Position numbers and translations under genes: made by a program | Shown: positions 1-6,450 of the stretch, piece after piece | How positions within the stretch are numbered: the first letter of the stretch is position 1 | How the letters are laid out: the number at the start of each line of letters is the position of its first letter | DNA from: a virus | Lineage: Duplodnaviria; Heunggongvirae; Uroviricota; Caudoviricetes | DNA length: 6,450 nucleotides | Virus record (IMG/VR): IMGVR_UViG_2711768018_000010 | Strand: one strand, 5' to 3' | Notes under the pieces: generated by a model | What the model was told of the DNA's origin: nothing | Seen by the model: only the letters and a program-made list of their open reading frames with translations | Database searches by the model: none

Positions 1-69
1 TGTACTGGATTCGAACCAGTGACCGATTGCTTAGAAGGCAATTGCTCTGTCCGGCTGAGCTAACAACGC
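1..69 (-). tRNA. tRNA-Arg, anticodon UCU; 3' end truncated by the window edge
   Basis: Minus strand from 69 reads GCGTTGT-TA-GCTC-AGCCGGACA-GAGC-A-ATTGC-CTTCTAA-GCAAT-CGGTC-ACTGG-TTCGAAT-CCAGT-ACA. This gives a canonical cloverleaf: D stem GCTC/GAGC, anticodon stem ATTGC/GCAAT, T stem ACTGG/CCAGT, T loop TTCGAAT. The last 4 nt of the acceptor and the CCA lie beyond position 1. Confidence 0.85.
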
Positions 70-82
70 ATGATGCAGATAA

Positions 83-159
83 TGGACCGCCATCGGGGAC
101 TTGAACCCCGCGCAGCCAGCTTCGAAGGCTGGCGCTCTTTCCTGATGAGCTAATGGCGG
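83..159 (-). tRNA. tRNA-Arg, anticodon UCG, 77 nt with encoded CCA
   Basis: Minus strand 159 to 83 folds with a 7-bp acceptor stem (CCGCCAT/ATGGCGG), D stem GCTC/GAGC, anticodon stem CCAGC/GCTGG with loop CTTCGAA, T stem CGGGG/CCCCG with loop TTCAAGT, discriminator T and CCA. Confidence 0.85.
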
Positions 160-166
160 TATGTGA

Positions 167-243
167 TGGTGGCCCTTGCTGGATTTGAACCAGCGACCTG
201 GCGATTATGAGTCGCACTGGGTCATTTCCGATACGCCCTGCCT
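167..243 (-). tRNA. tRNA-like, anticodon CAU (Ile2/Met type, ileX/ileZ-like); only the 3' two-thirds is canonical, so possibly a pseudo-tRNA
   Basis: Minus strand 215 to 167 reads GCGA-CTCATAA-TCGC-CAGGTC-GCTGG-TTCAAAT-CCAGC-AAGGGCC-A-CCA, closely matching the 3' part of E. coli ileX as I recall it. The 5' side (243 to 216) has no GGCCCTT acceptor complement and no D stem. Confidence 0.45.
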
Positions 244-332
244 GCTGACAGGCTTTCATCACATCTGAAAATATAGCACCCTGACTGATACTGTAGTACC
301 TAAGGTTCCAGAAACTGTGATGTATCCGGCAC

Positions 333-355
333 AGAAAAGCCCCTCCGGAGAGGGC
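333..355 (-). terminator. Candidate intrinsic terminator between the methylase/gap region and the tRNA cluster
   Basis: Minus-strand RNA GCCCUCUCCGGAGGGGC forms a GC-rich stem with a one-nucleotide bulge and is followed by UUUUCU. Hand-folded only. Confidence 0.4.
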
Positions 356-544
356 TGGAGAGTGGCGCTATGTGCCATTGCATGATGCCGGGTGCCTCCC
401 GGTGAATTCAGTACCAGCACCTGAATCCGCGATTATCCCATATACCTACTCGCTGATTGCCCCTCCGCACAGGGGGATTCACCATGCCAGTTTCTTTTAA
501 CAAACTCCCCGCAAAACAGACAACTGTCAACCGTCTGAATTGTG

Positions 545-794
545 NNNNNNNNNNNNNNNNNNNNNNNNNNNNNNNNNNNNNNNNNNNNNNNNNNNNNNNN
601 NNNNNNNNNNNNNNNNNNNNNNNNNNNNNNNNNNNNNNNNNNNNNNNNNNNNNNNNNNNNNNNNNNNNNNNNNNNNNNNNNNNNNNNNNNNNNNNNNNNN
701 NNNNNNNNNNNNNNNNNNNNNNNNNNNNNNNNNNNNNNNNNNNNNNNNNNNNNNNNNNNNNNNNNNNNNNNNNNNNNNNNNNNNNNNNNNNNNN
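545..794. other. Run of 250 N (assembly gap or masked sequence)
   Basis: Uninterrupted n characters. Every ORF-track translation crossing it (X residues) is unsupported. Confidence 0.95.
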
Positions 795-1767
795 GCCCGA
801 GCGCCAGTGCCGCTTTCACTGTCGAACCCAACCCCATGAAAAAATCTGCAATCAGGTCACCCGGACGACTGCTAGCGCTGATTATCTGCTGCAGCATTTC
901 TGCCGGTTTTTCGCACGGATGTTTCCCGGGATAGAACTGCACCGGTTTATGCGTCCACACATCGGTATACGGCACCTGCACCGTCACGCCAAAATACCGC
1001 CGCAGATGTTTATATTCACTCAGCAGCTCCGCATACTGCCGGTTCAGTGAGGTATACGTATCCACCAGCTGGTGGTGGAGCTTTTCCAGTTCACCACGCC
1101 GATGCTTCTCTTCTGCCACCCGGGCAAACAGCGCCTGTAATTTCAGATAATCGCTTTCATTCGGCAACTGCCACTGACCGGCACTGAACCAGTGCGACAC
1201 CATGTTTTTCTTTCCTGTGGCATCTGCAATCTGTTTTGCCGTTATCCCCAGGGCAGCTCGCGCATCACGAAAGTAAGAAATCAGCGGGGCCATCACATGC
1301 TGTTTCAGTGCACTGCCCTTCGCCGCATACCCGGCATCTTTCGGACGATACGGCCCCTGATAATGTTCCGCGAACAGAATGCGCTCTGTGGCGGGGAAAT
1401 ACGCCCGCAGGCTTTCCTTGTTGCATCCGTTCCAGCGTCCGGACGGCTTCGCCCAGATAATATGGTTCAGCACACTGAAGCGTTCACGCATCATGATTTC
1501 GATATCAGATGCCAGGCGATGACCACAGAACAGGTAAAGACTTCCGGCAGGTTTCAGCACCCGCCAGAACTGCGCCAGACACTGGTCCAGCCACTTCAGG
1601 TAATCATCGTCGCCCTTCCACTGGTTATCCCAGCCCTCAGGCTTCACTTTAAAGTACGGCGGGTCCGTGACTATCAGGTCAACAGAATTTTCGGGTAACG
1701 ACCGGATAAATTCCAGGCAGTCGGCGTTGATTAACTCACAACTGGATATTTTTACAGTATTAAGCAT
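795..1767 (-). CDS. DNA methyltransferase, N6-adenine/N4-cytosine type with beta-class motif order (DPPY before FxGxG); orphan, 3' end lost in the N gap
   Basis: ATG at 1767. The N-terminus carries ...DLIVTDPPYF... (motif IV) and the region just before the gap carries ...DFFMGLGSTVKAALALG (motif I, SAM binding), with an HTH-like insert between. 324 codons are visible before the gap. No restriction endonuclease partner is in the window. Confidence 0.85.
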
Positions 1768-1859
1768 GGATCATTAAGCCTGTCTCTGATAGGCTCATTC
1801 TGCTTTTGCGCAAAGCAGTGGGCCTGAGGTTTGCTTGTGAACCCAACGCATGAGCAGAT

Positions 1860-1890
1860 GGCTGGTGGGTGCCCCTAACACCCACCAGCC
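1860..1890. repeat. Perfect 12-bp inverted repeat (7-nt loop) carrying Chi octamers in both orientations
   Basis: GGCTGGTGGGTG-cccctaa-CACCCACCAGCC. The left arm contains GCTGGTGG (1861-1868) and the right arm its complement CCACCAGC (1882-1889). No U tract follows on either strand, so it is not a canonical terminator. Confidence 0.8.
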
Positions 1891-1902
1891 GCCCATTTAC
1901 CA

Positions 1903-1931
1903 CAAATAAAAAAGCCTTCACTGCGGAAGGC
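1903..1931 (-). terminator. Rho-independent terminator just after the 65-aa ORF
   Basis: Minus-strand RNA GCCUUC-cgcagu-GAAGGC (6-bp stem) is followed by UUUUUUAUUUG. The stop codon of the 65-aa ORF lies inside the stem. Confidence 0.7.
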
Positions 1932-2115
1932 GTCTGTAACAACCGAACTGATAGTCTGCCAGACCCGCCATAACCAGCTGGGTCAGTATTAACTGGCAGC
2001 GTTCGCGTGAAAGGTAAGTATTCTGCGCTATCTCCCCGACTGTCGCCGGTTCGGTAACGCTTAATTCATTAAACACCACTCTGGCGGTTTCTGTCATATC
2101 CTGCTGTTTTAGCAT
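1918..2115 (-). CDS. Small hypothetical protein (65 aa), probable winged-helix/HTH DNA-binding fold
   Basis: ATG at 2115 is preceded by AAAAGGAAAAGAC (SD-like). The segment TVGEIAQNTYLSRERCQLILTQLVMAGLA has a helix-turn-helix-like pattern. It sits between two intrinsic terminators, downstream of PR'. Confidence 0.6.
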   Translation of the reverse strand: MLKQQDMTETARVVFNELSVTEPATVGEIAQNTYLSRERCQLILTQLVMAGLADYQFGCYRRLPQ

Positions 2116-2231
2116 GTCTTTTCCTTTTCCGGTTAACGTGACACACCAATAACTCTTGTCGAAAAAGCCAGCAAGCTGAAAGACAGGTATTCACCGCCAC
2201 CAGCGCGTTTACTGTACTGACGCGATTTCAG

Positions 2232-2260
2232 TCATAAAAAACCCGCTCGGCGGCGGGTTG
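2232..2260 (-). terminator. tR'-like intrinsic terminator downstream of the late promoter
   Basis: Minus-strand RNA CCCGC-cgccga-GCGGG is followed by UUUUUUAU, about 68 nt downstream of the predicted PR' start site. Confidence 0.75.
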
Positions 2261-2294
2261 TAGAAACTCTTCTAACGTCAGGCATAAAACGCCC

Positions 2295-2334
2295 ATCGTT
2301 ATAACGAATTTACCACAGATTCCGGAAAAATCAA
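2295..2334 (-). promoter_or_regulatory. Lambda-like late promoter PR' with sigma70-dependent pause element (qut region)
   Basis: Minus strand reads TTGATT (-35, 2334-2329), 16-nt spacer, TGgTAAATT (extended -10, 2315-2307), cgttat, then AACGATGGG (2300-2292). As I recall lambda PR', it has the same TAAATT -10 and the same AACGATGGG pause-inducing element about 7 nt downstream. Confidence 0.7.
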
Positions 2335-2339
2335 CCTTG

Positions 2340-3161
2340 TTACCTAGTTACCTTTTTTAACTGCCGCTCAGCCCATGCTTCTTCAATATCAAACCGGGTC
2401 ACCAGCGCATCATAAAATTTCTTAACTGTTTTTTCCCATGACGCGCGTGTTATCTGGTTTGTCACCTCGCATATAGCATTAAATGCCTCCGTTGATGGTA
2501 GTCTTTCATAGCCACGACCACCACAACGCTGGCAGTCTCTGATAACAGGCATACCACGTTTTACCGACTCTTCACGATGAATGGCGACACCACGCCCACG
2601 GCAATCCTTACAGGCGGTGGAAACCTCACCCTTTCCGCCACACTCCGGACAGGCAACTTTTACCACCTCCCTGACTTTTTTCCATTCTTCCCAGTAAGAC
2701 GGATACACACCTTTCGTACACTTTGCCCATACCGGCGGCTTACCATCCGGATACTGGATCTTGTTTGTAAAAACCTCGCTTTCAATAAATTTTTTTCCGT
2801 GACAGCAGGGGCACTGTTTTTTGCTCGCCGCGCTACGGGCATAATCTTCAAACGCATACGAAGCCATAATACGCATCACTGCCGGTTTTATTTCTGCCGG
2901 GAGTTTTCTTAACGCCGCCACGCGATCACACCGACTGAGTGCATATTCTGTCAGCAATTCTGTTGCCCGCTCTCTGTCATTCATACTAATGCCCATTTTC
3001 CCAAGGAACGCAGAAACCCCCATCTCAGCCCGATTCTGTGTCATGCCCTGCGCGGCCATCACATCAGTGATACTCAGCGCATCTTTCGACGTTGAGGCCG
3101 ATGCATCAGTCAGGCCGGGGGATTTTGGGGAGTAGTATTTCGGTAAATCTTCCAGTTTCAT
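2340..3161 (-). CDS. Q: Late-gene antiterminator Q, lambda-Q family, with an expanded cysteine-rich zinc-finger region (273 aa)
   Basis: The N-terminus MKLEDLPKYYSPKSPGL...DALSITDVMAAQGM and C-terminus ...KTVKKFYDALV...VTR align with lambda Q as I recall it (MRLESVAKFHSPKSPMM...TDVMAAMGM...TVKPLYDALV...AVTR). It has four CxxC knuckles (CPCCHGKK, CPECGGKG, CKDCRGRG, CQRCGGRG) where lambda Q has two. Its start overlaps the rusA stop (ATGA) and it is followed directly by the PR'-like promoter. Confidence 0.85.
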   Translation of the reverse strand: MKLEDLPKYYSPKSPGLTDASASTSKDALSITDVMAAQGMTQNRAEMGVSAFLGKMGISMNDRERATELLTEYALSRCDRVAALRKLPAEIKPAVMRIMASYAFEDYARSAASKKQCPCCHGKKFIESEVFTNKIQYPDGKPPVWAKCTKGVYPSYWEEWKKVREVVKVACPECGGKGEVSTACKDCRGRGVAIHREESVKRGMPVIRDCQRCGGRGYERLPSTEAFNAICEVTNQITRASWEKTVKKFYDALVTRFDIEEAWAERQLKKVTR

Positions 3162-3538
3162 TTTTTGACCTGCCCTTCAAGCATTATGGGATAAATCTTC
3201 ACCCCCAGACGTCCACCAGATACTGGCTGAGCACGAACGATATTGATTTCATCAAACTGCTCATCGTCCATTAGCAACCCCGCATGCGTCAGCGCATCCA
3301 GCGGCGCTTTCAGAATATTGTCCAGGTCACGGCGGCGCTTATCCGGTGGTTCTGCAATAATTTTTATTGCCAACCTTCCGGACAGGCTTAATTTCAGCCG
3401 CTGCTGGCGAACAATAAGCGCCACTGCCCGGCGATAACGCTCCCCGGCTTTTGATACAAAATATGTGCTGCCACGACGACGCCAGTAAGTGTTCACCGTC
3501 GGCGGGTAAGGTAAAACAAATTCTATGCGCTCGGTCAT
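3158..3538 (-). CDS. rusA: Holliday junction resolvase RusA (126 aa)
   Basis: LPYPPTVNTYWR, PDKRRRDLDNILKAPLDALTHAGLLMDDEQ and GGRLGVKI match the E. coli RusA blocks ([50 protein letters not shown]). The ATG follows the upstream stop directly (TAAATG). Confidence 0.9.
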   Translation of the reverse strand: MTERIEFVLPYPPTVNTYWRRRGSTYFVSKAGERYRRAVALIVRQQRLKLSLSGRLAIKIIAEPPDKRRRDLDNILKAPLDALTHAGLLMDDEQFDEINIVRAQPVSGGRLGVKIYPIMLEGQVKK

Positions 3539-4597
3539 TTATGCTTTCCACTTCAGAACACCCGAATTTCTCGCGTGCATTAAAAAACGAATCAGCAACA
3601 ACAGCTGACTGCCGTGTTTCTCTTCAAAATCTTTTACTCCGGCATGTAGTTCGTTACGGCATTTACGGCATAACGGAATAACAAACAAATCATCAGCCTT
3701 TGTTCCCATCCCTCCCAGTCCATGACCAATGATGTGATGCGGATCATCTGCCTGATTGCCACACGTCATGCATTTCTGCGTTTTTACCCAGCGCGTGTAT
3801 ACAGGCATCTCTTCCCGTTGTGATTTCTGGCGCTGGAGATACTGAGCCGGTGACTCCGGATCAACGGCAATGCTGACCACCGTCTTTTCCTGTGGTGGGT
3901 TCTGTTGCTGGTGGACGTGAGGCAGTAACGCAATATTTTTTGTGCGCTGCTTCAGTATGCTGGTGGCTGTCTGCTCTCCCGGTATGATGTCGCTTTCACT
4001 GTACACAGAGCGAATTTTTTCCGCACGCAACCCCAGCGAACGACGTAATACCGCTTCCGGTAGCGCGTCCGCCACCTGATTGCGGACCGCCCACCAGGAT
4101 AATTCAGCCAGAGATAATTCACGCTCCTGCGTACCGCTTATTGCGTGACCGATGACGTCAATCATCCATGCTGACAGGTTTTGATGAGCAAGTTGCTCGA
4201 GTGATTCGGATGTCTGGTCACGCAGCTGGTTGTCGCAGTGCCAGCACAACACCATTGCGCCGGTACCATAACGGTGAATGACGGTTTCGCTGTGATGATA
4301 ATCGCCGTGTGGCCACTGGCAGGATTTAATATGGCGCAACAGCCAGTCAGACAATGCACCAGCACCACCAGCAGCACGAATCACCCGTGCGTTACTGAAA
4401 AACGGCAGCAATGTTTTGTCTTCCACCAGCGGCTGGCGAGCGGCAGGAACGACCCCGGACGGCAGATTACGCATGCTTTTTGGTTCCGGCTCCACCAGTA
4501 TTCTGCCGTTATGGAATGCTGACATTGATTCACGGCCTGGCTTAACGATAACCAGACCGAGTTCCGGTACCAGAACAGGTCGAAGTAATACCCGCAC
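3539..4597 (-). CDS. DUF968-like prophage protein (YdfU-like, 352 aa) with a C-terminal HNH-like Cys/His motif
   Basis: Long ORF with a GTG start at 4597 four nt after GGAGG; an internal ATG (MSAFHNG...) is an alternative start. The C-terminus CMTCGNQADDPHHIIGHGLGG...DDLFVIPLCRKCRNELH resembles an HNH nuclease signature. The hok, small ORF, large ORF, Q order mirrors the K-12 Qin prophage (hokD, rem, ydfU, quuQ) as I recall it. Confidence 0.75.
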   Translation of the reverse strand: MRVLLRPVLVPELGLVIVKPGRESMSAFHNGRILVEPEPKSMRNLPSGVVPAARQPLVEDKTLLPFFSNARVIRAAGGAGALSDWLLRHIKSCQWPHGDYHHSETVIHRYGTGAMVLCWHCDNQLRDQTSESLEQLAHQNLSAWMIDVIGHAISGTQERELSLAELSWWAVRNQVADALPEAVLRRSLGLRAEKIRSVYSESDIIPGEQTATSILKQRTKNIALLPHVHQQQNPPQEKTVVSIAVDPESPAQYLQRQKSQREEMPVYTRWVKTQKCMTCGNQADDPHHIIGHGLGGMGTKADDLFVIPLCRKCRNELHAGVKDFEEKHGSQLLLLIRFLMHARNSGVLKWKA

Positions 4598-4672
4598 ATT
4601 ACCTCCAGATCCGTTGCTGGAATGTGCGGGACGGACGCGTTGGCCGTTCGGAGTAAGGGAGCCTGACGGAGA

Positions 4673-4954
4673 TTATCCAGTGACGGTAGTCGAGGCTAAG
4701 GGCTTTTTTAACCTCGCATCCGCGCCTGCGGTAACACTGAATGAGCCATTCGGCCTGTTCTTCAGTGCATGGGGGATGCTGGTACCAATCAGATTTAAAT
4801 GCGTGAGAGCGCCGCCCGTGCCTGCTGGCAAAGACGGCTGAATTATCAGAATTGTGTAGTCTGGAAGGCAGTGGCTGACAATAGCGCCATTCTCAACGCG
4901 CACAGTATAGAGGCCATCTTCACTAAAAATTTCACGTAATTCTTCGATTTTCAT
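4673..4954 (-). CDS. Hypothetical small protein (about 93 aa from ATG 4954; the ORF track uses TTG 4957)
   Basis: ATG at 4954 is preceded by GGAAGGA (SD-like). The N-terminal half (MKIEELREIFSEDGLYTVRVENGAIVSHC...) looks protein-like; the C-terminal half is compositionally odd, so the true extent is uncertain. It occupies the position of rem in Qin. Confidence 0.45.
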   Translation of the reverse strand: MKIEELREIFSEDGLYTVRVENGAIVSHCLPDYTILIIQPSLPAGTGGALTHLNLIGTSIPHALKNRPNGSFSVTAGADARLKKPLASTTVTG

Positions 4955-5036
4955 CAACAGAATCCTTCCAGATAAATAGCACTCCCCTGTTCGGGGTCCA
5001 TCCCTCTTCTCCCTGCGCGCTACTTAAGTATTTTTG

Positions 5037-5066
5037 ATTCTATTCCGGCACCATCTAAAACTTCAA
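5037..5066 (-). promoter_or_regulatory. Candidate sigma70 promoter for the hypothetical/DUF968/rusA/Q operon
   Basis: Minus strand reads TTGAAG, 18-nt spacer, TAGAAT, immediately downstream of the hok terminator. Motif match only. Confidence 0.25.
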
Positions 5067-5074
5067 ACGCGTTG

Positions 5075-5106
5075 AAAATAAAAACAAAAACCCGCCGAAG
5101 CGGGTT
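5075..5106 (-). terminator. Rho-independent terminator of the hok transcript
   Basis: Minus-strand RNA CCCGC-uucg-GCGGG (5-bp GC stem, UUCG tetraloop) is followed by UUUUUGUUUUUAUUUUC. Confidence 0.75.
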
Positions 5107-5174
5107 AAGTGTGGGTGCATTGAGGATGCCTGCCCCATCAGAGGTGGCGAGGGATTTCTCCCCCGCCTGGTCTC

Positions 5175-5330
5175 TTACTCCTCAGGTTCGTAAGCTGTGA
5201 AGACAGCGACCTCCGTCTGGCCGGTTCGAATTCGTACCTCGCAGAGGTCTTTCCTCGTTACCAGTGCCGTCACTATGACGGTTAAACAGATGACGATCAG
5301 GGCGATTAACATCGCCTTTTGCTGCTTCAT
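5175..5330 (-). CDS. hokD: Hok-family type I toxin (51 aa), HokD/RelF-like
   Basis: MKQQKAMLIALIVICLTVIVTALVTRKDLCEVRIRTGQTEVAVFTAYEPEE matches K-12 HokD (RelF) as I recall it and has the Hok single transmembrane helix. ATG at 5330 lies 9 nt after AAGGAG. Confidence 0.85.
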   Translation of the reverse strand: MKQQKAMLIALIVICLTVIVTALVTRKDLCEVRIRTGQTEVAVFTAYEPEE

Positions 5331-5387
5331 AGCCTGCTTCTCCTTGCCTTTCGGCACGTAAGAGGCTAACCTAGATTTGCCGTTCAT
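5175..5387 (-). CDS. mok-like in-frame upstream reading frame (70 codons) overlapping hok
   Basis: An in-frame ATG at 5387 (GAGG 8 nt upstream) extends Hok by 19 residues (MNGKSRLASYVPKGKEKQA). In hok/mok loci, as I recall the K-12 annotation, mok is an N-terminally extended frame sharing the hok stop (mokC 69 aa versus hokC 50 aa). Confidence 0.5.
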   Translation of the reverse strand: MNGKSRLASYVPKGKEKQAMKQQKAMLIALIVICLTVIVTALVTRKDLCEVRIRTGQTEVAVFTAYEPEE

Positions 5388-5621
5388 AGATTGAGCCTCA
5401 GATTAATGTTAAGCGTCTTGCCGGACGCGTAATGTTAACTGGGGCTTTTCTCTATCTGCCTTTTGGTGTTCATGCCTGAGACAGATAGCCTCAAGCACCC
5501 GCTGCAATTCTACTTAACTCTCCTTTTCCCGCAAACCGTTTTTATCCCCAGCGGCAAATCGAATACACCACCAGCGCCACCGCCATCGCAATTCCTACCG
5601 TTGTTAATGCTTCAGGCCAGG

Positions 5622-5966
5622 TCATCGTAAAATATCCTCCACGCTTATCAGTCCGTTCCGCTCCAGATAACTCATCGCCTTATCCGGTAATTTGCAGTCT
5701 GGCTTCGCTTTCCTCAGTTGCCAGGTTAACTGCTTTACCAGCATGGTTAACTCATCGACCAGACGCTGATATCCCACTGGTTTGTATTCATGCAATTTAC
5801 CGGCTGGCTCTGCTGCCAGCGATACCAGTGCGATTTCCAGAACAGCAATATCCATCTTATATGTGCGGATGATGTCATGGTCGATTGTGCCCGGTATGCA
5901 CAGTCTCTGTGCTTCAATAGTCTCCTCTGCGTGAGCTATTAACTGCTCTCTGGTAAAAGTCGTCAT
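5622..5966 (-). CDS. Hypothetical protein (114 aa), paralogous to the adjacent 55-aa ORF
   Basis: ATG at 5966 overlaps the stop of the upstream 55-aa ORF (ATGA). It shares MTTFTREQL and [10 protein letters not shown] with MTTITKERI and [10 protein letters not shown] of the 55-aa ORF. Confidence 0.65.
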
Positions 5967-6130
5967 GCCGTAGCCCCTTCTTGATATTTTTCAAACCAGA
6001 ACACAACCGGCTCTGCTTCCAGCGATGCCAGCGCAATCCGTGCCAGTTCCATTTGTTCACCACGGGTAAGCCCGTTTTCAAGCGGGTTTTTAATGAACAA
6101 TTCAATACGTTCTTTGGTAATAGTGGTCAT
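5963..6130 (-). CDS. Hypothetical small protein (55 aa), not in the supplied ORF track
   Basis: Hand translation of the minus strand from ATG 6130 gives [55 protein letters not shown], ending at TGA 5965-5963. A strong SD (TAAGGAG, 6-nt spacer) overlaps the stop of the upstream ORF, and its own stop overlaps the next ATG. Confidence 0.6.
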
Positions 6131-6140
6131 GTGTTACTCC

Positions 6141-6450
6141 TTAACCCGCAGTGCTTTCAACTGATGAGGGGAACAAAATCTTTTCATCAAACCCTGCATT
6201 CATATCATGAACAGCAACACACCAATCCATCGACGAACGATTATCAAGAGCCTCCATGATTTCATCCATGCGGCGTAGGTCATACAGGTAAATGCTTTTA
6301 TCGCCAATGGTGTAAAAGCCAATTTTTTTCGGTGATGGATGAGGTGTACTGGCAATAGCGGACACTACCATTTGTTCTTTTTTTAAGCAGCCATCTGATG
6401 ATATTTTTCCCTGAAGGCTGCCGGGGAGATATTCCCCAGACGAGAGTGAC
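6141..6450 (-). CDS. Hypothetical protein, probably 5'-partial (reading frame open to the right window edge)
   Basis: The ORF track starts it at ATG 6371 (76 aa), but that ATG has no SD and the same frame stays open with no stop up to position 6450. The C-terminus is ...FPSSVESTAG with TAA at 6143-6141 overlapping the SD of the 55-aa ORF. Confidence 0.5.
   Translation of the reverse strand, partial: SLSSGEYLPGSLQGKISSDGCLKKEQMVVSAIASTPHPSPKKIGFYTIGDKSIYLYDLRRMDEIMEALDNRSSMDWCVAVHDMNAGFDEKILFPSSVESTAG

Follow-up and report, generated by a model that had tools for sequence, protein, structure and literature searches.

A Stx2-phage-type ileZ-argN-argO tRNA cassette, very probably in a decayed, stx-negative lambdoid prophage of Shigella sonnei

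The window analyzed here is a 6,450-nucleotide stretch of viral DNA (IMG/VR record IMGVR_UViG_2711768018_000010), with a cluster of tRNA-type genes at its left edge. Comparative analysis indicates with high confidence that this cluster is the known ileZ-argN-argO cassette, a self-contained unit carried by a degraded, IS-riddled, stx-negative lambdoid prophage of Shigella sonnei next to ompW. Small RNA, esterase, and lysis genes would follow it downstream, and its role may be that of codon supply. The cassette is already known: more than half of the complete E. coli genomes carry it, and its position beside stx2 was described long ago. The names ileZ, argN, and argO reportedly go back to Plunkett et al. 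in 1999 and Schmidt et al. in 1997. The initial annotation of this DNA correctly recognized a known element, but erred in three details: what it took for the first tRNA is only a fragment, the signals next to the tRNAs are those of an sRNA module, and the layout is specific to the window. The features are listed in Table 1.

Table 1. Features of the window (L004 is the S. sonnei reference locus used for coordinates).
Feature	Position	Strand	Basis or remark
tRNA-Arg(UCU), argO-type	1..69	-	69 of 77 nt in the window; 3' end lost at the window edge
tRNA-Arg(UCG), argN-type, intact	83..159	-	ARAGORN; Rfam 58 bits
3' 49 nt of ileZ-type tRNA(CAU)	167..215	-	anticodon arm, variable loop, T arm, 3' acceptor strand, CCA
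Breakpoint	215..216	.	L004 13120 fused directly to L004 12521 (BLAST blocks)
sRNA module	216..544	-	downstream of the tRNA cassette in all references; 100% to L004 12792-13120
STnc100-family sRNA	327..516	-	Rfam RF02076, 123.6 bits, model positions 1-206
250-base N run (assembly gap or mask)	545..794	.	interrupts the methylase gene
N6/N4 DNA methyltransferase, first 324 codons	795..1767	-	Pfam PF01555, 123.7 bits; 352 aa in references
Lambda-like PR' with pause element and tR'	2233..2334	-	sequence, terminator scan, alignment with lambda 44504-44629
Lambda-type antiterminator Q, 273 aa	2340..3161	-	Pfam PF03589, 179.2 bits against a cut-off of 26.7

The Q protein occurs with exactly the same sequence in thousands of assemblies. 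The ten longest of these exact-Q loci, all in complete, IS-rich chromosomes of 4.5-5.0 Mb, were used as the reference set; one of them, HE616528 (L008), is taken by us to be Shigella sonnei 53G. Window 6450-795 shares 99.97% identity with the S. sonnei complete genomes (2 mismatches in 5,656 nt). The two SNPs, at 2303 and 5133, are both outside called genes. At 4866|4867, in the Rem-gene region 5' of DUF968, the window and most S. sonnei genomes do not contain 250 nt that are found in L008, L011, and L012. At the right end, window 6340-6450 (111 nt) is the end of an IS3-family element (transposase, HTH_Tnp_1/rve domains), which flanks the region on both sides, in inverted orientation, in the complete S. 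sonnei genomes. Since the distance between these IS copies is close to the window length, the window appears to be a whole draft contig or scaffold.

Three co-oriented tRNA genes (CAU-like, Arg UCG, and Arg UCU) had been claimed, with the window ending inside the last one. Both Arg tRNAs, their anticodons, and their common orientation were confirmed, far beyond chance. The Rfam tRNA model RF00005 (gathering score 29) gave 58.0 bits (E 5.6e-12) on 86-159(-), with a complete cloverleaf, and 57.1 bits (E 9.7e-12) on 1-69(-), with the anticodon UCU; the latter was flagged as 3'-truncated by the window end, as had been claimed. The expectation that tRNA software would call both Arg genes was borne out by Rfam, which placed both above the gathering score, but by ARAGORN for UCG only: tRNA-Arg(tcg) at 83-159(-) was its sole call in the whole window. 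The argN-type tRNA has 100% identity to L004 12577-12653, and is the only tRNA of the cassette that is certainly intact within the window. Window 1-69 equals L004 12667-12735, and the complete tRNA-Arg(UCU) there spans 12667-12743.

The claim of a third gene did not hold. RF00005 gave only 23.7 bits on the CAU-like element at 170-237(-), where the acceptor and D arms do not pair, and ARAGORN made no call on this element in the window. Alignment showed that the 5' 27 nt are absent from the ileZ-type fragment, and that the 5' acceptor strand and D arm are swapped for unrelated sequence. Because these 27 nt are missing, the element as it stands is a pseudo-tRNA and not a tRNA gene. BLAST against the ten near-identical genomes gave the same division: window 215-1 is the cassette from nucleotide 28 of tRNA-Ile(CAU) onward, and window 243-216 is the tail of another block, which is not tRNA. 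The counterpart tRNA(CAU) in the references is complete (72.5 bits). The CAU, UCG, and UCU trio of the window is made up of one 49-nt fragment, one intact gene, and one edge-cut gene, respectively; all three are complete in the near-identical genomes.

The likeness to the Stx-phage cluster was well founded. Window 1-215 has 96.3-97.2% identity, over 215 nt, to the ileZ-argN-argO cassettes of Stx2 phages such as VT2-Sakai, PA28, Stx2-86, and F723; across the Stx2-phage and E. coli cassette matches together, the identity ranges from 96 to 99%. Three phage-borne tRNA genes have been described in 933W, VT2-Sakai, Stx2-II, and Stx2-86 (PMC4631060), and two tRNA-Arg genes with one tRNA-Met(CAU) gene were reported beside stx2a (PMC7946995). 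Most of the phage-database matches of the cassette are Stx2 phages. Cassette matches were also found in 3,102 of 5,426 complete E. coli genomes (57%), at a median of 2 and a maximum of 20 places per genome. The carriers include non-STEC, commensal, and ExPEC strains (UTI89, S88, and ATCC 11775).

The cassette has its own signals in the intact relatives. A promoter-like element (TTGAAG/TTGCAG-17-TATTAT) ends 9 nt 5' of the tRNA-Ile(CAU), and a terminator (GGCTCGC-TTTT-GCGGGCC followed by T8) lies 3' of the third tRNA. The former is one of only two promoter-like sites, on either strand, in the 900-bp stretch scanned in L004. Both elements are present in L004, the relative L001, phage Nil3, and VT2-Sakai; their window equivalents are under the N run or beyond the edge. 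A five-way alignment showed that promoter and terminator are kept from S. sonnei to VT2-Sakai, with divergence only past the T run.

A lambda-type Q and PR' had been claimed upstream of the tRNAs, and the comparison with lambda supports this. Besides its PF03589 match, the Q protein aligns end to end, by residues 1-113 and 182-273, with lambda Q (PDB 7UBM chain Q; E 3.5e-41). A sub-threshold match to the DnaJ CXXCXGXG zinc finger was also seen at Q residues 171-218. PR' lies six bases past the Q stop codon (TTGATT-16-TAAATT-CGTTAT-AACGATGGG). Its -10 TAAATT and the sigma-dependent pause element AACGATGGG (2300-2292) are identical to those of lambda and equally spaced. About 40 nt beyond the pause element, tR' forms a strong terminator, with a stem at 2259-2240 and then a T run. 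The SNP at 2303 (T in the window, C in the ten S. sonnei genomes) falls between the PR' -10 and the pause element. Q and PR' are on the tRNA strand, 2.1 kb upstream of the tRNAs; a 65-codon ORF with its own terminator, and then the methylase gene, are located in between. Elsewhere in the window, a hok/sok-type module was identified at 5175-5500(-), consisting of a Hok/Gef ORF (PF01848, 5175-5387) and a sok RNA (RF01794, 5325-5500, 112 bits).

The order of the left blocks differs from that of all reference genomes. Window 544-216 and window 215-1 each show 100% identity to L004, at 12792-13120 and 12521-12735, respectively; thus the order of the two blocks is reversed relative to the genomes. 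L004 has the methylase gene (11395-12453), tRNA(CAU) (12494-12569), Arg(UCG) (12577-12653), and Arg(UCU) (12667-12743), then the hairpin-T8 terminator, and then the block equal to window 544-216. This canonical order, with the cassette before the sRNA block, is found in the S. sonnei genomes, E. coli BEC1 and TUM10008, phage Nil3, and an IMG/VR draft contig. None of the reference genomes and collections searched has the order of the window (250 N, sRNA block, and shortened cassette). Where the window has 250 N, a run that the initial annotation leaves unmentioned, the references have 424 nt, comprising the 3' end of the methylase gene, the promoter of the cassette, all of the Ile-Arg-Arg cassette, and the terminator. 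The number 250 is both the span of the intact cassette and the sum of three reference pieces (153+49+48 nt); these are indistinguishable coincidences from which no inference is drawn.

The sRNA module accounts for the signals that had been assigned to the tRNAs. Its STnc100-family sRNA scored far above the RF02076 gathering score of 47 (Table 1), and a terminator scan placed the STnc100 terminator at 338-356. In stx-negative prophages, the interval from the cassette to the esterase gene holds tandem STnc100 units, two strong and one weak. In L001 they occupy 7300-7490, 7529-7702, and 7768-7977, of which 7529-7702 is the weak third unit (30.1 bits), with its own terminator at 7673-7696. The extended -10 motif TGcTATATT, which had been proposed to drive the tRNAs independently of PR', does exist at 278-270(-), within the start of a degenerate further STnc100-like unit. 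However, it is 3' of the cassette in every reference. Because it comes after the STnc100 terminator in all references, the motif is part of the sRNA module, and in the canonical order it cannot drive the tRNAs. The apparent arrangement of promoter and terminator followed by tRNAs at 1-544 exists only in this window. The initial annotation may have taken the STnc100 terminator and its flanks for PR'/tR'-type signals acting on the tRNAs. A TTGACA at about 523-528 (within 500-540) was also considered as PR' and rejected: no acceptable -10 follows it, and the block is an STnc100-type sRNA, which in VT2-Sakai lies downstream of stx2B and not after Q.

The junction at 215|216 was searched for widely. 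It is missing from the 5,426 complete E. coli genomes; both junction halves are present in 237 of these, always as two pieces in the canonical order. No match was found among 50,697 phage records. An exact scan for the 41-nt junction gave none in the GTDB representative genomes, IMG/VR, or the JGI metagenomes, and a 22-nt junction pattern was likewise unmatched in IMG/VR. The 30-aa ORF across the junction is not on record in a protein look-up.

On balance we lean towards an artefact of short-read draft assembly or scaffolding, in which the IS-bounded region broke at repeats and the 329-nt and 215-nt pieces were misordered after an N gap; the true locus would then be canonical, with three intact tRNAs directly behind the methylase gene. 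The singularity of the junction is consistent with such an error, as is the run of exactly 250 N in place of 424 nt. The right end of the window stops 111 nt into the IS copy that bounds the region in the complete genomes, and the Q gene is on a contig of 5-10 kb in 1,580 of 2,286 index blocks, as a draft contig predicts. The left boundary of the 329-nt block is the natural start of the repeated STnc100 module. In our reading, the pieces lost (153 and 56 nt) against those kept (215 and 329 nt) could fit a loss of short pieces. Moreover, the IMG/VR draft contig L015 shares the SNP at 2303, yet has the canonical order. L015 is the only IMG/VR match for this SNP, and has only 97.5% identity to the window in the Q-methylase part; the SNP had no match in the GTDB representatives or the JGI metagenomes. 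What speaks against an artefact is the join itself: the pieces abut without N or shared k-mer, with at most 1-2 nt of microhomology, and De Bruijn assemblers normally need reads that span a junction.

A real, strain-specific rearrangement, which puts the 5'-truncated ileZ with argN-argO behind the first sRNA unit, is a serious but minority possibility. One possible form is a tandem duplication of a 600-bp unit (from nucleotide 28 of tRNA-Ile to L004 13120), and a further copy of the cassette might possibly lie under the N run. The junction is a clean end-to-start join of this 600-bp unit, which is the signature of a tandem duplication. The S. sonnei locus is also unstable: IS elements have inserted at L004 13188, and the argN of L013 contains an extra 1.3 kb. 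However, after a simple tandem duplication the methylase fragment and the sRNA block should be separated by 424 nt and not by 250. The junction is also absent from this locus in all ten complete S. sonnei genomes, and no collection that was searched contains it. It is rather unlikely that the junction is real and that argN and argO of this S. sonnei, placed behind a truncated ileZ and possibly as a tandem duplicate, could be read from the extended -10 TGcTATATT of the sRNA module. If the junction were real, the expression of the phage tRNAs would be rewired. The left 800 bases, with the N run and the out-of-order blocks, are unsuited to regulatory inference.

It is very improbable that the 49-nt tRNA-Ile fragment is an att-type duplication from an integrase with the tRNA 3' end as its target: such sites typically hold 3'-terminal tRNA pieces of about 45-50 nt, but the fragment here runs in perfect register into the remaining cassette, its other flank is the sRNA module and no element end, and neither the window nor the flanking 20 kb in its relatives has a called integrase gene.

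The verdict of a toxin-free cassette is independent of the choice between artefact and rearrangement. The initial annotation had left room for stxAB beyond the left edge. In VT2-Sakai, stx2A starts about 90 nt past argO. Past stx2B follow an STnc100 unit (L014 7631-7836, 207.7 bits), AsxR, the YjhS/NanS-p-like orf42, and the S-R genes. Since this single STnc100 unit comes just after stx2B, stx2AB fills the space from the cassette terminator to STnc100. The stx probe, which was compared by blastn with the S. sonnei and E. coli relatives, ran from the argO end to orf42 of VT2-Sakai. The relatives match this probe only at the terminator (7-40) and in the STnc100-to-esterase part (1373-1817); the stx2AB part (91-1331) had no blastn match in the ten S. 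sonnei genomes, which are 99.9-100% identical to the window, or in the E. coli relatives.

Downstream of the cassette, the relatives have one to three STnc100-type units, a DUF1737-SASA (NanS-p) esterase, a class II holin, and DUF1327. Most S. sonnei genomes also have an IS3-family insertion downstream of the cassette. Further IS copies are present, as well as a 56-aa ORF at the lysozyme position, which is probably a lysozyme remnant. As these relatives show sRNA, IS, esterase, and holin genes and no stx2AB, the locus represents the stx2 site in an "empty" form, within a decayed prophage by ompW. To judge from the near-identical genomes, degraded lysis genes rather than stx would lie to the left of position 1. 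This expectation carries some risk, because the local order of the window differs from that of all these genomes.

It is therefore hardly credible that the window comes from a Stx-converting prophage with stxAB just left of position 1. The match to the Stx2-phage cassettes, the position of stx2A in these phages, and the predominance of Stx2 phages among the phage matches are in its favor, but the near-identical genomes all have no stx at the locus. The backbone is also different: a lambda-type, 273-aa Q and a methylase gene precede the tRNAs here, whereas VT2-Sakai has a short Q directly upstream. The cassette is moreover common in complete E. coli genomes, including commensal and ExPEC strains. 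Likeness to the Stx-phage tRNA cassette is no marker for stx. The near-identical relatives of this locus are decayed, toxin-free remnants of S. sonnei prophages, and a flag as a potential Shiga-toxin locus is therefore unwarranted.

The known parts of the cassette suggest how it might work. In the lysogen, its own sigma-70-like promoter would allow transcription. After induction, Q-modified, terminator-resistant RNA polymerase from PR' might boost this transcription. The three tRNAs may supply decoding for AUA (CAU, with lysidine), AGA/AGG (UCU), and CGA/CGG (UCG). The benefit would concern codons that the prophage genes over-use and the host uses rarely (AUA, AGA/AGG, and CGG). In eight genes of the S. 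sonnei prophage, the usage per 1,000 codons is 12.2 for ATA, 6.1 for AGA, 3.0 for AGG, and 12.2 for CGG, about 2-3 times the E. coli averages. The CAU tRNA is assigned to Ile2 (lysidine) rather than Met on the basis of its PGAP annotation, and presumably resembles ileX; ARAGORN labels the complete reference CAU tRNA as Met. Codon compensation is the usual rationale for these phage tRNAs (PMC4631060, PMC7946995), but one comparison of lambdoid phages with and without them showed no difference in codon adaptation (PMC4631060). In L013 (CP022672), an insertion of about 1.3 kb (12641-13976) interrupts argN, with flanks that overlap by 13 nt. The decay of the locus, by this insertion and by the IS at L004 13188, speaks against strong selection on the cassette in S. 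sonnei.

Compared with known systems, the feature is closest in content to the cassette of the Stx2 phages (933W, VT2-Sakai/Sp5, Stx2-86, and PA28). The three tRNAs, their order, strand, and anticodons (CAU/UCG/UCU) are the same; the cassette is in the late region downstream of Q in both; and the intact relatives have the same 5' promoter-like element and 3' hairpin-T-run terminator. However, the Q here is of the lambda type, a small ORF and a DNA methylase gene are located between PR'/tR' and the cassette, the ileZ copy of the window is 5'-truncated, and the near-identical genomes are without stx. In comparison with the lambda Q/PR' system and its 6S-type tR', Q aligns over its full length, with an insertion of 68 residues at 114-181. 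A leader ending at tR' would fall well short of the lambda 6S RNA in length, and the lysis genes follow only after more than 4 kb, with morons (methylase, tRNAs, sRNAs, and esterase) in between. According to a 2026 preprint, the STnc100 family, which is related to PasD, is often located beside PF03589 Q genes and esterase genes in prophages of E. coli (bioRxiv 10.64898/2026.05.13.724894). Window 327-516 resembles these STnc100 (RF02076)/PasD prophage sRNAs by score, which is separate from the tRNA finding. The stx-negative prophages (UTI89, ATCC 11775, BEC1-S17-ESBL-09, and TUM10008, together with S. sonnei 53G and others) have 95-100% identity to the window. They share a 6.4-kb architecture with it, which includes hok/sok, DUF968, RusA, Q, orf65, methylase, cassette, STnc100, NanS-p esterase, and holin. 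The complete cassette precedes STnc100 in these relatives, whereas the window has the N run and the reversed block order.

Follow-up and report, generated by a model that had tools for sequence, protein, structure and literature searches.

An ileZ 3' fragment at a novel joint in a Shigella sonnei-type prophage sequence

Within the 6,450-nt stretch of DNA analysed here (the window), the minus strand from 215 to 167 carries the 3' part of the phage tRNA gene ileZ, which breaks off cleanly on its 5' side, at the point where it meets a block of prophage sequence that in relatives lies downstream of the tRNA array. We consider it very probable that this fragment is a non-functional remnant of ileZ that marks a rearrangement joint. 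It is a tRNA pseudogene piece at a private rearrangement joint, or else a sequence artefact, and neither would be new in kind. Mosaic and decaying prophages, those of Shigella especially, commonly contain tRNA genes cut short at recombination joints.

The tRNA fragment and its fold

From 215 to 167, the minus strand reads GCGACTCATAATCGCCAGGTCGCTGGTTCAAATCCAGCAAGGGCCACCA, which is identical at 49 of 49 positions to nucleotides 28-76 of ileZ (tRNA-Ile2, anticodon CAU) when aligned with the genes annotated as ileZ or tRNA-Ile in Stx2a_F723, Nil3 and PhiR49_2. The same 49 nt are matched at 100% by ileZ in ten S. sonnei loci, and nucleotides 28-76 are likewise identical in the ileZ genes of Stx-converting and lambdoid phages (AP012533.1, AM072972.1 and the prophage of S. 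sonnei 53G). The retained part comprises four of the five 5' bases of the anticodon stem, the anticodon loop, the variable loop, the T arm, the 3' acceptor strand and the CCA end. The part that is gone, ileZ nucleotides 1-27, comprises the 5' acceptor strand, the D arm and the first base of the anticodon stem, which in the window is replaced by another base. Identity with ileZ ends sharply at 215, placing the homology breakpoint at 216/215, between tRNA nucleotides 27 and 28. An earlier note, made from the letters alone, had described a CAU-anticodon Ile tRNA fragment running from about 215 to 167 on the minus strand without its 5' acceptor strand and D arm, and on both points the alignment and the covariance model agree with it. 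Its outer limits of 167-243 were too wide, since only 167-215 is tRNA-derived and 216-243 belongs to a different block, that of the small RNA STnc100.

The 27-nt 5' half of ileZ, GGCCCTTTAGCTCAGTGGTGAGAGCGA, has no match at three or fewer mismatches in the readable window. The same note had stated that no matching 5' half occurs elsewhere in the window, which holds for the letters that can be read; a run of 250 N at 545-794 lies where, by collinearity with relatives, the 3' end of a methyltransferase gene and the canonical ileZ are expected, and the statement is therefore limited to the readable part.

No valid cloverleaf was found at the fragment, either by ARAGORN or by covariance model, and the outcome by which the earlier note could have been overturned did not occur. 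On the whole window ARAGORN made a single call, argN at 83-159, and the Rfam tRNA model RF00005 scored 23.7 bits over 170-237 against a gathering score of 29. The intact ileZ of the S. sonnei locus L006 scores 72.5 bits with the Rfam tRNA model and is called by ARAGORN as tRNA(CAT). The covariance alignment of the fragment recovers, with high posterior probability, the anticodon loop CUCAUAA, the T arm GCUGG/CCAGC and the terminal ACCA; it marks the pairs of the acceptor stem and D arm as non-canonical, and the D arm is collapsed. A seven-pair acceptor stem between the 5' and 3' ends is not formed, the 5' strand being absent. The predicted fold of the 82-nt region is no better than those of shuffled sequences (z = -0.49), and only its T hairpin looks like part of a tRNA. 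The acceptor-stem pairs C4-G69 and C5-G68 are TilS identity elements for lysidine modification, and neither can form in the fragment because nucleotides 1-27 are missing. Since it has neither an acceptor helix nor a D arm, the fragment, judged from general tRNA biology, should be inert: it should not serve RNase P as a substrate, nor undergo tRNA processing or charging. Co-transcription as spacer or leader RNA ahead of the intact argN and argO would be the most to expect of it.

On its 3' side the fragment is followed by the same neighbours and spacers as in the ileZ–argN–argO arrays of the Stx-converting and lambdoid phages named above, with 7 nt to argN and 13 nt to argO. The window copy differs from the ileZ of those phages in lacking nucleotides 1-27 and in being preceded by the STnc100 block rather than by the methyltransferase gene and its spacer. 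Decayed copies of the same tRNA in the same array are found as an ileZ pseudogene in phage vB_EcoS-611R1 (tRNA-Pseudo-TAT, ON470586.1) and in an IMG/VR contig (L063). Those copies are full length, lie at the canonical position and show their decay in point changes and one small deletion inside the gene, whereas the window copy is cut off cleanly at a structural joint and is perfect in its 3' part.

Gene order in the window and its relatives

All genes of the window lie on the minus strand; the Pfam labels used here are taken from identical proteins in relatives. Read along that strand, the window opens with the end of an IS3-family element (6450→6340) and continues with a hok/sok-type toxin–antitoxin module at 5175-5500 (sok, RF01794, 112.4 bits, 5500→5325; a 70-aa Hok ORF, 5387→5175, with PF01848 in identical relatives), a DUF968 gene (4597→3539), rusA (3538→3158), the gene for a 273-aa Q antiterminator (3161→2340), a 65-aa ORF (2115→1918) and the readable part of an N6/N4 DNA methyltransferase (MTase) gene (795-1767, PF01555), which in relatives precedes the tRNA array. 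The N run at 545-794 comes next, followed by the STnc100 block at 216-544, the ileZ fragment at 167-215, an intact argN (tRNA-Arg, anticodon UCG, 83-159; 58 bits with Rfam and called by ARAGORN) and argO (tRNA-Arg, anticodon UCU, 1-69; 57.1 bits, 3'-truncated), the last 8 nt of which are lost at the window edge. A complete argO lies at 8667-8743 of L006. The earlier note had placed the fragment in an interval between Q and a toxin gene, a setting that we do not recover: the window ends inside argO, its closest relatives have no stx downstream, and no such toxin gene was found in the window or in the S. sonnei relatives. What those relatives have downstream is STnc100, in some cases an IS element, a DUF1737/SASA esterase gene (of the kind annotated NanS in a related phage) and a holin gene. 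In Stx phages, the ileZ–argN–argO array is known to precede stx.

The 216-544 block, recognised by RF02076, a terminator scan and identity to relatives, consists of an STnc100/PasD-family prophage sRNA gene, its terminator and about 110 nt of downstream sequence, and runs into the N mask. The sRNA gene matches the full-length model (516→327, RF02076, 123.6 bits) and its intrinsic terminator lies at 356→338. STnc100 (RF02076) is a known prophage sRNA family that has recently been tied to the PasD sRNAs of pathogenic E. coli (bioRxiv 10.64898/2026.05.13.724894). The window copy fits the full model of this family and has the family terminator; it is abnormal only in its position relative to the tRNA array. 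The block is native to related phages, being 98.5% identical to positions 1501-1830 of the E. coli ATCC 11775 locus (L005) and 100% identical to L006 8792-9120, and in relatives it lies about 56 nt 3' of argO, the 56 nt in L006 being made up of the last 8 nt of argO and a 48-nt terminator region. Normally, STnc100 follows the ileZ–argN–argO array and has nanS-p esterase genes nearby. In the ATCC 11775 locus there is also a second STnc100-like copy (L005 1132-1362), diverged to a level of about 70% identity and lying about 140 nt past the first, and tandem paralogues of the STnc100 module therefore occur naturally in related prophages.

An exact look-up of the window's Q protein led to ten chromosomes (L006-L015), all of them canonical S. 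sonnei loci, among them HE616528.1 of Shigella sonnei 53G. Positions 795-6450 of the window are 99.95-99.98% identical to these ten loci. Positions 1-215 and 216-544 are each 100% identical to them, but stand in reversed order. In the S. sonnei relatives and in E. coli ATCC 11775, the order along the coding strand is Q – 65-aa ORF – MTase – ileZ – argN – argO – terminator – STnc100. In L006, the MTase gene up to 8367 is followed by 153 nt with the MTase end, a 40-nt spacer and ileZ nucleotides 1-27 (8368-8520), by the 215 nt equivalent to window 215→1 (8521-8735), by the 56 nt of argO end and terminator region (8736-8791) and by the 329 nt equivalent to window 544→216 (8792-9120). Beyond the position equivalent to 9120 there are 67 nt and then, in most S. 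sonnei strains, an IS element. The differences that all ten chromosomes share against the window are two single-base ones, at 2303 and 5133, both intergenic. The variant at 2303 is shared with a single IMG/VR provirus contig (L138), in which the tRNAs stand in canonical order and the identity is 97.5%; a metagenome scan for this variant gave no match.

Everywhere else that was examined, ileZ is full length. It is intact in all ten S. sonnei loci and complete in all 16 loci that were fetched. We further examined 120 IMG/VR contigs carrying the 3' part of ileZ, the upstream sequence being readable in 118: the 5' half is canonical (0-1 mismatch) in 111, a full-length D-loop variant in six and degenerate, at full length, in one. 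A complete 5' half is thus present in 117 of the 118 copies, with the degenerate full-length copy as the exception, and none of the 118 is truncated. A homologue of the STnc100 block was found in 82 of the 120 contigs, in every case downstream of the tRNAs and in the same orientation. Five phages with matches to window positions 1-411 or 1-544 (Nil3, Lahn2, phi296, 611R1 and PhiR49_2) were considered as candidates for a window-like order and rejected, as the second BLAST piece lies 3' of argO in the four in which the pieces were mapped separately, and in phi296 the whole match span reaches downstream of argO.

The joint at 215/216 and its possible origins

Comparison with both natural contexts identifies 215/216 as a novel blunt joint between ileZ nucleotide 28 and the distal end of the STnc100 block. 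The joint reads GGAAATGACCCAGT on the STnc100 side and GCGACTCATAATCG on the ileZ side, and at the breakpoint the window has CCCAGT before GCGACTCAT where ileZ has GAGCGA before GCGACTCAT. There is no microhomology: on neither side is a single base shared with the displaced partner. A 52-mer over the joint, built from 26 + 26 nt so that each half is too short to seed alone, is absent from 5,426 complete E. coli genomes, 50,697 phage records and 72,556 plasmids; exact 22-26-mers over the joint were found in none of the GTDB species representatives, IMG/VR or the JGI metagenomes, and a 30-aa ORF spanning it has no record in an exact-protein look-up. An IS-mediated origin was rejected, because the nearest IS end in relatives lies 67 nt past the block boundary and none abuts the joint. 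As a separate observation, the joint-centred 10-mer GTCGCACTGG (GTCGC/ACTGG, 211-220) has an exact inverted copy within the MTase gene at 1189-1198, and 17 of 20 positions are complementary over 211-230 and 1179-1198. This inverted copy is probably due to chance (p estimated at about 0.01), and could hint at template switching.

The earlier note had suspected a past recombination event at the fragment, and the joining of two blocks in swapped order supports such a rearrangement. We put it at about even that the joint is biological rather than artefactual. If it is biological, the setting would be a very recent local rearrangement in the late region of a defective lambdoid prophage of the S. 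sonnei type, and the simplest event to require just one joint would be a head-to-tail duplication of a 600-nt unit reaching from ileZ nucleotide 28 to the end of the STnc100 block (215 + 56 + 329 nt). The second copy of such a unit would start in mid-tRNA, giving the 3' fragment followed by argN and argO. The minus strand of the window reads from the end of the STnc100 block directly into ileZ nucleotide 28, with both blocks in their native, direct orientation; since both are so oriented and the tRNA block runs on into argN and argO, the joint has the form of an end of unit meeting a start of unit. A joint of this form is the signature of a head-to-tail duplication, and a relocation of the tRNA block, which would be the alternative event, gives an identical one. 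A blunt joint with neither microhomology nor an IS end would be unusual for a simple spontaneous bacterial duplication and argues against one, and the joint is seen in one sequence only, that of the window, which also counts against duplication. That the event was specifically a tandem duplication is, in our estimate, less likely than not. Compared with the S. sonnei relatives there are no substitutions in the 544 nt around the joint, against two in the adjoining 5,656 nt; with zero substitutions over this length, the event must be either very recent or not biological.

The strongest rival, to which we give a little less than an even chance, is that the joint is an artefact, in which small contigs were mis-joined or mis-ordered by the N stretch over a repeated tRNA array, or which arose in the assembly or construction of the window; the true order would then be canonical and ileZ intact. 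The uniqueness of the joint across E. coli genomes, phages, plasmids, IMG/VR, JGI metagenomes and GTDB representatives speaks for such an artefact, as do the canonical order in ten near-identical S. sonnei chromosomes and one IMG/VR contig, the 100% identity of both blocks to canonical sequence, the bluntness of the joint, and an N run that replaces the position of the tRNA array only 329 nt away. Against it, mis-joins in De Bruijn graphs normally need shared k-mers, of which the joint has none, and the block ends (ileZ nucleotides 27/28 and L006 9120/9121) match no known repeat or IS boundary, the IS end lying 67 nt further on. The private SNPs at 2303 and 5133 also weigh on this side, since they point to a distinct isolate that could have a structural variant of its own.

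The N mask bears on both the duplication and its alternatives. In the first copy of a duplicated unit the STnc100 part is visible, and the tRNA part would need 424 nt between 795 and 544, where there are 250 N; either the length of the mask is therefore not preserved, or there was a second change, of 174 nt. When coordinates are carried over from relatives on the MTase side, the MTase stop falls near 709 and the canonical ileZ at about 668-593, both inside the mask; on the STnc100 side, they place the 48-nt terminator that follows argO at 592-545. Together, the two projections tile the mask exactly (153 + 49 + 48 = 250), and the 174 nt by which the mask falls short of the canonical 424 nt correspond exactly to spacer, argN, spacer and argO, counted between the two CCA ends. 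It is probable that the mask hides an intact ileZ. The arithmetic can be read in three ways: the mask length is not preserved and the event was a plain 600-nt duplication; argN–argO is gone from the first copy, which would take two events or a precise relocation; or the exact tiling is a coincidence.

The second of these readings leads to a rival that we regard as unlikely, in which the mask would contain the end of the MTase gene, all of ileZ and the 48-nt terminator that follows argO, and argN–argO (174 nt), removed exactly between the two CCA ends, would have moved to a position behind STnc100, accompanied by a duplicate of the ileZ 3' half. Such a relocation, in two steps or in one precise one, would put CACTTATTTTCC directly after the ileZ CCA under the mask. 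It accounts for the exact tiling of the 250 N from both flanks, and a 3-nt CCA/CCA microhomology could mediate the deletion of argN–argO. Weighing on the other side, the arithmetic is its sole basis, with a chance fit estimated at a few percent; two events would be required in DNA that has no substitutions; and the expected joint between the ileZ CCA and the terminator has no match in IMG/VR or the GTDB representatives. It is very improbable that the mask is truly 250 nt long and holds an intact ileZ followed directly by the array terminator, argN–argO having been excised at the CCA ends and re-inserted after STnc100 with the ileZ 3'-half copy. If that were true, it would mean a precise, perhaps RNA-processing-linked or site-specific, shuffling of tRNA genes in prophage arrays and not random illegitimate recombination.

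The earlier note had also raised a duplicated integration-site core, in which an element inserted into ileZ would have brought its own tRNA 3' end and displaced the original one as the fragment. We find little room for this and hold it to be extremely unlikely. In K-12, the pseudo-tRNAs beside cryptic prophages are att-core duplicates of tRNA 3' ends that flank an integrase-bearing element and are paired with an intact copy at its other end. The fragment resembles these pseudogenes in being a 3' piece, left by recombination, that runs from the anticodon region to CCA, the typical shape of a tRNA att core; it differs from them in being flanked by local phage DNA with no integrase or element. 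The adjoining DNA is the phage's own STnc100 block in normal orientation and is not foreign, and the window has no integrase gene between Q and the tRNAs. The only possible place for a second core copy within an intact tRNA is under the 250-N mask, and if the mask keeps its length, the two 49-mer copies would be at most about 380-430 nt apart, leaving too little room for an integrase. Nor does the boundary recur anywhere else, the full 5' half being present in 16 of 16 loci and 117 of 118 IMG/VR copies. A functional D-armless tRNA or tRNA-like RNA that uses GGCGTAT (237→231) as its 5' acceptor strand can be set aside as barely conceivable: the covariance model does place GGCGUAU opposite AAGGGCC, with five of seven possible pairs including one G·U, but the match is below the gathering threshold and has no D arm, the MFE fold lacks that pairing and is no better than shuffles, and GGCGTAT is ordinary STnc100-block sequence that in all relatives stands beside unrelated DNA, so that the acceptor-strand combination is not conserved.

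Annotation and neighbouring elements

For annotation, the fragment is better labelled a tRNA pseudogene fragment than ileZ, and until reads confirm it, the order with STnc100 before the tRNAs is best regarded as either an artefact or a structural variant private to this sequence. A real variant would leave the intact argN and argO about 120 nt behind the STnc100 terminator, where their expression might change; it would also represent a rare blunt rearrangement of 0.6 kb, not mediated by an IS, in an otherwise clonal S. sonnei prophage. A literature search on ileZ, argN and argO returned nothing usable.

Elsewhere in the window, the model of the Hfq-binding RNA isrK has two sub-threshold matches on the minus strand, of 25.8 bits at 5085-5166 and 18.9 bits at 2236-2307 (gathering score 50). 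Both come mainly from terminator hairpins, and 2236-2307 lies just downstream of Q, where the late promoter and terminator region would be expected to lie.

The IS at 6340-6450 has a second copy in the S. sonnei relatives, inverted and 67 nt past the STnc100 block, so that inverted IS copies enclose about 6.4 kb of this prophage. Contigs with the window's Q protein mostly measure 5-10 kb, in keeping with draft assemblies that break at these IS copies. In one S. sonnei chromosome (CP022672.1, L015), about 1.3 kb of extra DNA at 8640-9977 splits argN with a 13-nt overlap (window-equivalent 96-108). We suspect that this insert is an IS, and it suggests that the tRNA array is under erosion in Shigella.

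Follow-up and report, generated by a model that had tools for sequence, protein, structure and literature searches.

Why does a window of 6,450 nucleotides, the whole stretch of DNA analysed here, carry ten exact copies of Chi, an 8-base signal at which the host nuclease RecBCD turns from DNA destruction to repair? The sites, four on the plus strand and six on the minus strand (Table 1), amount to 1.61 per kb (10 sites in 6.2 kb), and all ten read exactly 5'-GCTGGTGG-3', as is demanded of a functional Chi hotspot. An initial annotation had listed nine octamers, each of which is present at the position and on the strand given for it, and had overlooked the tenth, the plus-strand GCTGGTGG at 3959-3966.

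The strong enrichment claimed in that annotation holds against dinucleotide-preserving shuffles, codon-preserving shuffles and the density of E. coli flanking DNA alike. Dinucleotide-preserving shuffles contain a mean of 0.20 Chi, with none of 200 reaching 10. The codon-preserving comparison that had been proposed as a check gives 1.2 coding Chi expected over the whole window versus 6 observed, a number reached in none of 1000 shuffles. The 44 kb of host DNA flanking the closest E. coli relative contain 0.20 Chi per kb, about one eighth of the density of the window; at the E. coli chromosomal density about 1.3 Chi would be expected here, and the probability of at least 10 at host density is about 1e-6 (Poisson). 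Host and shuffled controls, which might have turned out equally Chi-dense, are thus both far exceeded, and the enrichment is real and strong. Chi is also the commonest 8-mer of the window, with 10 copies versus 5 for the runner-up. One-mismatch variants of Chi number only 10, where the shuffles predict 5.75 matches with at most one mismatch, exact ones included; because these variants are barely enriched, the excess concerns the exact octamer alone, and a general Chi-like compositional bias is ruled out. A separate candidate, the origin of the ten sites from a repeat unit, was rejected as their flanks are unrelated and their reading frames differ.

The window corresponds to the nin/Q region of a lambdoid prophage. 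The prophage nature of the DNA, already assumed in the initial annotation, is borne out by hok/sok, the DUF968 gene ydfU, rusA, Q, a DNA methylase gene and tRNAs in lambdoid order, and in relatives O/P-like genes lie upstream and lysis and terminase genes downstream. All genes of the window are on the minus strand, so that this strand corresponds to the top strand of the lambda map. The 3' end of the methyltransferase gene is masked by a 250-N run (545-794). The left end of the window consists of a tRNA array, then an STnc100 region, then the 250 N, and gave no match to the Shigella loci of Ss046 and CP022672.

The other side of the window shows what became of the element. The match to an E. 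coli relative ends at 6339, and in S. sonnei loci the same insertion sequence (IS) end adjoins this region. The window is partly identical to an IS-riddled prophage remnant beside ompW in Shigella sonnei, with a YdfU protein that is 100% identical in S. sonnei chromosomes, and no integrase, replication or terminase genes were found in the 21-kb S. sonnei loci with the identical ydfU allele. As these loci are IS-interrupted and without these genes, the cluster is now a fossil of phage selection and today at most a chromosomal recombination hotspot. The element being an IS-truncated remnant, its Chi sites no longer serve a phage; they could still be a strong local hotspot for RecBCD.

Table 1. 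Chi sites and surrounding features of the window (top and bottom strand refer to the lambda map; position refers to the ydfU gene)
Feature	Coordinates	Strand	Description
Methyltransferase gene, N6/N4 DNA	795-1767	-	Pfam N6_N4_Mtase 1.4e-35
Chi	1062-1069	-	top strand; coding sense in N6/N4 methylase gene (Q-L-V-D)
Chi	1068-1075	+	bottom strand; overlaps Chi at 1062-1069
GC-rich hairpin	1860-1890	-	GGCUGGUGGGUG(7-nt loop)CACCCACCAGCC; stem in MFE fold
Chi, hairpin arm	1861-1868	+	bottom strand; non-coding; only 16/29 relatives
Chi, hairpin arm	1882-1889	-	top strand; non-coding; kept in 30/31 relatives
Chi	2197-2204	-	top strand; non-coding late-operon leader
Q, late antiterminator	2340-3161	-	Pfam Antiterm and annotation in relatives; no Chi
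rusA	3158-3538	-	annotation in relatives; context gene, no Chi
ydfU (DUF968 / His-Me (HNH) nuclease family)	3539-4597	-	Pfam DUF968 2.6e-62, HNHc_6 1.9e-6
Chi	3907-3914	+	bottom strand, antisense; position 684 (V-H-Q-Q motif)
Chi	3959-3966	+	bottom strand, antisense; position 632 (A-T-S motif)
Chi	4365-4372	-	top strand, sense; position 226 (A-G-G motif)
Chi	4423-4430	-	top strand, sense; position 168 (P-L-V-E)
One-mismatch Chi (ACTGGTGG)	4492-4499	-	position 99
hok/sok type I toxin-antitoxin	5175-5500	-	Rfam sok 112 bits; HOK_GEF, hokD annotations
Chi	5568-5575	-	top strand; in unannotated 27-codon hydrophobic ORF
End of IS3-family insertion sequence	6340-6450		cuts off prophage upstream of small nin-region ORFs

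The sites outside ydfU differ in their setting and in their conservation. The two in the methylase gene overlap in a 14-bp palindrome, CCACCAGCTGGTGG (1062-1075), whose top-strand Chi is kept in 10 of the 26 relatives covering it, the remainder reading GCTGGTCA or ACTGGTCA, and whose bottom-strand Chi is found in 19 of the 26; the full palindrome is allele-specific and probably incidental. The hairpin at 1860-1890 sits in non-coding DNA that separates a 65-aa ORF from the methylase gene. Its arm variants turn into G.U wobbles only on the minus-strand RNA, and covariation lends little support to an RNA hairpin, being confined to one-sided G.U changes without compensatory pairs. A Rho-independent terminator is ruled out here as the stem is followed by AUCUGCUCAUG with no U-run, and a terminator scan reported terminators at 2259-2240 and 1931-1914 but not this hairpin. 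The Chi at 2197, about 35 nt downstream of the post-Q terminator hairpin, is kept in 30 of 36 relatives and, being non-coding, lies beyond any explanation by codon usage. The Chi at 5568 is present in 18 of 20 covering relatives; the small ORF that contains it (5545-5625) has a start overlapping the stop of an upstream 114-aa ORF. Three top-strand Chi therefore lie outside annotated genes, two of them (2197 and 1882) in clearly non-coding DNA.

The densest part of the cluster is ydfU, with 4 Chi versus 0.53 expected from synonymous shuffles. On the sense strand, position 168 is polymorphic, with Chi in 21 of 80 relatives and GCTGGCGG in 45, while the Chi at position 226 is present in 55 of 80 and occupies the same alignment column in homologs of 43-50% amino-acid identity. 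Position 99, one mismatch short in the window, matches Chi exactly in other alleles and distant homologs; several Chi sites are likewise polymorphic among close alleles. On the antisense strand, the Chi at position 632 is found in 75 of 80 relatives and in the same column of homologs down to 47% identity, and that at position 684 in 79 of 80. The rusA/Q bin has no Chi in the window, where codon-preserving shuffles predict about none, and none in 75.8 kb across 80 loci.

Such coding sites could be passive by-products of conserved peptide motifs written in preferred codons, together with local dyads, in which case no selection for Chi would be needed. The motifs invoked are L-V followed by a G-initial codon, A-G-G, A-T-S and H-Q. 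The ydfU positions do coincide with the family-conserved motifs RVLVE, AAGG, PATS and VHQQ, the bottom-strand Chi at 1861 and 1068 are complements of top-strand Chi in the hairpin and the palindrome, and synonymous shuffles by themselves yield an appreciable number of sense sites (0.59 expected in the methylase gene, 0.40 in ydfU). However, codon-preserving shuffles fall short in the window and also in a set of 20 DUF968 homologs (64 Chi versus 14.6 expected), and the excess is confined to the exact octamer without its one-mismatch neighbours. The Chi at 2197 and the hairpin pair 1861/1882 are non-coding, and amino-acid changes create Chi in some alleles (I to M at position 99, A to V at position 168). 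A by-product origin of the cluster is thus unlikely.

In the DUF968 gene, 2-5 Chi of both orientations recur at homologous positions, even between homologs of only 33-55% identity, which seems to be undescribed so far. The layout, 1-3 sense Chi in the 5' half and 1-2 antisense Chi about 400 bp downstream, persists in homologs from Escherichia, Enterobacter, Kosakonia, Phytobacter and Symbiopectobacterium (about 50% nucleotide identity). This raises the rather doubtful possibility that ydfU contains an array of Chi kept by selection and facing inward, its sense sites within the 5' third and its antisense sites some 400 bp beyond, that would stop RecBCD from either side or channel an internal break. 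Such a break might be made by the encoded HNH-family nuclease and lead to RecA-dependent recombination or replication; DUF968 belongs to the His-Me/HNH nuclease family and adjoins rusA (PMC5714182, PMC4118853). The near-universal presence of the antisense Chi in close relatives fits this idea, as does their density of 1.9 per kb in ydfU versus 0.02 per kb upstream, which is near the random level. Homologs with 33-55% amino-acid and 51-55% nucleotide identity keep sense Chi at about 42, 99, 226 and 500 and antisense Chi at about 630 and 684, and 25 antisense Chi are observed in DUF968 homologs versus 2.1 expected from synonymous shuffles. On the other hand, the antisense octamers are no better conserved than many other ydfU octamers (percentiles 0.78 and 0.91), the homolog group L104-L107 has no antisense Chi, and codon identity at the Chi columns is only modestly raised (0.52 versus 0.39). 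The array geometry was noticed post hoc, and the nuclease activity of YdfU and any cleavage site of it are putative. It is a speculative and rather improbable proposal that DUF968 in enterobacterial lambdoids is an ancient, selected two-orientation Chi carrier, either a checkpoint that stops RecBCD from both directions between the replication and late regions, or a break-processing site at which an HNH-nuclease break starts recombination-dependent replication in phages without their own recombinase.

A functional hotspot has to be oriented so that RecBCD meets GCTGGTGG from its 3' side, which is the cos side in a phage and the terminus-proximal side in the chromosome, and the active orientation in phages has been defined as the top strand (Zheng et al., PMC12315714). 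The six minus-strand sites, being on the lambda-map top strand, are in the RecBCD-active orientation. Within the window the claim that the sites lie mostly in one orientation does not stand, as a 6:4 split is well compatible with chance (binomial p=0.75). Nor is the proposed protection of DNA ends in this region supported: there is no phage end here, cos lying about 7-9 kb further on in intact relatives, so that they would act on RecBCD entering at cos and moving inward. A RecBCD-related role agrees with published lambdoids that lack a RecBCD inhibitor; simple end protection does not, the published role of Chi being to stimulate the recombination that yields packageable concatemers (PMC12315714; PMC3784561).

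The host DNA adjoining the ompW-locus prophage in an E. coli relative has a Chi skew of 6:1, with which the six top-strand Chi of the window are co-oriented; thus 6 of the 10 sites agree with the phage map as well as with the skew of the host flank, and 4 do not. This shared orientation, and the decayed state of the element, would fit a long-resident cryptic prophage that gained Chi like the chromosome, for the repair of collapsed forks, and Zheng et al. caution that Chi may build up in this way in cryptic prophages (PMC12315714). Such a host-driven origin is nevertheless very unlikely given the eightfold excess over the host flanks, the four sites in the host-disfavoured orientation, the presence of the same sites in phages with sequenced genomes, mEp460_ev081 among them, and in numerous viral contigs, and the recurrence of the pattern in DUF968-bearing prophages of other genera.

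In relatives, Chi beyond this cluster leans strongly to the top strand. In the 10 kb upstream of ydfU, 80 IMG/VR loci contain 106 sense and 12 antisense Chi, and the Chi profile of these loci peaks at ydfU and 2-4 kb downstream. Top and bottom sites number 8:4, 7:2, 15:3, 11:4 and 3:1 in individual relatives, and in three intact ones the interval from O to terminase has 0.43-0.82 Chi per kb versus 0.20-0.39 genome-wide, making it about twice as dense. Whole-genome densities of the closest intact relatives are modest (0.09-0.42 per kb), and PPompW_132418 has only 4 sites, so that uniform Chi richness of the kind seen in phage LLS is not a property of the whole lineage. The early-left operon of intact or near-intact relatives encodes only a DnaQ-like exonuclease, DicB and DUF proteins. 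No homologs of lambda Gam, Bet or RecT were found in about 115 related loci, in a search that covered these three proteins with queries validated against Pfam. The early-left region is deleted in genomes with the identical ydfU allele and is missing from the element in the window, whose own lack of a Rec module is therefore putative.

The cluster is thus probably the inherited signature of a lambdoid lineage with neither Gam nor a recombinase of its own, which depended on RecBCD and RecA. The 6:4 split within the window, the modest Chi density of the closest intact relatives and the polymorphism of several sites count against this reading. After terminase cuts cos, RecBCD would enter the right end and unwind and degrade the DNA leftward through the lysis, Q and nin regions, where each top-strand 5'-GCTGGTGG-3' (on the minus strand of the window) could switch it to RecA loading. 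This would limit degradation and promote recombination into packageable concatemers, and selection would accumulate exact octamers between ori and cos. From the sequence pattern we infer that RecBCD responded to these sites and that selection once favoured such activity. The bottom-strand hairpin arm (1861) and the methylase palindrome copy (1068) seem to be by-products of local dyad symmetry, and the remaining two sites off the top strand are the conserved antisense Chi of ydfU.

The main phenomenon is already published, and the window mainly confirms and localises it. What is new is the gene-level resolution, with a peak in the nuclease-family gene ydfU and the post-Q leader, and the recurrence of the ydfU sites in both orientations across deep divergence; if selected, this pattern would refine a model that credits only the cos-directed orientation. 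The locus is also a clear and statistically strong case of how a phage that does not disarm RecBCD marks its DNA with the host's "self" signal. This mark survives the decay of the phage, as it persists in an IS-shredded Shigella remnant which may remain a recombination hotspot promoting exchange between prophages.

In lambda, the right end is where RecBCD enters, and GCTGGTGG is recognised on the top strand. The lambda red gam chi+ mutants have the octamer in common with the window, as well as the rule for its orientation to cos, but theirs are single sites that arose by laboratory mutation, wild-type lambda having no Chi and encoding Gam. The E. coli chromosome has about 1 Chi per 4.6 kb with a leading-strand bias; the motif is the same and the six top-strand sites of the window follow the skew of the flank, whereas the window is eightfold denser and has 40% of its sites in the disfavoured orientation. 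Phage P1, with 50 Chi in 94.8 kb and a requirement for RecBCD (cited in PMC12315714), is likewise temperate, has Chi as its commonest octamer and uses host RecBCD productively, but is not lambdoid and has about 0.5 Chi per kb genome-wide rather than a local cluster of 1.6 per kb.

The closest systems are lambdoid. Numerous top-strand Chi lie close to the right end in phages of the "LLS functional type", which lack a Rec module (Zheng, Casjens, Davidson, Amundsen and Smith, Genome Res 2025, PMC12315714). The window shares with them the lambdoid gene order and Chi as the most frequent octamer; the top-strand bias, the concentration between ori and cos, toward the right (Q/lysis/cos) end, and the lack of Gam, Bet, RecT and Exo are seen in its relatives. 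The type typically has at least 8 top-strand and at most 6 bottom-strand Chi per genome, numbers that some relatives reach and others do not, the window alone having 6 and 4. LLS itself has 20 top and 3 bottom Chi over 43 kb, compared with 10 in 6.2 kb here, while the closest intact relatives have only 3-15 top-strand Chi genome-wide, and the element of the window is a non-functional remnant in which RecBCD dependence is putative, growth enhanced by host RecBCD being a further trait of the type. In Inh- lambdoid prophages, Chi is over-represented and concentrated from gene O (ori) to cos (Bobay, Touchon and Rocha, PLoS Genet 2013, PMC3784561). The window, from an enterobacterial lambdoid prophage whose relatives have no recognisable inhibitor, falls in that interval, in nin-Q, past the replication genes and before lysis and terminase. 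That study averaged Chi per 5% genome bin without an analysis of orientation or a focus on single genes, whereas the peak in the window is resolved to ydfU and the post-Q leader.

The recombination signal Chi (GCTGGTGG), which switches the host RecBCD enzyme from DNA destruction to repair, occurs ten times in the window when both strands are searched for the exact octamer. The initial annotation had listed nine of these sites, all of them correctly, and had overlooked the plus-strand copy at 3959-3966. Chi is the commonest 8-mer of the window, the next one reaching five copies, and dinucleotide-preserving shuffles give an expectation of 0.20 sites, with none of 200 reaching ten. Only ten one-mismatch variants are present (shuffles average 5.75 when exact and one-mismatch matches are counted together), so the excess is limited to the exact octamer. 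The density is 1.61 per kb. Host DNA around the closest E. coli relative has nine sites in 44 kb (0.20 per kb), a value that agrees with one Chi per 4.6 kb in E. coli K-12 (PMC12315714); with this host density, at least ten sites would fall in 6.2 kb with a Poisson probability of about 1e-6. Six sites lie in coding sequence, where 1.2 are expected and none of 1000 permutations of synonymous codons within each gene reaches six. The other four are the hairpin pair 1861 and 1882 and the site 2197, all three non-coding, and 5568, which falls within a small unannotated ORF. The enrichment claimed earlier thus exceeds shuffles, host flanks and codon-preserving permutations alike, and the similar density in host or shuffled DNA that had been named beforehand as speaking against it was not found.

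The window represents the nin/Q part of a lambdoid prophage, and every gene in it is on the minus strand. Its YdfU protein is 100% identical in many Shigella sonnei chromosomes including Ss046, where the element adjoins ompW and is cut through by several IS copies; no integrase, replication or terminase genes were seen in the 21-kb S. sonnei loci with identical YdfU. The best match in a complete E. coli genome, 97% identical, is a prophage remnant at ompW of strain TUM10008, which differs from the window by a 1.9-kb indel. Farther relatives (88-94% nucleotide identity) include predicted prophages and one sequenced phage, mEp460_ev081.

Features of the window and positions of exact Chi octamers
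Feature	Position	Strand	Remark
End of IS3-family element	6340-6450		window end; terminal inverted repeat and transposase C-terminus
Small ORFs	between IS end and hok/sok	-	
hok/sok	5175-5500	-	
rem-like ORF	between hok/sok and ydfU	-	
ydfU	3539-4597	-	DUF968 / His-Me nuclease-family gene
rusA	between ydfU and Q	-	
Q	2340-3161	-	late antiterminator
Promoter-like sequence and terminator	immediately past Q	-	
65-codon ORF	after post-Q terminator	-	has its own terminator
N6/N4 DNA methylase gene	following 65-codon ORF	-	
Masked run, 250 N	545-794		past methylase
STnc100 sRNA match, then tRNA array	low-coordinate end of window		
Chi sites	1068, 1861, 3907, 3959	+	exact octamer search
Chi sites	1062, 1882, 2197, 4365, 4423, 5568	-	exact octamer search

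In TUM10008 a 1.8-kb insertion (11923-13736 of the locus), missing from the window at about 5085-5105, holds two genes, for a helix-turn-helix protein and a hypothetical protein, with about 20 bp common to the junction. In S. sonnei, copies of the IS3-family element found at the window end flank the nin/Q segment on both sides (7059-8215 and 14667-15823 of one locus), and the prophage is further broken by IS1 and IS4-like insertions, one of them inside a tRNA (strain CP022672). The masked run of exactly 250 nt covers the methylase gene's 3' end together with anything that lies beyond it. Between it and a tRNA copy, STnc100, an Rfam sRNA family, gives a full-length match (327-516, minus strand; 123.6 bits against a gathering threshold of 47). 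The tRNA array (1-215) runs into the STnc100 region (216-544) within a tRNA-Ile-like gene, whereas Ss046, CP022672 and TUM10008 have one Arg-Arg-Ile array between the methylase and the STnc100 region; duplication, rearrangement or an artefact of assembly or masking could account for the difference. Right after the Q stop (2240-2330, minus strand), a promoter-like TTGATT-N16-TAAATT is followed about 30 nt on by the strong intrinsic terminator AACCCGCCGCCGAGCGGGTTTTTT, the layout that would be expected of a Q-controlled pR'/tR' late-control region.

The most striking result is the recurrence of Chi in ydfU across diverged homologs. In a set of 76 distinct close alleles, the octamers at four sense positions (42, 99, 168 and 226) are exact Chi in some alleles and variants, mostly with one mismatch, in others; 68 of the 76 keep one to three exact sense copies, and antisense Chi at 632 and 684 is nearly fixed. 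The sites are in different reading frames, which rules out copies of one peptide repeat. A wider comparison covered 21 DUF968 homologs from GTDB species genomes (Escherichia, Shigella, Enterobacter, Kosakonia, Phytobacter, Buttiauxella and Symbiopectobacterium), with 33-95% amino-acid identity to the window protein and only 51-55% nucleotide identity between groups. Nearly all have two to five Chi in homologous alignment columns; the sense copies fall near positions 42, 99, 226 and 500, the antisense copies near 630 and 684. In 20 homologs, 64 Chi are found against 14.6 expected from synonymous shuffles, and 25 against 2.1 for antisense Chi alone. The sites fall on the conserved peptide motifs RVLVE, AAGG, PATS and VHQQ, which explains why the positions recur but leaves unexplained the choice of particular codons; codon identity between groups is 0.52 at Chi columns and 0.39 elsewhere. 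Close alleles conserve the antisense octamers to an unexceptional degree (percentiles 0.78 and 0.91), and one homolog group has no antisense Chi at all. A selected two-way function of the cluster is no more than possible. Three further records of the comparison, contigs with enterobacterial-type DUF968 prophage regions, come from MAGs labelled Veillonella parvula, Geobacteraceae and Caulobacter segnis; these labels probably reflect binning contamination rather than true hosts.

A profile of 80 IMG/VR loci gives a host-like sense density of about 0.2 per kb upstream of ydfU, 1.7 sense and 1.9 antisense per kb within it, not one site in the 76 kb that make up the rusA/Q bin, and a second peak 2-4 kb downstream, comprising the post-Q leader, the hairpin and the methylase. 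The non-coding top-strand sites are conserved (2197 in 30 of 36 relatives, 1882 in 30 of 31), the bottom-strand hairpin arm at 1861 in only 16 of 29, and in variants of this arm three pairs of the minus-strand RNA become G.U wobbles. On both grounds the 1861 copy seems to be present as the complement of a selected top-strand Chi in an RNA or DNA hairpin, and not to be selected itself. The hairpin was rejected as a terminator, as it lacks a U-run. In the methylase gene, the 14-bp palindrome CCACCAGCTGGTGG (1062-1075) is perfect, and is full in only some alleles; it has a PvuII-type CAGCTG core within a gene for a predicted N6/N4 DNA methyltransferase. The site at 5568 lies in a hydrophobic 27-codon ORF (5545-5625, minus strand), unannotated in relatives as well, which is preceded by a GGAGGA Shine-Dalgarno sequence and whose ATG overlaps the stop of an upstream 114-aa ORF (ATGA).

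The sites had been described as mostly in one orientation; inside the window the split is 6:4 (p=0.75), which gives no clear bias. Because nin and Q read rightward in the standard map of lambda, its top strand corresponds to the minus strand of the window. Chi on the top strand is oriented to activate RecBCD that enters at the right cos end (Zheng et al., PMC12315714). Six window sites have this active orientation, which is also that of the 6:1 skew in the host flanks of the E. coli relative, and four the opposite. Across relatives at large the orientation is clearly biased, with 106 sense and 12 antisense sites in the 10 kb upstream of ydfU (80 loci) and top:bottom ratios of 8:4, 7:2, 15:3, 11:4 and 3:1 in whole relatives.

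Left of the repressor, intact relatives encode only a protein of 823 aa that carries a DnaQ-like 3'-5' exonuclease domain, along with DicB, DUF1482 and DUF1391; DnaQ-type nucleases near int are explicitly not counted as Rec modules (Zheng et al., PMC12315714). A tblastn search limited to lambda Gam, lambda Bet and Rac RecT, with query sequences that were confirmed as Pfam Gam and RecT members, found no match in about 115 loci including four whole phage genomes. The Stx2a phage Stx2_95, which has the methylase and a divergent ydfU in common with the window, shows nine top-strand Chi in a 7-kb stretch (7070-14039) of its replication/nin/Q region, 15 top against 3 bottom genome-wide, and no recognisable Rec module in its annotation.

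The Chi cluster was probably left behind by selection in a lambdoid lineage with neither Gam nor a recombinase. RecBCD would enter the phage DNA at cos, and top-strand Chi between ori and cos would turn it from degradation to RecA loading, so that less phage DNA would be lost and concatemers would form for packaging. The initial annotation, which had the sites protecting phage DNA ends, named the right pathway but misplaced the ends, as none lies in this region; nor can protection be a present-day role, since no functional phage is left. In this IS-truncated remnant the sites are fossils, which could still form a strong chromosomal hotspot.

Chi is over-represented in lambdoids without a RecBCD inhibitor (Bobay et al. 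2013, PMC3784561), and in lambdoid phages without a Rec module, top-strand Chi is abundant close to the right end (Zheng et al. 2025, PMC12315714). In the latter study, Chi is the commonest octamer of phage LLS, codon usage was ruled out as the cause, and RecBCD improves LLS growth (PMC12315714). The window belongs to this known pattern, which is already published. It differs in its extreme local density, ten Chi in 6.2 kb against only 0.09-0.42 per kb in whole relatives, and in that 40% of the sites have the "inactive" orientation, half of these being the conserved antisense ydfU sites. The DUF968 family is known as a predicted His-Me/HNH nuclease family that typically adjoins rusA and Q, with an Orf-like N-terminus in Gram-positive members (PMC5714182, PMC4118853). 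The two-orientation cluster in ydfU, a gene that no paper found in a literature search connects to Chi, is the only element that may be new.

Follow-up and report, generated by a model that had tools for sequence, protein, structure and literature searches.

What is a perfect 12-bp palindrome with a Chi octamer on each strand doing in the late region of a lambdoid phage? A sequence-only reading of the 6,450-nucleotide stretch of viral DNA analysed here (IMG/VR record IMGVR_UViG_2711768018_000010; the window) proposed that the palindrome, or a second hairpin nearby, could be an operator, an RNase III site or a recombination hotspot. The palindrome was as that reading described it: GGCTGGTGGGTG (1860–1871) and CACCCACCAGCC (1879–1890) are 100% complementary and lie 7 nt apart, with cccctaa (1872–1878) between them, and the second hairpin, CTGCTTT-tgcgc-AAAGCAG, was found at 1800–1818. 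By our own arithmetic (6,200 positions x ~18 loop sizes x 4^-12), chance alone would yield ~0.007 perfect 12-bp, short-looped inverted repeats in 6.2 kb. Folding calculations gave −26.5 kcal/mol for the isolated hairpin as minus-strand RNA and −24.5 kcal/mol as plus-strand RNA, and the 186-nt region folded better than 200 of 200 shuffles on both strands (z = −3.4 and −5.2). Both hairpins exist and are non-random. The absence of a U tract after the palindrome on either strand, also noted previously, held up as well, and none follows the second hairpin either; reading on from the palindrome gives AUCUGCUCAU (minus strand) and GCCCAUUUACC (plus strand), and a terminator scan reported nothing at the site. 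Intrinsic terminators, including the Q-read-through tR' type, share with the palindrome a GC-rich stem-loop in a late operon downstream of Q and a pR'-like promoter, but the missing U tract on both strands places it outside that class.

All genes of the window lie on the minus strand and form a lambdoid, Stx-phage-like late region; Q (PF03589), RusA, DUF968 and a methylase (PF01555) are each encoded on that strand. Read in this direction, the order is Q, pR'/tR', a 65-aa ORF, a terminator, the hairpin region, the M.EcoGII-family methylase and then tRNAs, and the equivalent region of Stx2 and phiP27 phages runs Q, small ORF, methylase, tRNAs and stx. The DNA methyltransferase gene (795–1767, minus strand; beta-class, DPPY; PF01555, E 2e-35) begins with the ATG at 1767–1765. 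Since it is on the minus strand, the hairpins are within its 5' leader, read on the minus strand. The 3' end of the gene is hidden by 250 N at 545–794, and the apparent 444-aa methylase ORF is an artefact of this run; relatives are 347–355 aa. Over the leader region and the first methylase bases the window is 95% identical to phage 1720a-02, where the gene is annotated 'DNA methyl transferase' and which has been named as a carrier of a methylase very similar to M.EcoGII (PMC5778455); the family assignment rests on this match and that report. M.EcoGII, the founder of the family, is a non-specific enzyme whose constitutive expression is toxic, and it was reported to be silent in lysogens (PMC5778455).

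The usual upstream neighbour is the 65-aa winged-helix-like ORF (1918–2115, minus strand; a TrmB domain match of 18 bits, below the Pfam cut-off), present in 141 of 160 methylase loci. Elsewhere other genes take its place and the leader is kept; the ORF is not required for the leader. At the end of this ORF, directly 5' of the leader and just upstream of the palindrome, is an intrinsic-terminator-like hairpin, GCCUUC-CGCAGU-GAAGGC followed by U6AUUU (1931–1904, minus strand; stem-loop 1931–1914), with a conserved stem and a variable loop, and a second terminator-like hairpin lies nearby at 2259–2240. The best match to the window in a complete E. coli collection was 97.1% identical over 92% of its length. 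The far flank of the methylase cassette is N-masked in the window, and the downstream arrangement in the prophage locus L124 differs.

The search for the palindrome in related prophages, the sequence-only reading's own test, showed it to be conserved in homologues, as part of a larger element. A non-coding block of ~140 nt precedes the methylase ATG in every readable methylase locus (n = about 250, from Escherichia, Salmonella, Klebsiella, Kluyvera, Buttiauxella, Mixta, Providencia and metagenomes). Of the methylase-anchored loci from metagenomes and IMG/VR, 156/156 had it before the ATG, as did all 20 species-representative loci found via the neighbouring ORF, and it was recognisable in 53 of 53 distinct upstream sequences of a Providencia-anchored set, where it is shortened in the most distant members. 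In the window the block extends from UGUGGUAAAU to the methylase AUG (1909–1765, minus strand; covariance model R1, 138.7 bits, E ~1e-37). The covariance model matched exactly once per locus, and the methylase ATG was the end point of every match; the prophage loci L124 (40 kb) and L125 (35 kb) likewise gave one match each. Scattered 1-nt indels among relatives exclude a coding function for the block, and a 60-aa ORF at 1760–1942 (minus strand) is spurious, as they break every frame. The two hairpins are helices of one larger conserved element, P2 (the palindrome) and P4, and not independent sites. No Rfam 15 family reached its gathering score, SAM and SAH classes included (the best, P26 on the plus strand, scored 24.2 bits where its gathering score is 36), and neither ARAGORN nor Rfam, at gathering and relaxed E-value thresholds, reported a tRNA or known RNA family here. 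Our literature search found no paper on the leader sequence, or on an EcoGII leader or riboswitch.

As minus-strand RNA, P2 consists of the 5' arm GGCUGGUGGGUG (1890–1879), the loop UUAGGGG (1878–1872) and the 3' arm CACCCACCAGCC (1871–1860), and 33 of 33 distinct variants fold. Segment a, AUGGGC (1896–1891), is predicted to pair either with GCUCAU (1855–1850), which would extend P2 to about 18–20 bp, or with GCCCA (1823–1819), forming the long-range helix P1; both pairings are 95–100% conserved. GCUCAU overlaps segment b, UCUGCUCAU (1858–1850), of which UCUGCU (1858–1853) forms the 5' strand of P3. Segment c, GUUCACAAGCAAA (1842–1830), either supplies the 3' strand of P3 (through AGCAAA) or pairs with the stretch immediately before the start codon (P6), and segment d, GGCCCAC (1824–1818), pairs with segment a in P1 or with segment e. 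Segments e (UGAGCC, 1797–1792) and f (GCUUAAUGAUCC, 1779–1768), which together occupy 1797–1768 directly before the AUG at 1767–1765, form P5, the fifth helix (92.9% paired); alternatively, f pairs with c, covering positions −12 to −2. P4 is the 7-bp hairpin CUGCUUU-GCGCA-AAAGCAG (1818–1800), of which, on our reading of the alignment, relatives keep 5–6 bp, those without the outer U-A pair having gained an inner A-U pair (CCGCUUUAGCGCUAAAGC vs CUGCUUUAGCGCAAAAGCA).

RNAalifold returned 30 pairs, 8 of them compensated. In an alignment of 22 sequences (A3), pairing was 96.4%, against 25–44% in slid controls, and the 8 compensated pairs compared with 2.1±1.1 in shuffles (0/500). A larger alignment (A5, 63 distinct sequences) gave 86.9% paired against 32–48% in slid controls, and 20 compensated pairs where shuffles gave 14.1±1.3 (0/500), counts that lean towards the model structure because the alignment was fitted to it. 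P2 measured against A5 was 95.9% paired, with compensatory changes in 7 of 10 pairs. One P3 pair appears as C-G, A-U and U-A in 18, 18 and 12 of 52 sequences, respectively, and in one Mixta sequence (L148) a G>A/C>U double change keeps a P1 pair. Covariation in these alignments supports the predicted helices P1, P2, P3 and P5. Conservation of the leader is, moreover, strand-specific: across 26 E. coli-phage alleles the helices were 99.2% paired as minus-strand RNA versus 90.5% as plus-strand RNA, and stem 3' sides carried 8 transitions and 0 transversions, versus 10 and 13 at unpaired positions (hypergeometric p ~0.006, own calculation). A G-quadruplex was considered and rejected, as on our reading of the alignments only three runs of at least 3 G are present and relatives do not keep the one in the loop.

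Pairing does not account for everything. The 5' half of the leader (AAUGGGCGGCUGGUGGGUGUU) is far more conserved than pairing alone needs, and may also act through its sequence, in DNA or by binding a protein, with Chi as one such function. Stx2k-type phages, which have another gene in place of the methylase, retain P2 and its flanking stem without the rest of the leader, and in 14 loci with the methylase deleted only the 5' arm of P2 survives; therefore, P2 may have a function of its own.

The 5' arm of P2 contains the Chi octamer GCTGGTGG in the late-transcript sense (1889–1882, minus strand), and its perfectly complementary 3' arm contains the same octamer on the plus strand (1861–1868). 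The sequence-only reading concluded that RecBCD coming from either side would meet an active Chi. RecBCD entering at the right (cos) end meets Chi from the 3' side (PMC12315714). The late genes and the lysis and terminase side lie towards low window coordinates, and the sense-strand Chi, on the top strand of the lambda map, is thus active for RecBCD from the lysis/cos end; the plus-strand copy has the opposite orientation, so that only the minus-strand copy is correctly placed. Conservation separated the two copies as well. The sense-strand Chi is kept in 151/156, 18/20 and 114/121 homologous loci, whereas the plus-strand copy is present in only 5/156, 4/20 and 44/121 (3%, 20% and 36%) and in 7 of 33 P2 variants, having been lost through C>U, A>G or a 1-nt bulge while the minus-strand RNA stem was kept throughout. 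Of the earlier proposal, then, one arm in the RecBCD-active orientation survives, and a palindrome built as an opposed pair does not; the opposite-strand Chi is an incidental by-product, seen in some alleles of E. coli phages whose stem is perfectly complementary. Even the sense-strand octamer is no better conserved than its flanking bases. In the enterobacterial set no position of the conserved 5' half varies more than the central T of this octamer, and 49 of 79 Providencia-type leaders have no Chi in the hairpin-containing part, the hairpin being kept by compensatory changes in both arms.

Chi is the commonest octamer of the window, with 10 copies versus 0.2 expected; no larger inverted repeats joining the other copies were found in the window. 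L124 contains 17 (12 sense and 5 antisense), 13 of them within 5.8 kb adjoining the lysis genes, L125 shows the same pattern, and over 160 loci the density was 1.15/kb sense versus 0.31/kb antisense. The RefSeq annotation of L124 and L125 includes an 812–823-aa exonuclease and lists no Gam, Abc2 or annealing protein. Right-end clustering of Chi has been described for lambdoid phages that have neither a RecBCD inhibitor nor a Rec module (Zheng, Casjens, Davidson, Amundsen & Smith 2025, PMC12315714; see also Bobay et al. 2013, PMC3784561); the enrichment itself is already published. L124 and L125 both have the right-end cluster, and the sense-strand Chi in P2 is one of its members. As in the phages of PMC12315714, Chi is the commonest octamer of a lambdoid prophage, is concentrated from Q to lysis next to cos, lies mostly on the top (late-sense) strand and is accompanied by no annotated Gam-like inhibitor. 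There, however, the Chi sites are isolated DNA octamers, and a search of that text found no mention of palindromes or hairpins; here one Chi is inside the 5' arm of a covarying RNA helix, which outlives it in Providencia-type phages.

How much of the element could be explained at the level of DNA? One account holds that only the sense-strand Chi matters, as a unit of the right-end cluster through which lambdoid phages without Gam can use RecBCD, and that the hairpin is secondary. Its orientation is right for entry from the cos/lysis end, it is retained in nearly all the loci counted above and in the 14 that have lost the rest of the leader, and the annotation of the two full prophages includes no RecBCD inhibitor; we take this account seriously but lean against it, since flanking non-Chi bases are as conserved as the octamer, the Chi-less Providencia-type leaders keep the stem by double changes, and the structure covaries over the whole 140 nt. 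A function of the sense-strand Chi is in any case compatible with a leader RNA, as a second, overlapping function and not an alternative. A bidirectional hotspot, at which RecBCD arriving from either side would be turned recombinogenic, could draw on the two octamers in the window, the strong enrichment of Chi in the region, a second overlapping opposed pair, CCACCAGCTGGTGG, at 1062–1075, and mosaic breakpoints that three lineages have at or close to P2 (15 loci lose homology at window position 1878, in the P2 loop, and 7 at 1844; L104 is a hybrid). Yet the scarce plus-strand Chi is lost by changes that preserve RNA pairing (the common allele is GGCTGGTGAGTG rather than the perfect one), the octamer is variable at its centre and dispensable in Providencia-type hairpins, and codons for a conserved peptide, HHQLV, account for the pair at 1062–1075, all of which makes such a hotspot very unlikely. 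Each breakpoint class probably reflects one event; the classes look like single ancestral events (methylase deletion, replacement), and hence we make no hotspot claim and also reject P2 as a mosaic junction or recombination scar. Least credible of all is an operator for the 65-aa winged-helix protein, comparable to the controller proteins of restriction-modification systems. Palindromes are typical operators and a small HTH-like ORF is directly upstream in most loci, but the arms are unequal in most relatives (12 vs 13 nt), so that dyad symmetry is not kept in the DNA, and the variation is strand-specific and of the G.U type, which would give C.A mismatches on the plus strand. The leader also remains intact where unrelated genes replace the ORF, whose TrmB match is itself below the cut-off.

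At the level of RNA, P2 and its flanking stem (18–20 bp with a 4-nt asymmetric loop) might be cleaved by RNase III or another nuclease, or might block exonucleases, and so separate the portion of the late transcript with methylase, tRNAs and stx from the RNA upstream of it. Folding predicts the extended helix for the window and for most relatives, the conserved flanking stem AUGGGC:GCUCAU varies by G.U to G-C and U-A to U.G changes, and the persistence of both parts in Stx2k-type phages without the methylase points the same way. RNase III sites are known in lambda leaders (N leader, sib), which likewise place a long imperfect duplex, interrupted by an internal loop, in the leader of a phage operon, and the duplex here could, by prediction, couple processing to translation. 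RNase III requires about two helical turns of double-stranded RNA; the interrupted duplex predicted and conserved here, at 18–20 bp, is at the short end of the lengths of its substrates, which counts against this reading. Unlike in the lambda sites, most of the conserved element lies outside the duplex, and neither the conserved 3' two-thirds of the leader nor the covariation of P3 is explained, so that we consider a nuclease site doubtful. The leader could instead have its own promoter, with the conserved UGUG(N)AAAU as an extended −10 element and P2 as a stabilising hairpin at the 5' terminus of a transcript starting at its foot. TGTGAAAAT does resemble TGnTATAAT, TGTGGTAAAT of the window (1904–1895) recurs as the −10 region of the pR'-like promoter (2317–2308), and even the most distant short leaders keep this flank. 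Against it, the promoter scan was negative and a −35 element is missing, variants differ at the key −11A and −7T and in the spacing, and M.EcoGII is silent in lysogens according to PMC5778455. A promoter here is improbable, and a sigma-70 promoter in particular was rejected, the −10-like UGUGNAAAU being inconsistent across variants.

As a whole, the element is probably best explained as a conserved, structured ~140-nt 5' leader RNA that controls the M.EcoGII-family methylase. A role at the RNA level is the best-supported class of explanation; the sequence-only reading had listed RNase III or processing as one option. The leader would be read on the minus strand within the Q-antiterminated late transcript and would act in cis on methylase expression. 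From sequence comparison and energy calculations, we infer that it most likely does so by a two-state fold. In fold B, the putative ground state, positions −12 to −2 before the AUG would be paired with GGUCAC-AAGC; in the alternative fold A, P3 would capture GGUCAC-AAGC and free the start region. P2 would be a stable anchoring helix in both, and with its flanking stem, as an 18–20 bp duplex, could also set nuclease sensitivity or stability. The helix sets of both folds are conserved in both lineages and are 92–100% paired in enterobacterial-type leaders, and fold B is the minimum-free-energy fold in 35 of 42 of these, fold A being less stable by a mean of 4.7 kcal/mol. Between the lineages the c:f helix goes from AAGC:GCUU to GGAC:GUUC, although the covariation, of c:f especially, partly reflects this single split.

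Translational riboswitches and leader switches provide a close parallel, with a conserved non-coding leader directly before one gene family, covarying helices and two complete alternative pairings of comparable energy, one of which covers the start region. Unlike them, the leader described here comes without a known ligand, protein or RNA effector and without an Rfam match, and has no Shine-Dalgarno sequence to sequester (none was recognised before the methylase AUG); the switch itself is a prediction. More speculatively, and we hold this only tentatively, the leader may be an undescribed bistable riboregulator, either riboswitch-like or a translational switch triggered by a protein or RNA, that holds the toxic, non-specific adenine methyltransferase carried by lambdoid and Stx prophages off until a specific late-infection signal, with one helix doubling as an active-orientation Chi. 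SAM or SAH status is a conceivable signal.

P2 offers a clean example of one sequence under two constraints, those of an RNA helix and of a Chi site in DNA, and cautions against taking Chi-containing palindromes for designed double hotspots. The enzyme downstream gives the leader wider interest. M.EcoGII-family enzymes, which methylate adenine in any sequence context, are toxic if constitutive and silent in lysogens, yet are widespread in Stx and other lambdoid prophages and are sold as a biotechnology reagent; in the literature searched, how phages restrain them is not described. A covarying, conserved leader located between two terminators and the methylase gene is a testable candidate for this control. 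It shares its late transcript with tRNAs and, in related phages, with stx.

The palindrome of the window is a real and conserved feature, and we find it to be part of a candidate RNA leader, structured and apparently new, of prophage methylases of the M.EcoGII family. At 1860-1890 the window reads GGCTGGTGGGTG-cccctaa-CACCCACCAGCC. With 12-nt arms and a 7-nt gap, this was the sole perfect inverted repeat of at least 12 nt with close arms recovered by an inverted-repeat search, and each arm contains a Chi octamer (1861-1868, plus strand; 1882-1889, minus strand). As RNA, the isolated hairpin (P2) folds at −26.5 kcal/mol (minus strand) and −24.5 kcal/mol (plus strand), and the 186-nt region around it folds better than 200 of 200 shuffles on both strands. 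The second hairpin, CTGCTTT-tgcgc-AAAGCAG (P4), was found at 1800-1818; inspection of the sequence and a terminator scan revealed no U tract after either hairpin, ruling out a terminator. Arms, Chi copies, energies, second hairpin and missing U tract therefore confirm what the sequence-only reading had observed.

Conservation in homologous prophages was also borne out. We compared ~120 IMG/VR loci of E. coli phages, located via the neighbouring terminator. One P2 arm (GGCUGGUGGGUG, minus strand) was almost invariant and the opposite arm was variable (CACUCACCAGCC, CACCUGCCAGCC, CACCUGUCAGUC). G.U pairs preserve the stem of the minus-strand RNA in all common variants (−23 to −26 kcal/mol), which have C.A mismatches on the plus strand; a variant with four G.U pairs has −14.9 kcal/mol as minus-strand RNA. 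Across 26 distinct alleles, pairing in the three local helices was 99.2% on the minus strand versus 90.5% on the plus. Eight transitions and no transversions fell on the 3′ sides of the stems, and 10 and 13, respectively, at unpaired positions (p ~0.006). The perfect palindrome, which brings the second Chi with it, is only one allele and occurs in about one third of the loci compared. The suggested operator is ruled out, as the dyad symmetry is not conserved at the DNA level.

A wider comparison covered 24 species-representative genomes with homologues of the 65-aa ORF upstream of the methylase (among them Salmonella, Klebsiella, Kluyvera, Citrobacter, Buttiauxella, Mixta, Scandinavium, Mangrovibacter and Providencia). 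All 24 carry the leader block between the terminator of this ORF and a methylase of 347-355 aa. When the search was anchored on the methylase, which imposes no selection on the RNA, the block ended at the ATG in 156/156 readable metagenome and IMG/VR loci; the 65-aa ORF lay upstream in 141 of 160 methylase loci, and elsewhere unrelated genes took its place with the leader still there. Anchoring on Providencia contributed another 79 loci, more divergent ones. Single-nucleotide indels are spread throughout the block among relatives and break every frame, so that a protein-coding gene is excluded.

RNAalifold, given 22 diverse leader sequences, predicted five helices: the long-range stem P1 (UGGGC:GCCCA), the palindrome P2, P3 (UNGCU:AGCN′A), the second hairpin P4, and P5 (AGUGAGC:GCUUACU), which ends 8 nt upstream of the AUG. 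In this alignment 96.4% of cells were paired versus 25-44% in slid controls, and eight pairs were compensated versus 2.1±1.1 in shuffles (0/500 reached 8). A covariance model built on it gave exactly one match per locus (window 1765-1909, minus strand, at 138.7 bits), including a single match in each of two whole prophages. With 63 distinct sequences, 20/30 pairs were compensated versus 14.1±1.3 in shuffles (0/500), counts that lean towards the modelled structure because this alignment was fitted to the model. P2 was 95.9% paired in this set, with compensatory changes in 7/10 pairs; examples of P2 arms are GACUGUAAAAGUG/CACCUUUACAGUC, GACAGUGAGGAUG/CAUCCCCACUGUC and GACCGAUGAGUG/CACACAUCGGUC. 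One P3 pair was C-G in 18, A-U in 18 and U-A in 12 of 52 sequences, and, as we read the alignment, wherever P4 loses the outer U-A pair it gains an inner A-U pair, so that its length is unchanged. It is very probable that the leader is a conserved structured RNA element. An Rfam search returned no matching family for the leader, and literature searches found no paper describing it.

The palindrome had also been read as a double Chi, active for RecBCD entering from either side. Chi is indeed the commonest octamer of the window (10 copies versus 0.2 expected from shuffles; the runner-up has 5), and the average E. coli frequency corresponds to ~1.4 copies. In a whole prophage with an identical leader (L124), 13/17 Chi lie within 5.8 kb from hok to holin (17846-23661), by the cos/terminase end, and 12/17 are on the late-sense strand; a second prophage (L125) shows the same clustering (7721-14220), mostly on that strand. 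Across the 160 methylase loci, density was 1.15/kb sense versus 0.31/kb antisense. This clustered, mostly late-sense enrichment matches the right-end Chi clusters of lambdoid phages without a RecBCD inhibitor, where top-strand Chi is in the active orientation for RecBCD entry at the right end (Zheng et al. 2025, PMC12315714); it is real and already published. In P2, the sense Chi was kept in 151/156, 18/20 and 114/121 loci of three homologue sets, and the antisense Chi in only 5/156, 4/20 and 44/121, so the double-Chi reading is not supported and is largely incidental. Even the sense octamer is conserved no better than its flanking bases, and 49/79 Providencia-type leaders lack Chi in the hairpin-bearing stretch and retain the hairpin. 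The more basic constraint is therefore the hairpin, to which Chi may add a lineage-specific one. The central T of Chi is the sole recurrently variable position of the conserved 5′ half and a predicted unpaired base: in most non-E. coli relatives the P2 3′ arm has 13 nt (CACCC-NN-CCAGCC), so that the U in the middle of the arm with Chi lies within a small internal loop. A second opposed pair, CCACCAGCTGGTGG (1062-1075, octamers overlapping by 2 nt), lies inside the methylase ORF and codes for the conserved peptide HHQLV; both octamers occur in 107/160 homologues.

The real genes of the window are all on the minus strand, in the transcription order hok/sok (sok at 5325-5500 beside a hok-type ORF; Rfam, 112.4 bits, above gathering score), DUF968, RusA, the Q antiterminator (273 aa, PF03589), the 65-aa ORF, the DPPY-type N6/N4 methylase (PF01555), an STnc100-like RNA (327-516; 123.6 bits, above gathering score) and tRNAs. 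Rfam placed two tRNAs within 1-237 above gathering score and a third below it; ARAGORN reported tRNA-Arg(tcg) at 83-159 only. Downstream of Q, our reading of 2334-2232 is a pR′-like arrangement: TTGATT (2334-2329), a 16-nt spacer, TAAATT (2312-2307), AACGATGGG (2300-2292) and a terminator-like hairpin with a T run (2259-2240), which we take to resemble lambda-type pR′/tR′ and which would yield a short pR′ RNA of ~60 nt. At the end of the 65-aa ORF stands a second terminator-like hairpin with a U run (1931-1914), which the palindrome follows after 23 nt. The 10-mer TGTGGTAAAT occurs twice on the minus strand, in the −10 region of the pR′-like promoter (2317-2308) and at the leader's very start (1904-1895); the repeat may mark a second promoter or a sigma-70 pause element, or may be due to chance. 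A weak match at 5085-5166 (minus strand; 25.8 bits against a gathering score of 50, E = 0.017) to isrK, a Salmonella prophage-borne RNA, overlaps an rsmX match and is probably chance. The window contains 250 masked N (545-794) through which ORF lists run, so a 444-aa methylase reading is an artefact; homologues have 347-355 aa. The STnc100 match lies directly downstream of the N run and overlaps the artefactual tail. Annotations of phiP27, many Stx2a phages and phage 1720a-02 show these modules in the same order, and the methylase of 1720a-02 is very similar to M.EcoGII, a non-specific adenine methyltransferase that is toxic if constitutively expressed and silent in the lysogen (PMC5778455).

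The methylase AUG has no recognisable Shine-Dalgarno before it; an almost invariant GATC (Dam site) occupies −5 to −2 (1772-1769, minus strand) in the leaders examined. Six minus-strand segments, a (1896-1891), b (1858-1850), c (1842-1830), d (1824-1818), e (1797-1792) and f (1779-1768), are predicted to form two complete, mutually exclusive pairing schemes: fold A (a:d, P1; b:c, P3; e:f, P5) and fold B (a:b, c:f, d:e), with P2 and P4 common to both. Enterobacterial-type and Providencia-type leaders alike conserve the two sets, c:f changing from AAGC:GCUU to GGAC:GUUC. Fold B, which pairs the start region from −12 to −2, is the minimum-free-energy structure in 35/42 enterobacterial-type leaders; fold A lies 4.7 kcal/mol above it on average (within 3 kcal/mol in 25/61). 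Because fold B mostly has the lowest energy and covers the start region, we propose that the leader may be off by default, as would fit a gene that must be silent in the lysogen, and might be switched on by some late signal or by RNA processing at the P2 duplex. This specific two-state translational mechanism is tentative, and could well prove wrong; the combined statement, a conserved structured leader that acts on the methylase and may have two states, appears reasonably probable.

Among the Providencia-anchored IMG/VR loci, those with the most distant methylases (L372-L388; enzymes 72-75% identical to that of Providencia) have the leader shortened to ~95 nt; it keeps GUGAAAUGG, a P2-like hairpin (GGCUGGUG/CACCAGCC, GGCAGG/CCUGCC, GGCGGGG/CCUCGCC) and AUUCGCC without the full 3′ domain. 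Fourteen IMG/VR loci (L005, L024, L032 and 11 others) lack the methylase and the greater part of the leader: homology ends at the P2 loop (window 1878), leaving the Chi-bearing 5′ arm alone, and the STnc100-like RNA follows ~90 nt past it. Locus L104 is a hybrid in which the 3′ arm is duplicated.

Follow-up and report, generated by a model that had tools for sequence, protein, structure and literature searches.

A small winged-helix protein, referred to here as wH, is encoded immediately upstream of a methylase in a conserved cassette of lambdoid prophages, and it probably helps to control that methylase. The cassette was analyzed within a window of 6,450 nucleotides (the whole stretch of DNA under study). 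Its elements follow one another in the order terminator T1, 37-nt element, wH gene, hairpin containing the wH stop codon, structured leader, methylase start poor in Shine-Dalgarno (SD) sequence, and LexA-type box. Table 1 lists their coordinates. We tentatively propose that wH comes first among the genes on the prophage's Q-dependent late transcript and serves as the cassette regulator of the methylase, a reading whose chances we put a little short of even. A preliminary description of the same DNA had noted a 65-aa open reading frame (ORF) with a good SD sequence, placed it between two terminators and directly upstream of the methylase, and likened its product to the controller (C) proteins of restriction-modification (R-M) systems. 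This interpretation is partly supported by the results presented here: the ORF, its SD sequence and its position were all recovered, and the likeness to C proteins was not.

Table 1. Features of the wH-methylase cassette, listed in the direction of transcription
Feature	Positions	Strand	Details
Candidate late promoter pR'	2307..2334	minus	TTGATT 2334-2329, 16-nt spacer, TGg-TAAATT 2315-2307
Promoter-proximal -10-like pause element AACGATGGGC	2291..2300	minus	Read from the sequence
Terminator T1 (tR'-type)	2236..2259	minus	AACCCGC-CGCCGA-GCGGGTT, then T6
Conserved 37-nt element before wH	2138..2175	minus	CTTGCTG-N12-CAAGAGTTATTGGTGTGTCAC
wH Shine-Dalgarno AGGA	2122..2125	minus	6 nt before ATG; predicted 16S anti-SD pairing -5.6 kcal/mol
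65-aa winged-helix (wH) gene	1918..2115	minus	ATG at 2115; RefSeq WP_000917767.1; phrog_331
Hairpin spanning wH stop + T6 (T2, E. coli type)	1908..1931	minus	Stem 1931-1914
Structured 5' leader of methylase mRNA	1765..1896	minus	~130 nt; 86 distinct versions compared
Leader helix P1'	1896-1891 with 1855-1850	minus	
Leader helix PA	1895-1891 with 1823-1819	minus	
Leader helix P2	1890-1879 with 1871-1860	minus	
Leader helix P3	1858-1851 with 1837-1830	minus	
Leader helix P6	1842-1833 with 1779-1769	minus	
Leader helix P5	1825-1819 with 1797-1791	minus	
P4 hairpin/palindrome CTGCTTTGCGCAAAAGCAG	1800..1818	minus	CTGCTTT-GCGCA-AAAGCAG; proposed earlier as an operator
UGAUC 5' of methylase AUG	1769..1773	minus	Only GATC of the region; paired with GGUCA (1842-1838) in P6
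Methylase gene, readable part	795..1767	minus	PF01555 7.7e-28; beta-class, DPPY motif
LexA-type box CTGT-AAAAATAT-CCAG (CTGTAAAAATATCCAG)	1742..1757	minus	Within methylase codons 4-9

Enzymes of the M.EcoGII type methylate essentially every adenine, shield phage DNA from many restriction systems and do harm to the cell. The methylase of the window is assigned to the M.EcoGII/M.EcoGI family, whose non-specific adenine methyltransferases are toxic when made constitutively and silent in lysogens, from its Pfam match and DPPY motif, from a twin of 349 aa annotated in a genome with 99.6% identity (and also read in locus L005), and from its match to phage 1720a-02, which has 95% DNA identity over the methylase region. 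The true stop of the gene lies at about 718, within a stretch masked with N (545-794), and an STnc100 sRNA and tRNAs are found downstream. According to passages of Murray et al. 2018 (PMC5778455), the corresponding region of phage 1720a-02 encodes a methyltransferase very similar to M.EcoGII, and M.EcoGII expressed by itself shows full, non-specific activity. The same passages describe M.EcoGII and M.EcoGI as toxic and not expressed in normal growth, and suggest prophage excision as the trigger. The length of 349 aa, the DPPY motif and the prophage location are shared by those enzymes and the methylase analyzed here. The passages report the enzyme as silent and toxic and leave the means of silencing unexplained; an upstream wH gene, a leader or a LexA-type box is not described in them.

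In the window, in the 99.6%-identical genome and in loci from other genera, wH has the Q gene on one side and the lysis genes on the other. The candidate pR' starts 6 nt past the stop of the Q gene (PF03589), a position that would fit a late promoter. Its score was 8/12 plus an extended -10, which is below the threshold of 9/12 that no site reached in the promoter scan of 1700-2450. It is followed by the element AACGATGGG / AACGATGGGC, which we take to be a pause element like that of lambda pR', and the TAACGATGGGC block was found again in other loci with related Q genes. Since the Q gene, the promoter-like site and the pause element precede wH, late Q-dependent expression of wH is the natural expectation from its position. 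The arrangement resembles that of lambdoid pR'-tR' regions, where a Q gene, a constitutive late promoter (a candidate in this case), a pause element and an immediate terminator come before the late genes (PMC7547250). Two features set it apart: the pR'-tR' interval is about 65 nt long and non-homologous to that of StxS-type transcripts (StxS, 258 nt), and a second hairpin/terminator together with the putative regulatory cassette is inserted before the tRNAs.

The terminators that had been described on both sides of the ORF were found as terminator-type hairpins at 2259-2236 and 1931-1908, and in the window both T1 and T2 combine a GC-rich hairpin with a U-run, as intrinsic terminators do. The T1 stem (2259-2240) has 7 pairs, 5 of them G-C, and the hairpin has an energy of -10.7 kcal/mol. 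About 21 of the 24 species-representative loci have a GC hairpin with a T-run here, a tally taken from the alignment (the custom counter misjudged these terminators by absorbing A/T tracts into the stems). In Stx2 phages with other Q genes, the homology starts exactly at 2259. The T2 stem has 6 pairs, 4 of them G-C, with T6 at 1913-1908 and an energy of -8.9 kcal/mol. As had been noticed, T2 includes the wH stop codon: the TGA (1920-1918) starts on the last base of the loop and runs two bases into the 3' arm. This hairpin is retained in all genera via compensating changes; the T-run behind it (at least 5 of 8 bases) is present in only 19 of 48 distinct versions and was lost in most other genera. 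Overall, 4 terminator-like sites were counted in 1700-2450 versus 0.9 +/- 0.9 in shuffled sequences.

The 37-nt element that precedes wH has promoter-like spacing, with TTGCTG at 2174-2169, a 17-nt spacer and TATTGG at 2151-2146. Across 103 distinct upstream regions, which range from E. coli to Plesiomonas, it is conserved and its spacing does not vary, and no Rfam family covered it in a search of the whole window in which lax filters were applied to 1740-2270. Two other features of the element were considered and discarded, a small CAGA/UCUG hairpin, which is uncompensated in the window variant, and an N-terminal extension of wH from an upstream ATG/GTG, the frame of which varies by locus (the codon is GTG in the window).

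It is possible, if somewhat unlikely, that wH has a target other than the methylase. It would then be a late or 'moron' gene in its own right, which might regulate host genes or other phage genes or counter host defences, and it would often lie beside the methylase merely because the two share the variable slot after tR'. The flanking terminators that wH has of its own and the conserved promoter-like TTGCTG-17-TATYKG upstream would form a classical moron layout. However, the -10-like hexamer of this sequence does not end in the essential T, and the promoter scan passed it over. The distribution of the genes speaks on both sides. The wH family is restricted to Enterobacterales prophages, and the exact protein is present on at least 1000 contigs. 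Outside E. coli chromosomes wH and the methylase are nearly always together, which argues against independence: the methylase is directly behind the same spacer in 23 of 24 species-representative loci, both genes are present in 108 of 121 viral-contig occurrences, and about 21 of 23 sequenced phages with the wH ORF carry the methylase as well. Complete E. coli genomes, on the other hand, contain the wH region at 4851 places versus 2536 for the methylase 5' end, and therefore about half of the E. coli wH copies are orphans, yet intact and annotated. Phages PhiR5_1 and phiSTEC1575-Stx2k are examples without the methylase. The orphan copies still retain a truncated stub of the leader, because of which they resemble deletion products of the full cassette. 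The converse arrangement also exists, since five viral contigs have an unchanged leader and methylase without wH, with a terminator hairpin immediately before the leader. Thus, wH is not strictly required, a fact that favors the independent gene.

The HTH-like core that had been noticed proved on structure prediction to be a confident winged helix. The AlphaFold2 model (mean pLDDT 92.3, pTM 0.79) has helices at residues 9-16, 26-33 and 37-49 and strands at 53-56 and 59-62, which is the H1-H2-H3 and beta-hairpin wing order of winged helices in general. Searches of PDB and BFVD returned the winged helices of MarR, OhrR and IclR, MotA, and the N-terminal winged helices of O-methyltransferases at TM 0.7-0.85; all of these are generic winged-helix matches (E ~1e-3), and a specific relative was not found in either database. 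The Pfam matches were weak and below threshold, all of them to winged-helix families (TrmB, MarR_2, DprA_WH and HTH_24), and an NCBIfam search gave no match. Assignment to the TrmB family (PF01978) was rejected at 18.0 bits versus a cut-off of 25.6, and 'TrmB family', its name in RefSeq, applies only loosely. The MarR family was likewise rejected (MarR_2, 14.7 bits versus a cut-off of 27). The three-helix plus beta-hairpin fold is common to wH and MarR, TrmB and IclR (TM 0.7-0.8), but wH is a 65-aa core without the dimerisation helices of MarR (about 140 aa) or the sensor domain of TrmB. As read from the sequence, the protein is net acidic and its helix 3 is very hydrophobic and invariant. A recognition helix for nucleic acids would not usually have this character, which counts against the proposed regulatory role; the helix could serve protein-protein contacts instead.

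The properties of helix 3 are compatible with a different partnership, in which wH would cooperate with the methylase on the level of protein or DNA and not influence its expression, either as an accessory or dimerisation subunit or as a reader of adenine-methylated DNA. The top Foldseek matches in PDB include N-terminal winged-helix dimerisation domains of SAM-dependent methyltransferases, and prokaryotic winged-helix domains that sense 6mA, such as that of DpnI, are described in passages of PMC11037411 and of its preprint. Nonetheless, M.EcoGII is fully active and non-specific alone, as stated in the passages of PMC5778455, and DpnI-type domains are absent from the best 50 structural matches. 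Given also the generic character of all the structural matches and the existence of orphan wH copies, we consider such a partnership improbable.

C proteins are Xre-type (lambda-repressor-like) HTH proteins, and the C-box consensus consists of GACT..AGTC repeats. The comparison with them made in the preliminary description has some basis, as wH is a small protein of nucleic-acid-binding type, its gene adjoins that of a methylase, and the two genes have a conserved palindrome between them. However, wH had no HTH_3/Xre match and its model shows a winged helix whose wing is a beta-hairpin, no endonuclease gene accompanies the methylase (it is followed by STnc100 and tRNAs), a pattern search of 1700-2340 found no GACT-N3/4-AGTC C-box, and the methylase is of the non-specific orphan kind (PMC5778455, in the passages cited above). 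That wH is a C protein or a C-like transcription factor of an R-M system is very improbable; the fold and the gene content are already enough to defeat this reading.

The wH ORF is a genuine, strongly conserved phage gene. The median dN/dS is 0.12 (2985 pairs), and the frame, start and SD sequence are kept in more than 100 distinct sequences from many genera. The constraint acts on the protein, because synonymous codon changes are present throughout the invariant CQLILTQLVMAGL stretch. Against the low dN/dS with plentiful synonymous change, the conserved frame and the confident fold prediction, it is scarcely credible that the ORF is untranslated and the region a structured non-coding spacer between terminators, as the shortness of the ORF, the sub-threshold Pfam matches and the several conserved non-coding elements in the surrounding DNA might suggest.

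The methylase starts at 1767, after a 150-nt spacer directly behind wH, in agreement with the earlier placement of the ORF. The leader in front of it contains covarying, mutually exclusive helices, and its conservation exceeds that of the wobble positions of the adjoining genes. The 86 leaders were gathered with an exact 20-mer seed, which inflates the apparent conservation of the P2 5' arm. In P3, pair 66-90 is UA in 43 leaders, CG in 26, AU in 12 and UG in 4, with zero mismatches. P6, P5 and P1' are paired at 97-100% (P6 at 98.7%), and compensatory changes occur in the divergent lineages L027, L132 and L013; the covariation of the second fold depends on few lineages, and slid controls give similar double-change counts. 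The G-U pairs conserved in P1', P6 and P5 are compatible with the sense strand only. An RNA from the antisense strand was rejected, as these pairs would turn into A-C mismatches and only a C-A mismatch in P3 would improve.

The predicted second fold pairs the UGAUC located beside the methylase AUG. This fold is the minimum-energy or near-minimum structure in seven of nine representatives, while in L024 and L027 the unconstrained minimum-energy fold retains P3 instead. UGAUC is complementary to the 16S 3' tail GGAUCA; within it, GATC never varies among the 86 leaders, and conservation of the first base is at least 90%. Canonical SD pairing of the methylase is weak, with a median of -3.25 kcal/mol, and reaches -5.7 with the extended 16S tail. 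The palindrome at 1800-1818, which had been put forward as a possible operator, is present and conserved. The GCUUU/AAAGC stem of this P4 hairpin is invariant, and its four central bases are always self-complementary and lineage-dependent (GCGC, CGCG, ACGU or UGCA). In the Rfam search of the minus strand of 1765-1931, no family reached its gathering score and a partial P26 match had 15.4 bits (E 1.4); the opposite strand of the leader matched P26 at 24.2 bits, with a cut-off of 36. An upstream ORF (MGGWWV, start at 1895), with 7 codons in most genera and 33 in the E. coli type, was judged to be a by-product of P2.

The first codons of the methylase include a LexA-type box, the only match in the window, where 0.01 would be expected by chance. 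The candidate CTGTAAAAATATCCAG corresponds to a CTGT-N8-ACAG-type palindrome with an A/T-rich spacer, and resembles the boxes of uvrB, recN and umuDC. It is present at an identical position in nearly all methylase-carrying loci, and its spacer is A/T-only throughout although the encoded residues vary. An antisense SOS promoter over the box was considered and rejected, as the -10 is missing in the E. coli type.

Taken as parts of one mechanism, these elements may be read as safety layers, several of which would silence the methylase in the lysogen because the enzyme is dangerous to the host. The first layer would be the two terminators, passable by Q-modified polymerase only. The second would be the methylase start, which is without a normal SD sequence and would be sequestered by leader helix P6, and the third would be the LexA-type box in the first methylase codons. 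The wH protein would then be a dedicated regulator of the methylase that acts on the leader, as RNA or as palindromic DNA, when wH and the methylase are co-transcribed. The same logic applies to Com/mom of phage Mu.

The closest analogy is provided by com-mom of Mu and by the pairs of com and non-specific adenine methylase genes in Mu-like prophages. Com binds the mRNA and translation of mom is activated, according to passages of PMC6483171. In Mu-like prophages, com homologues precede non-specific adenine methylases (PMC3299994), and pairs of this kind include FluMu Hin1523, Pnm1 Nme1821, Hia5 and ORF47/48 of phage B3. In both cases a very small gene comes directly before a host-harmful gene for broad-specificity DNA adenine modification. 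Both genes are late in Mu, and the position of wH suggests the same here. A structured leader conceals the translation start of the modification gene, which in the methylase leader takes the form of predicted pairing next to the AUG. The modification enzyme is silent in lysogens, as described in passages of PMC6483171, PMC3299994 and PMC5778455. There are also clear differences. Com is a Cys4 zinc finger, whereas wH is a winged helix with two conserved Cys only (C40 and C59) and no CxxC. The methylases of the Mu-like pairs and the one analyzed here belong to different subfamilies, com and mom overlap while wH and the methylase are 150 nt apart, and the phage described here is not Mu-like but lambdoid and presumably Q-antiterminated.

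A more specific proposal is that, in lambdoid phages, M.EcoGII-type non-specific adenine methylases are governed by a so far undescribed circuit made up of wH, the two-state leader of about 130 nt and the LexA-type box. Here wH would bind the leader, as RNA or as DNA, and act as a switch by which the sequestered SD-poor start becomes free in the lytic cycle alone; it would be a non-homologous functional counterpart of Mu Com. We consider this proposal unlikely. If wH does act on the leader, it would represent a second, independently evolved answer to the problem for which Mu uses Com; otherwise the ORF would be a common late phage gene. The cassette offers concrete, testable parts, namely two terminators, an alternative-fold leader, an atypical ribosome-binding site, a LexA-type box and a small winged-helix protein.

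The cassette is absent from the Qin prophage of E. coli K-12, which was checked for a named homologue. Among complete E. coli genomes, about 42% contain the wH region, and many Stx2-converting phages carry the cassette just upstream of the toxin genes.

The relevant genes all lie on the minus strand and constitute the late-regulatory region of a lambdoid prophage (see table). The stretch is 99.6% identical, with the same annotation, in E. coli TOE17, where it runs on into holin and lysozyme genes. A weak isrK-like match (5085-5166, minus strand) covers the terminator adjacent to the hok/sok locus. Within 1-237, the sole ARAGORN call was tRNA-Arg(TCG) at 83-159. Rfam added one tRNA truncated by the window edge and a weak one at 170-237 (23.7 bits, below the 29-bit cut-off); the tRNAs in the near-identical TOE17 genome are annotated Ile, Arg, and Arg. 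Segment 1700-2259 is common to Stx2-converting phages, phiP27 and 1720a-02 among them, at 90-95% identity and with unrelated Q genes. The 5′ foot of the first terminator hairpin is the exact point where this similarity starts, a mosaic joint at 2259.

Features of the late-regulatory region, listed in gene order
Feature	Position	Strand	Evidence or remarks
hok/sok toxin-antisense RNA locus	5175-5500	minus	Pfam HOK_GEF 3e-23; Rfam sok 112 bits
DUF968 protein	after hok/sok	minus	
RusA	after DUF968 protein	minus	
Q antiterminator, 273 aa	after RusA, before 65-aa ORF	minus	PF03589, 1.6e-53
First terminator	stem 2259-2240 + T6	minus	terminator scan
37-nt element upstream of wH	2138-2175	minus	fixed spacing, conserved from E. 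coli to Plesiomonas
65-aa ORF (wH)	2115-1918, between Q and methylase	minus	
Second terminator	stem 1931-1914 + T6	minus	terminator scan
DNA methylase	after wH	minus	PF01555
LexA-type box CTGTAAAAATATCCAG (CTGT-W8-MCAG)	1757-1742, methylase codons 4-9	minus	0.01 expected per window
STnc100-family sRNA	327-516, between methylase and tRNA genes	minus	Rfam full-length, 123.6 bits (cut-off 47)
tRNA cluster, three tRNA-like genes	1-237	minus	ARAGORN and Rfam

The preliminary description had placed a small ORF with a good Shine-Dalgarno (SD) sequence between two terminators, the second containing the stop codon in its stem. This arrangement was recovered: both flanking sites were called by the terminator scan, AGGA was found 6 nt ahead of the ATG, and the stop codon (1920-1918) sits at the loop/3′-arm junction of the second hairpin. 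The scanned region held four terminator-like sites against 0.9 expected. The hairpin over the stop codon was always present among the related loci compared, while the strong T-run following it is found in the E. coli type only (19 of 48 distinct versions). The sequence TTGATT-16 nt-TGgTAAATT, followed by AACGATGGGC, precedes the first terminator and lies 6 nt past the Q stop; we take it to be a late-promoter layout with a sigma70-dependent pause element, as in lambda pR′. The first terminator can therefore be reasonably called tR′, and a transcript ended there would be about 65 nt long. The same logic applies in Stx phages, where pR′ is constitutive and terminated at tR′ in lysogens (PMC7547250).

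The 65-aa protein, wH, had been described as winged-helix-like. Its AlphaFold2 model (34 homologues, pLDDT 92.3) consists of three helices and a beta-hairpin, and Foldseek returned generic winged helices only (TM 0.7-0.85, E about 1e-3), among them MarR/OhrR/IclR regulators, O-methyltransferase N-terminal dimerization domains, MotA, and Z-alpha-like viral proteins. Pfam matches were exclusively to winged helices, all sub-threshold, and NCBIfam gave no match. The predicted structure supports the winged-helix-like description; no closer family assignment is justified. The family carries only the database labels "hypothetical" or "TrmB family", and in PHROGs it is phrog_331, listed without known function. 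Homologues were found in prophages of Escherichia, Salmonella, Klebsiella, Citrobacter, Kluyvera, Buttiauxella, Enterobacter, Mixta, and Plesiomonas. The family is narrow, since only 61 relatives emerged when 1.84 billion cluster representatives were searched exhaustively; the exact protein occurs on at least 1000 contigs. The median pairwise dN/dS was 0.12, and the codons of the invariant CQLILTQLVMAGL segment vary synonymously throughout, indicating selection on the protein.

In an upstream alignment of 24 species-representative loci, nearly all had a GC hairpin with a T-run, followed by the 37-nt element CTTGCTG-N12-CMAGAGTTATYKGTRTGTCAY, whose spacing is fixed; the stretch between this element and the wH SD is variable. 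Conservation of the approximately 130 nt before the methylase ATG exceeds that of wobble positions in the wH and methylase genes, and the methylase lies directly behind this spacer in 23 of the 24 loci. An exact 20-mer derived from the spacer located 121 sites in viral contigs. Both genes were present at 108 of them, five had the spacer and methylase without wH, with a terminator hairpin abutting the spacer, and four had wH and a truncated spacer without the methylase; the remaining four were too close to a contig end to classify. We therefore read the spacer as the methylase 5′ leader, with the wH unit as a module that stands in front of it and can be separated from it. Among 5426 complete E. 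coli genomes, 2280 carry the wH region, at 4851 places in all (up to eight copies per genome), and the methylase 5′ end was found at only 2536 places; chromosomal prophages therefore often hold wH as an orphan.

Leader structure was analyzed in 86 distinct leaders gathered with an exact seed. One pair of helix P3 is U-A in 43, C-G in 26, A-U in 12, and U-G in 4, with no mismatches, and P3 is lengthened by compensating changes in two divergent lineages. Helices P1′, P6, and P5 are 97-100% paired. Their compensating changes occur in leader lineages L027, L132, and L013, with double-change counts similar to those of slid-partner controls, and in two divergent rows P6b pairs only after a shift of 1 nt. 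The G-U pairs that are conserved (85 cells in P1′, 67 in P6a) are compatible with the mRNA strand only. P3 and PA are incompatible with P1′, P6, and P5, and the leader therefore has two alternative folds. Constrained folding gave an energy difference of 0.5 to about 10 kcal/mol between them. The sequestering fold was the minimum-energy or a near-minimum structure in seven of nine representatives; L027 strongly preferred the alternative, and P3 was likewise retained in the unconstrained minimum of L024. In P6, GGUCA pairs with UGAUC just 5′ of the methylase start codon, where canonical SD pairing is weak (median -3.25 kcal/mol versus -8.7 for Q and -10.7 for DUF968). UGAUC(C) is complementary to the 16S tail GGAUCA, so UGAUC could pair either within P6 or with the rRNA. 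It includes a GATC (Dam site, 1769-1772) that is invariant in the 86 leaders, the sole one in 1700-2340 and one base 5′ of the ATG. No Rfam family matched the leader. A uORF, AUG GGC GGC UGG UGG GUG (MGGWWV...), overlaps helix P2 from 1895 onward (minus strand); it is probably incidental, as its length varies between 7 codons, seen in most genera, and 33 codons, seen in the E. coli type.

The TOE17 twin of the methylase has 349 aa and an N-terminal DPPY motif. A run of N at 545-794 masks the 3′ end of the gene; the listed 444-aa ORF is thus an artefact, and comparison with the twin puts the predicted stop near 718. According to PMC5778455, M.EcoGII (349 aa) and M.EcoGI are non-specific adenine methyltransferases carried by prophages, silent in the lysogen and deleterious under constitutive expression, and phage 1720a-02 encodes an enzyme very similar to M.EcoGII. 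Identity between this phage and the region here is 95%, and by sequence the enzyme is M.EcoGII-like. We tentatively favor the interpretation that wH is a dedicated methylase regulator that would act on the leader, because the arrangement parallels com-mom of phage Mu, where Com activates mom translation by binding mRNA (PMC6483171). In both, a tiny gene precedes an adenine modification gene that is harmful and of broad specificity, with its start concealed in a structured leader, and late expression of both genes, as in Mu, is the expectation here; in Mu-like prophages, com is also paired with a non-specific methylase (PMC3299994). Mu is a precedent for the logic of combining a small regulator with a concealed start to control a modification enzyme that is toxic and counters restriction; the components differ here. 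Against this role count the excess of wH sites over methylase 5′ ends in E. coli, the leaders and methylases found without wH, and the acidic nature of the protein, with its hydrophobic third helix. An independent late or moron function, somewhat less probable, would fit the terminators flanking wH and the promoter-like geometry of the 37-nt element, but the -10 of this element is poor and orphan copies keep deletion-like leader stubs. That wH is an accessory subunit or a 6mA reader seems improbable, and the earlier likening to a restriction-modification controller (C) protein, which is contradicted by the fold, the genes present, and the lack of a C-box operator in 1700-2340, can hardly be right. 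The wH ORF by itself is ordinary; the surrounding cassette is the part worth experiment.

Term searches of the M.EcoGII paper (PMC5778455) retrieved nothing on the wH gene, on the methylase leader, or on the LexA-type box inside the methylase gene. Nearly all related loci have this box at the same position, and its spacer is A/T-only throughout, although the encoded amino acids vary. It resembles the uvrB, recN, and umuDC boxes. Within it, TGTAAAAAT looks like an extended -10. A search for a convincing promoter ahead of the box found none; as a guess, it might serve as a roadblock or an internal SOS promoter. The palindrome noted earlier at 1800-1818 proved to be conserved (P4), with an invariant GCUUU/AAAGC stem. 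Its central four bases are specific to the lineage (GCGC, ACGU, UGCA, or CGCG; lineages include L013, L027, and L132) and always self-complementary, a pattern that would be more in keeping with a DNA dyad or kissing loop than with a plain hairpin loop.

What the first reader, a model, noticed from the sequence alone, without database searches (positions are those of the whole stretch)
5075..5621. hok locus with an mok-like frame, a long structured leader and its own terminator, without relBE
In K-12 this Hok (HokD/RelF) is the third gene of relBEF. Here it is preceded by about 230 nt of non-coding leader with extended imperfect inverted repeats (for example around 5443-5500), an in-frame mok-like upstream start, and a strong terminator, which looks like a self-contained hok/mok/sok-type module. 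I could not place an antisense Sok promoter. Two tiny minus-strand ORFs in the leader (14 and 12 codons) are of unknown significance.
Basis: partly seen in the sequence, partly recalled or inferred. Interest (0 to 1): 0.45.

Follow-up and report, generated by a model that had tools for sequence, protein, structure and literature searches.

The report
Intact prophage hok/mok/sok toxin-antitoxin module
This is a complete, ordinary copy of the well-known hok/sok RNA-controlled toxin module carried by lambda-like prophages of E. coli (the hokW-sokW type), the ancestral form of which K-12's relBE-hokD is a truncated remnant; its only unusual feature is a small hypervariable stretch where the antitoxin RNA first touches its target.

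Summary
On the minus strand lie hok (5330..5175, 51 aa, 100% identical to K-12 HokD), an in-frame 70-codon mok (5387..5175), a 170-nt structured leader starting at G5500, and an intrinsic terminator (5106..5089).

The leader matches Rfam RF01794 (112 bits; threshold 59). The 5' end (tac, 5500-5489) pairs with a 3' element (fbi, 5125-5113). This pairing keeps compensatory changes in other genera.

It sits exactly where phage 933W annotates sokW and where Takada et al. 2021 mutated the sokW -10.

The locus is 91.6% identical to the validated hokW-sokW. At least 80% of it is present in 2225 of 5426 complete E. coli genomes. K-12 homology starts only at the hok Shine-Dalgarno, and the relBE insertion that truncated hokD is published. 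Verdict: already known, low interest.

Side finding: a 21-nt cassette (5394-5374), which includes the complement of Sok's single-stranded 5' tail, is about 10 times more diverse than hok third codon positions. It falls into about 8 discrete alleles that keep the hairpin. This may be an antisense specificity code.

The parts
5507..5534 (-). hok promoter: -35 TTGCGG (5534..5529), 16-nt spacer, -10 TAGAAT (5512..5507); predicted start G5500
   Evidence: Read from the sequence. It aligns with the R1-type -10 TATGAT placed just before GGCGCTTGAGG, and is identical in 933W. The consensus scan did not pick it up because the -35 matches only 3 of 6. No transcript mapping was done here.
5084..5500 (-). 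full-length hok mRNA (about 417 nt), inferred
   Evidence: The 5' end is set by the first position of the Rfam model and by the conserved GGGUGCUUGAGG. The 3' end is set by the terminator. Fold z-score -7.05.
5489..5500 (-). tac (translational activator element), GGGUGCUUGAGG
   Evidence: Pairs with 5125-5113 at probability 0.90-1.00 in the full-length fold. In leader-only fragments it pairs with ucb instead. Column entropy is 0 across 92 related loci.
5441..5447 (-). ucb (upstream complementary box / anti-SD), AAGCCCC
   Evidence: Pairs with tac in leader-only folds and in the Rfam consensus structure. The element is named as in PMC9841398.
5402..5439 (-). long hairpin in the hok leader; its complement is the Sok terminator stem-loop
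   Evidence: Folds; Rfam structure.
5396..5399 (-). mok Shine-Dalgarno GAGG
   Evidence: Lies 8 nt upstream of the mok ATG. Nearly invariant: GAGG in 91 of 92 related loci, one with GATG.
5175..5387 (-). mok reading frame (70 codons), in frame with hok, so it encodes an N-terminally extended Hok
   Evidence: It has the same architecture as the annotated mokW of 933W and is 89% identical to it. In plasmid R1 proper, mok is in the +1 frame.
5374..5394 (-). hypervariable cassette: mok SD-to-ATG spacer plus mok codons 1-5. It forms the loop and inner stem of the mok-SD/dcb hairpin. Its 5392-5379 part is the complement of the Sok 5' tail.
   Evidence: Entropy peak. Nucleotide diversity is 0.31, against 0.032 at hok third codon positions. 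About 8 discrete alleles; the window's allele is in 15 of 92.
5362..5367 (-). dcb (downstream complementary box), AGCCUC; pairs with the mok SD region GAGGCU
   Evidence: Folds. PMC9841398 notes that the Sok promoter mutation lies in dcb, and here dcb abuts the Sok -10.
5344..5372 (+). Sok promoter: -35 TTGCCT (5344-5349), 17-nt spacer, -10 TAACCT (5367-5372)
   Evidence: Identical sequence in 933W. The sokW 'pro-less' mutant changed exactly this hexamer (TAGGTTAG to CCGGCTCG in hok sense; primers YO-421/422) and abolished protection. R1-type plasmids have TTGCGC-N17-TATCCT at the aligned place.
5379..5449 (+). Sok antisense RNA (about 71 nt): single-stranded 5' tail GCCGUUCAU(AGAUU), then a long hairpin and a U run
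   Evidence: Coordinates transferred from the sokW misc_RNA of AF125520 through the alignment. Fold -31.4 kcal/mol, z = -5.27, first 9 nt unpaired. The ends were not mapped here.
5340..5345 (-). hok Shine-Dalgarno AAGGAG
   Evidence: Read from the sequence. K-12 homology begins here.
5175..5330 (-). hok toxin CDS, 51 aa, identical to K-12 HokD (RelF)
5189..5192 (-). TACG motif at Tyr47 (TAC): the TadA A-to-I editing site reported for hokD (Tyr to Cys)
   Evidence: The motif is read from the sequence. Editing of hokC/D/E at this aligned position is reported in PMC5630033. Not tested here.
5146..5167 (-). G+C-rich hairpin just after the hok stop; the likely road-block for 3' exonucleolytic trimming
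   Evidence: Fold. The road-block role in R1 is described in PMC1635323. Its role here is inferred.
5113..5125 (-). fbi (fold-back inhibitory element), CCUCAAUGCACCC
   Evidence: Pairs with tac. Duplex -21.5 kcal/mol, reached by 0 of 200 shuffled 3' UTRs. The same position and pairing are kept, with compensatory changes, in Serratia, Pantoea, Buttiauxella and other genera.
5080..5106 (-). intrinsic terminator: AACCCGC-TTCG-GCGGGTT followed by a T run

Best explanation
The locus is an intact type I toxin-antitoxin module of the hok/mok/sok family, of the hokW-sokW/hokD lineage. It sits as a moron in the early-right (nin) region of a lambdoid prophage.

Inferred mechanism, by homology with plasmid R1 hok/sok and Sp5 hokW-sokW:
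1. A weak promoter (-10 TAGAAT) makes a stable mRNA of about 417 nt starting at G5500.
2. In the full-length RNA the 5' end (tac) pairs with fbi near the 3' end. This locks the RNA in a form that is neither translated nor bound by Sok.
3. Slow 3' exonucleolytic trimming, stopped by the hairpin at 5167-5146, removes fbi.
4. tac then pairs with ucb. The mok Shine-Dalgarno sits in the hairpin formed with dcb, whose loop becomes available.
5. Ribosomes translating mok, which here is in frame with hok, open the hok start site.
6. The stronger antisense promoter (TTGCCT-N17-TAACCT) makes the unstable Sok RNA of about 71 nt. Its single-stranded 5' tail pairs with that loop and with the mok start codon. 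This blocks mok, and therefore hok, translation and exposes the duplex to RNase III.
7. When Sok synthesis stops, the stored hok mRNA is translated and the 51-aa Hok peptide damages the inner membrane.

Shown here: all sequence elements, their predicted pairings and their conservation. Inferred: transcript ends, processing, toxicity of this particular copy, and its biological role.

The most likely role is the one shown for hokW-sokW, namely help with lysis and phage release on induction, and/or stabilisation of the prophage.
For: - Hok domain, with a protein identical to K-12 HokD. HokD is toxic when overexpressed (preprint 10.1101/2025.08.07.668861).
- The leader matches Rfam RF01794 over its full length, 112.4 bits against a gathering score of 59.
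- tac-fbi pairing has probability about 1. It beats 200 of 200 shuffles and covaries across genera.
- Leader-only folds reproduce the tac/ucb stem, the target hairpin and the mok-SD/dcb hairpin.
- The whole transcript is far more structured than shuffles, z = -7.05.
- The Sok fold has a free 5' tail plus a terminator hairpin, z = -5.27.
- The locus is 91.6% identical to 933W, where mokW, hokW and sokW are annotated. The promoters, both Shine-Dalgarno sequences and tac are identical; fbi differs at one bulged base.
- The regulatory elements are nearly invariant in 92 related loci.
- Upstream flanks vary between phages, while the module from about the -10 to the terminator is conserved. That fits an autonomous cassette.
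Against: - No transcript data exist for this copy, so the Sok and hok ends are transferred by homology.
- The consensus promoter scan found neither promoter. Both have weak hexamers.
- The thermodynamic prediction does not reproduce the published ucb/mok-SD pairing of the closed form. It pairs GCCCCA 5445-5440 with UGGGGC 5137-5132 instead.
- Chromosomal hokA, hokB and hokC loci were reported unable to mediate post-segregational killing (cited). A complete set of elements therefore does not guarantee activity.
- The module lies co-directionally inside the early-right operon, with no predicted terminator upstream of it. Read-through transcripts are therefore likely during lytic growth.
Confidence: 0.9

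Rival explanations
1. The locus is a decayed or silent relic. It looks complete but, like the hok loci of the K-12 chromosome, it no longer functions as a toxin-antitoxin system because of weak promoters or subtle mutations.
For: [quoted passage not shown] K-12 hok loci are described as inactive. Neither promoter reaches the consensus threshold.
Against: Every regulatory element is identical or nearly identical to the validated hokW-sokW. Diversity across 92 loci is only 0.02-0.04 in the leader and CDS, which argues for purifying selection. The Hok protein is intact and identical to a peptide that is toxic on overexpression.
Confidence: 0.07
2. hok is simply one more gene of the prophage early-right operon. 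It would be expressed only by read-through from upstream ORFs, and the leader structure would serve as a terminator or attenuator of the nin region, not as a sok-controlled switch.
For: All ORFs from 6371 down to Q (3161..2340) are on the same strand as hok. The same order is seen in L003, downstream of cro, O and P. No terminator is predicted between the upstream ORF and hok. In K-12, hokD is co-transcribed with relBE.
Against: A conserved -10 lies at the right distance from a conserved +1, and the homology between different phages begins there while the upstream flanks differ. An antisense promoter and Sok-like RNA are conserved and were shown to be needed in hokW-sokW. Read-through and autonomous expression are not mutually exclusive.
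Confidence: 0.03

Closest known systems
hokW-sokW (mokW/hokW/sokW) of Stx2 phages 933W and Sp5 (E. coli O157:H7)
   Same: The two are 91.6% identical over 523 nt. They share the same promoters, tac, both Shine-Dalgarno sequences, an in-frame 70-codon mok, the Sok promoter and the Sok hairpin; fbi differs at one bulged base. Both are carried by lambdoid prophages.
   Different: The cassette allele differs: mok begins MNGKS here and MLNTC in 933W, and 6 of the 14 Sok-tail bases differ. The Hok C-terminus is FTAYEPEE here and FVDYESEK in 933W. The sequence after fbi, including the terminator, differs. The position in the phage differs too: here the nin region upstream of Q, in 933W the attR-proximal end downstream of int after circularisation.
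hokD (relF) of the Qin cryptic prophage, E. coli K-12
   Same: The Hok protein is identical. The DNA is 94.5% identical from the hok Shine-Dalgarno through the 3' UTR and terminator. The downstream synteny is the same (rem-like ORF, DUF968, Q-like antiterminator).
   Different: K-12 lacks everything upstream of window 5344: the hok promoter, tac, ucb, the Sok target, the mok start, and the Sok -10 and -35. That segment is replaced by relBE, and hokD is co-transcribed as relBEF. The window carries the untruncated ancestral form, as stated in PMC6379469.
hok/sok (parB) of plasmid R1
   Same: The architecture and element order are the same, with recognisable sequence blocks: GCGCTTGAGGCT at the 5' end, AGCCTCTTAC...GCAAGGAGAAG..ATG, and the Sok promoter TTGCxx-N17-TAxCCT. 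The regulatory logic is the same.
   Different: Hok is only about 44% identical. In R1 proper, mok is in the +1 frame relative to hok; here it is in frame. R1's copy is plasmid-borne; this one is prophage-borne.

Membership tests
hok/mok/sok type I toxin-antitoxin family | A small hydrophobic Hok/Gef toxin of about 50 aa | tested here: met
   Pfam PF01848, E=3e-23, 81.6 bits against a cut-off of 22. PHROG 251, E=2.8e-33. 100% identical to HokD. The NCBIfam Hok subfamily hit is below its curated cut-off (48.5 against 73). That model appears to be built on the R1-type branch.
hok/mok/sok type I toxin-antitoxin family | An overlapping mok reading frame with its own Shine-Dalgarno, starting upstream of hok | tested here: met
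   ATG 5387 preceded by GAGG; 70 codons; in frame, as in the annotated mokW.
hok/mok/sok type I toxin-antitoxin family | The conserved structured hok leader (tac/ucb stem, antisense target hairpin, mok-SD/dcb hairpin) | tested here: met
   Rfam RF01794, full-length match, 112.4 bits, E=9e-26. The same helices appear in independent folds.
hok/mok/sok type I toxin-antitoxin family | Long-range 5'-3' pairing (tac-fbi) closing the full-length mRNA | tested here: met
   12 base pairs, 5500-5489 with 5125-5113, probability 0.90-1.00. 0 of 200 shuffles reach the energy. Compensatory changes are seen in 13 distinct family members at a constant distance (46-53 nt) after the stop codon.
hok/mok/sok type I toxin-antitoxin family | A cis-encoded antisense Sok RNA with its own promoter, a single-stranded 5' tail over the mok start, and a terminator hairpin | tested here: met
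   At sequence level only. The promoter and RNA are placed by alignment to annotated sokW. The -10 coincides with the experimentally mutated hexamer. The fold shows a free 5' tail and a hairpin followed by a U run.
hok/mok/sok type I toxin-antitoxin family | Sok RNA is actually made, is unstable, and represses hok; the hok mRNA is 3'-processed | not testable with these tools
   This needs a Northern blot, RACE or genetics. It has been shown for the 91.6%-identical hokW-sokW.
relBEF operon arrangement (K-12 Qin) | relB and relE immediately upstream of hokD and co-transcribed with it | tested here: not met
   No RelB/RelE ORFs are present. Homology to K-12 stops at window 5344.

The most novel reading that the evidence does not exclude
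The 21-nt cassette at 5394-5374, which includes the complement of Sok's single-stranded recognition tail, may be a specificity label under diversifying selection. Under this reading, prophage hok/sok modules that are otherwise more than 90% identical carry one of about eight discrete alleles. Each allele keeps the hairpin but changes the loop and tail sequence. Each Sok would then silence only its own hok, so several such prophages could coexist in one cell (median 2, up to 11 copies per E. coli genome) without protecting each other's toxin mRNA.

A related untested idea concerns activation. These modules sit co-directionally downstream of antiterminated early operons: PR here, and PL across attP in 933W. 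Induction could therefore switch them on through transcription running head-on into the Sok promoter.
Probability: 0.4. Interest if true: 0.45.

Novelty: already known. Interest (0 to 1): 0.15.

Why it matters
For annotation, this copy should be read as a complete hok/mok/sok module with an unannotated Sok RNA. RefSeq labels only 'hokD' in closely related loci. It should not be read as a relBEF fragment. It also shows directly what K-12's hokD lost.

The finding itself adds nothing new to biology. The side observation might. A hypervariable antisense-recognition cassette inside an otherwise frozen locus would give a simple natural example of how co-resident mobile elements keep RNA antitoxins orthogonal. 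It would also supply ready-made orthogonal antisense/target pairs.

Tried and rejected
- Consensus sigma-70 scan. It found neither the hok nor the Sok promoter, because both have weak hexamers. The promoters were placed by homology instead.
- RNAduplex between 75-nt upstream and 130-nt downstream segments. The duplexes ran on through spurious pairs and the z-scores were uninformative. I replaced this with a 13-nt tac probe, after an over-strict regular expression.
- Test of whether co-resident copies avoid sharing a cassette allele. Only a handful of same-genome sets could be retrieved: E. coli ECMA0423, S. flexneri SFBU1023 and two IMG genomes. With about 8 alleles, different alleles are expected by chance (probability of sharing about 0.12), so the test has no power. 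One pair (L028/L057) is identical throughout.
- Pedersen & Gerdes 1999, the original description of the K-12 hok loci, is not held in the library. I used secondary statements instead.
- A full-text search for prior reports of Sok-tail hypervariability returned only noise. The 2026 Hok survey states that it analysed only the Hok CDS.
- I considered reading the Rfam 'sok' hit on the minus strand as Sok itself being on that strand, and rejected it. The model runs in the hok sense and ends at the hok ATG.
- The 9-nt inverted match between the cassette and 5552-5560 is judged to be chance.
- The capped large protein searches and structure prediction were not used, because the protein is unambiguous.

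Full report
**1. What is there**

The feature lies on the minus strand.
- The 51-codon ORF 5330..5175 is a Hok/Gef toxin: Pfam PF01848, E=3e-23; PHROG 251 'MokW-like host killing', E=2.8e-33.
- It is 51/51 identical to K-12 HokD.
- An in-frame upstream ATG at 5387, preceded by GAGG, gives a 70-codon mok frame.
- An intrinsic terminator sits at 5106..5089.
- No RelB- or RelE-like ORF lies upstream.

That ORF overlaps the stop codon of the upstream 114-aa ORF (ATGA). The 12-codon ORF lies inside the 5' hairpin.

**2. Is it a hok/sok-type leader?**

Yes.
- Rfam RF01794 ('sok antitoxin') matches 5500..5325 over the whole model at 112.4 bits, against a gathering score of 59.
- That model runs in the hok sense and ends at the hok ATG. 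It therefore describes the hok leader, whose complement is Sok.
- Folding the inferred full-length mRNA (5500..5084, 417 nt) gives -169.2 kcal/mol, against -127.0 +/- 6.0 for shuffles (z = -7.05).
- In that fold the 5' end GGGUGCUUGAGG (5500-5489) pairs with CCUCAAUGCACCC (5125-5113) at probability 0.90-1.00. This is the tac-fbi closure that defines the family (PMC9841398; PMC1635323).
- With a 13-nt tac probe the pairing is stronger than in 200 of 200 shuffled 3' UTRs.
- The same pairing occurs 46-53 nt after the stop codon in Serratia, Pantoea, Buttiauxella, Kluyvera and others. It shows compensatory changes, for example UUGAGG/CCUCAA to UCUGGAU/AUCCAUGA, and GGGCGCC/GGCGCCC.
- Leader-only fragments fold into the 'open' form: a tac/ucb stem (5500-5493 with 5447-5441), a long target hairpin (5439-5402), and the mok-SD/dcb hairpin (GAGGCU 5399-5394 with AGCCUC 5367-5362).

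One discrepancy remains. The thermodynamic prediction does not give the published ucb/mok-SD pairing of the closed form. It pairs 5445-5440 with 5137-5132 instead. This is a prediction only.

**3. The Sok promoter and RNA**

- Phage 933W (AF125520) annotates mokW, hokW and a 71-nt sokW.
- The window aligns with 933W without gaps across this part of the locus.
- Transferring the coordinates gives Sok at about 5379-5449 on the plus strand, with -35 TTGCCT (5344-5349), a 17-nt spacer and -10 TAACCT (5367-5372).
- R1-type plasmids have TTGCGC-N17-TATCCT at the aligned position.
- Takada et al. made their sokW promoter-less mutant with primers YO-421/YO-422. These change exactly this hexamer (TAGGTTAG to CCGGCTCG in hok sense), and the mutant lost protection against HokW.
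- The predicted Sok has nine unpaired 5' bases (GCCGUUCAU, complementary to mok codons 1-3), then a long hairpin and a U run. Energy -31.4 kcal/mol, z = -5.27.
- This matches the description of R1 Sok: a single-stranded 5' tail that recognises a loop in the refolded mRNA.

**4. How it relates to K-12 and how common it is**

- K-12 Qin shares 94.5% identity from window 5344 (the hok Shine-Dalgarno) down to 4887, and then the downstream genes.
- Upstream of 5344, K-12 has relB-relE instead.
- K-12 hokD therefore lacks the hok promoter, tac, ucb, the mok start and the Sok promoter.
- The literature already says this. The ancestral hokD frame of about 70 codons was cut to 51 by integration of relBE (PMC6379469), and relBEF is co-transcribed.
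- The window's form is widespread. 4952 of 5426 complete E. coli genomes have a match and 2225 have at least 80% of the locus. The median is 2 and the maximum 11 places per genome.
- 83 phage records have a match, many of them Stx phages.
- A 2026 survey reports that hok is enriched in prophages.
- The module is a cassette. Homology between phages starts at about the -35/-10 of the hok promoter, and the upstream flanks differ.

**5. Mechanism**

The mechanism is inferred from R1 hok/sok and hokW-sokW. It is not tested on this copy.
- The stable full-length hok mRNA is closed by tac-fbi and is inert.
- 3' trimming, halted by the hairpin at 5167-5146, removes fbi.
- tac then switches to ucb, and the mok start hairpin becomes accessible.
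- mok translation, which here is in frame with hok, opens the hok start site.
- Sok binds through its 5' tail, blocks mok, and marks the duplex for RNase III.
- Loss of Sok releases Hok, which attacks the inner membrane.
- No element differs from the validated hokW-sokW in a way that would disable it. The promoters, both Shine-Dalgarno sequences and tac are identical. fbi differs at one bulged base.
- The TadA editing motif TACG at Tyr47 (5192-5189), reported to be edited in hokD, is also kept.

The biological role is uncertain. For hokW-sokW it is earlier lysis and twofold more phage release after induction. Prophage stabilisation and phage exclusion are the classical alternatives.

The module lies co-directionally in the early-right operon, between the replication genes and Q. 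Read-through transcription during lytic growth is therefore likely. It would run head-on into the Sok promoter. This is a possible but untested cause of the RecA-dependent loss of sokW that Takada et al. saw.

In 933W the module is at the attR end on the complement strand, and int is at the attL end on the complement strand. After circularisation it therefore lies downstream of PL-xis-int in the same orientation.

**6. Side finding: a hypervariable cassette**

I collected 92 unique hokD/hokW-type loci. The window, 933W (L001) and an E. coli chromosome (L003) were combined with IMG/VR loci from a pattern scan of the conserved Sok-promoter block and aligned.
- The transcript is nearly frozen. 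Nucleotide diversity is 0.04 in the leader, 0.025-0.032 in hok and 0.064 in the 3' UTR.
- The exception is a 21-nt cassette, 5394-5374, with diversity 0.31.
- It falls into about eight discrete alleles. The window's allele is in 15 of 92.
- The cassette is the spacer before the mok ATG plus mok codons 1-5. This is the loop and inner stem of the mok-SD/dcb hairpin. Its 5392-5379 part is the complement of Sok's 5' tail.
- It is bounded by the nearly invariant mok Shine-Dalgarno (GAGG in 91 of 92 loci) and the nearly invariant Sok -10.
- All eight alleles keep the hairpin (-12.0 to -13.5 kcal/mol). Their 14-nt tails differ at 2-9 positions.
- The cognate tail:target duplex averages -22.0 kcal/mol. 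Non-cognate duplexes average -9.2 kcal/mol.
- Copies within one genome show the same contrast: 0.23-0.41 divergence in the cassette against 0.01-0.07 in hok, in E. coli, S. flexneri and Atlantibacter.
- Diversity ten times that of third codon positions is hard to explain by relaxed constraint alone. It suggests diversifying selection, or old alleles shuffled by recombination, for antisense specificity.

I could not test whether co-resident copies avoid sharing an allele, because too few whole genomes could be retrieved. I found no prior report, but my literature check was limited.

**7. Verdict**

The thing itself is already known and very common. Interest is low for the finding as given. The cassette is the only part that might repay further work.

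Noticed in passing
window 5374-5394 (minus strand); related loci L001, L003, L005-L124: A 21-nt hypervariable cassette (mok SD-to-ATG spacer plus mok codons 1-5; its 5392-5379 part is the complement of Sok's 5' tail). Nucleotide diversity is 0.31, against 0.03 at hok third codon positions. About 8 discrete alleles all preserve the hairpin. Cognate versus non-cognate tail duplex: -22 versus -9 kcal/mol.
   Followed up: partly
window 5542-5625 (minus strand): A 27-codon hydrophobic [30 protein letters not shown]. Its ATG overlaps the stop codon of the upstream 114-aa ORF (ATGA), and it ends just before the hok promoter. Close variants are present in about 30 of 117 related loci, including 933W (MTWPEAFANVGTVMAVVLVVYSICRWR). 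It has no family hit.
   Followed up: partly
window 5189-5192 (minus strand): hok Tyr47 is encoded by TAC inside a TACG motif. This is the TadA A-to-I editing site (Tyr to Cys) reported for hokC/D/E mRNAs in PMC5630033.
   Followed up: no
L001 and L197 (phage 933W, AF125520): In 933W the hokW-sokW module sits at the attR end on the complement strand, and int/xis sit at the attL end on the complement strand. Only after excision and circularisation does the module lie co-directionally downstream of the PL operon. In the window it lies in the PR (nin) operon. In both placements, early antiterminated transcription would run head-on into the Sok promoter.
   Followed up: partly
window 327-516 (minus strand): Strong match to Rfam RF02076 (STnc100 sRNA): 123.6 bits against a gathering score of 47. 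It overlaps the 3' end of the DNA methylase ORF and lies upstream of the tRNA cluster.
   Followed up: no
window 1-237 (minus strand): A cluster of tRNA genes downstream of Q and the methylase: tRNA-Arg(TCG) at 83-159 (ARAGORN and Rfam), a tRNA cut by the window end at 1-69, and a weak sub-threshold tRNA-like match at 170-237. From my own knowledge, this resembles the ileZ-argN-argO arrangement of Stx phages.
   Followed up: no
window 545-794: A run of 250 N masks part of the N6/N4 DNA methylase gene (ORF 1767..433; Pfam PF01555).
   Followed up: no
window 5374-5382 and 5552-5560: A perfect 9-nt inverted match between the window's cassette allele (GATTTGCCG on the plus strand) and a site inside the upstream 27-codon ORF. 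About 0.6 such matches are expected by chance, and the match is absent in 933W, so it is probably coincidence.
   Followed up: partly
loci L129/L159, L141, L151, L163/L184, L168/L173, L182/L183 (Serratia, Atlantibacter, Franconibacter): Several Enterobacterales genomes carry two hok/sok copies 0.5-2.5 kb apart on the same contig. Also, some non-enterobacterial MAGs and draft genomes (Collinsella, Xanthomonas pisi, Streptomyces morookaense, Ferruginibacter, Oscillibacter) hold short contigs with E. coli-type or R1-type hok/sok. This looks like contamination.
   Followed up: no

Follow-up and report, generated by a model that had tools for sequence, protein, structure and literature searches.

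Several small accessory proteins of lambdoid phages and prophages have been described that resemble the proteins analysed here. EaA of phage P22 (NP_059588.1, 317 aa) is encoded in a lambdoid early operon, the early-left 'ea' region; it is non-essential, and its function is listed as 'unknown' (PMC4837284). It carries an ARIALASL(D/E)AE module at the N-terminus and runs on into a PF04447 domain and then a DUF551 domain. YfdT of Escherichia coli K-12 (b2363, 101 aa) is a small prophage protein, the gene of which adjoins a DUF551 gene (yfdS) in the cryptic prophage CPS-53. On a multicopy plasmid, yfdQ and yfdR together with either yfdS or yfdT inhibit DnaA-dependent replication initiation (PMC4776307), an overexpression effect in which YfdT is redundant with YfdS. 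Ea22 of lambda and Stx phages is another member of the 'ea' accessory gene class. Ea22 proteins are mosaic, with a common N-terminal part and unrelated, swapped C-terminal domains that include DUF551 (PMC10834534), and Ea22 is oligomeric and pro-lysogenic (PMC7093339). Finally, the Qin prophage of K-12 carries two small, overlapping, co-directional genes, relB and relE, upstream of hokD.

Here we analyse two small ORFs, orf55 and orf114, in a stretch of prophage DNA of 6,450 nt (the window). They are ordinary, previously catalogued 'ea-type' accessory genes of lambda-like prophages with a shuffled N-terminal helical module. A sequence-only reading of this DNA did not recognise the family; homology searches put both proteins among the catalogued ea-type genes (PHROGs 60, 660, 3323 and 5117), in a family that is not well characterised. 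We consider the overall explanation, mosaic accessory genes of the EaA/YfdT type, to be likely, and its identity and evolutionary parts, taken jointly, to be highly likely.

The gene pair and its surroundings

The 55-aa and 114-aa ORFs proposed in the sequence-only reading are both present on the minus strand (Table 1), and the 4-nt overlap claimed for them is the sequence ATGA, in which TGA is the orf55 stop and ATG the orf114 start. Each ORF is preceded by a Shine–Dalgarno sequence (AAGGAG, 6 nt before the orf55 start; GAAGGGG, 7 nt before that of orf114), and RefSeq annotation covers both. The orf55 product is acidic (pI 4.8) and that of orf114 is not basic (pI 5.9). At 55 aa, orf55 falls short of the 60-aa default of the ORF lister used. 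The two are early accessory genes, co-transcribed and coupled in translation, and the lambdoid prophage that carries them is of the E. coli/Shigella type, its layout being Qin/Rac-like. Their exact sequences occur on at least 1000 contigs, and at least 80% of nt 5541–6130 is present in 409 of 5426 complete E. coli genomes.

Table 1 Features of the gene pair and its surroundings in the window
Feature	Position	Strand	Description
orf55	5963..6130	minus	55 aa; RefSeq WP_000207997.1; UniRef name 'Eaa protein'
orf55, EaA-type N-terminal hairpin module (aa 1–41)	6008–6130	minus	followed by a 14-aa tail
orf114	5622..5966	minus	114 aa; WP_000206826.1; 'Prophage protein'
orf114, N-terminal hairpin module (aa 1–54)	5805–5966	minus	followed by a disordered linker
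orf114, C-terminal three-helix module (aa 67–114)	5625–5768	minus	
Motif copy 1, ATCGCTGGAAGCAGAGCC	6009..6026	minus	inside orf55 codons; mosaic/recombination joint
Motif copy 2, ATCGCTGGCAGCAGAGCC	5806..5823	minus	inside orf114 codons
87-aa gene, 3' part	6141..6339	minus	phrog_1714, E=5e-37; ORF as read extends to 6371
IS600 (IS3 family), terminal 111 nt	6340..6450	.	inserted in the 87-aa gene; transposase orfA/orfB in related locus L045
27-aa ORF (orf27)	5541..5625	minus	one predicted membrane helix
hok/mok coding region	5175–5387	minus	hokD annotation; neighbouring, separately mobile module
sok/hok leader	5325–5500	minus	Rfam sok; hok module 5175..5500

Downstream, the ATG of orf27 overlaps the orf114 stop, again as ATGA, with GGAGGA 9 nt upstream. 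This ORF is intact in 72 of 79 loci and annotated on 15 contigs. A mosaic joint at 5541/5542 falls on its stop codon, and its segment is also found behind DUF551 genes in O157. Exact-sequence grouping had placed the 27-mer with 185-aa DUF551 proteins; those proteins do not contain it, and we treat the grouping as a clustering artefact. A Chi octamer lies within orf27 at 5568–5575; Chi sites are numerous. The sole good terminator (5106–5089) follows hok.

Upstream, the proposed stop-to-start chaining with a partial ORF did not hold up: this ORF (6141–6371) ends 10 nt before orf55 with no overlap, and the spacer holds a Shine–Dalgarno sequence. It derives from an 87-aa gene that is intact in NZ_AP022105 and is cut here at 6339/6340 by a copy of IS600, so the first residues of the ORF as read are IS-derived. 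The IS600 end is annotated 'IS3-like element IS600 family transposase' and is found at 6134 places in E. coli genomes. In most related loci similarity stops at 6338/6339; we rejected this as a mosaic joint, as it reflects the IS600 insertion in the window. Lying just upstream, the insertion may block or change transcription of the cassette in this prophage.

Placement of the pair in the relBE slot is borne out by gene order, which is Q(ydfT)-ydfU-rem-hokD-relE-relB in K-12 Qin and Q-rusA-DUF968-rem-like-hok-[orf27-orf114-orf55] in the window. The P22 eaA gene lies in PL beside int/xis, whereas orf55 and orf114 belong to the rightward operon, flanked by the replication genes on one side and hok/nin on the other. 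The same cassette also occurs in the PL 'ea' region beside xis, int and Ead/Ea22 genes, with Ea22-family genes directly adjoining it (locus L087 and phage ArgO145). Phages vB_EcoS-689R5 and PhiR49_2 carry the cassette as well.

A shared N-terminal module in a mosaic family

Pairwise BLASTP, PHROG profiles and predicted fold agree on the shared N-terminus and internal motif that the sequence-only reading had noticed in the two ORFs. Identity between them is 33% over the N-terminal 41/54 residues (E=1e-5). Both match PHROG profiles 60, 660, 3323 and 5117 at the same positions, with phrog_3323 (E=1e-19) and phrog_60 (E=4e-18) among the matches of orf55 and phrog_660 (E=8e-43) that of orf114. The first residues, MTTITKERI in orf55 and MTTFTREQL in orf114, fit the family consensus M-T-T-x-T-(K/R)-E-x-(L/I) at residue 1, and the IAL(A/V)SL(E/A)AEP motif occupies residues 32–41 and 45–54, respectively. 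AlphaFold2 predicts the same N-terminal helical hairpin in both proteins (pLDDT ~85–94). In orf55 the predicted helices span residues 6–14 and 23–38 and the tail is of low confidence; in orf114 they span residues 6–23 and 30–51, followed by a disordered stretch (52–62) and helices at 63–87, 95–103 and 109–113. The C-terminal extension ascribed to the longer ORF is an additional module (residues 67–114), which is common in the family and missing from orf55. Thus, orf114 is a minimal version of the full architecture, with the N-module, a short disordered linker and the common C-terminal three-helix module, and orf55 is the hairpin alone with a 14-residue tail that, by DNA, belongs to the orf114 cassette.

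Judged by sequence, both ORFs belong to a large mosaic family, the named members of which are P22 EaA and YfdT of K-12 CPS-53. Its N-module is a predicted helical hairpin of 40–55 residues that starts with MTTxTKExL and ends with the near-invariant IAL(A/V)SLEAEP. Homologues with block-wise similarity number 238 and 134, with names from Escherichia, Shigella, Salmonella and Enterobacter, and a profile of the N-module plus the orf114 C-module retrieves 1673 clusters at E≤1e-3. Of 133 representatives, 94 begin with the N-module (residue 1) and end with the C-module, the inserts between the two measuring 1–263 aa. After the motif, more than 30 unrelated continuations are found among homologues, including DUF551 and dATP/dGTP pyrophosphohydrolase. 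The N- and C-modules of orf114 are each common, separately, to many other proteins; the C-module is frequent but not obligatory, as many family members lack it. A single-protein query of GTDB genomes returned one mis-binned MAG contig.

Residues 1–44 of P22 EaA and orf55 share 86% identity (E=8e-24). EaA continues into its two further domains, whereas orf55 ends 14 residues past the module; orf114 differs from EaA in both its hairpin interior and its C-terminal module. The N-module of YfdT (MTTFTNKELI...EIALVSLEVEP) is similar to orf114 (E=8e-6) and to orf55 (E=1e-3). However, the C-terminal part of YfdT (DEREAYELFMEKRFG...) is another cassette, found elsewhere joined to the N-module of orf114 and to DUF551 (protein P0064), and yfdQ and yfdR of CPS-53 are absent from the window. 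Kinship to Ea22 was considered and rejected: hhalign of the family profile against the Ea22-like neighbour protein gave a probability of 0.1%, and hmmscan with Pfam Ead_Ea22 (PF13935) found no match at E≤1 for orf55 or orf114. PF13935 is present in 2 of the 133 family representatives.

Scans with Pfam, NCBIfam and PADLOC returned nothing for orf55, orf114, orf27 or the 87-aa protein, beyond chance-level matches of the 27-mer. Pfam DUF551 (PF04448) and dATP-dGTP pyrophosphohydrolase (PF04447, formerly DUF550) are absent from orf55 and orf114; in relatives, P22 EaA, P0066 and P0064 among them, they occur as cargo. A PDB sequence search gave chance matches only (NadD and MyBP-C, E>0.1), and the orf114 model, compared with PDB and BFVD by Foldseek, retrieved only generic helical hairpins, none below E=0.28. 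Because the N-module has no Pfam or NCBIfam model, thousands of N-module-only fragments bear a wrong name, either 'DUF551/DUF550 domain-containing, partial' or 'Eaa protein'. The value of recognising the module lies foremost in annotation: it clears up the block-wise similarity among dozens of small prophage genes of E. coli, Shigella and Salmonella, including those of Stx phages.

The motif DNA as a probable recombination joint

The 18-nt stretch ATCGCTGG(A/C)AGCAGAGCC, which encodes part of the motif, occurs in exactly two copies in the window, with 0 expected, and the motif DNA is almost invariant across 16 different N-modules. Similarity of about 22 related loci begins at 6021 or 6049 (mosaic joints). 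In other strains, a 203-nt deletion between the motif copies, with the crossover in the motif, fuses both genes at the same locus (P0031); the resulting single 101-aa gene occurs on 13 contigs, and the same 87-aa gene lies upstream of the fused variant. In 19 of 79 related loci, and also in phage ArgO145, an HNH endonuclease takes the place of orf55 and the orf55 tail is kept; the tail is also found behind other N-interiors. These observations show the ~20–30 nt encoding the motif, conserved even at synonymous sites, in the very probable role of an in-frame homologous-recombination joint. Upstream and downstream cassettes are swapped there, so that tandems such as orf55–orf114 are created and also collapsed again. 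Alternatively, the motif DNA could be nearly identical because the E. coli prophages sampled share a recent ancestor, and not because a recombination site is under selection. A terminator-like hairpin on the motif (6023–6006) was discarded as being at chance level (2 found, 1.5 expected).

The sequence-only reading had called the two genes diverged duplicates. Homology of their N-terminal parts stands, whereas simple local duplication does not: orf55 is 86% identical to EaA and 33% identical to orf114 in this module, which is moreover common to a very large mosaic family, and cassette recombination therefore explains the tandem better than duplication in situ. The locus is one further clear case of lambdoid accessory genes that are mosaic within the gene and in frame, and not a new kind of system. 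It is improbable that the arrangement goes further, with the hairpin and the C-terminal three-helix module forming a dedicated cassette-exchange scaffold. Under such a scheme, near-identical in-frame recombination handles in a Chi-rich region would let phages swap effector 'cargo' between fixed protein-interaction ends, and the hairpin-only orf55 would regulate by co-assembly with orf114 and hairpin-bearing paralogues.

With cassettes exchanged at the motif, orf55 could be a non-functional stump, the remnant N-terminal hairpin of an EaA-like gene into which the orf114 cassette recombined at EAEP, bringing along its 14-codon upstream tail. Its frame would then be open merely because the joint is in-frame, and only orf114, and perhaps orf27, would be functional. 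The behaviour of the tail fits such an origin: it accompanies orf114 whatever lies upstream, be it the HNH endonuclease or any of three different N-interiors, it is of low confidence or disordered in the AlphaFold2 model, and it is similar to the opening strand of longer post-motif C-domains (for example, EPVVYMWDSERKD and EPVAWM). Short ORFs that consist of the hairpin and one of various tails are numerous elsewhere, and strains with the fused 101-aa gene have no separate orf55. However, the Shine–Dalgarno sequence of orf55 is strong, and the 55-aa frame, whose lack of conservation would have counted against the sequence-only reading by its own criteria, is kept in about 60 of the 79 related loci, with the exact sequence again on at least 1000 contigs. 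Among the loci there are no frameshifted or stop-containing copies, rare fusion variants excepted. Synonymous changes exceed expectation in the annotated frames (9/17, 5/12 and 6/14, against ~0.23 expected; pooled P=7e-4), and do so in the orf55 frame alone (9/17, P=0.007). For orf114 alone the test is weak (P=0.11) because divergence among copies is low (about 98–100% identity). We regard a stump as possible but doubtful, and favour two coding genes joined by cassette recombination.

The close overlap also raises the question of whether the two ORFs are halves of one gene, which programmed frameshifting would normally join or a mutation would have split in this copy, and fused 167/168-aa versions (P0001 and P0002) do exist in the protein collection. 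These fusions are rare, being confined to 1–3 sequences, all of them from run assemblies, and trace either to a 5-nt deletion or to an earlier frameshift. Both ORFs come with an ATG and a Shine–Dalgarno sequence of their own, and the overlap is without a slippery heptamer. A joined product would also have two tandem N-modules; none of the 133 representatives does, as the module sits at residue 1. We therefore rejected a split gene or programmed frameshift as exceedingly unlikely and treat the fusions as rare indel variants. In a MAFFT alignment headed by the natural fusion P0001, all homologues fell on the second copy.

Toxin–antitoxin reading and proposed role

The sequence-only reading had suggested a regulatory or toxin–antitoxin-like module. 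The position beside hok, equal to that of relBE, and the format of small co-directional genes with a 4-nt overlap speak for the toxin–antitoxin idea. In such a pair, or in an abortive-infection pair, the acidic, antitoxin-like orf55 would neutralise either orf114 or the hydrophobic 27-aa membrane peptide coupled downstream. However, no toxin–antitoxin or defence family was matched in Pfam, NCBIfam or PADLOC, the PDB sequence and fold searches gave no toxin or antitoxin, and the two genes share no homology with relBE. The two proteins are themselves paralogues, and the candidate toxin orf114 is not basic. The same N-module leads enzymes such as P22 EaA. Co-occurrence across prophages, proposed as a check, is common without being obligate: orf55 accompanies orf114 in about 60 of 79 loci, whereas in 19 of the 79 orf114 stands beside the HNH gene without orf55, as it does in ArgO145, a viable Stx2a phage. 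Deletion moreover fuses the pair in some strains. A toxin–antitoxin or abortive-infection role is thus very unlikely.

We infer instead that orf55 and orf114 are non-essential 'ea'-class proteins that modulate host or phage development. The Ea22 proteins and the plasmid-borne effect of yfdQ, yfdR and yfdS or yfdT, both described above, offer analogues. Tentatively, the hairpin may serve as a self- or hetero-association module, an oligomerising adaptor that presents variable C-terminal parts. With the hairpin alone in orf55 and the hairpin plus C-module in orf114, the two form a defined minimal pair for probing the role of the EaA/YfdT module.

Layout of the small-gene cassette

The window is a nin-like region of a lambdoid prophage, carrying genes for a DNA methyltransferase, antiterminator Q, RusA and DUF968/YdfU, a rem-like ORF and hok/sok. 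The cassette near hok contains three ORFs of 55, 114 and 27 amino acids (orf55, orf114 and orf27; see the table). An ATGA is common to the orf55 stop and the orf114 start, which confirms the 4-nt overlap described in an earlier sequence-only reading. That reading also placed the pair where relBE lies in K-12 Qin; the gene order there (Q-ydfU-rem-hokD-relE-relB) matches that of the window, and the pair thus occupies the relBE slot. The stop-to-start chaining with the upstream partial ORF did not hold, as this 76-aa ORF stops short of orf55. It is the 3′ part of an 87-aa gene (phrog_1714) cut by IS600, and its first residues derive from the insertion sequence. In this prophage the insertion stands between the cassette on one side and the early promoter and replication genes on the other. 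On the minus strand between these small genes, we found neither a promoter-like site nor a convincing terminator-like site.

Positions of features in the window
Feature	Position	Strand	Details
orf55	6130->5963	minus	AAGGAG 6 nt 5′ of ATG
orf114	5966->5622	minus	GAAGGGG 7 nt 5′ of ATG
orf27	5625->5541	minus	GGAGGA 9 nt upstream; start in second ATGA, at orf114 stop
76-aa ORF	6371->6141		upstream of orf55; ends 10 nt before it
IS600 (IS3-family) end	6340-6450		inserted in the 87-aa gene, just upstream of orf55; also in related locus L045 (1428-2628)
DNA methyltransferase gene	433-1767	minus	contains 250 masked bases (N run at 545-794)
hok terminator	5106-5089		after hok; the sole good one
Chi octamers	1062, 1068, 1861, 1882, 2197, 3907, 3959, 4365, 4423, 5568

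Downstream of the methyltransferase gene lie two tRNA genes (1-69, cut by the window end; 86-159) and a match to the Rfam sRNA STnc100 (123.6 bits; 327-516), all on the minus strand; such prophages commonly carry a tRNA island here, between Q and the lysis genes. The 6,450 bp also hold ten Chi octamers (GCTGGTGG, both strands; 0.2 expected from shuffles). Their density, 1.55 per kb, exceeds the 0.6-0.8 per kb of related prophage loci and the 0.14-0.27 per kb of the K-12 stretches for CPS-53 and Qin; 18 kb of P22 contain none. The sequence at 1062-1075 is the palindrome CCACCAGCTGGTGG, and the last Chi falls inside orf27, directly 3′ of orf114.

A shared N-terminal module in a mosaic family

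The N-terminal kinship of the two ORFs, noticed in the sequence-only reading, is more than chance. BLASTP aligns their N-terminal parts at 33% identity (E=1e-5), PHROG profiles 60, 660, 3323 and 5117 match both at identical positions, and the 18-mer ATCGCTGG(A/C)AGCAGAGCC is present in one copy per gene and nowhere else in the window, with zero copies expected. AlphaFold2 with family alignments predicts a two-helix N-terminal hairpin in both (pLDDT about 85-94), formed by residues 6-14 and 23-38 in orf55 and 6-23 and 30-51 in orf114. In orf55 the hairpin is followed by a 14-residue tail of low confidence, and in orf114 by a disordered linker and three further helices.

Neither protein has a match in Pfam, NCBIfam or PADLOC, and searching PDB by sequence, and PDB and BFVD by structure with Foldseek, gave only chance or generic-hairpin matches. 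Sequence searches returned hundreds of relatives with block-wise similarity, defining a modular family. The N-module consists of MTTxTKExL, a variable 20-45 residues and ARIAL(A/V)SLEAEP; Pfam has no model for it, and its clean delimitation here is a useful by-product. Behind it come more than 30 unrelated continuations, among them DUF551, the dATP/dGTP pyrophosphohydrolase domain (formerly DUF550) and coiled coils. A C-module ends many otherwise dissimilar proteins, and is also present in N15 gp45/45.1, ST64B sb31/32 and Stx1 phage H19J. A profile of both modules matched 1673 clusters (50% identity; E<=1e-3) among 1.84 billion representatives. Among 133 new representatives, 94 begin with the N-module at residue 1 and finish with the C-module at the very C-terminus, the two being separated by 1-263 residues; another 36 carry the C-module alone and 3 the N-module alone. 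Pfam found DUF551 in 17, Ead_Ea22 in 2 and PF04447 in 1.

Given this module make-up, orf114 is a minimal member, N-module plus C-module, and orf55 is an N-module plus tail. Residues 1-44 of P22 EaA are 86% identical to orf55 (E=8e-24), but EaA continues with PF04447 and then DUF551. YfdT of E. coli K-12 CPS-53 matches orf114 (E=8e-6) and orf55 (E=1e-3) in the module only. Each exact sequence is on at least 1000 contigs; UniRef names orf55 'Eaa protein' and orf114 'Prophage protein', and RefSeq calls both hypothetical. The pair are ordinary, already catalogued members of a class of lambdoid prophage genes, the mosaic 'ea-type' accessory genes. In related loci, 1-3 ORFs with the module occur within about 3 kb. 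A small ORF near Ead/Ea22 genes in one such locus (L087 730-1068, plus strand), which begins MTITKQRVEKII and includes VYDLAVLALNLS, appears to be a more divergent form of the module.

Exchange at the closing motif

We compared 80 IMG/VR loci with an almost identical orf114, 79 of them readable. About 60 of the 79 have orf55, or a version of it with point changes, upstream of orf114; the 55-aa frame is thus conserved in most related prophages, as the sequence-only reading required. In 19 loci (L016, L019 and L031 among them) a 121-aa HNH endonuclease takes this position, overlapping orf114 by ATGA, and its last 15 residues are encoded by the same DNA as the orf55 tail; gp11 of phage ArgO145 (L089 4639-5004) is such an endonuclease with the orf55-type end. 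The last roughly 55 nt before orf114 thus travel with it, whatever gene lies upstream. In 3 of the 79 a different N-module interior has the same motif and tail. Owing to these swapped genes, DNA similarity to the window starts at 6021 or 6049, inside or at the edge of the codons of the closing motif, IAL(A/V)SL(E/A)AEP; downstream it often ends at 5541/5542, the orf27 stop codon. The stop of similarity at 6338/6339 in most loci was rejected as a mosaic joint, as it marks where IS600 has inserted in the window.

P0031, a protein of 101 aa found on 13 E. coli and Shigella contigs, consists of orf55 through IALASL and orf114 from AAEPAGK. Its gene has the same position as the pair, starting 10 nt beyond the 87-aa gene and preceding hok, and its DNA is identical to the window apart from 203 missing nt, the crossover falling within the repeated motif. 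Over the 16 different N-modules found in the loci examined, the motif DNA (...CTGG(C/T)ATCGCTGGAAGCAGAG...) is almost invariant, third positions included, and the interiors are unrelated. Together, the upstream swaps, the P0031 deletion and the invariant motif DNA show that the closing motif is an in-frame recombination joint, with cassettes exchanged on both sides, and are direct evidence for this role. Rare orf55-orf114 fusions of 167/168 aa (P0001, P0002), from a 5-nt deletion or earlier frameshift, are known only from sequencing-run assemblies; they may be genuine or may reflect errors in sequencing.

Of the earlier proposal of diverged duplicates, the shared N-module stands and local duplication is the weaker explanation: the two hairpins are 33% identical to each other, whereas that of orf55 is 86% identical to P22 EaA, which argues that the tandem was assembled from two lineages of the module. 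It is possible, if doubtful, that orf55 is an in-frame stump of cassette exchange with no role of its own. Synonymous changes in the annotated frames among haplotypes of the 80 loci are 9/17 for orf55 (P=0.007), 5/12 for orf114 (P=0.11) and 6/14 for orf27 (P=0.11), or P=7e-4 for the pooled excess (expected about 0.23), and the annotated frame always outscores the other two.

Possible roles and distribution

An isolated 40-residue two-helix hairpin seldom folds alone. This suggests, tentatively, that the N-module may be a self- or hetero-association or adaptor element displaying variable C-terminal parts, in proteins that would modulate host or phage development. Among named relatives, P22 EaA is listed as 'unknown' (PMC4837284), and multicopy yfdQ and yfdR with yfdS or yfdT inhibit DnaA-dependent initiation, the DnaA binder being YfdR (PMC4776307). 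Ea22 proteins, which are tetrameric and favour lysogeny (PMC7093339, PMC10834534), belong to the same genomic class and follow the same mosaic logic, although without detectable sequence relationship. A toxin-antitoxin pair, also raised in the sequence-only reading, is very improbable: gene layout and position fit and nothing else does, as there is no homology to any toxin-antitoxin or defence family, the two proteins are paralogous and both lack a basic pI (4.8 and 5.9), their co-occurrence is not obligate (HNH variant, ArgO145), other strains have the pair collapsed into a single gene, and enzymes, too, begin with this module.

At least 80% of nt 5541-6130 is present in 409 of 5426 complete E. 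coli genomes, and some piece in 1838. Isolated phages with the cassette include vB_EcoS-689R5, PhiR49_2, the Stx2a phage ArgO145 and two other Stx2a phages. ArgO145 and L087 have it near xis and int, among the Ead/Ea22-family genes of the leftward 'ea' region, and the window and NZ_AP022105 have it behind the replication genes of the rightward operon. It is therefore a mobile accessory cassette of early operons.

The unannotated orf27, a coupled membrane ORF with a single hydrophobic helix, keeps an intact frame in 72 of the 79 related loci; a few have a frameshift. It is missing from the RefSeq annotation, and a few records name it 'prophage protein'. Mosaic boundaries recur at its stop codon, O157:H7 genomes carry its segment behind DUF551 genes as well, and one variant (P0011) is an orf114-orf27 fusion.
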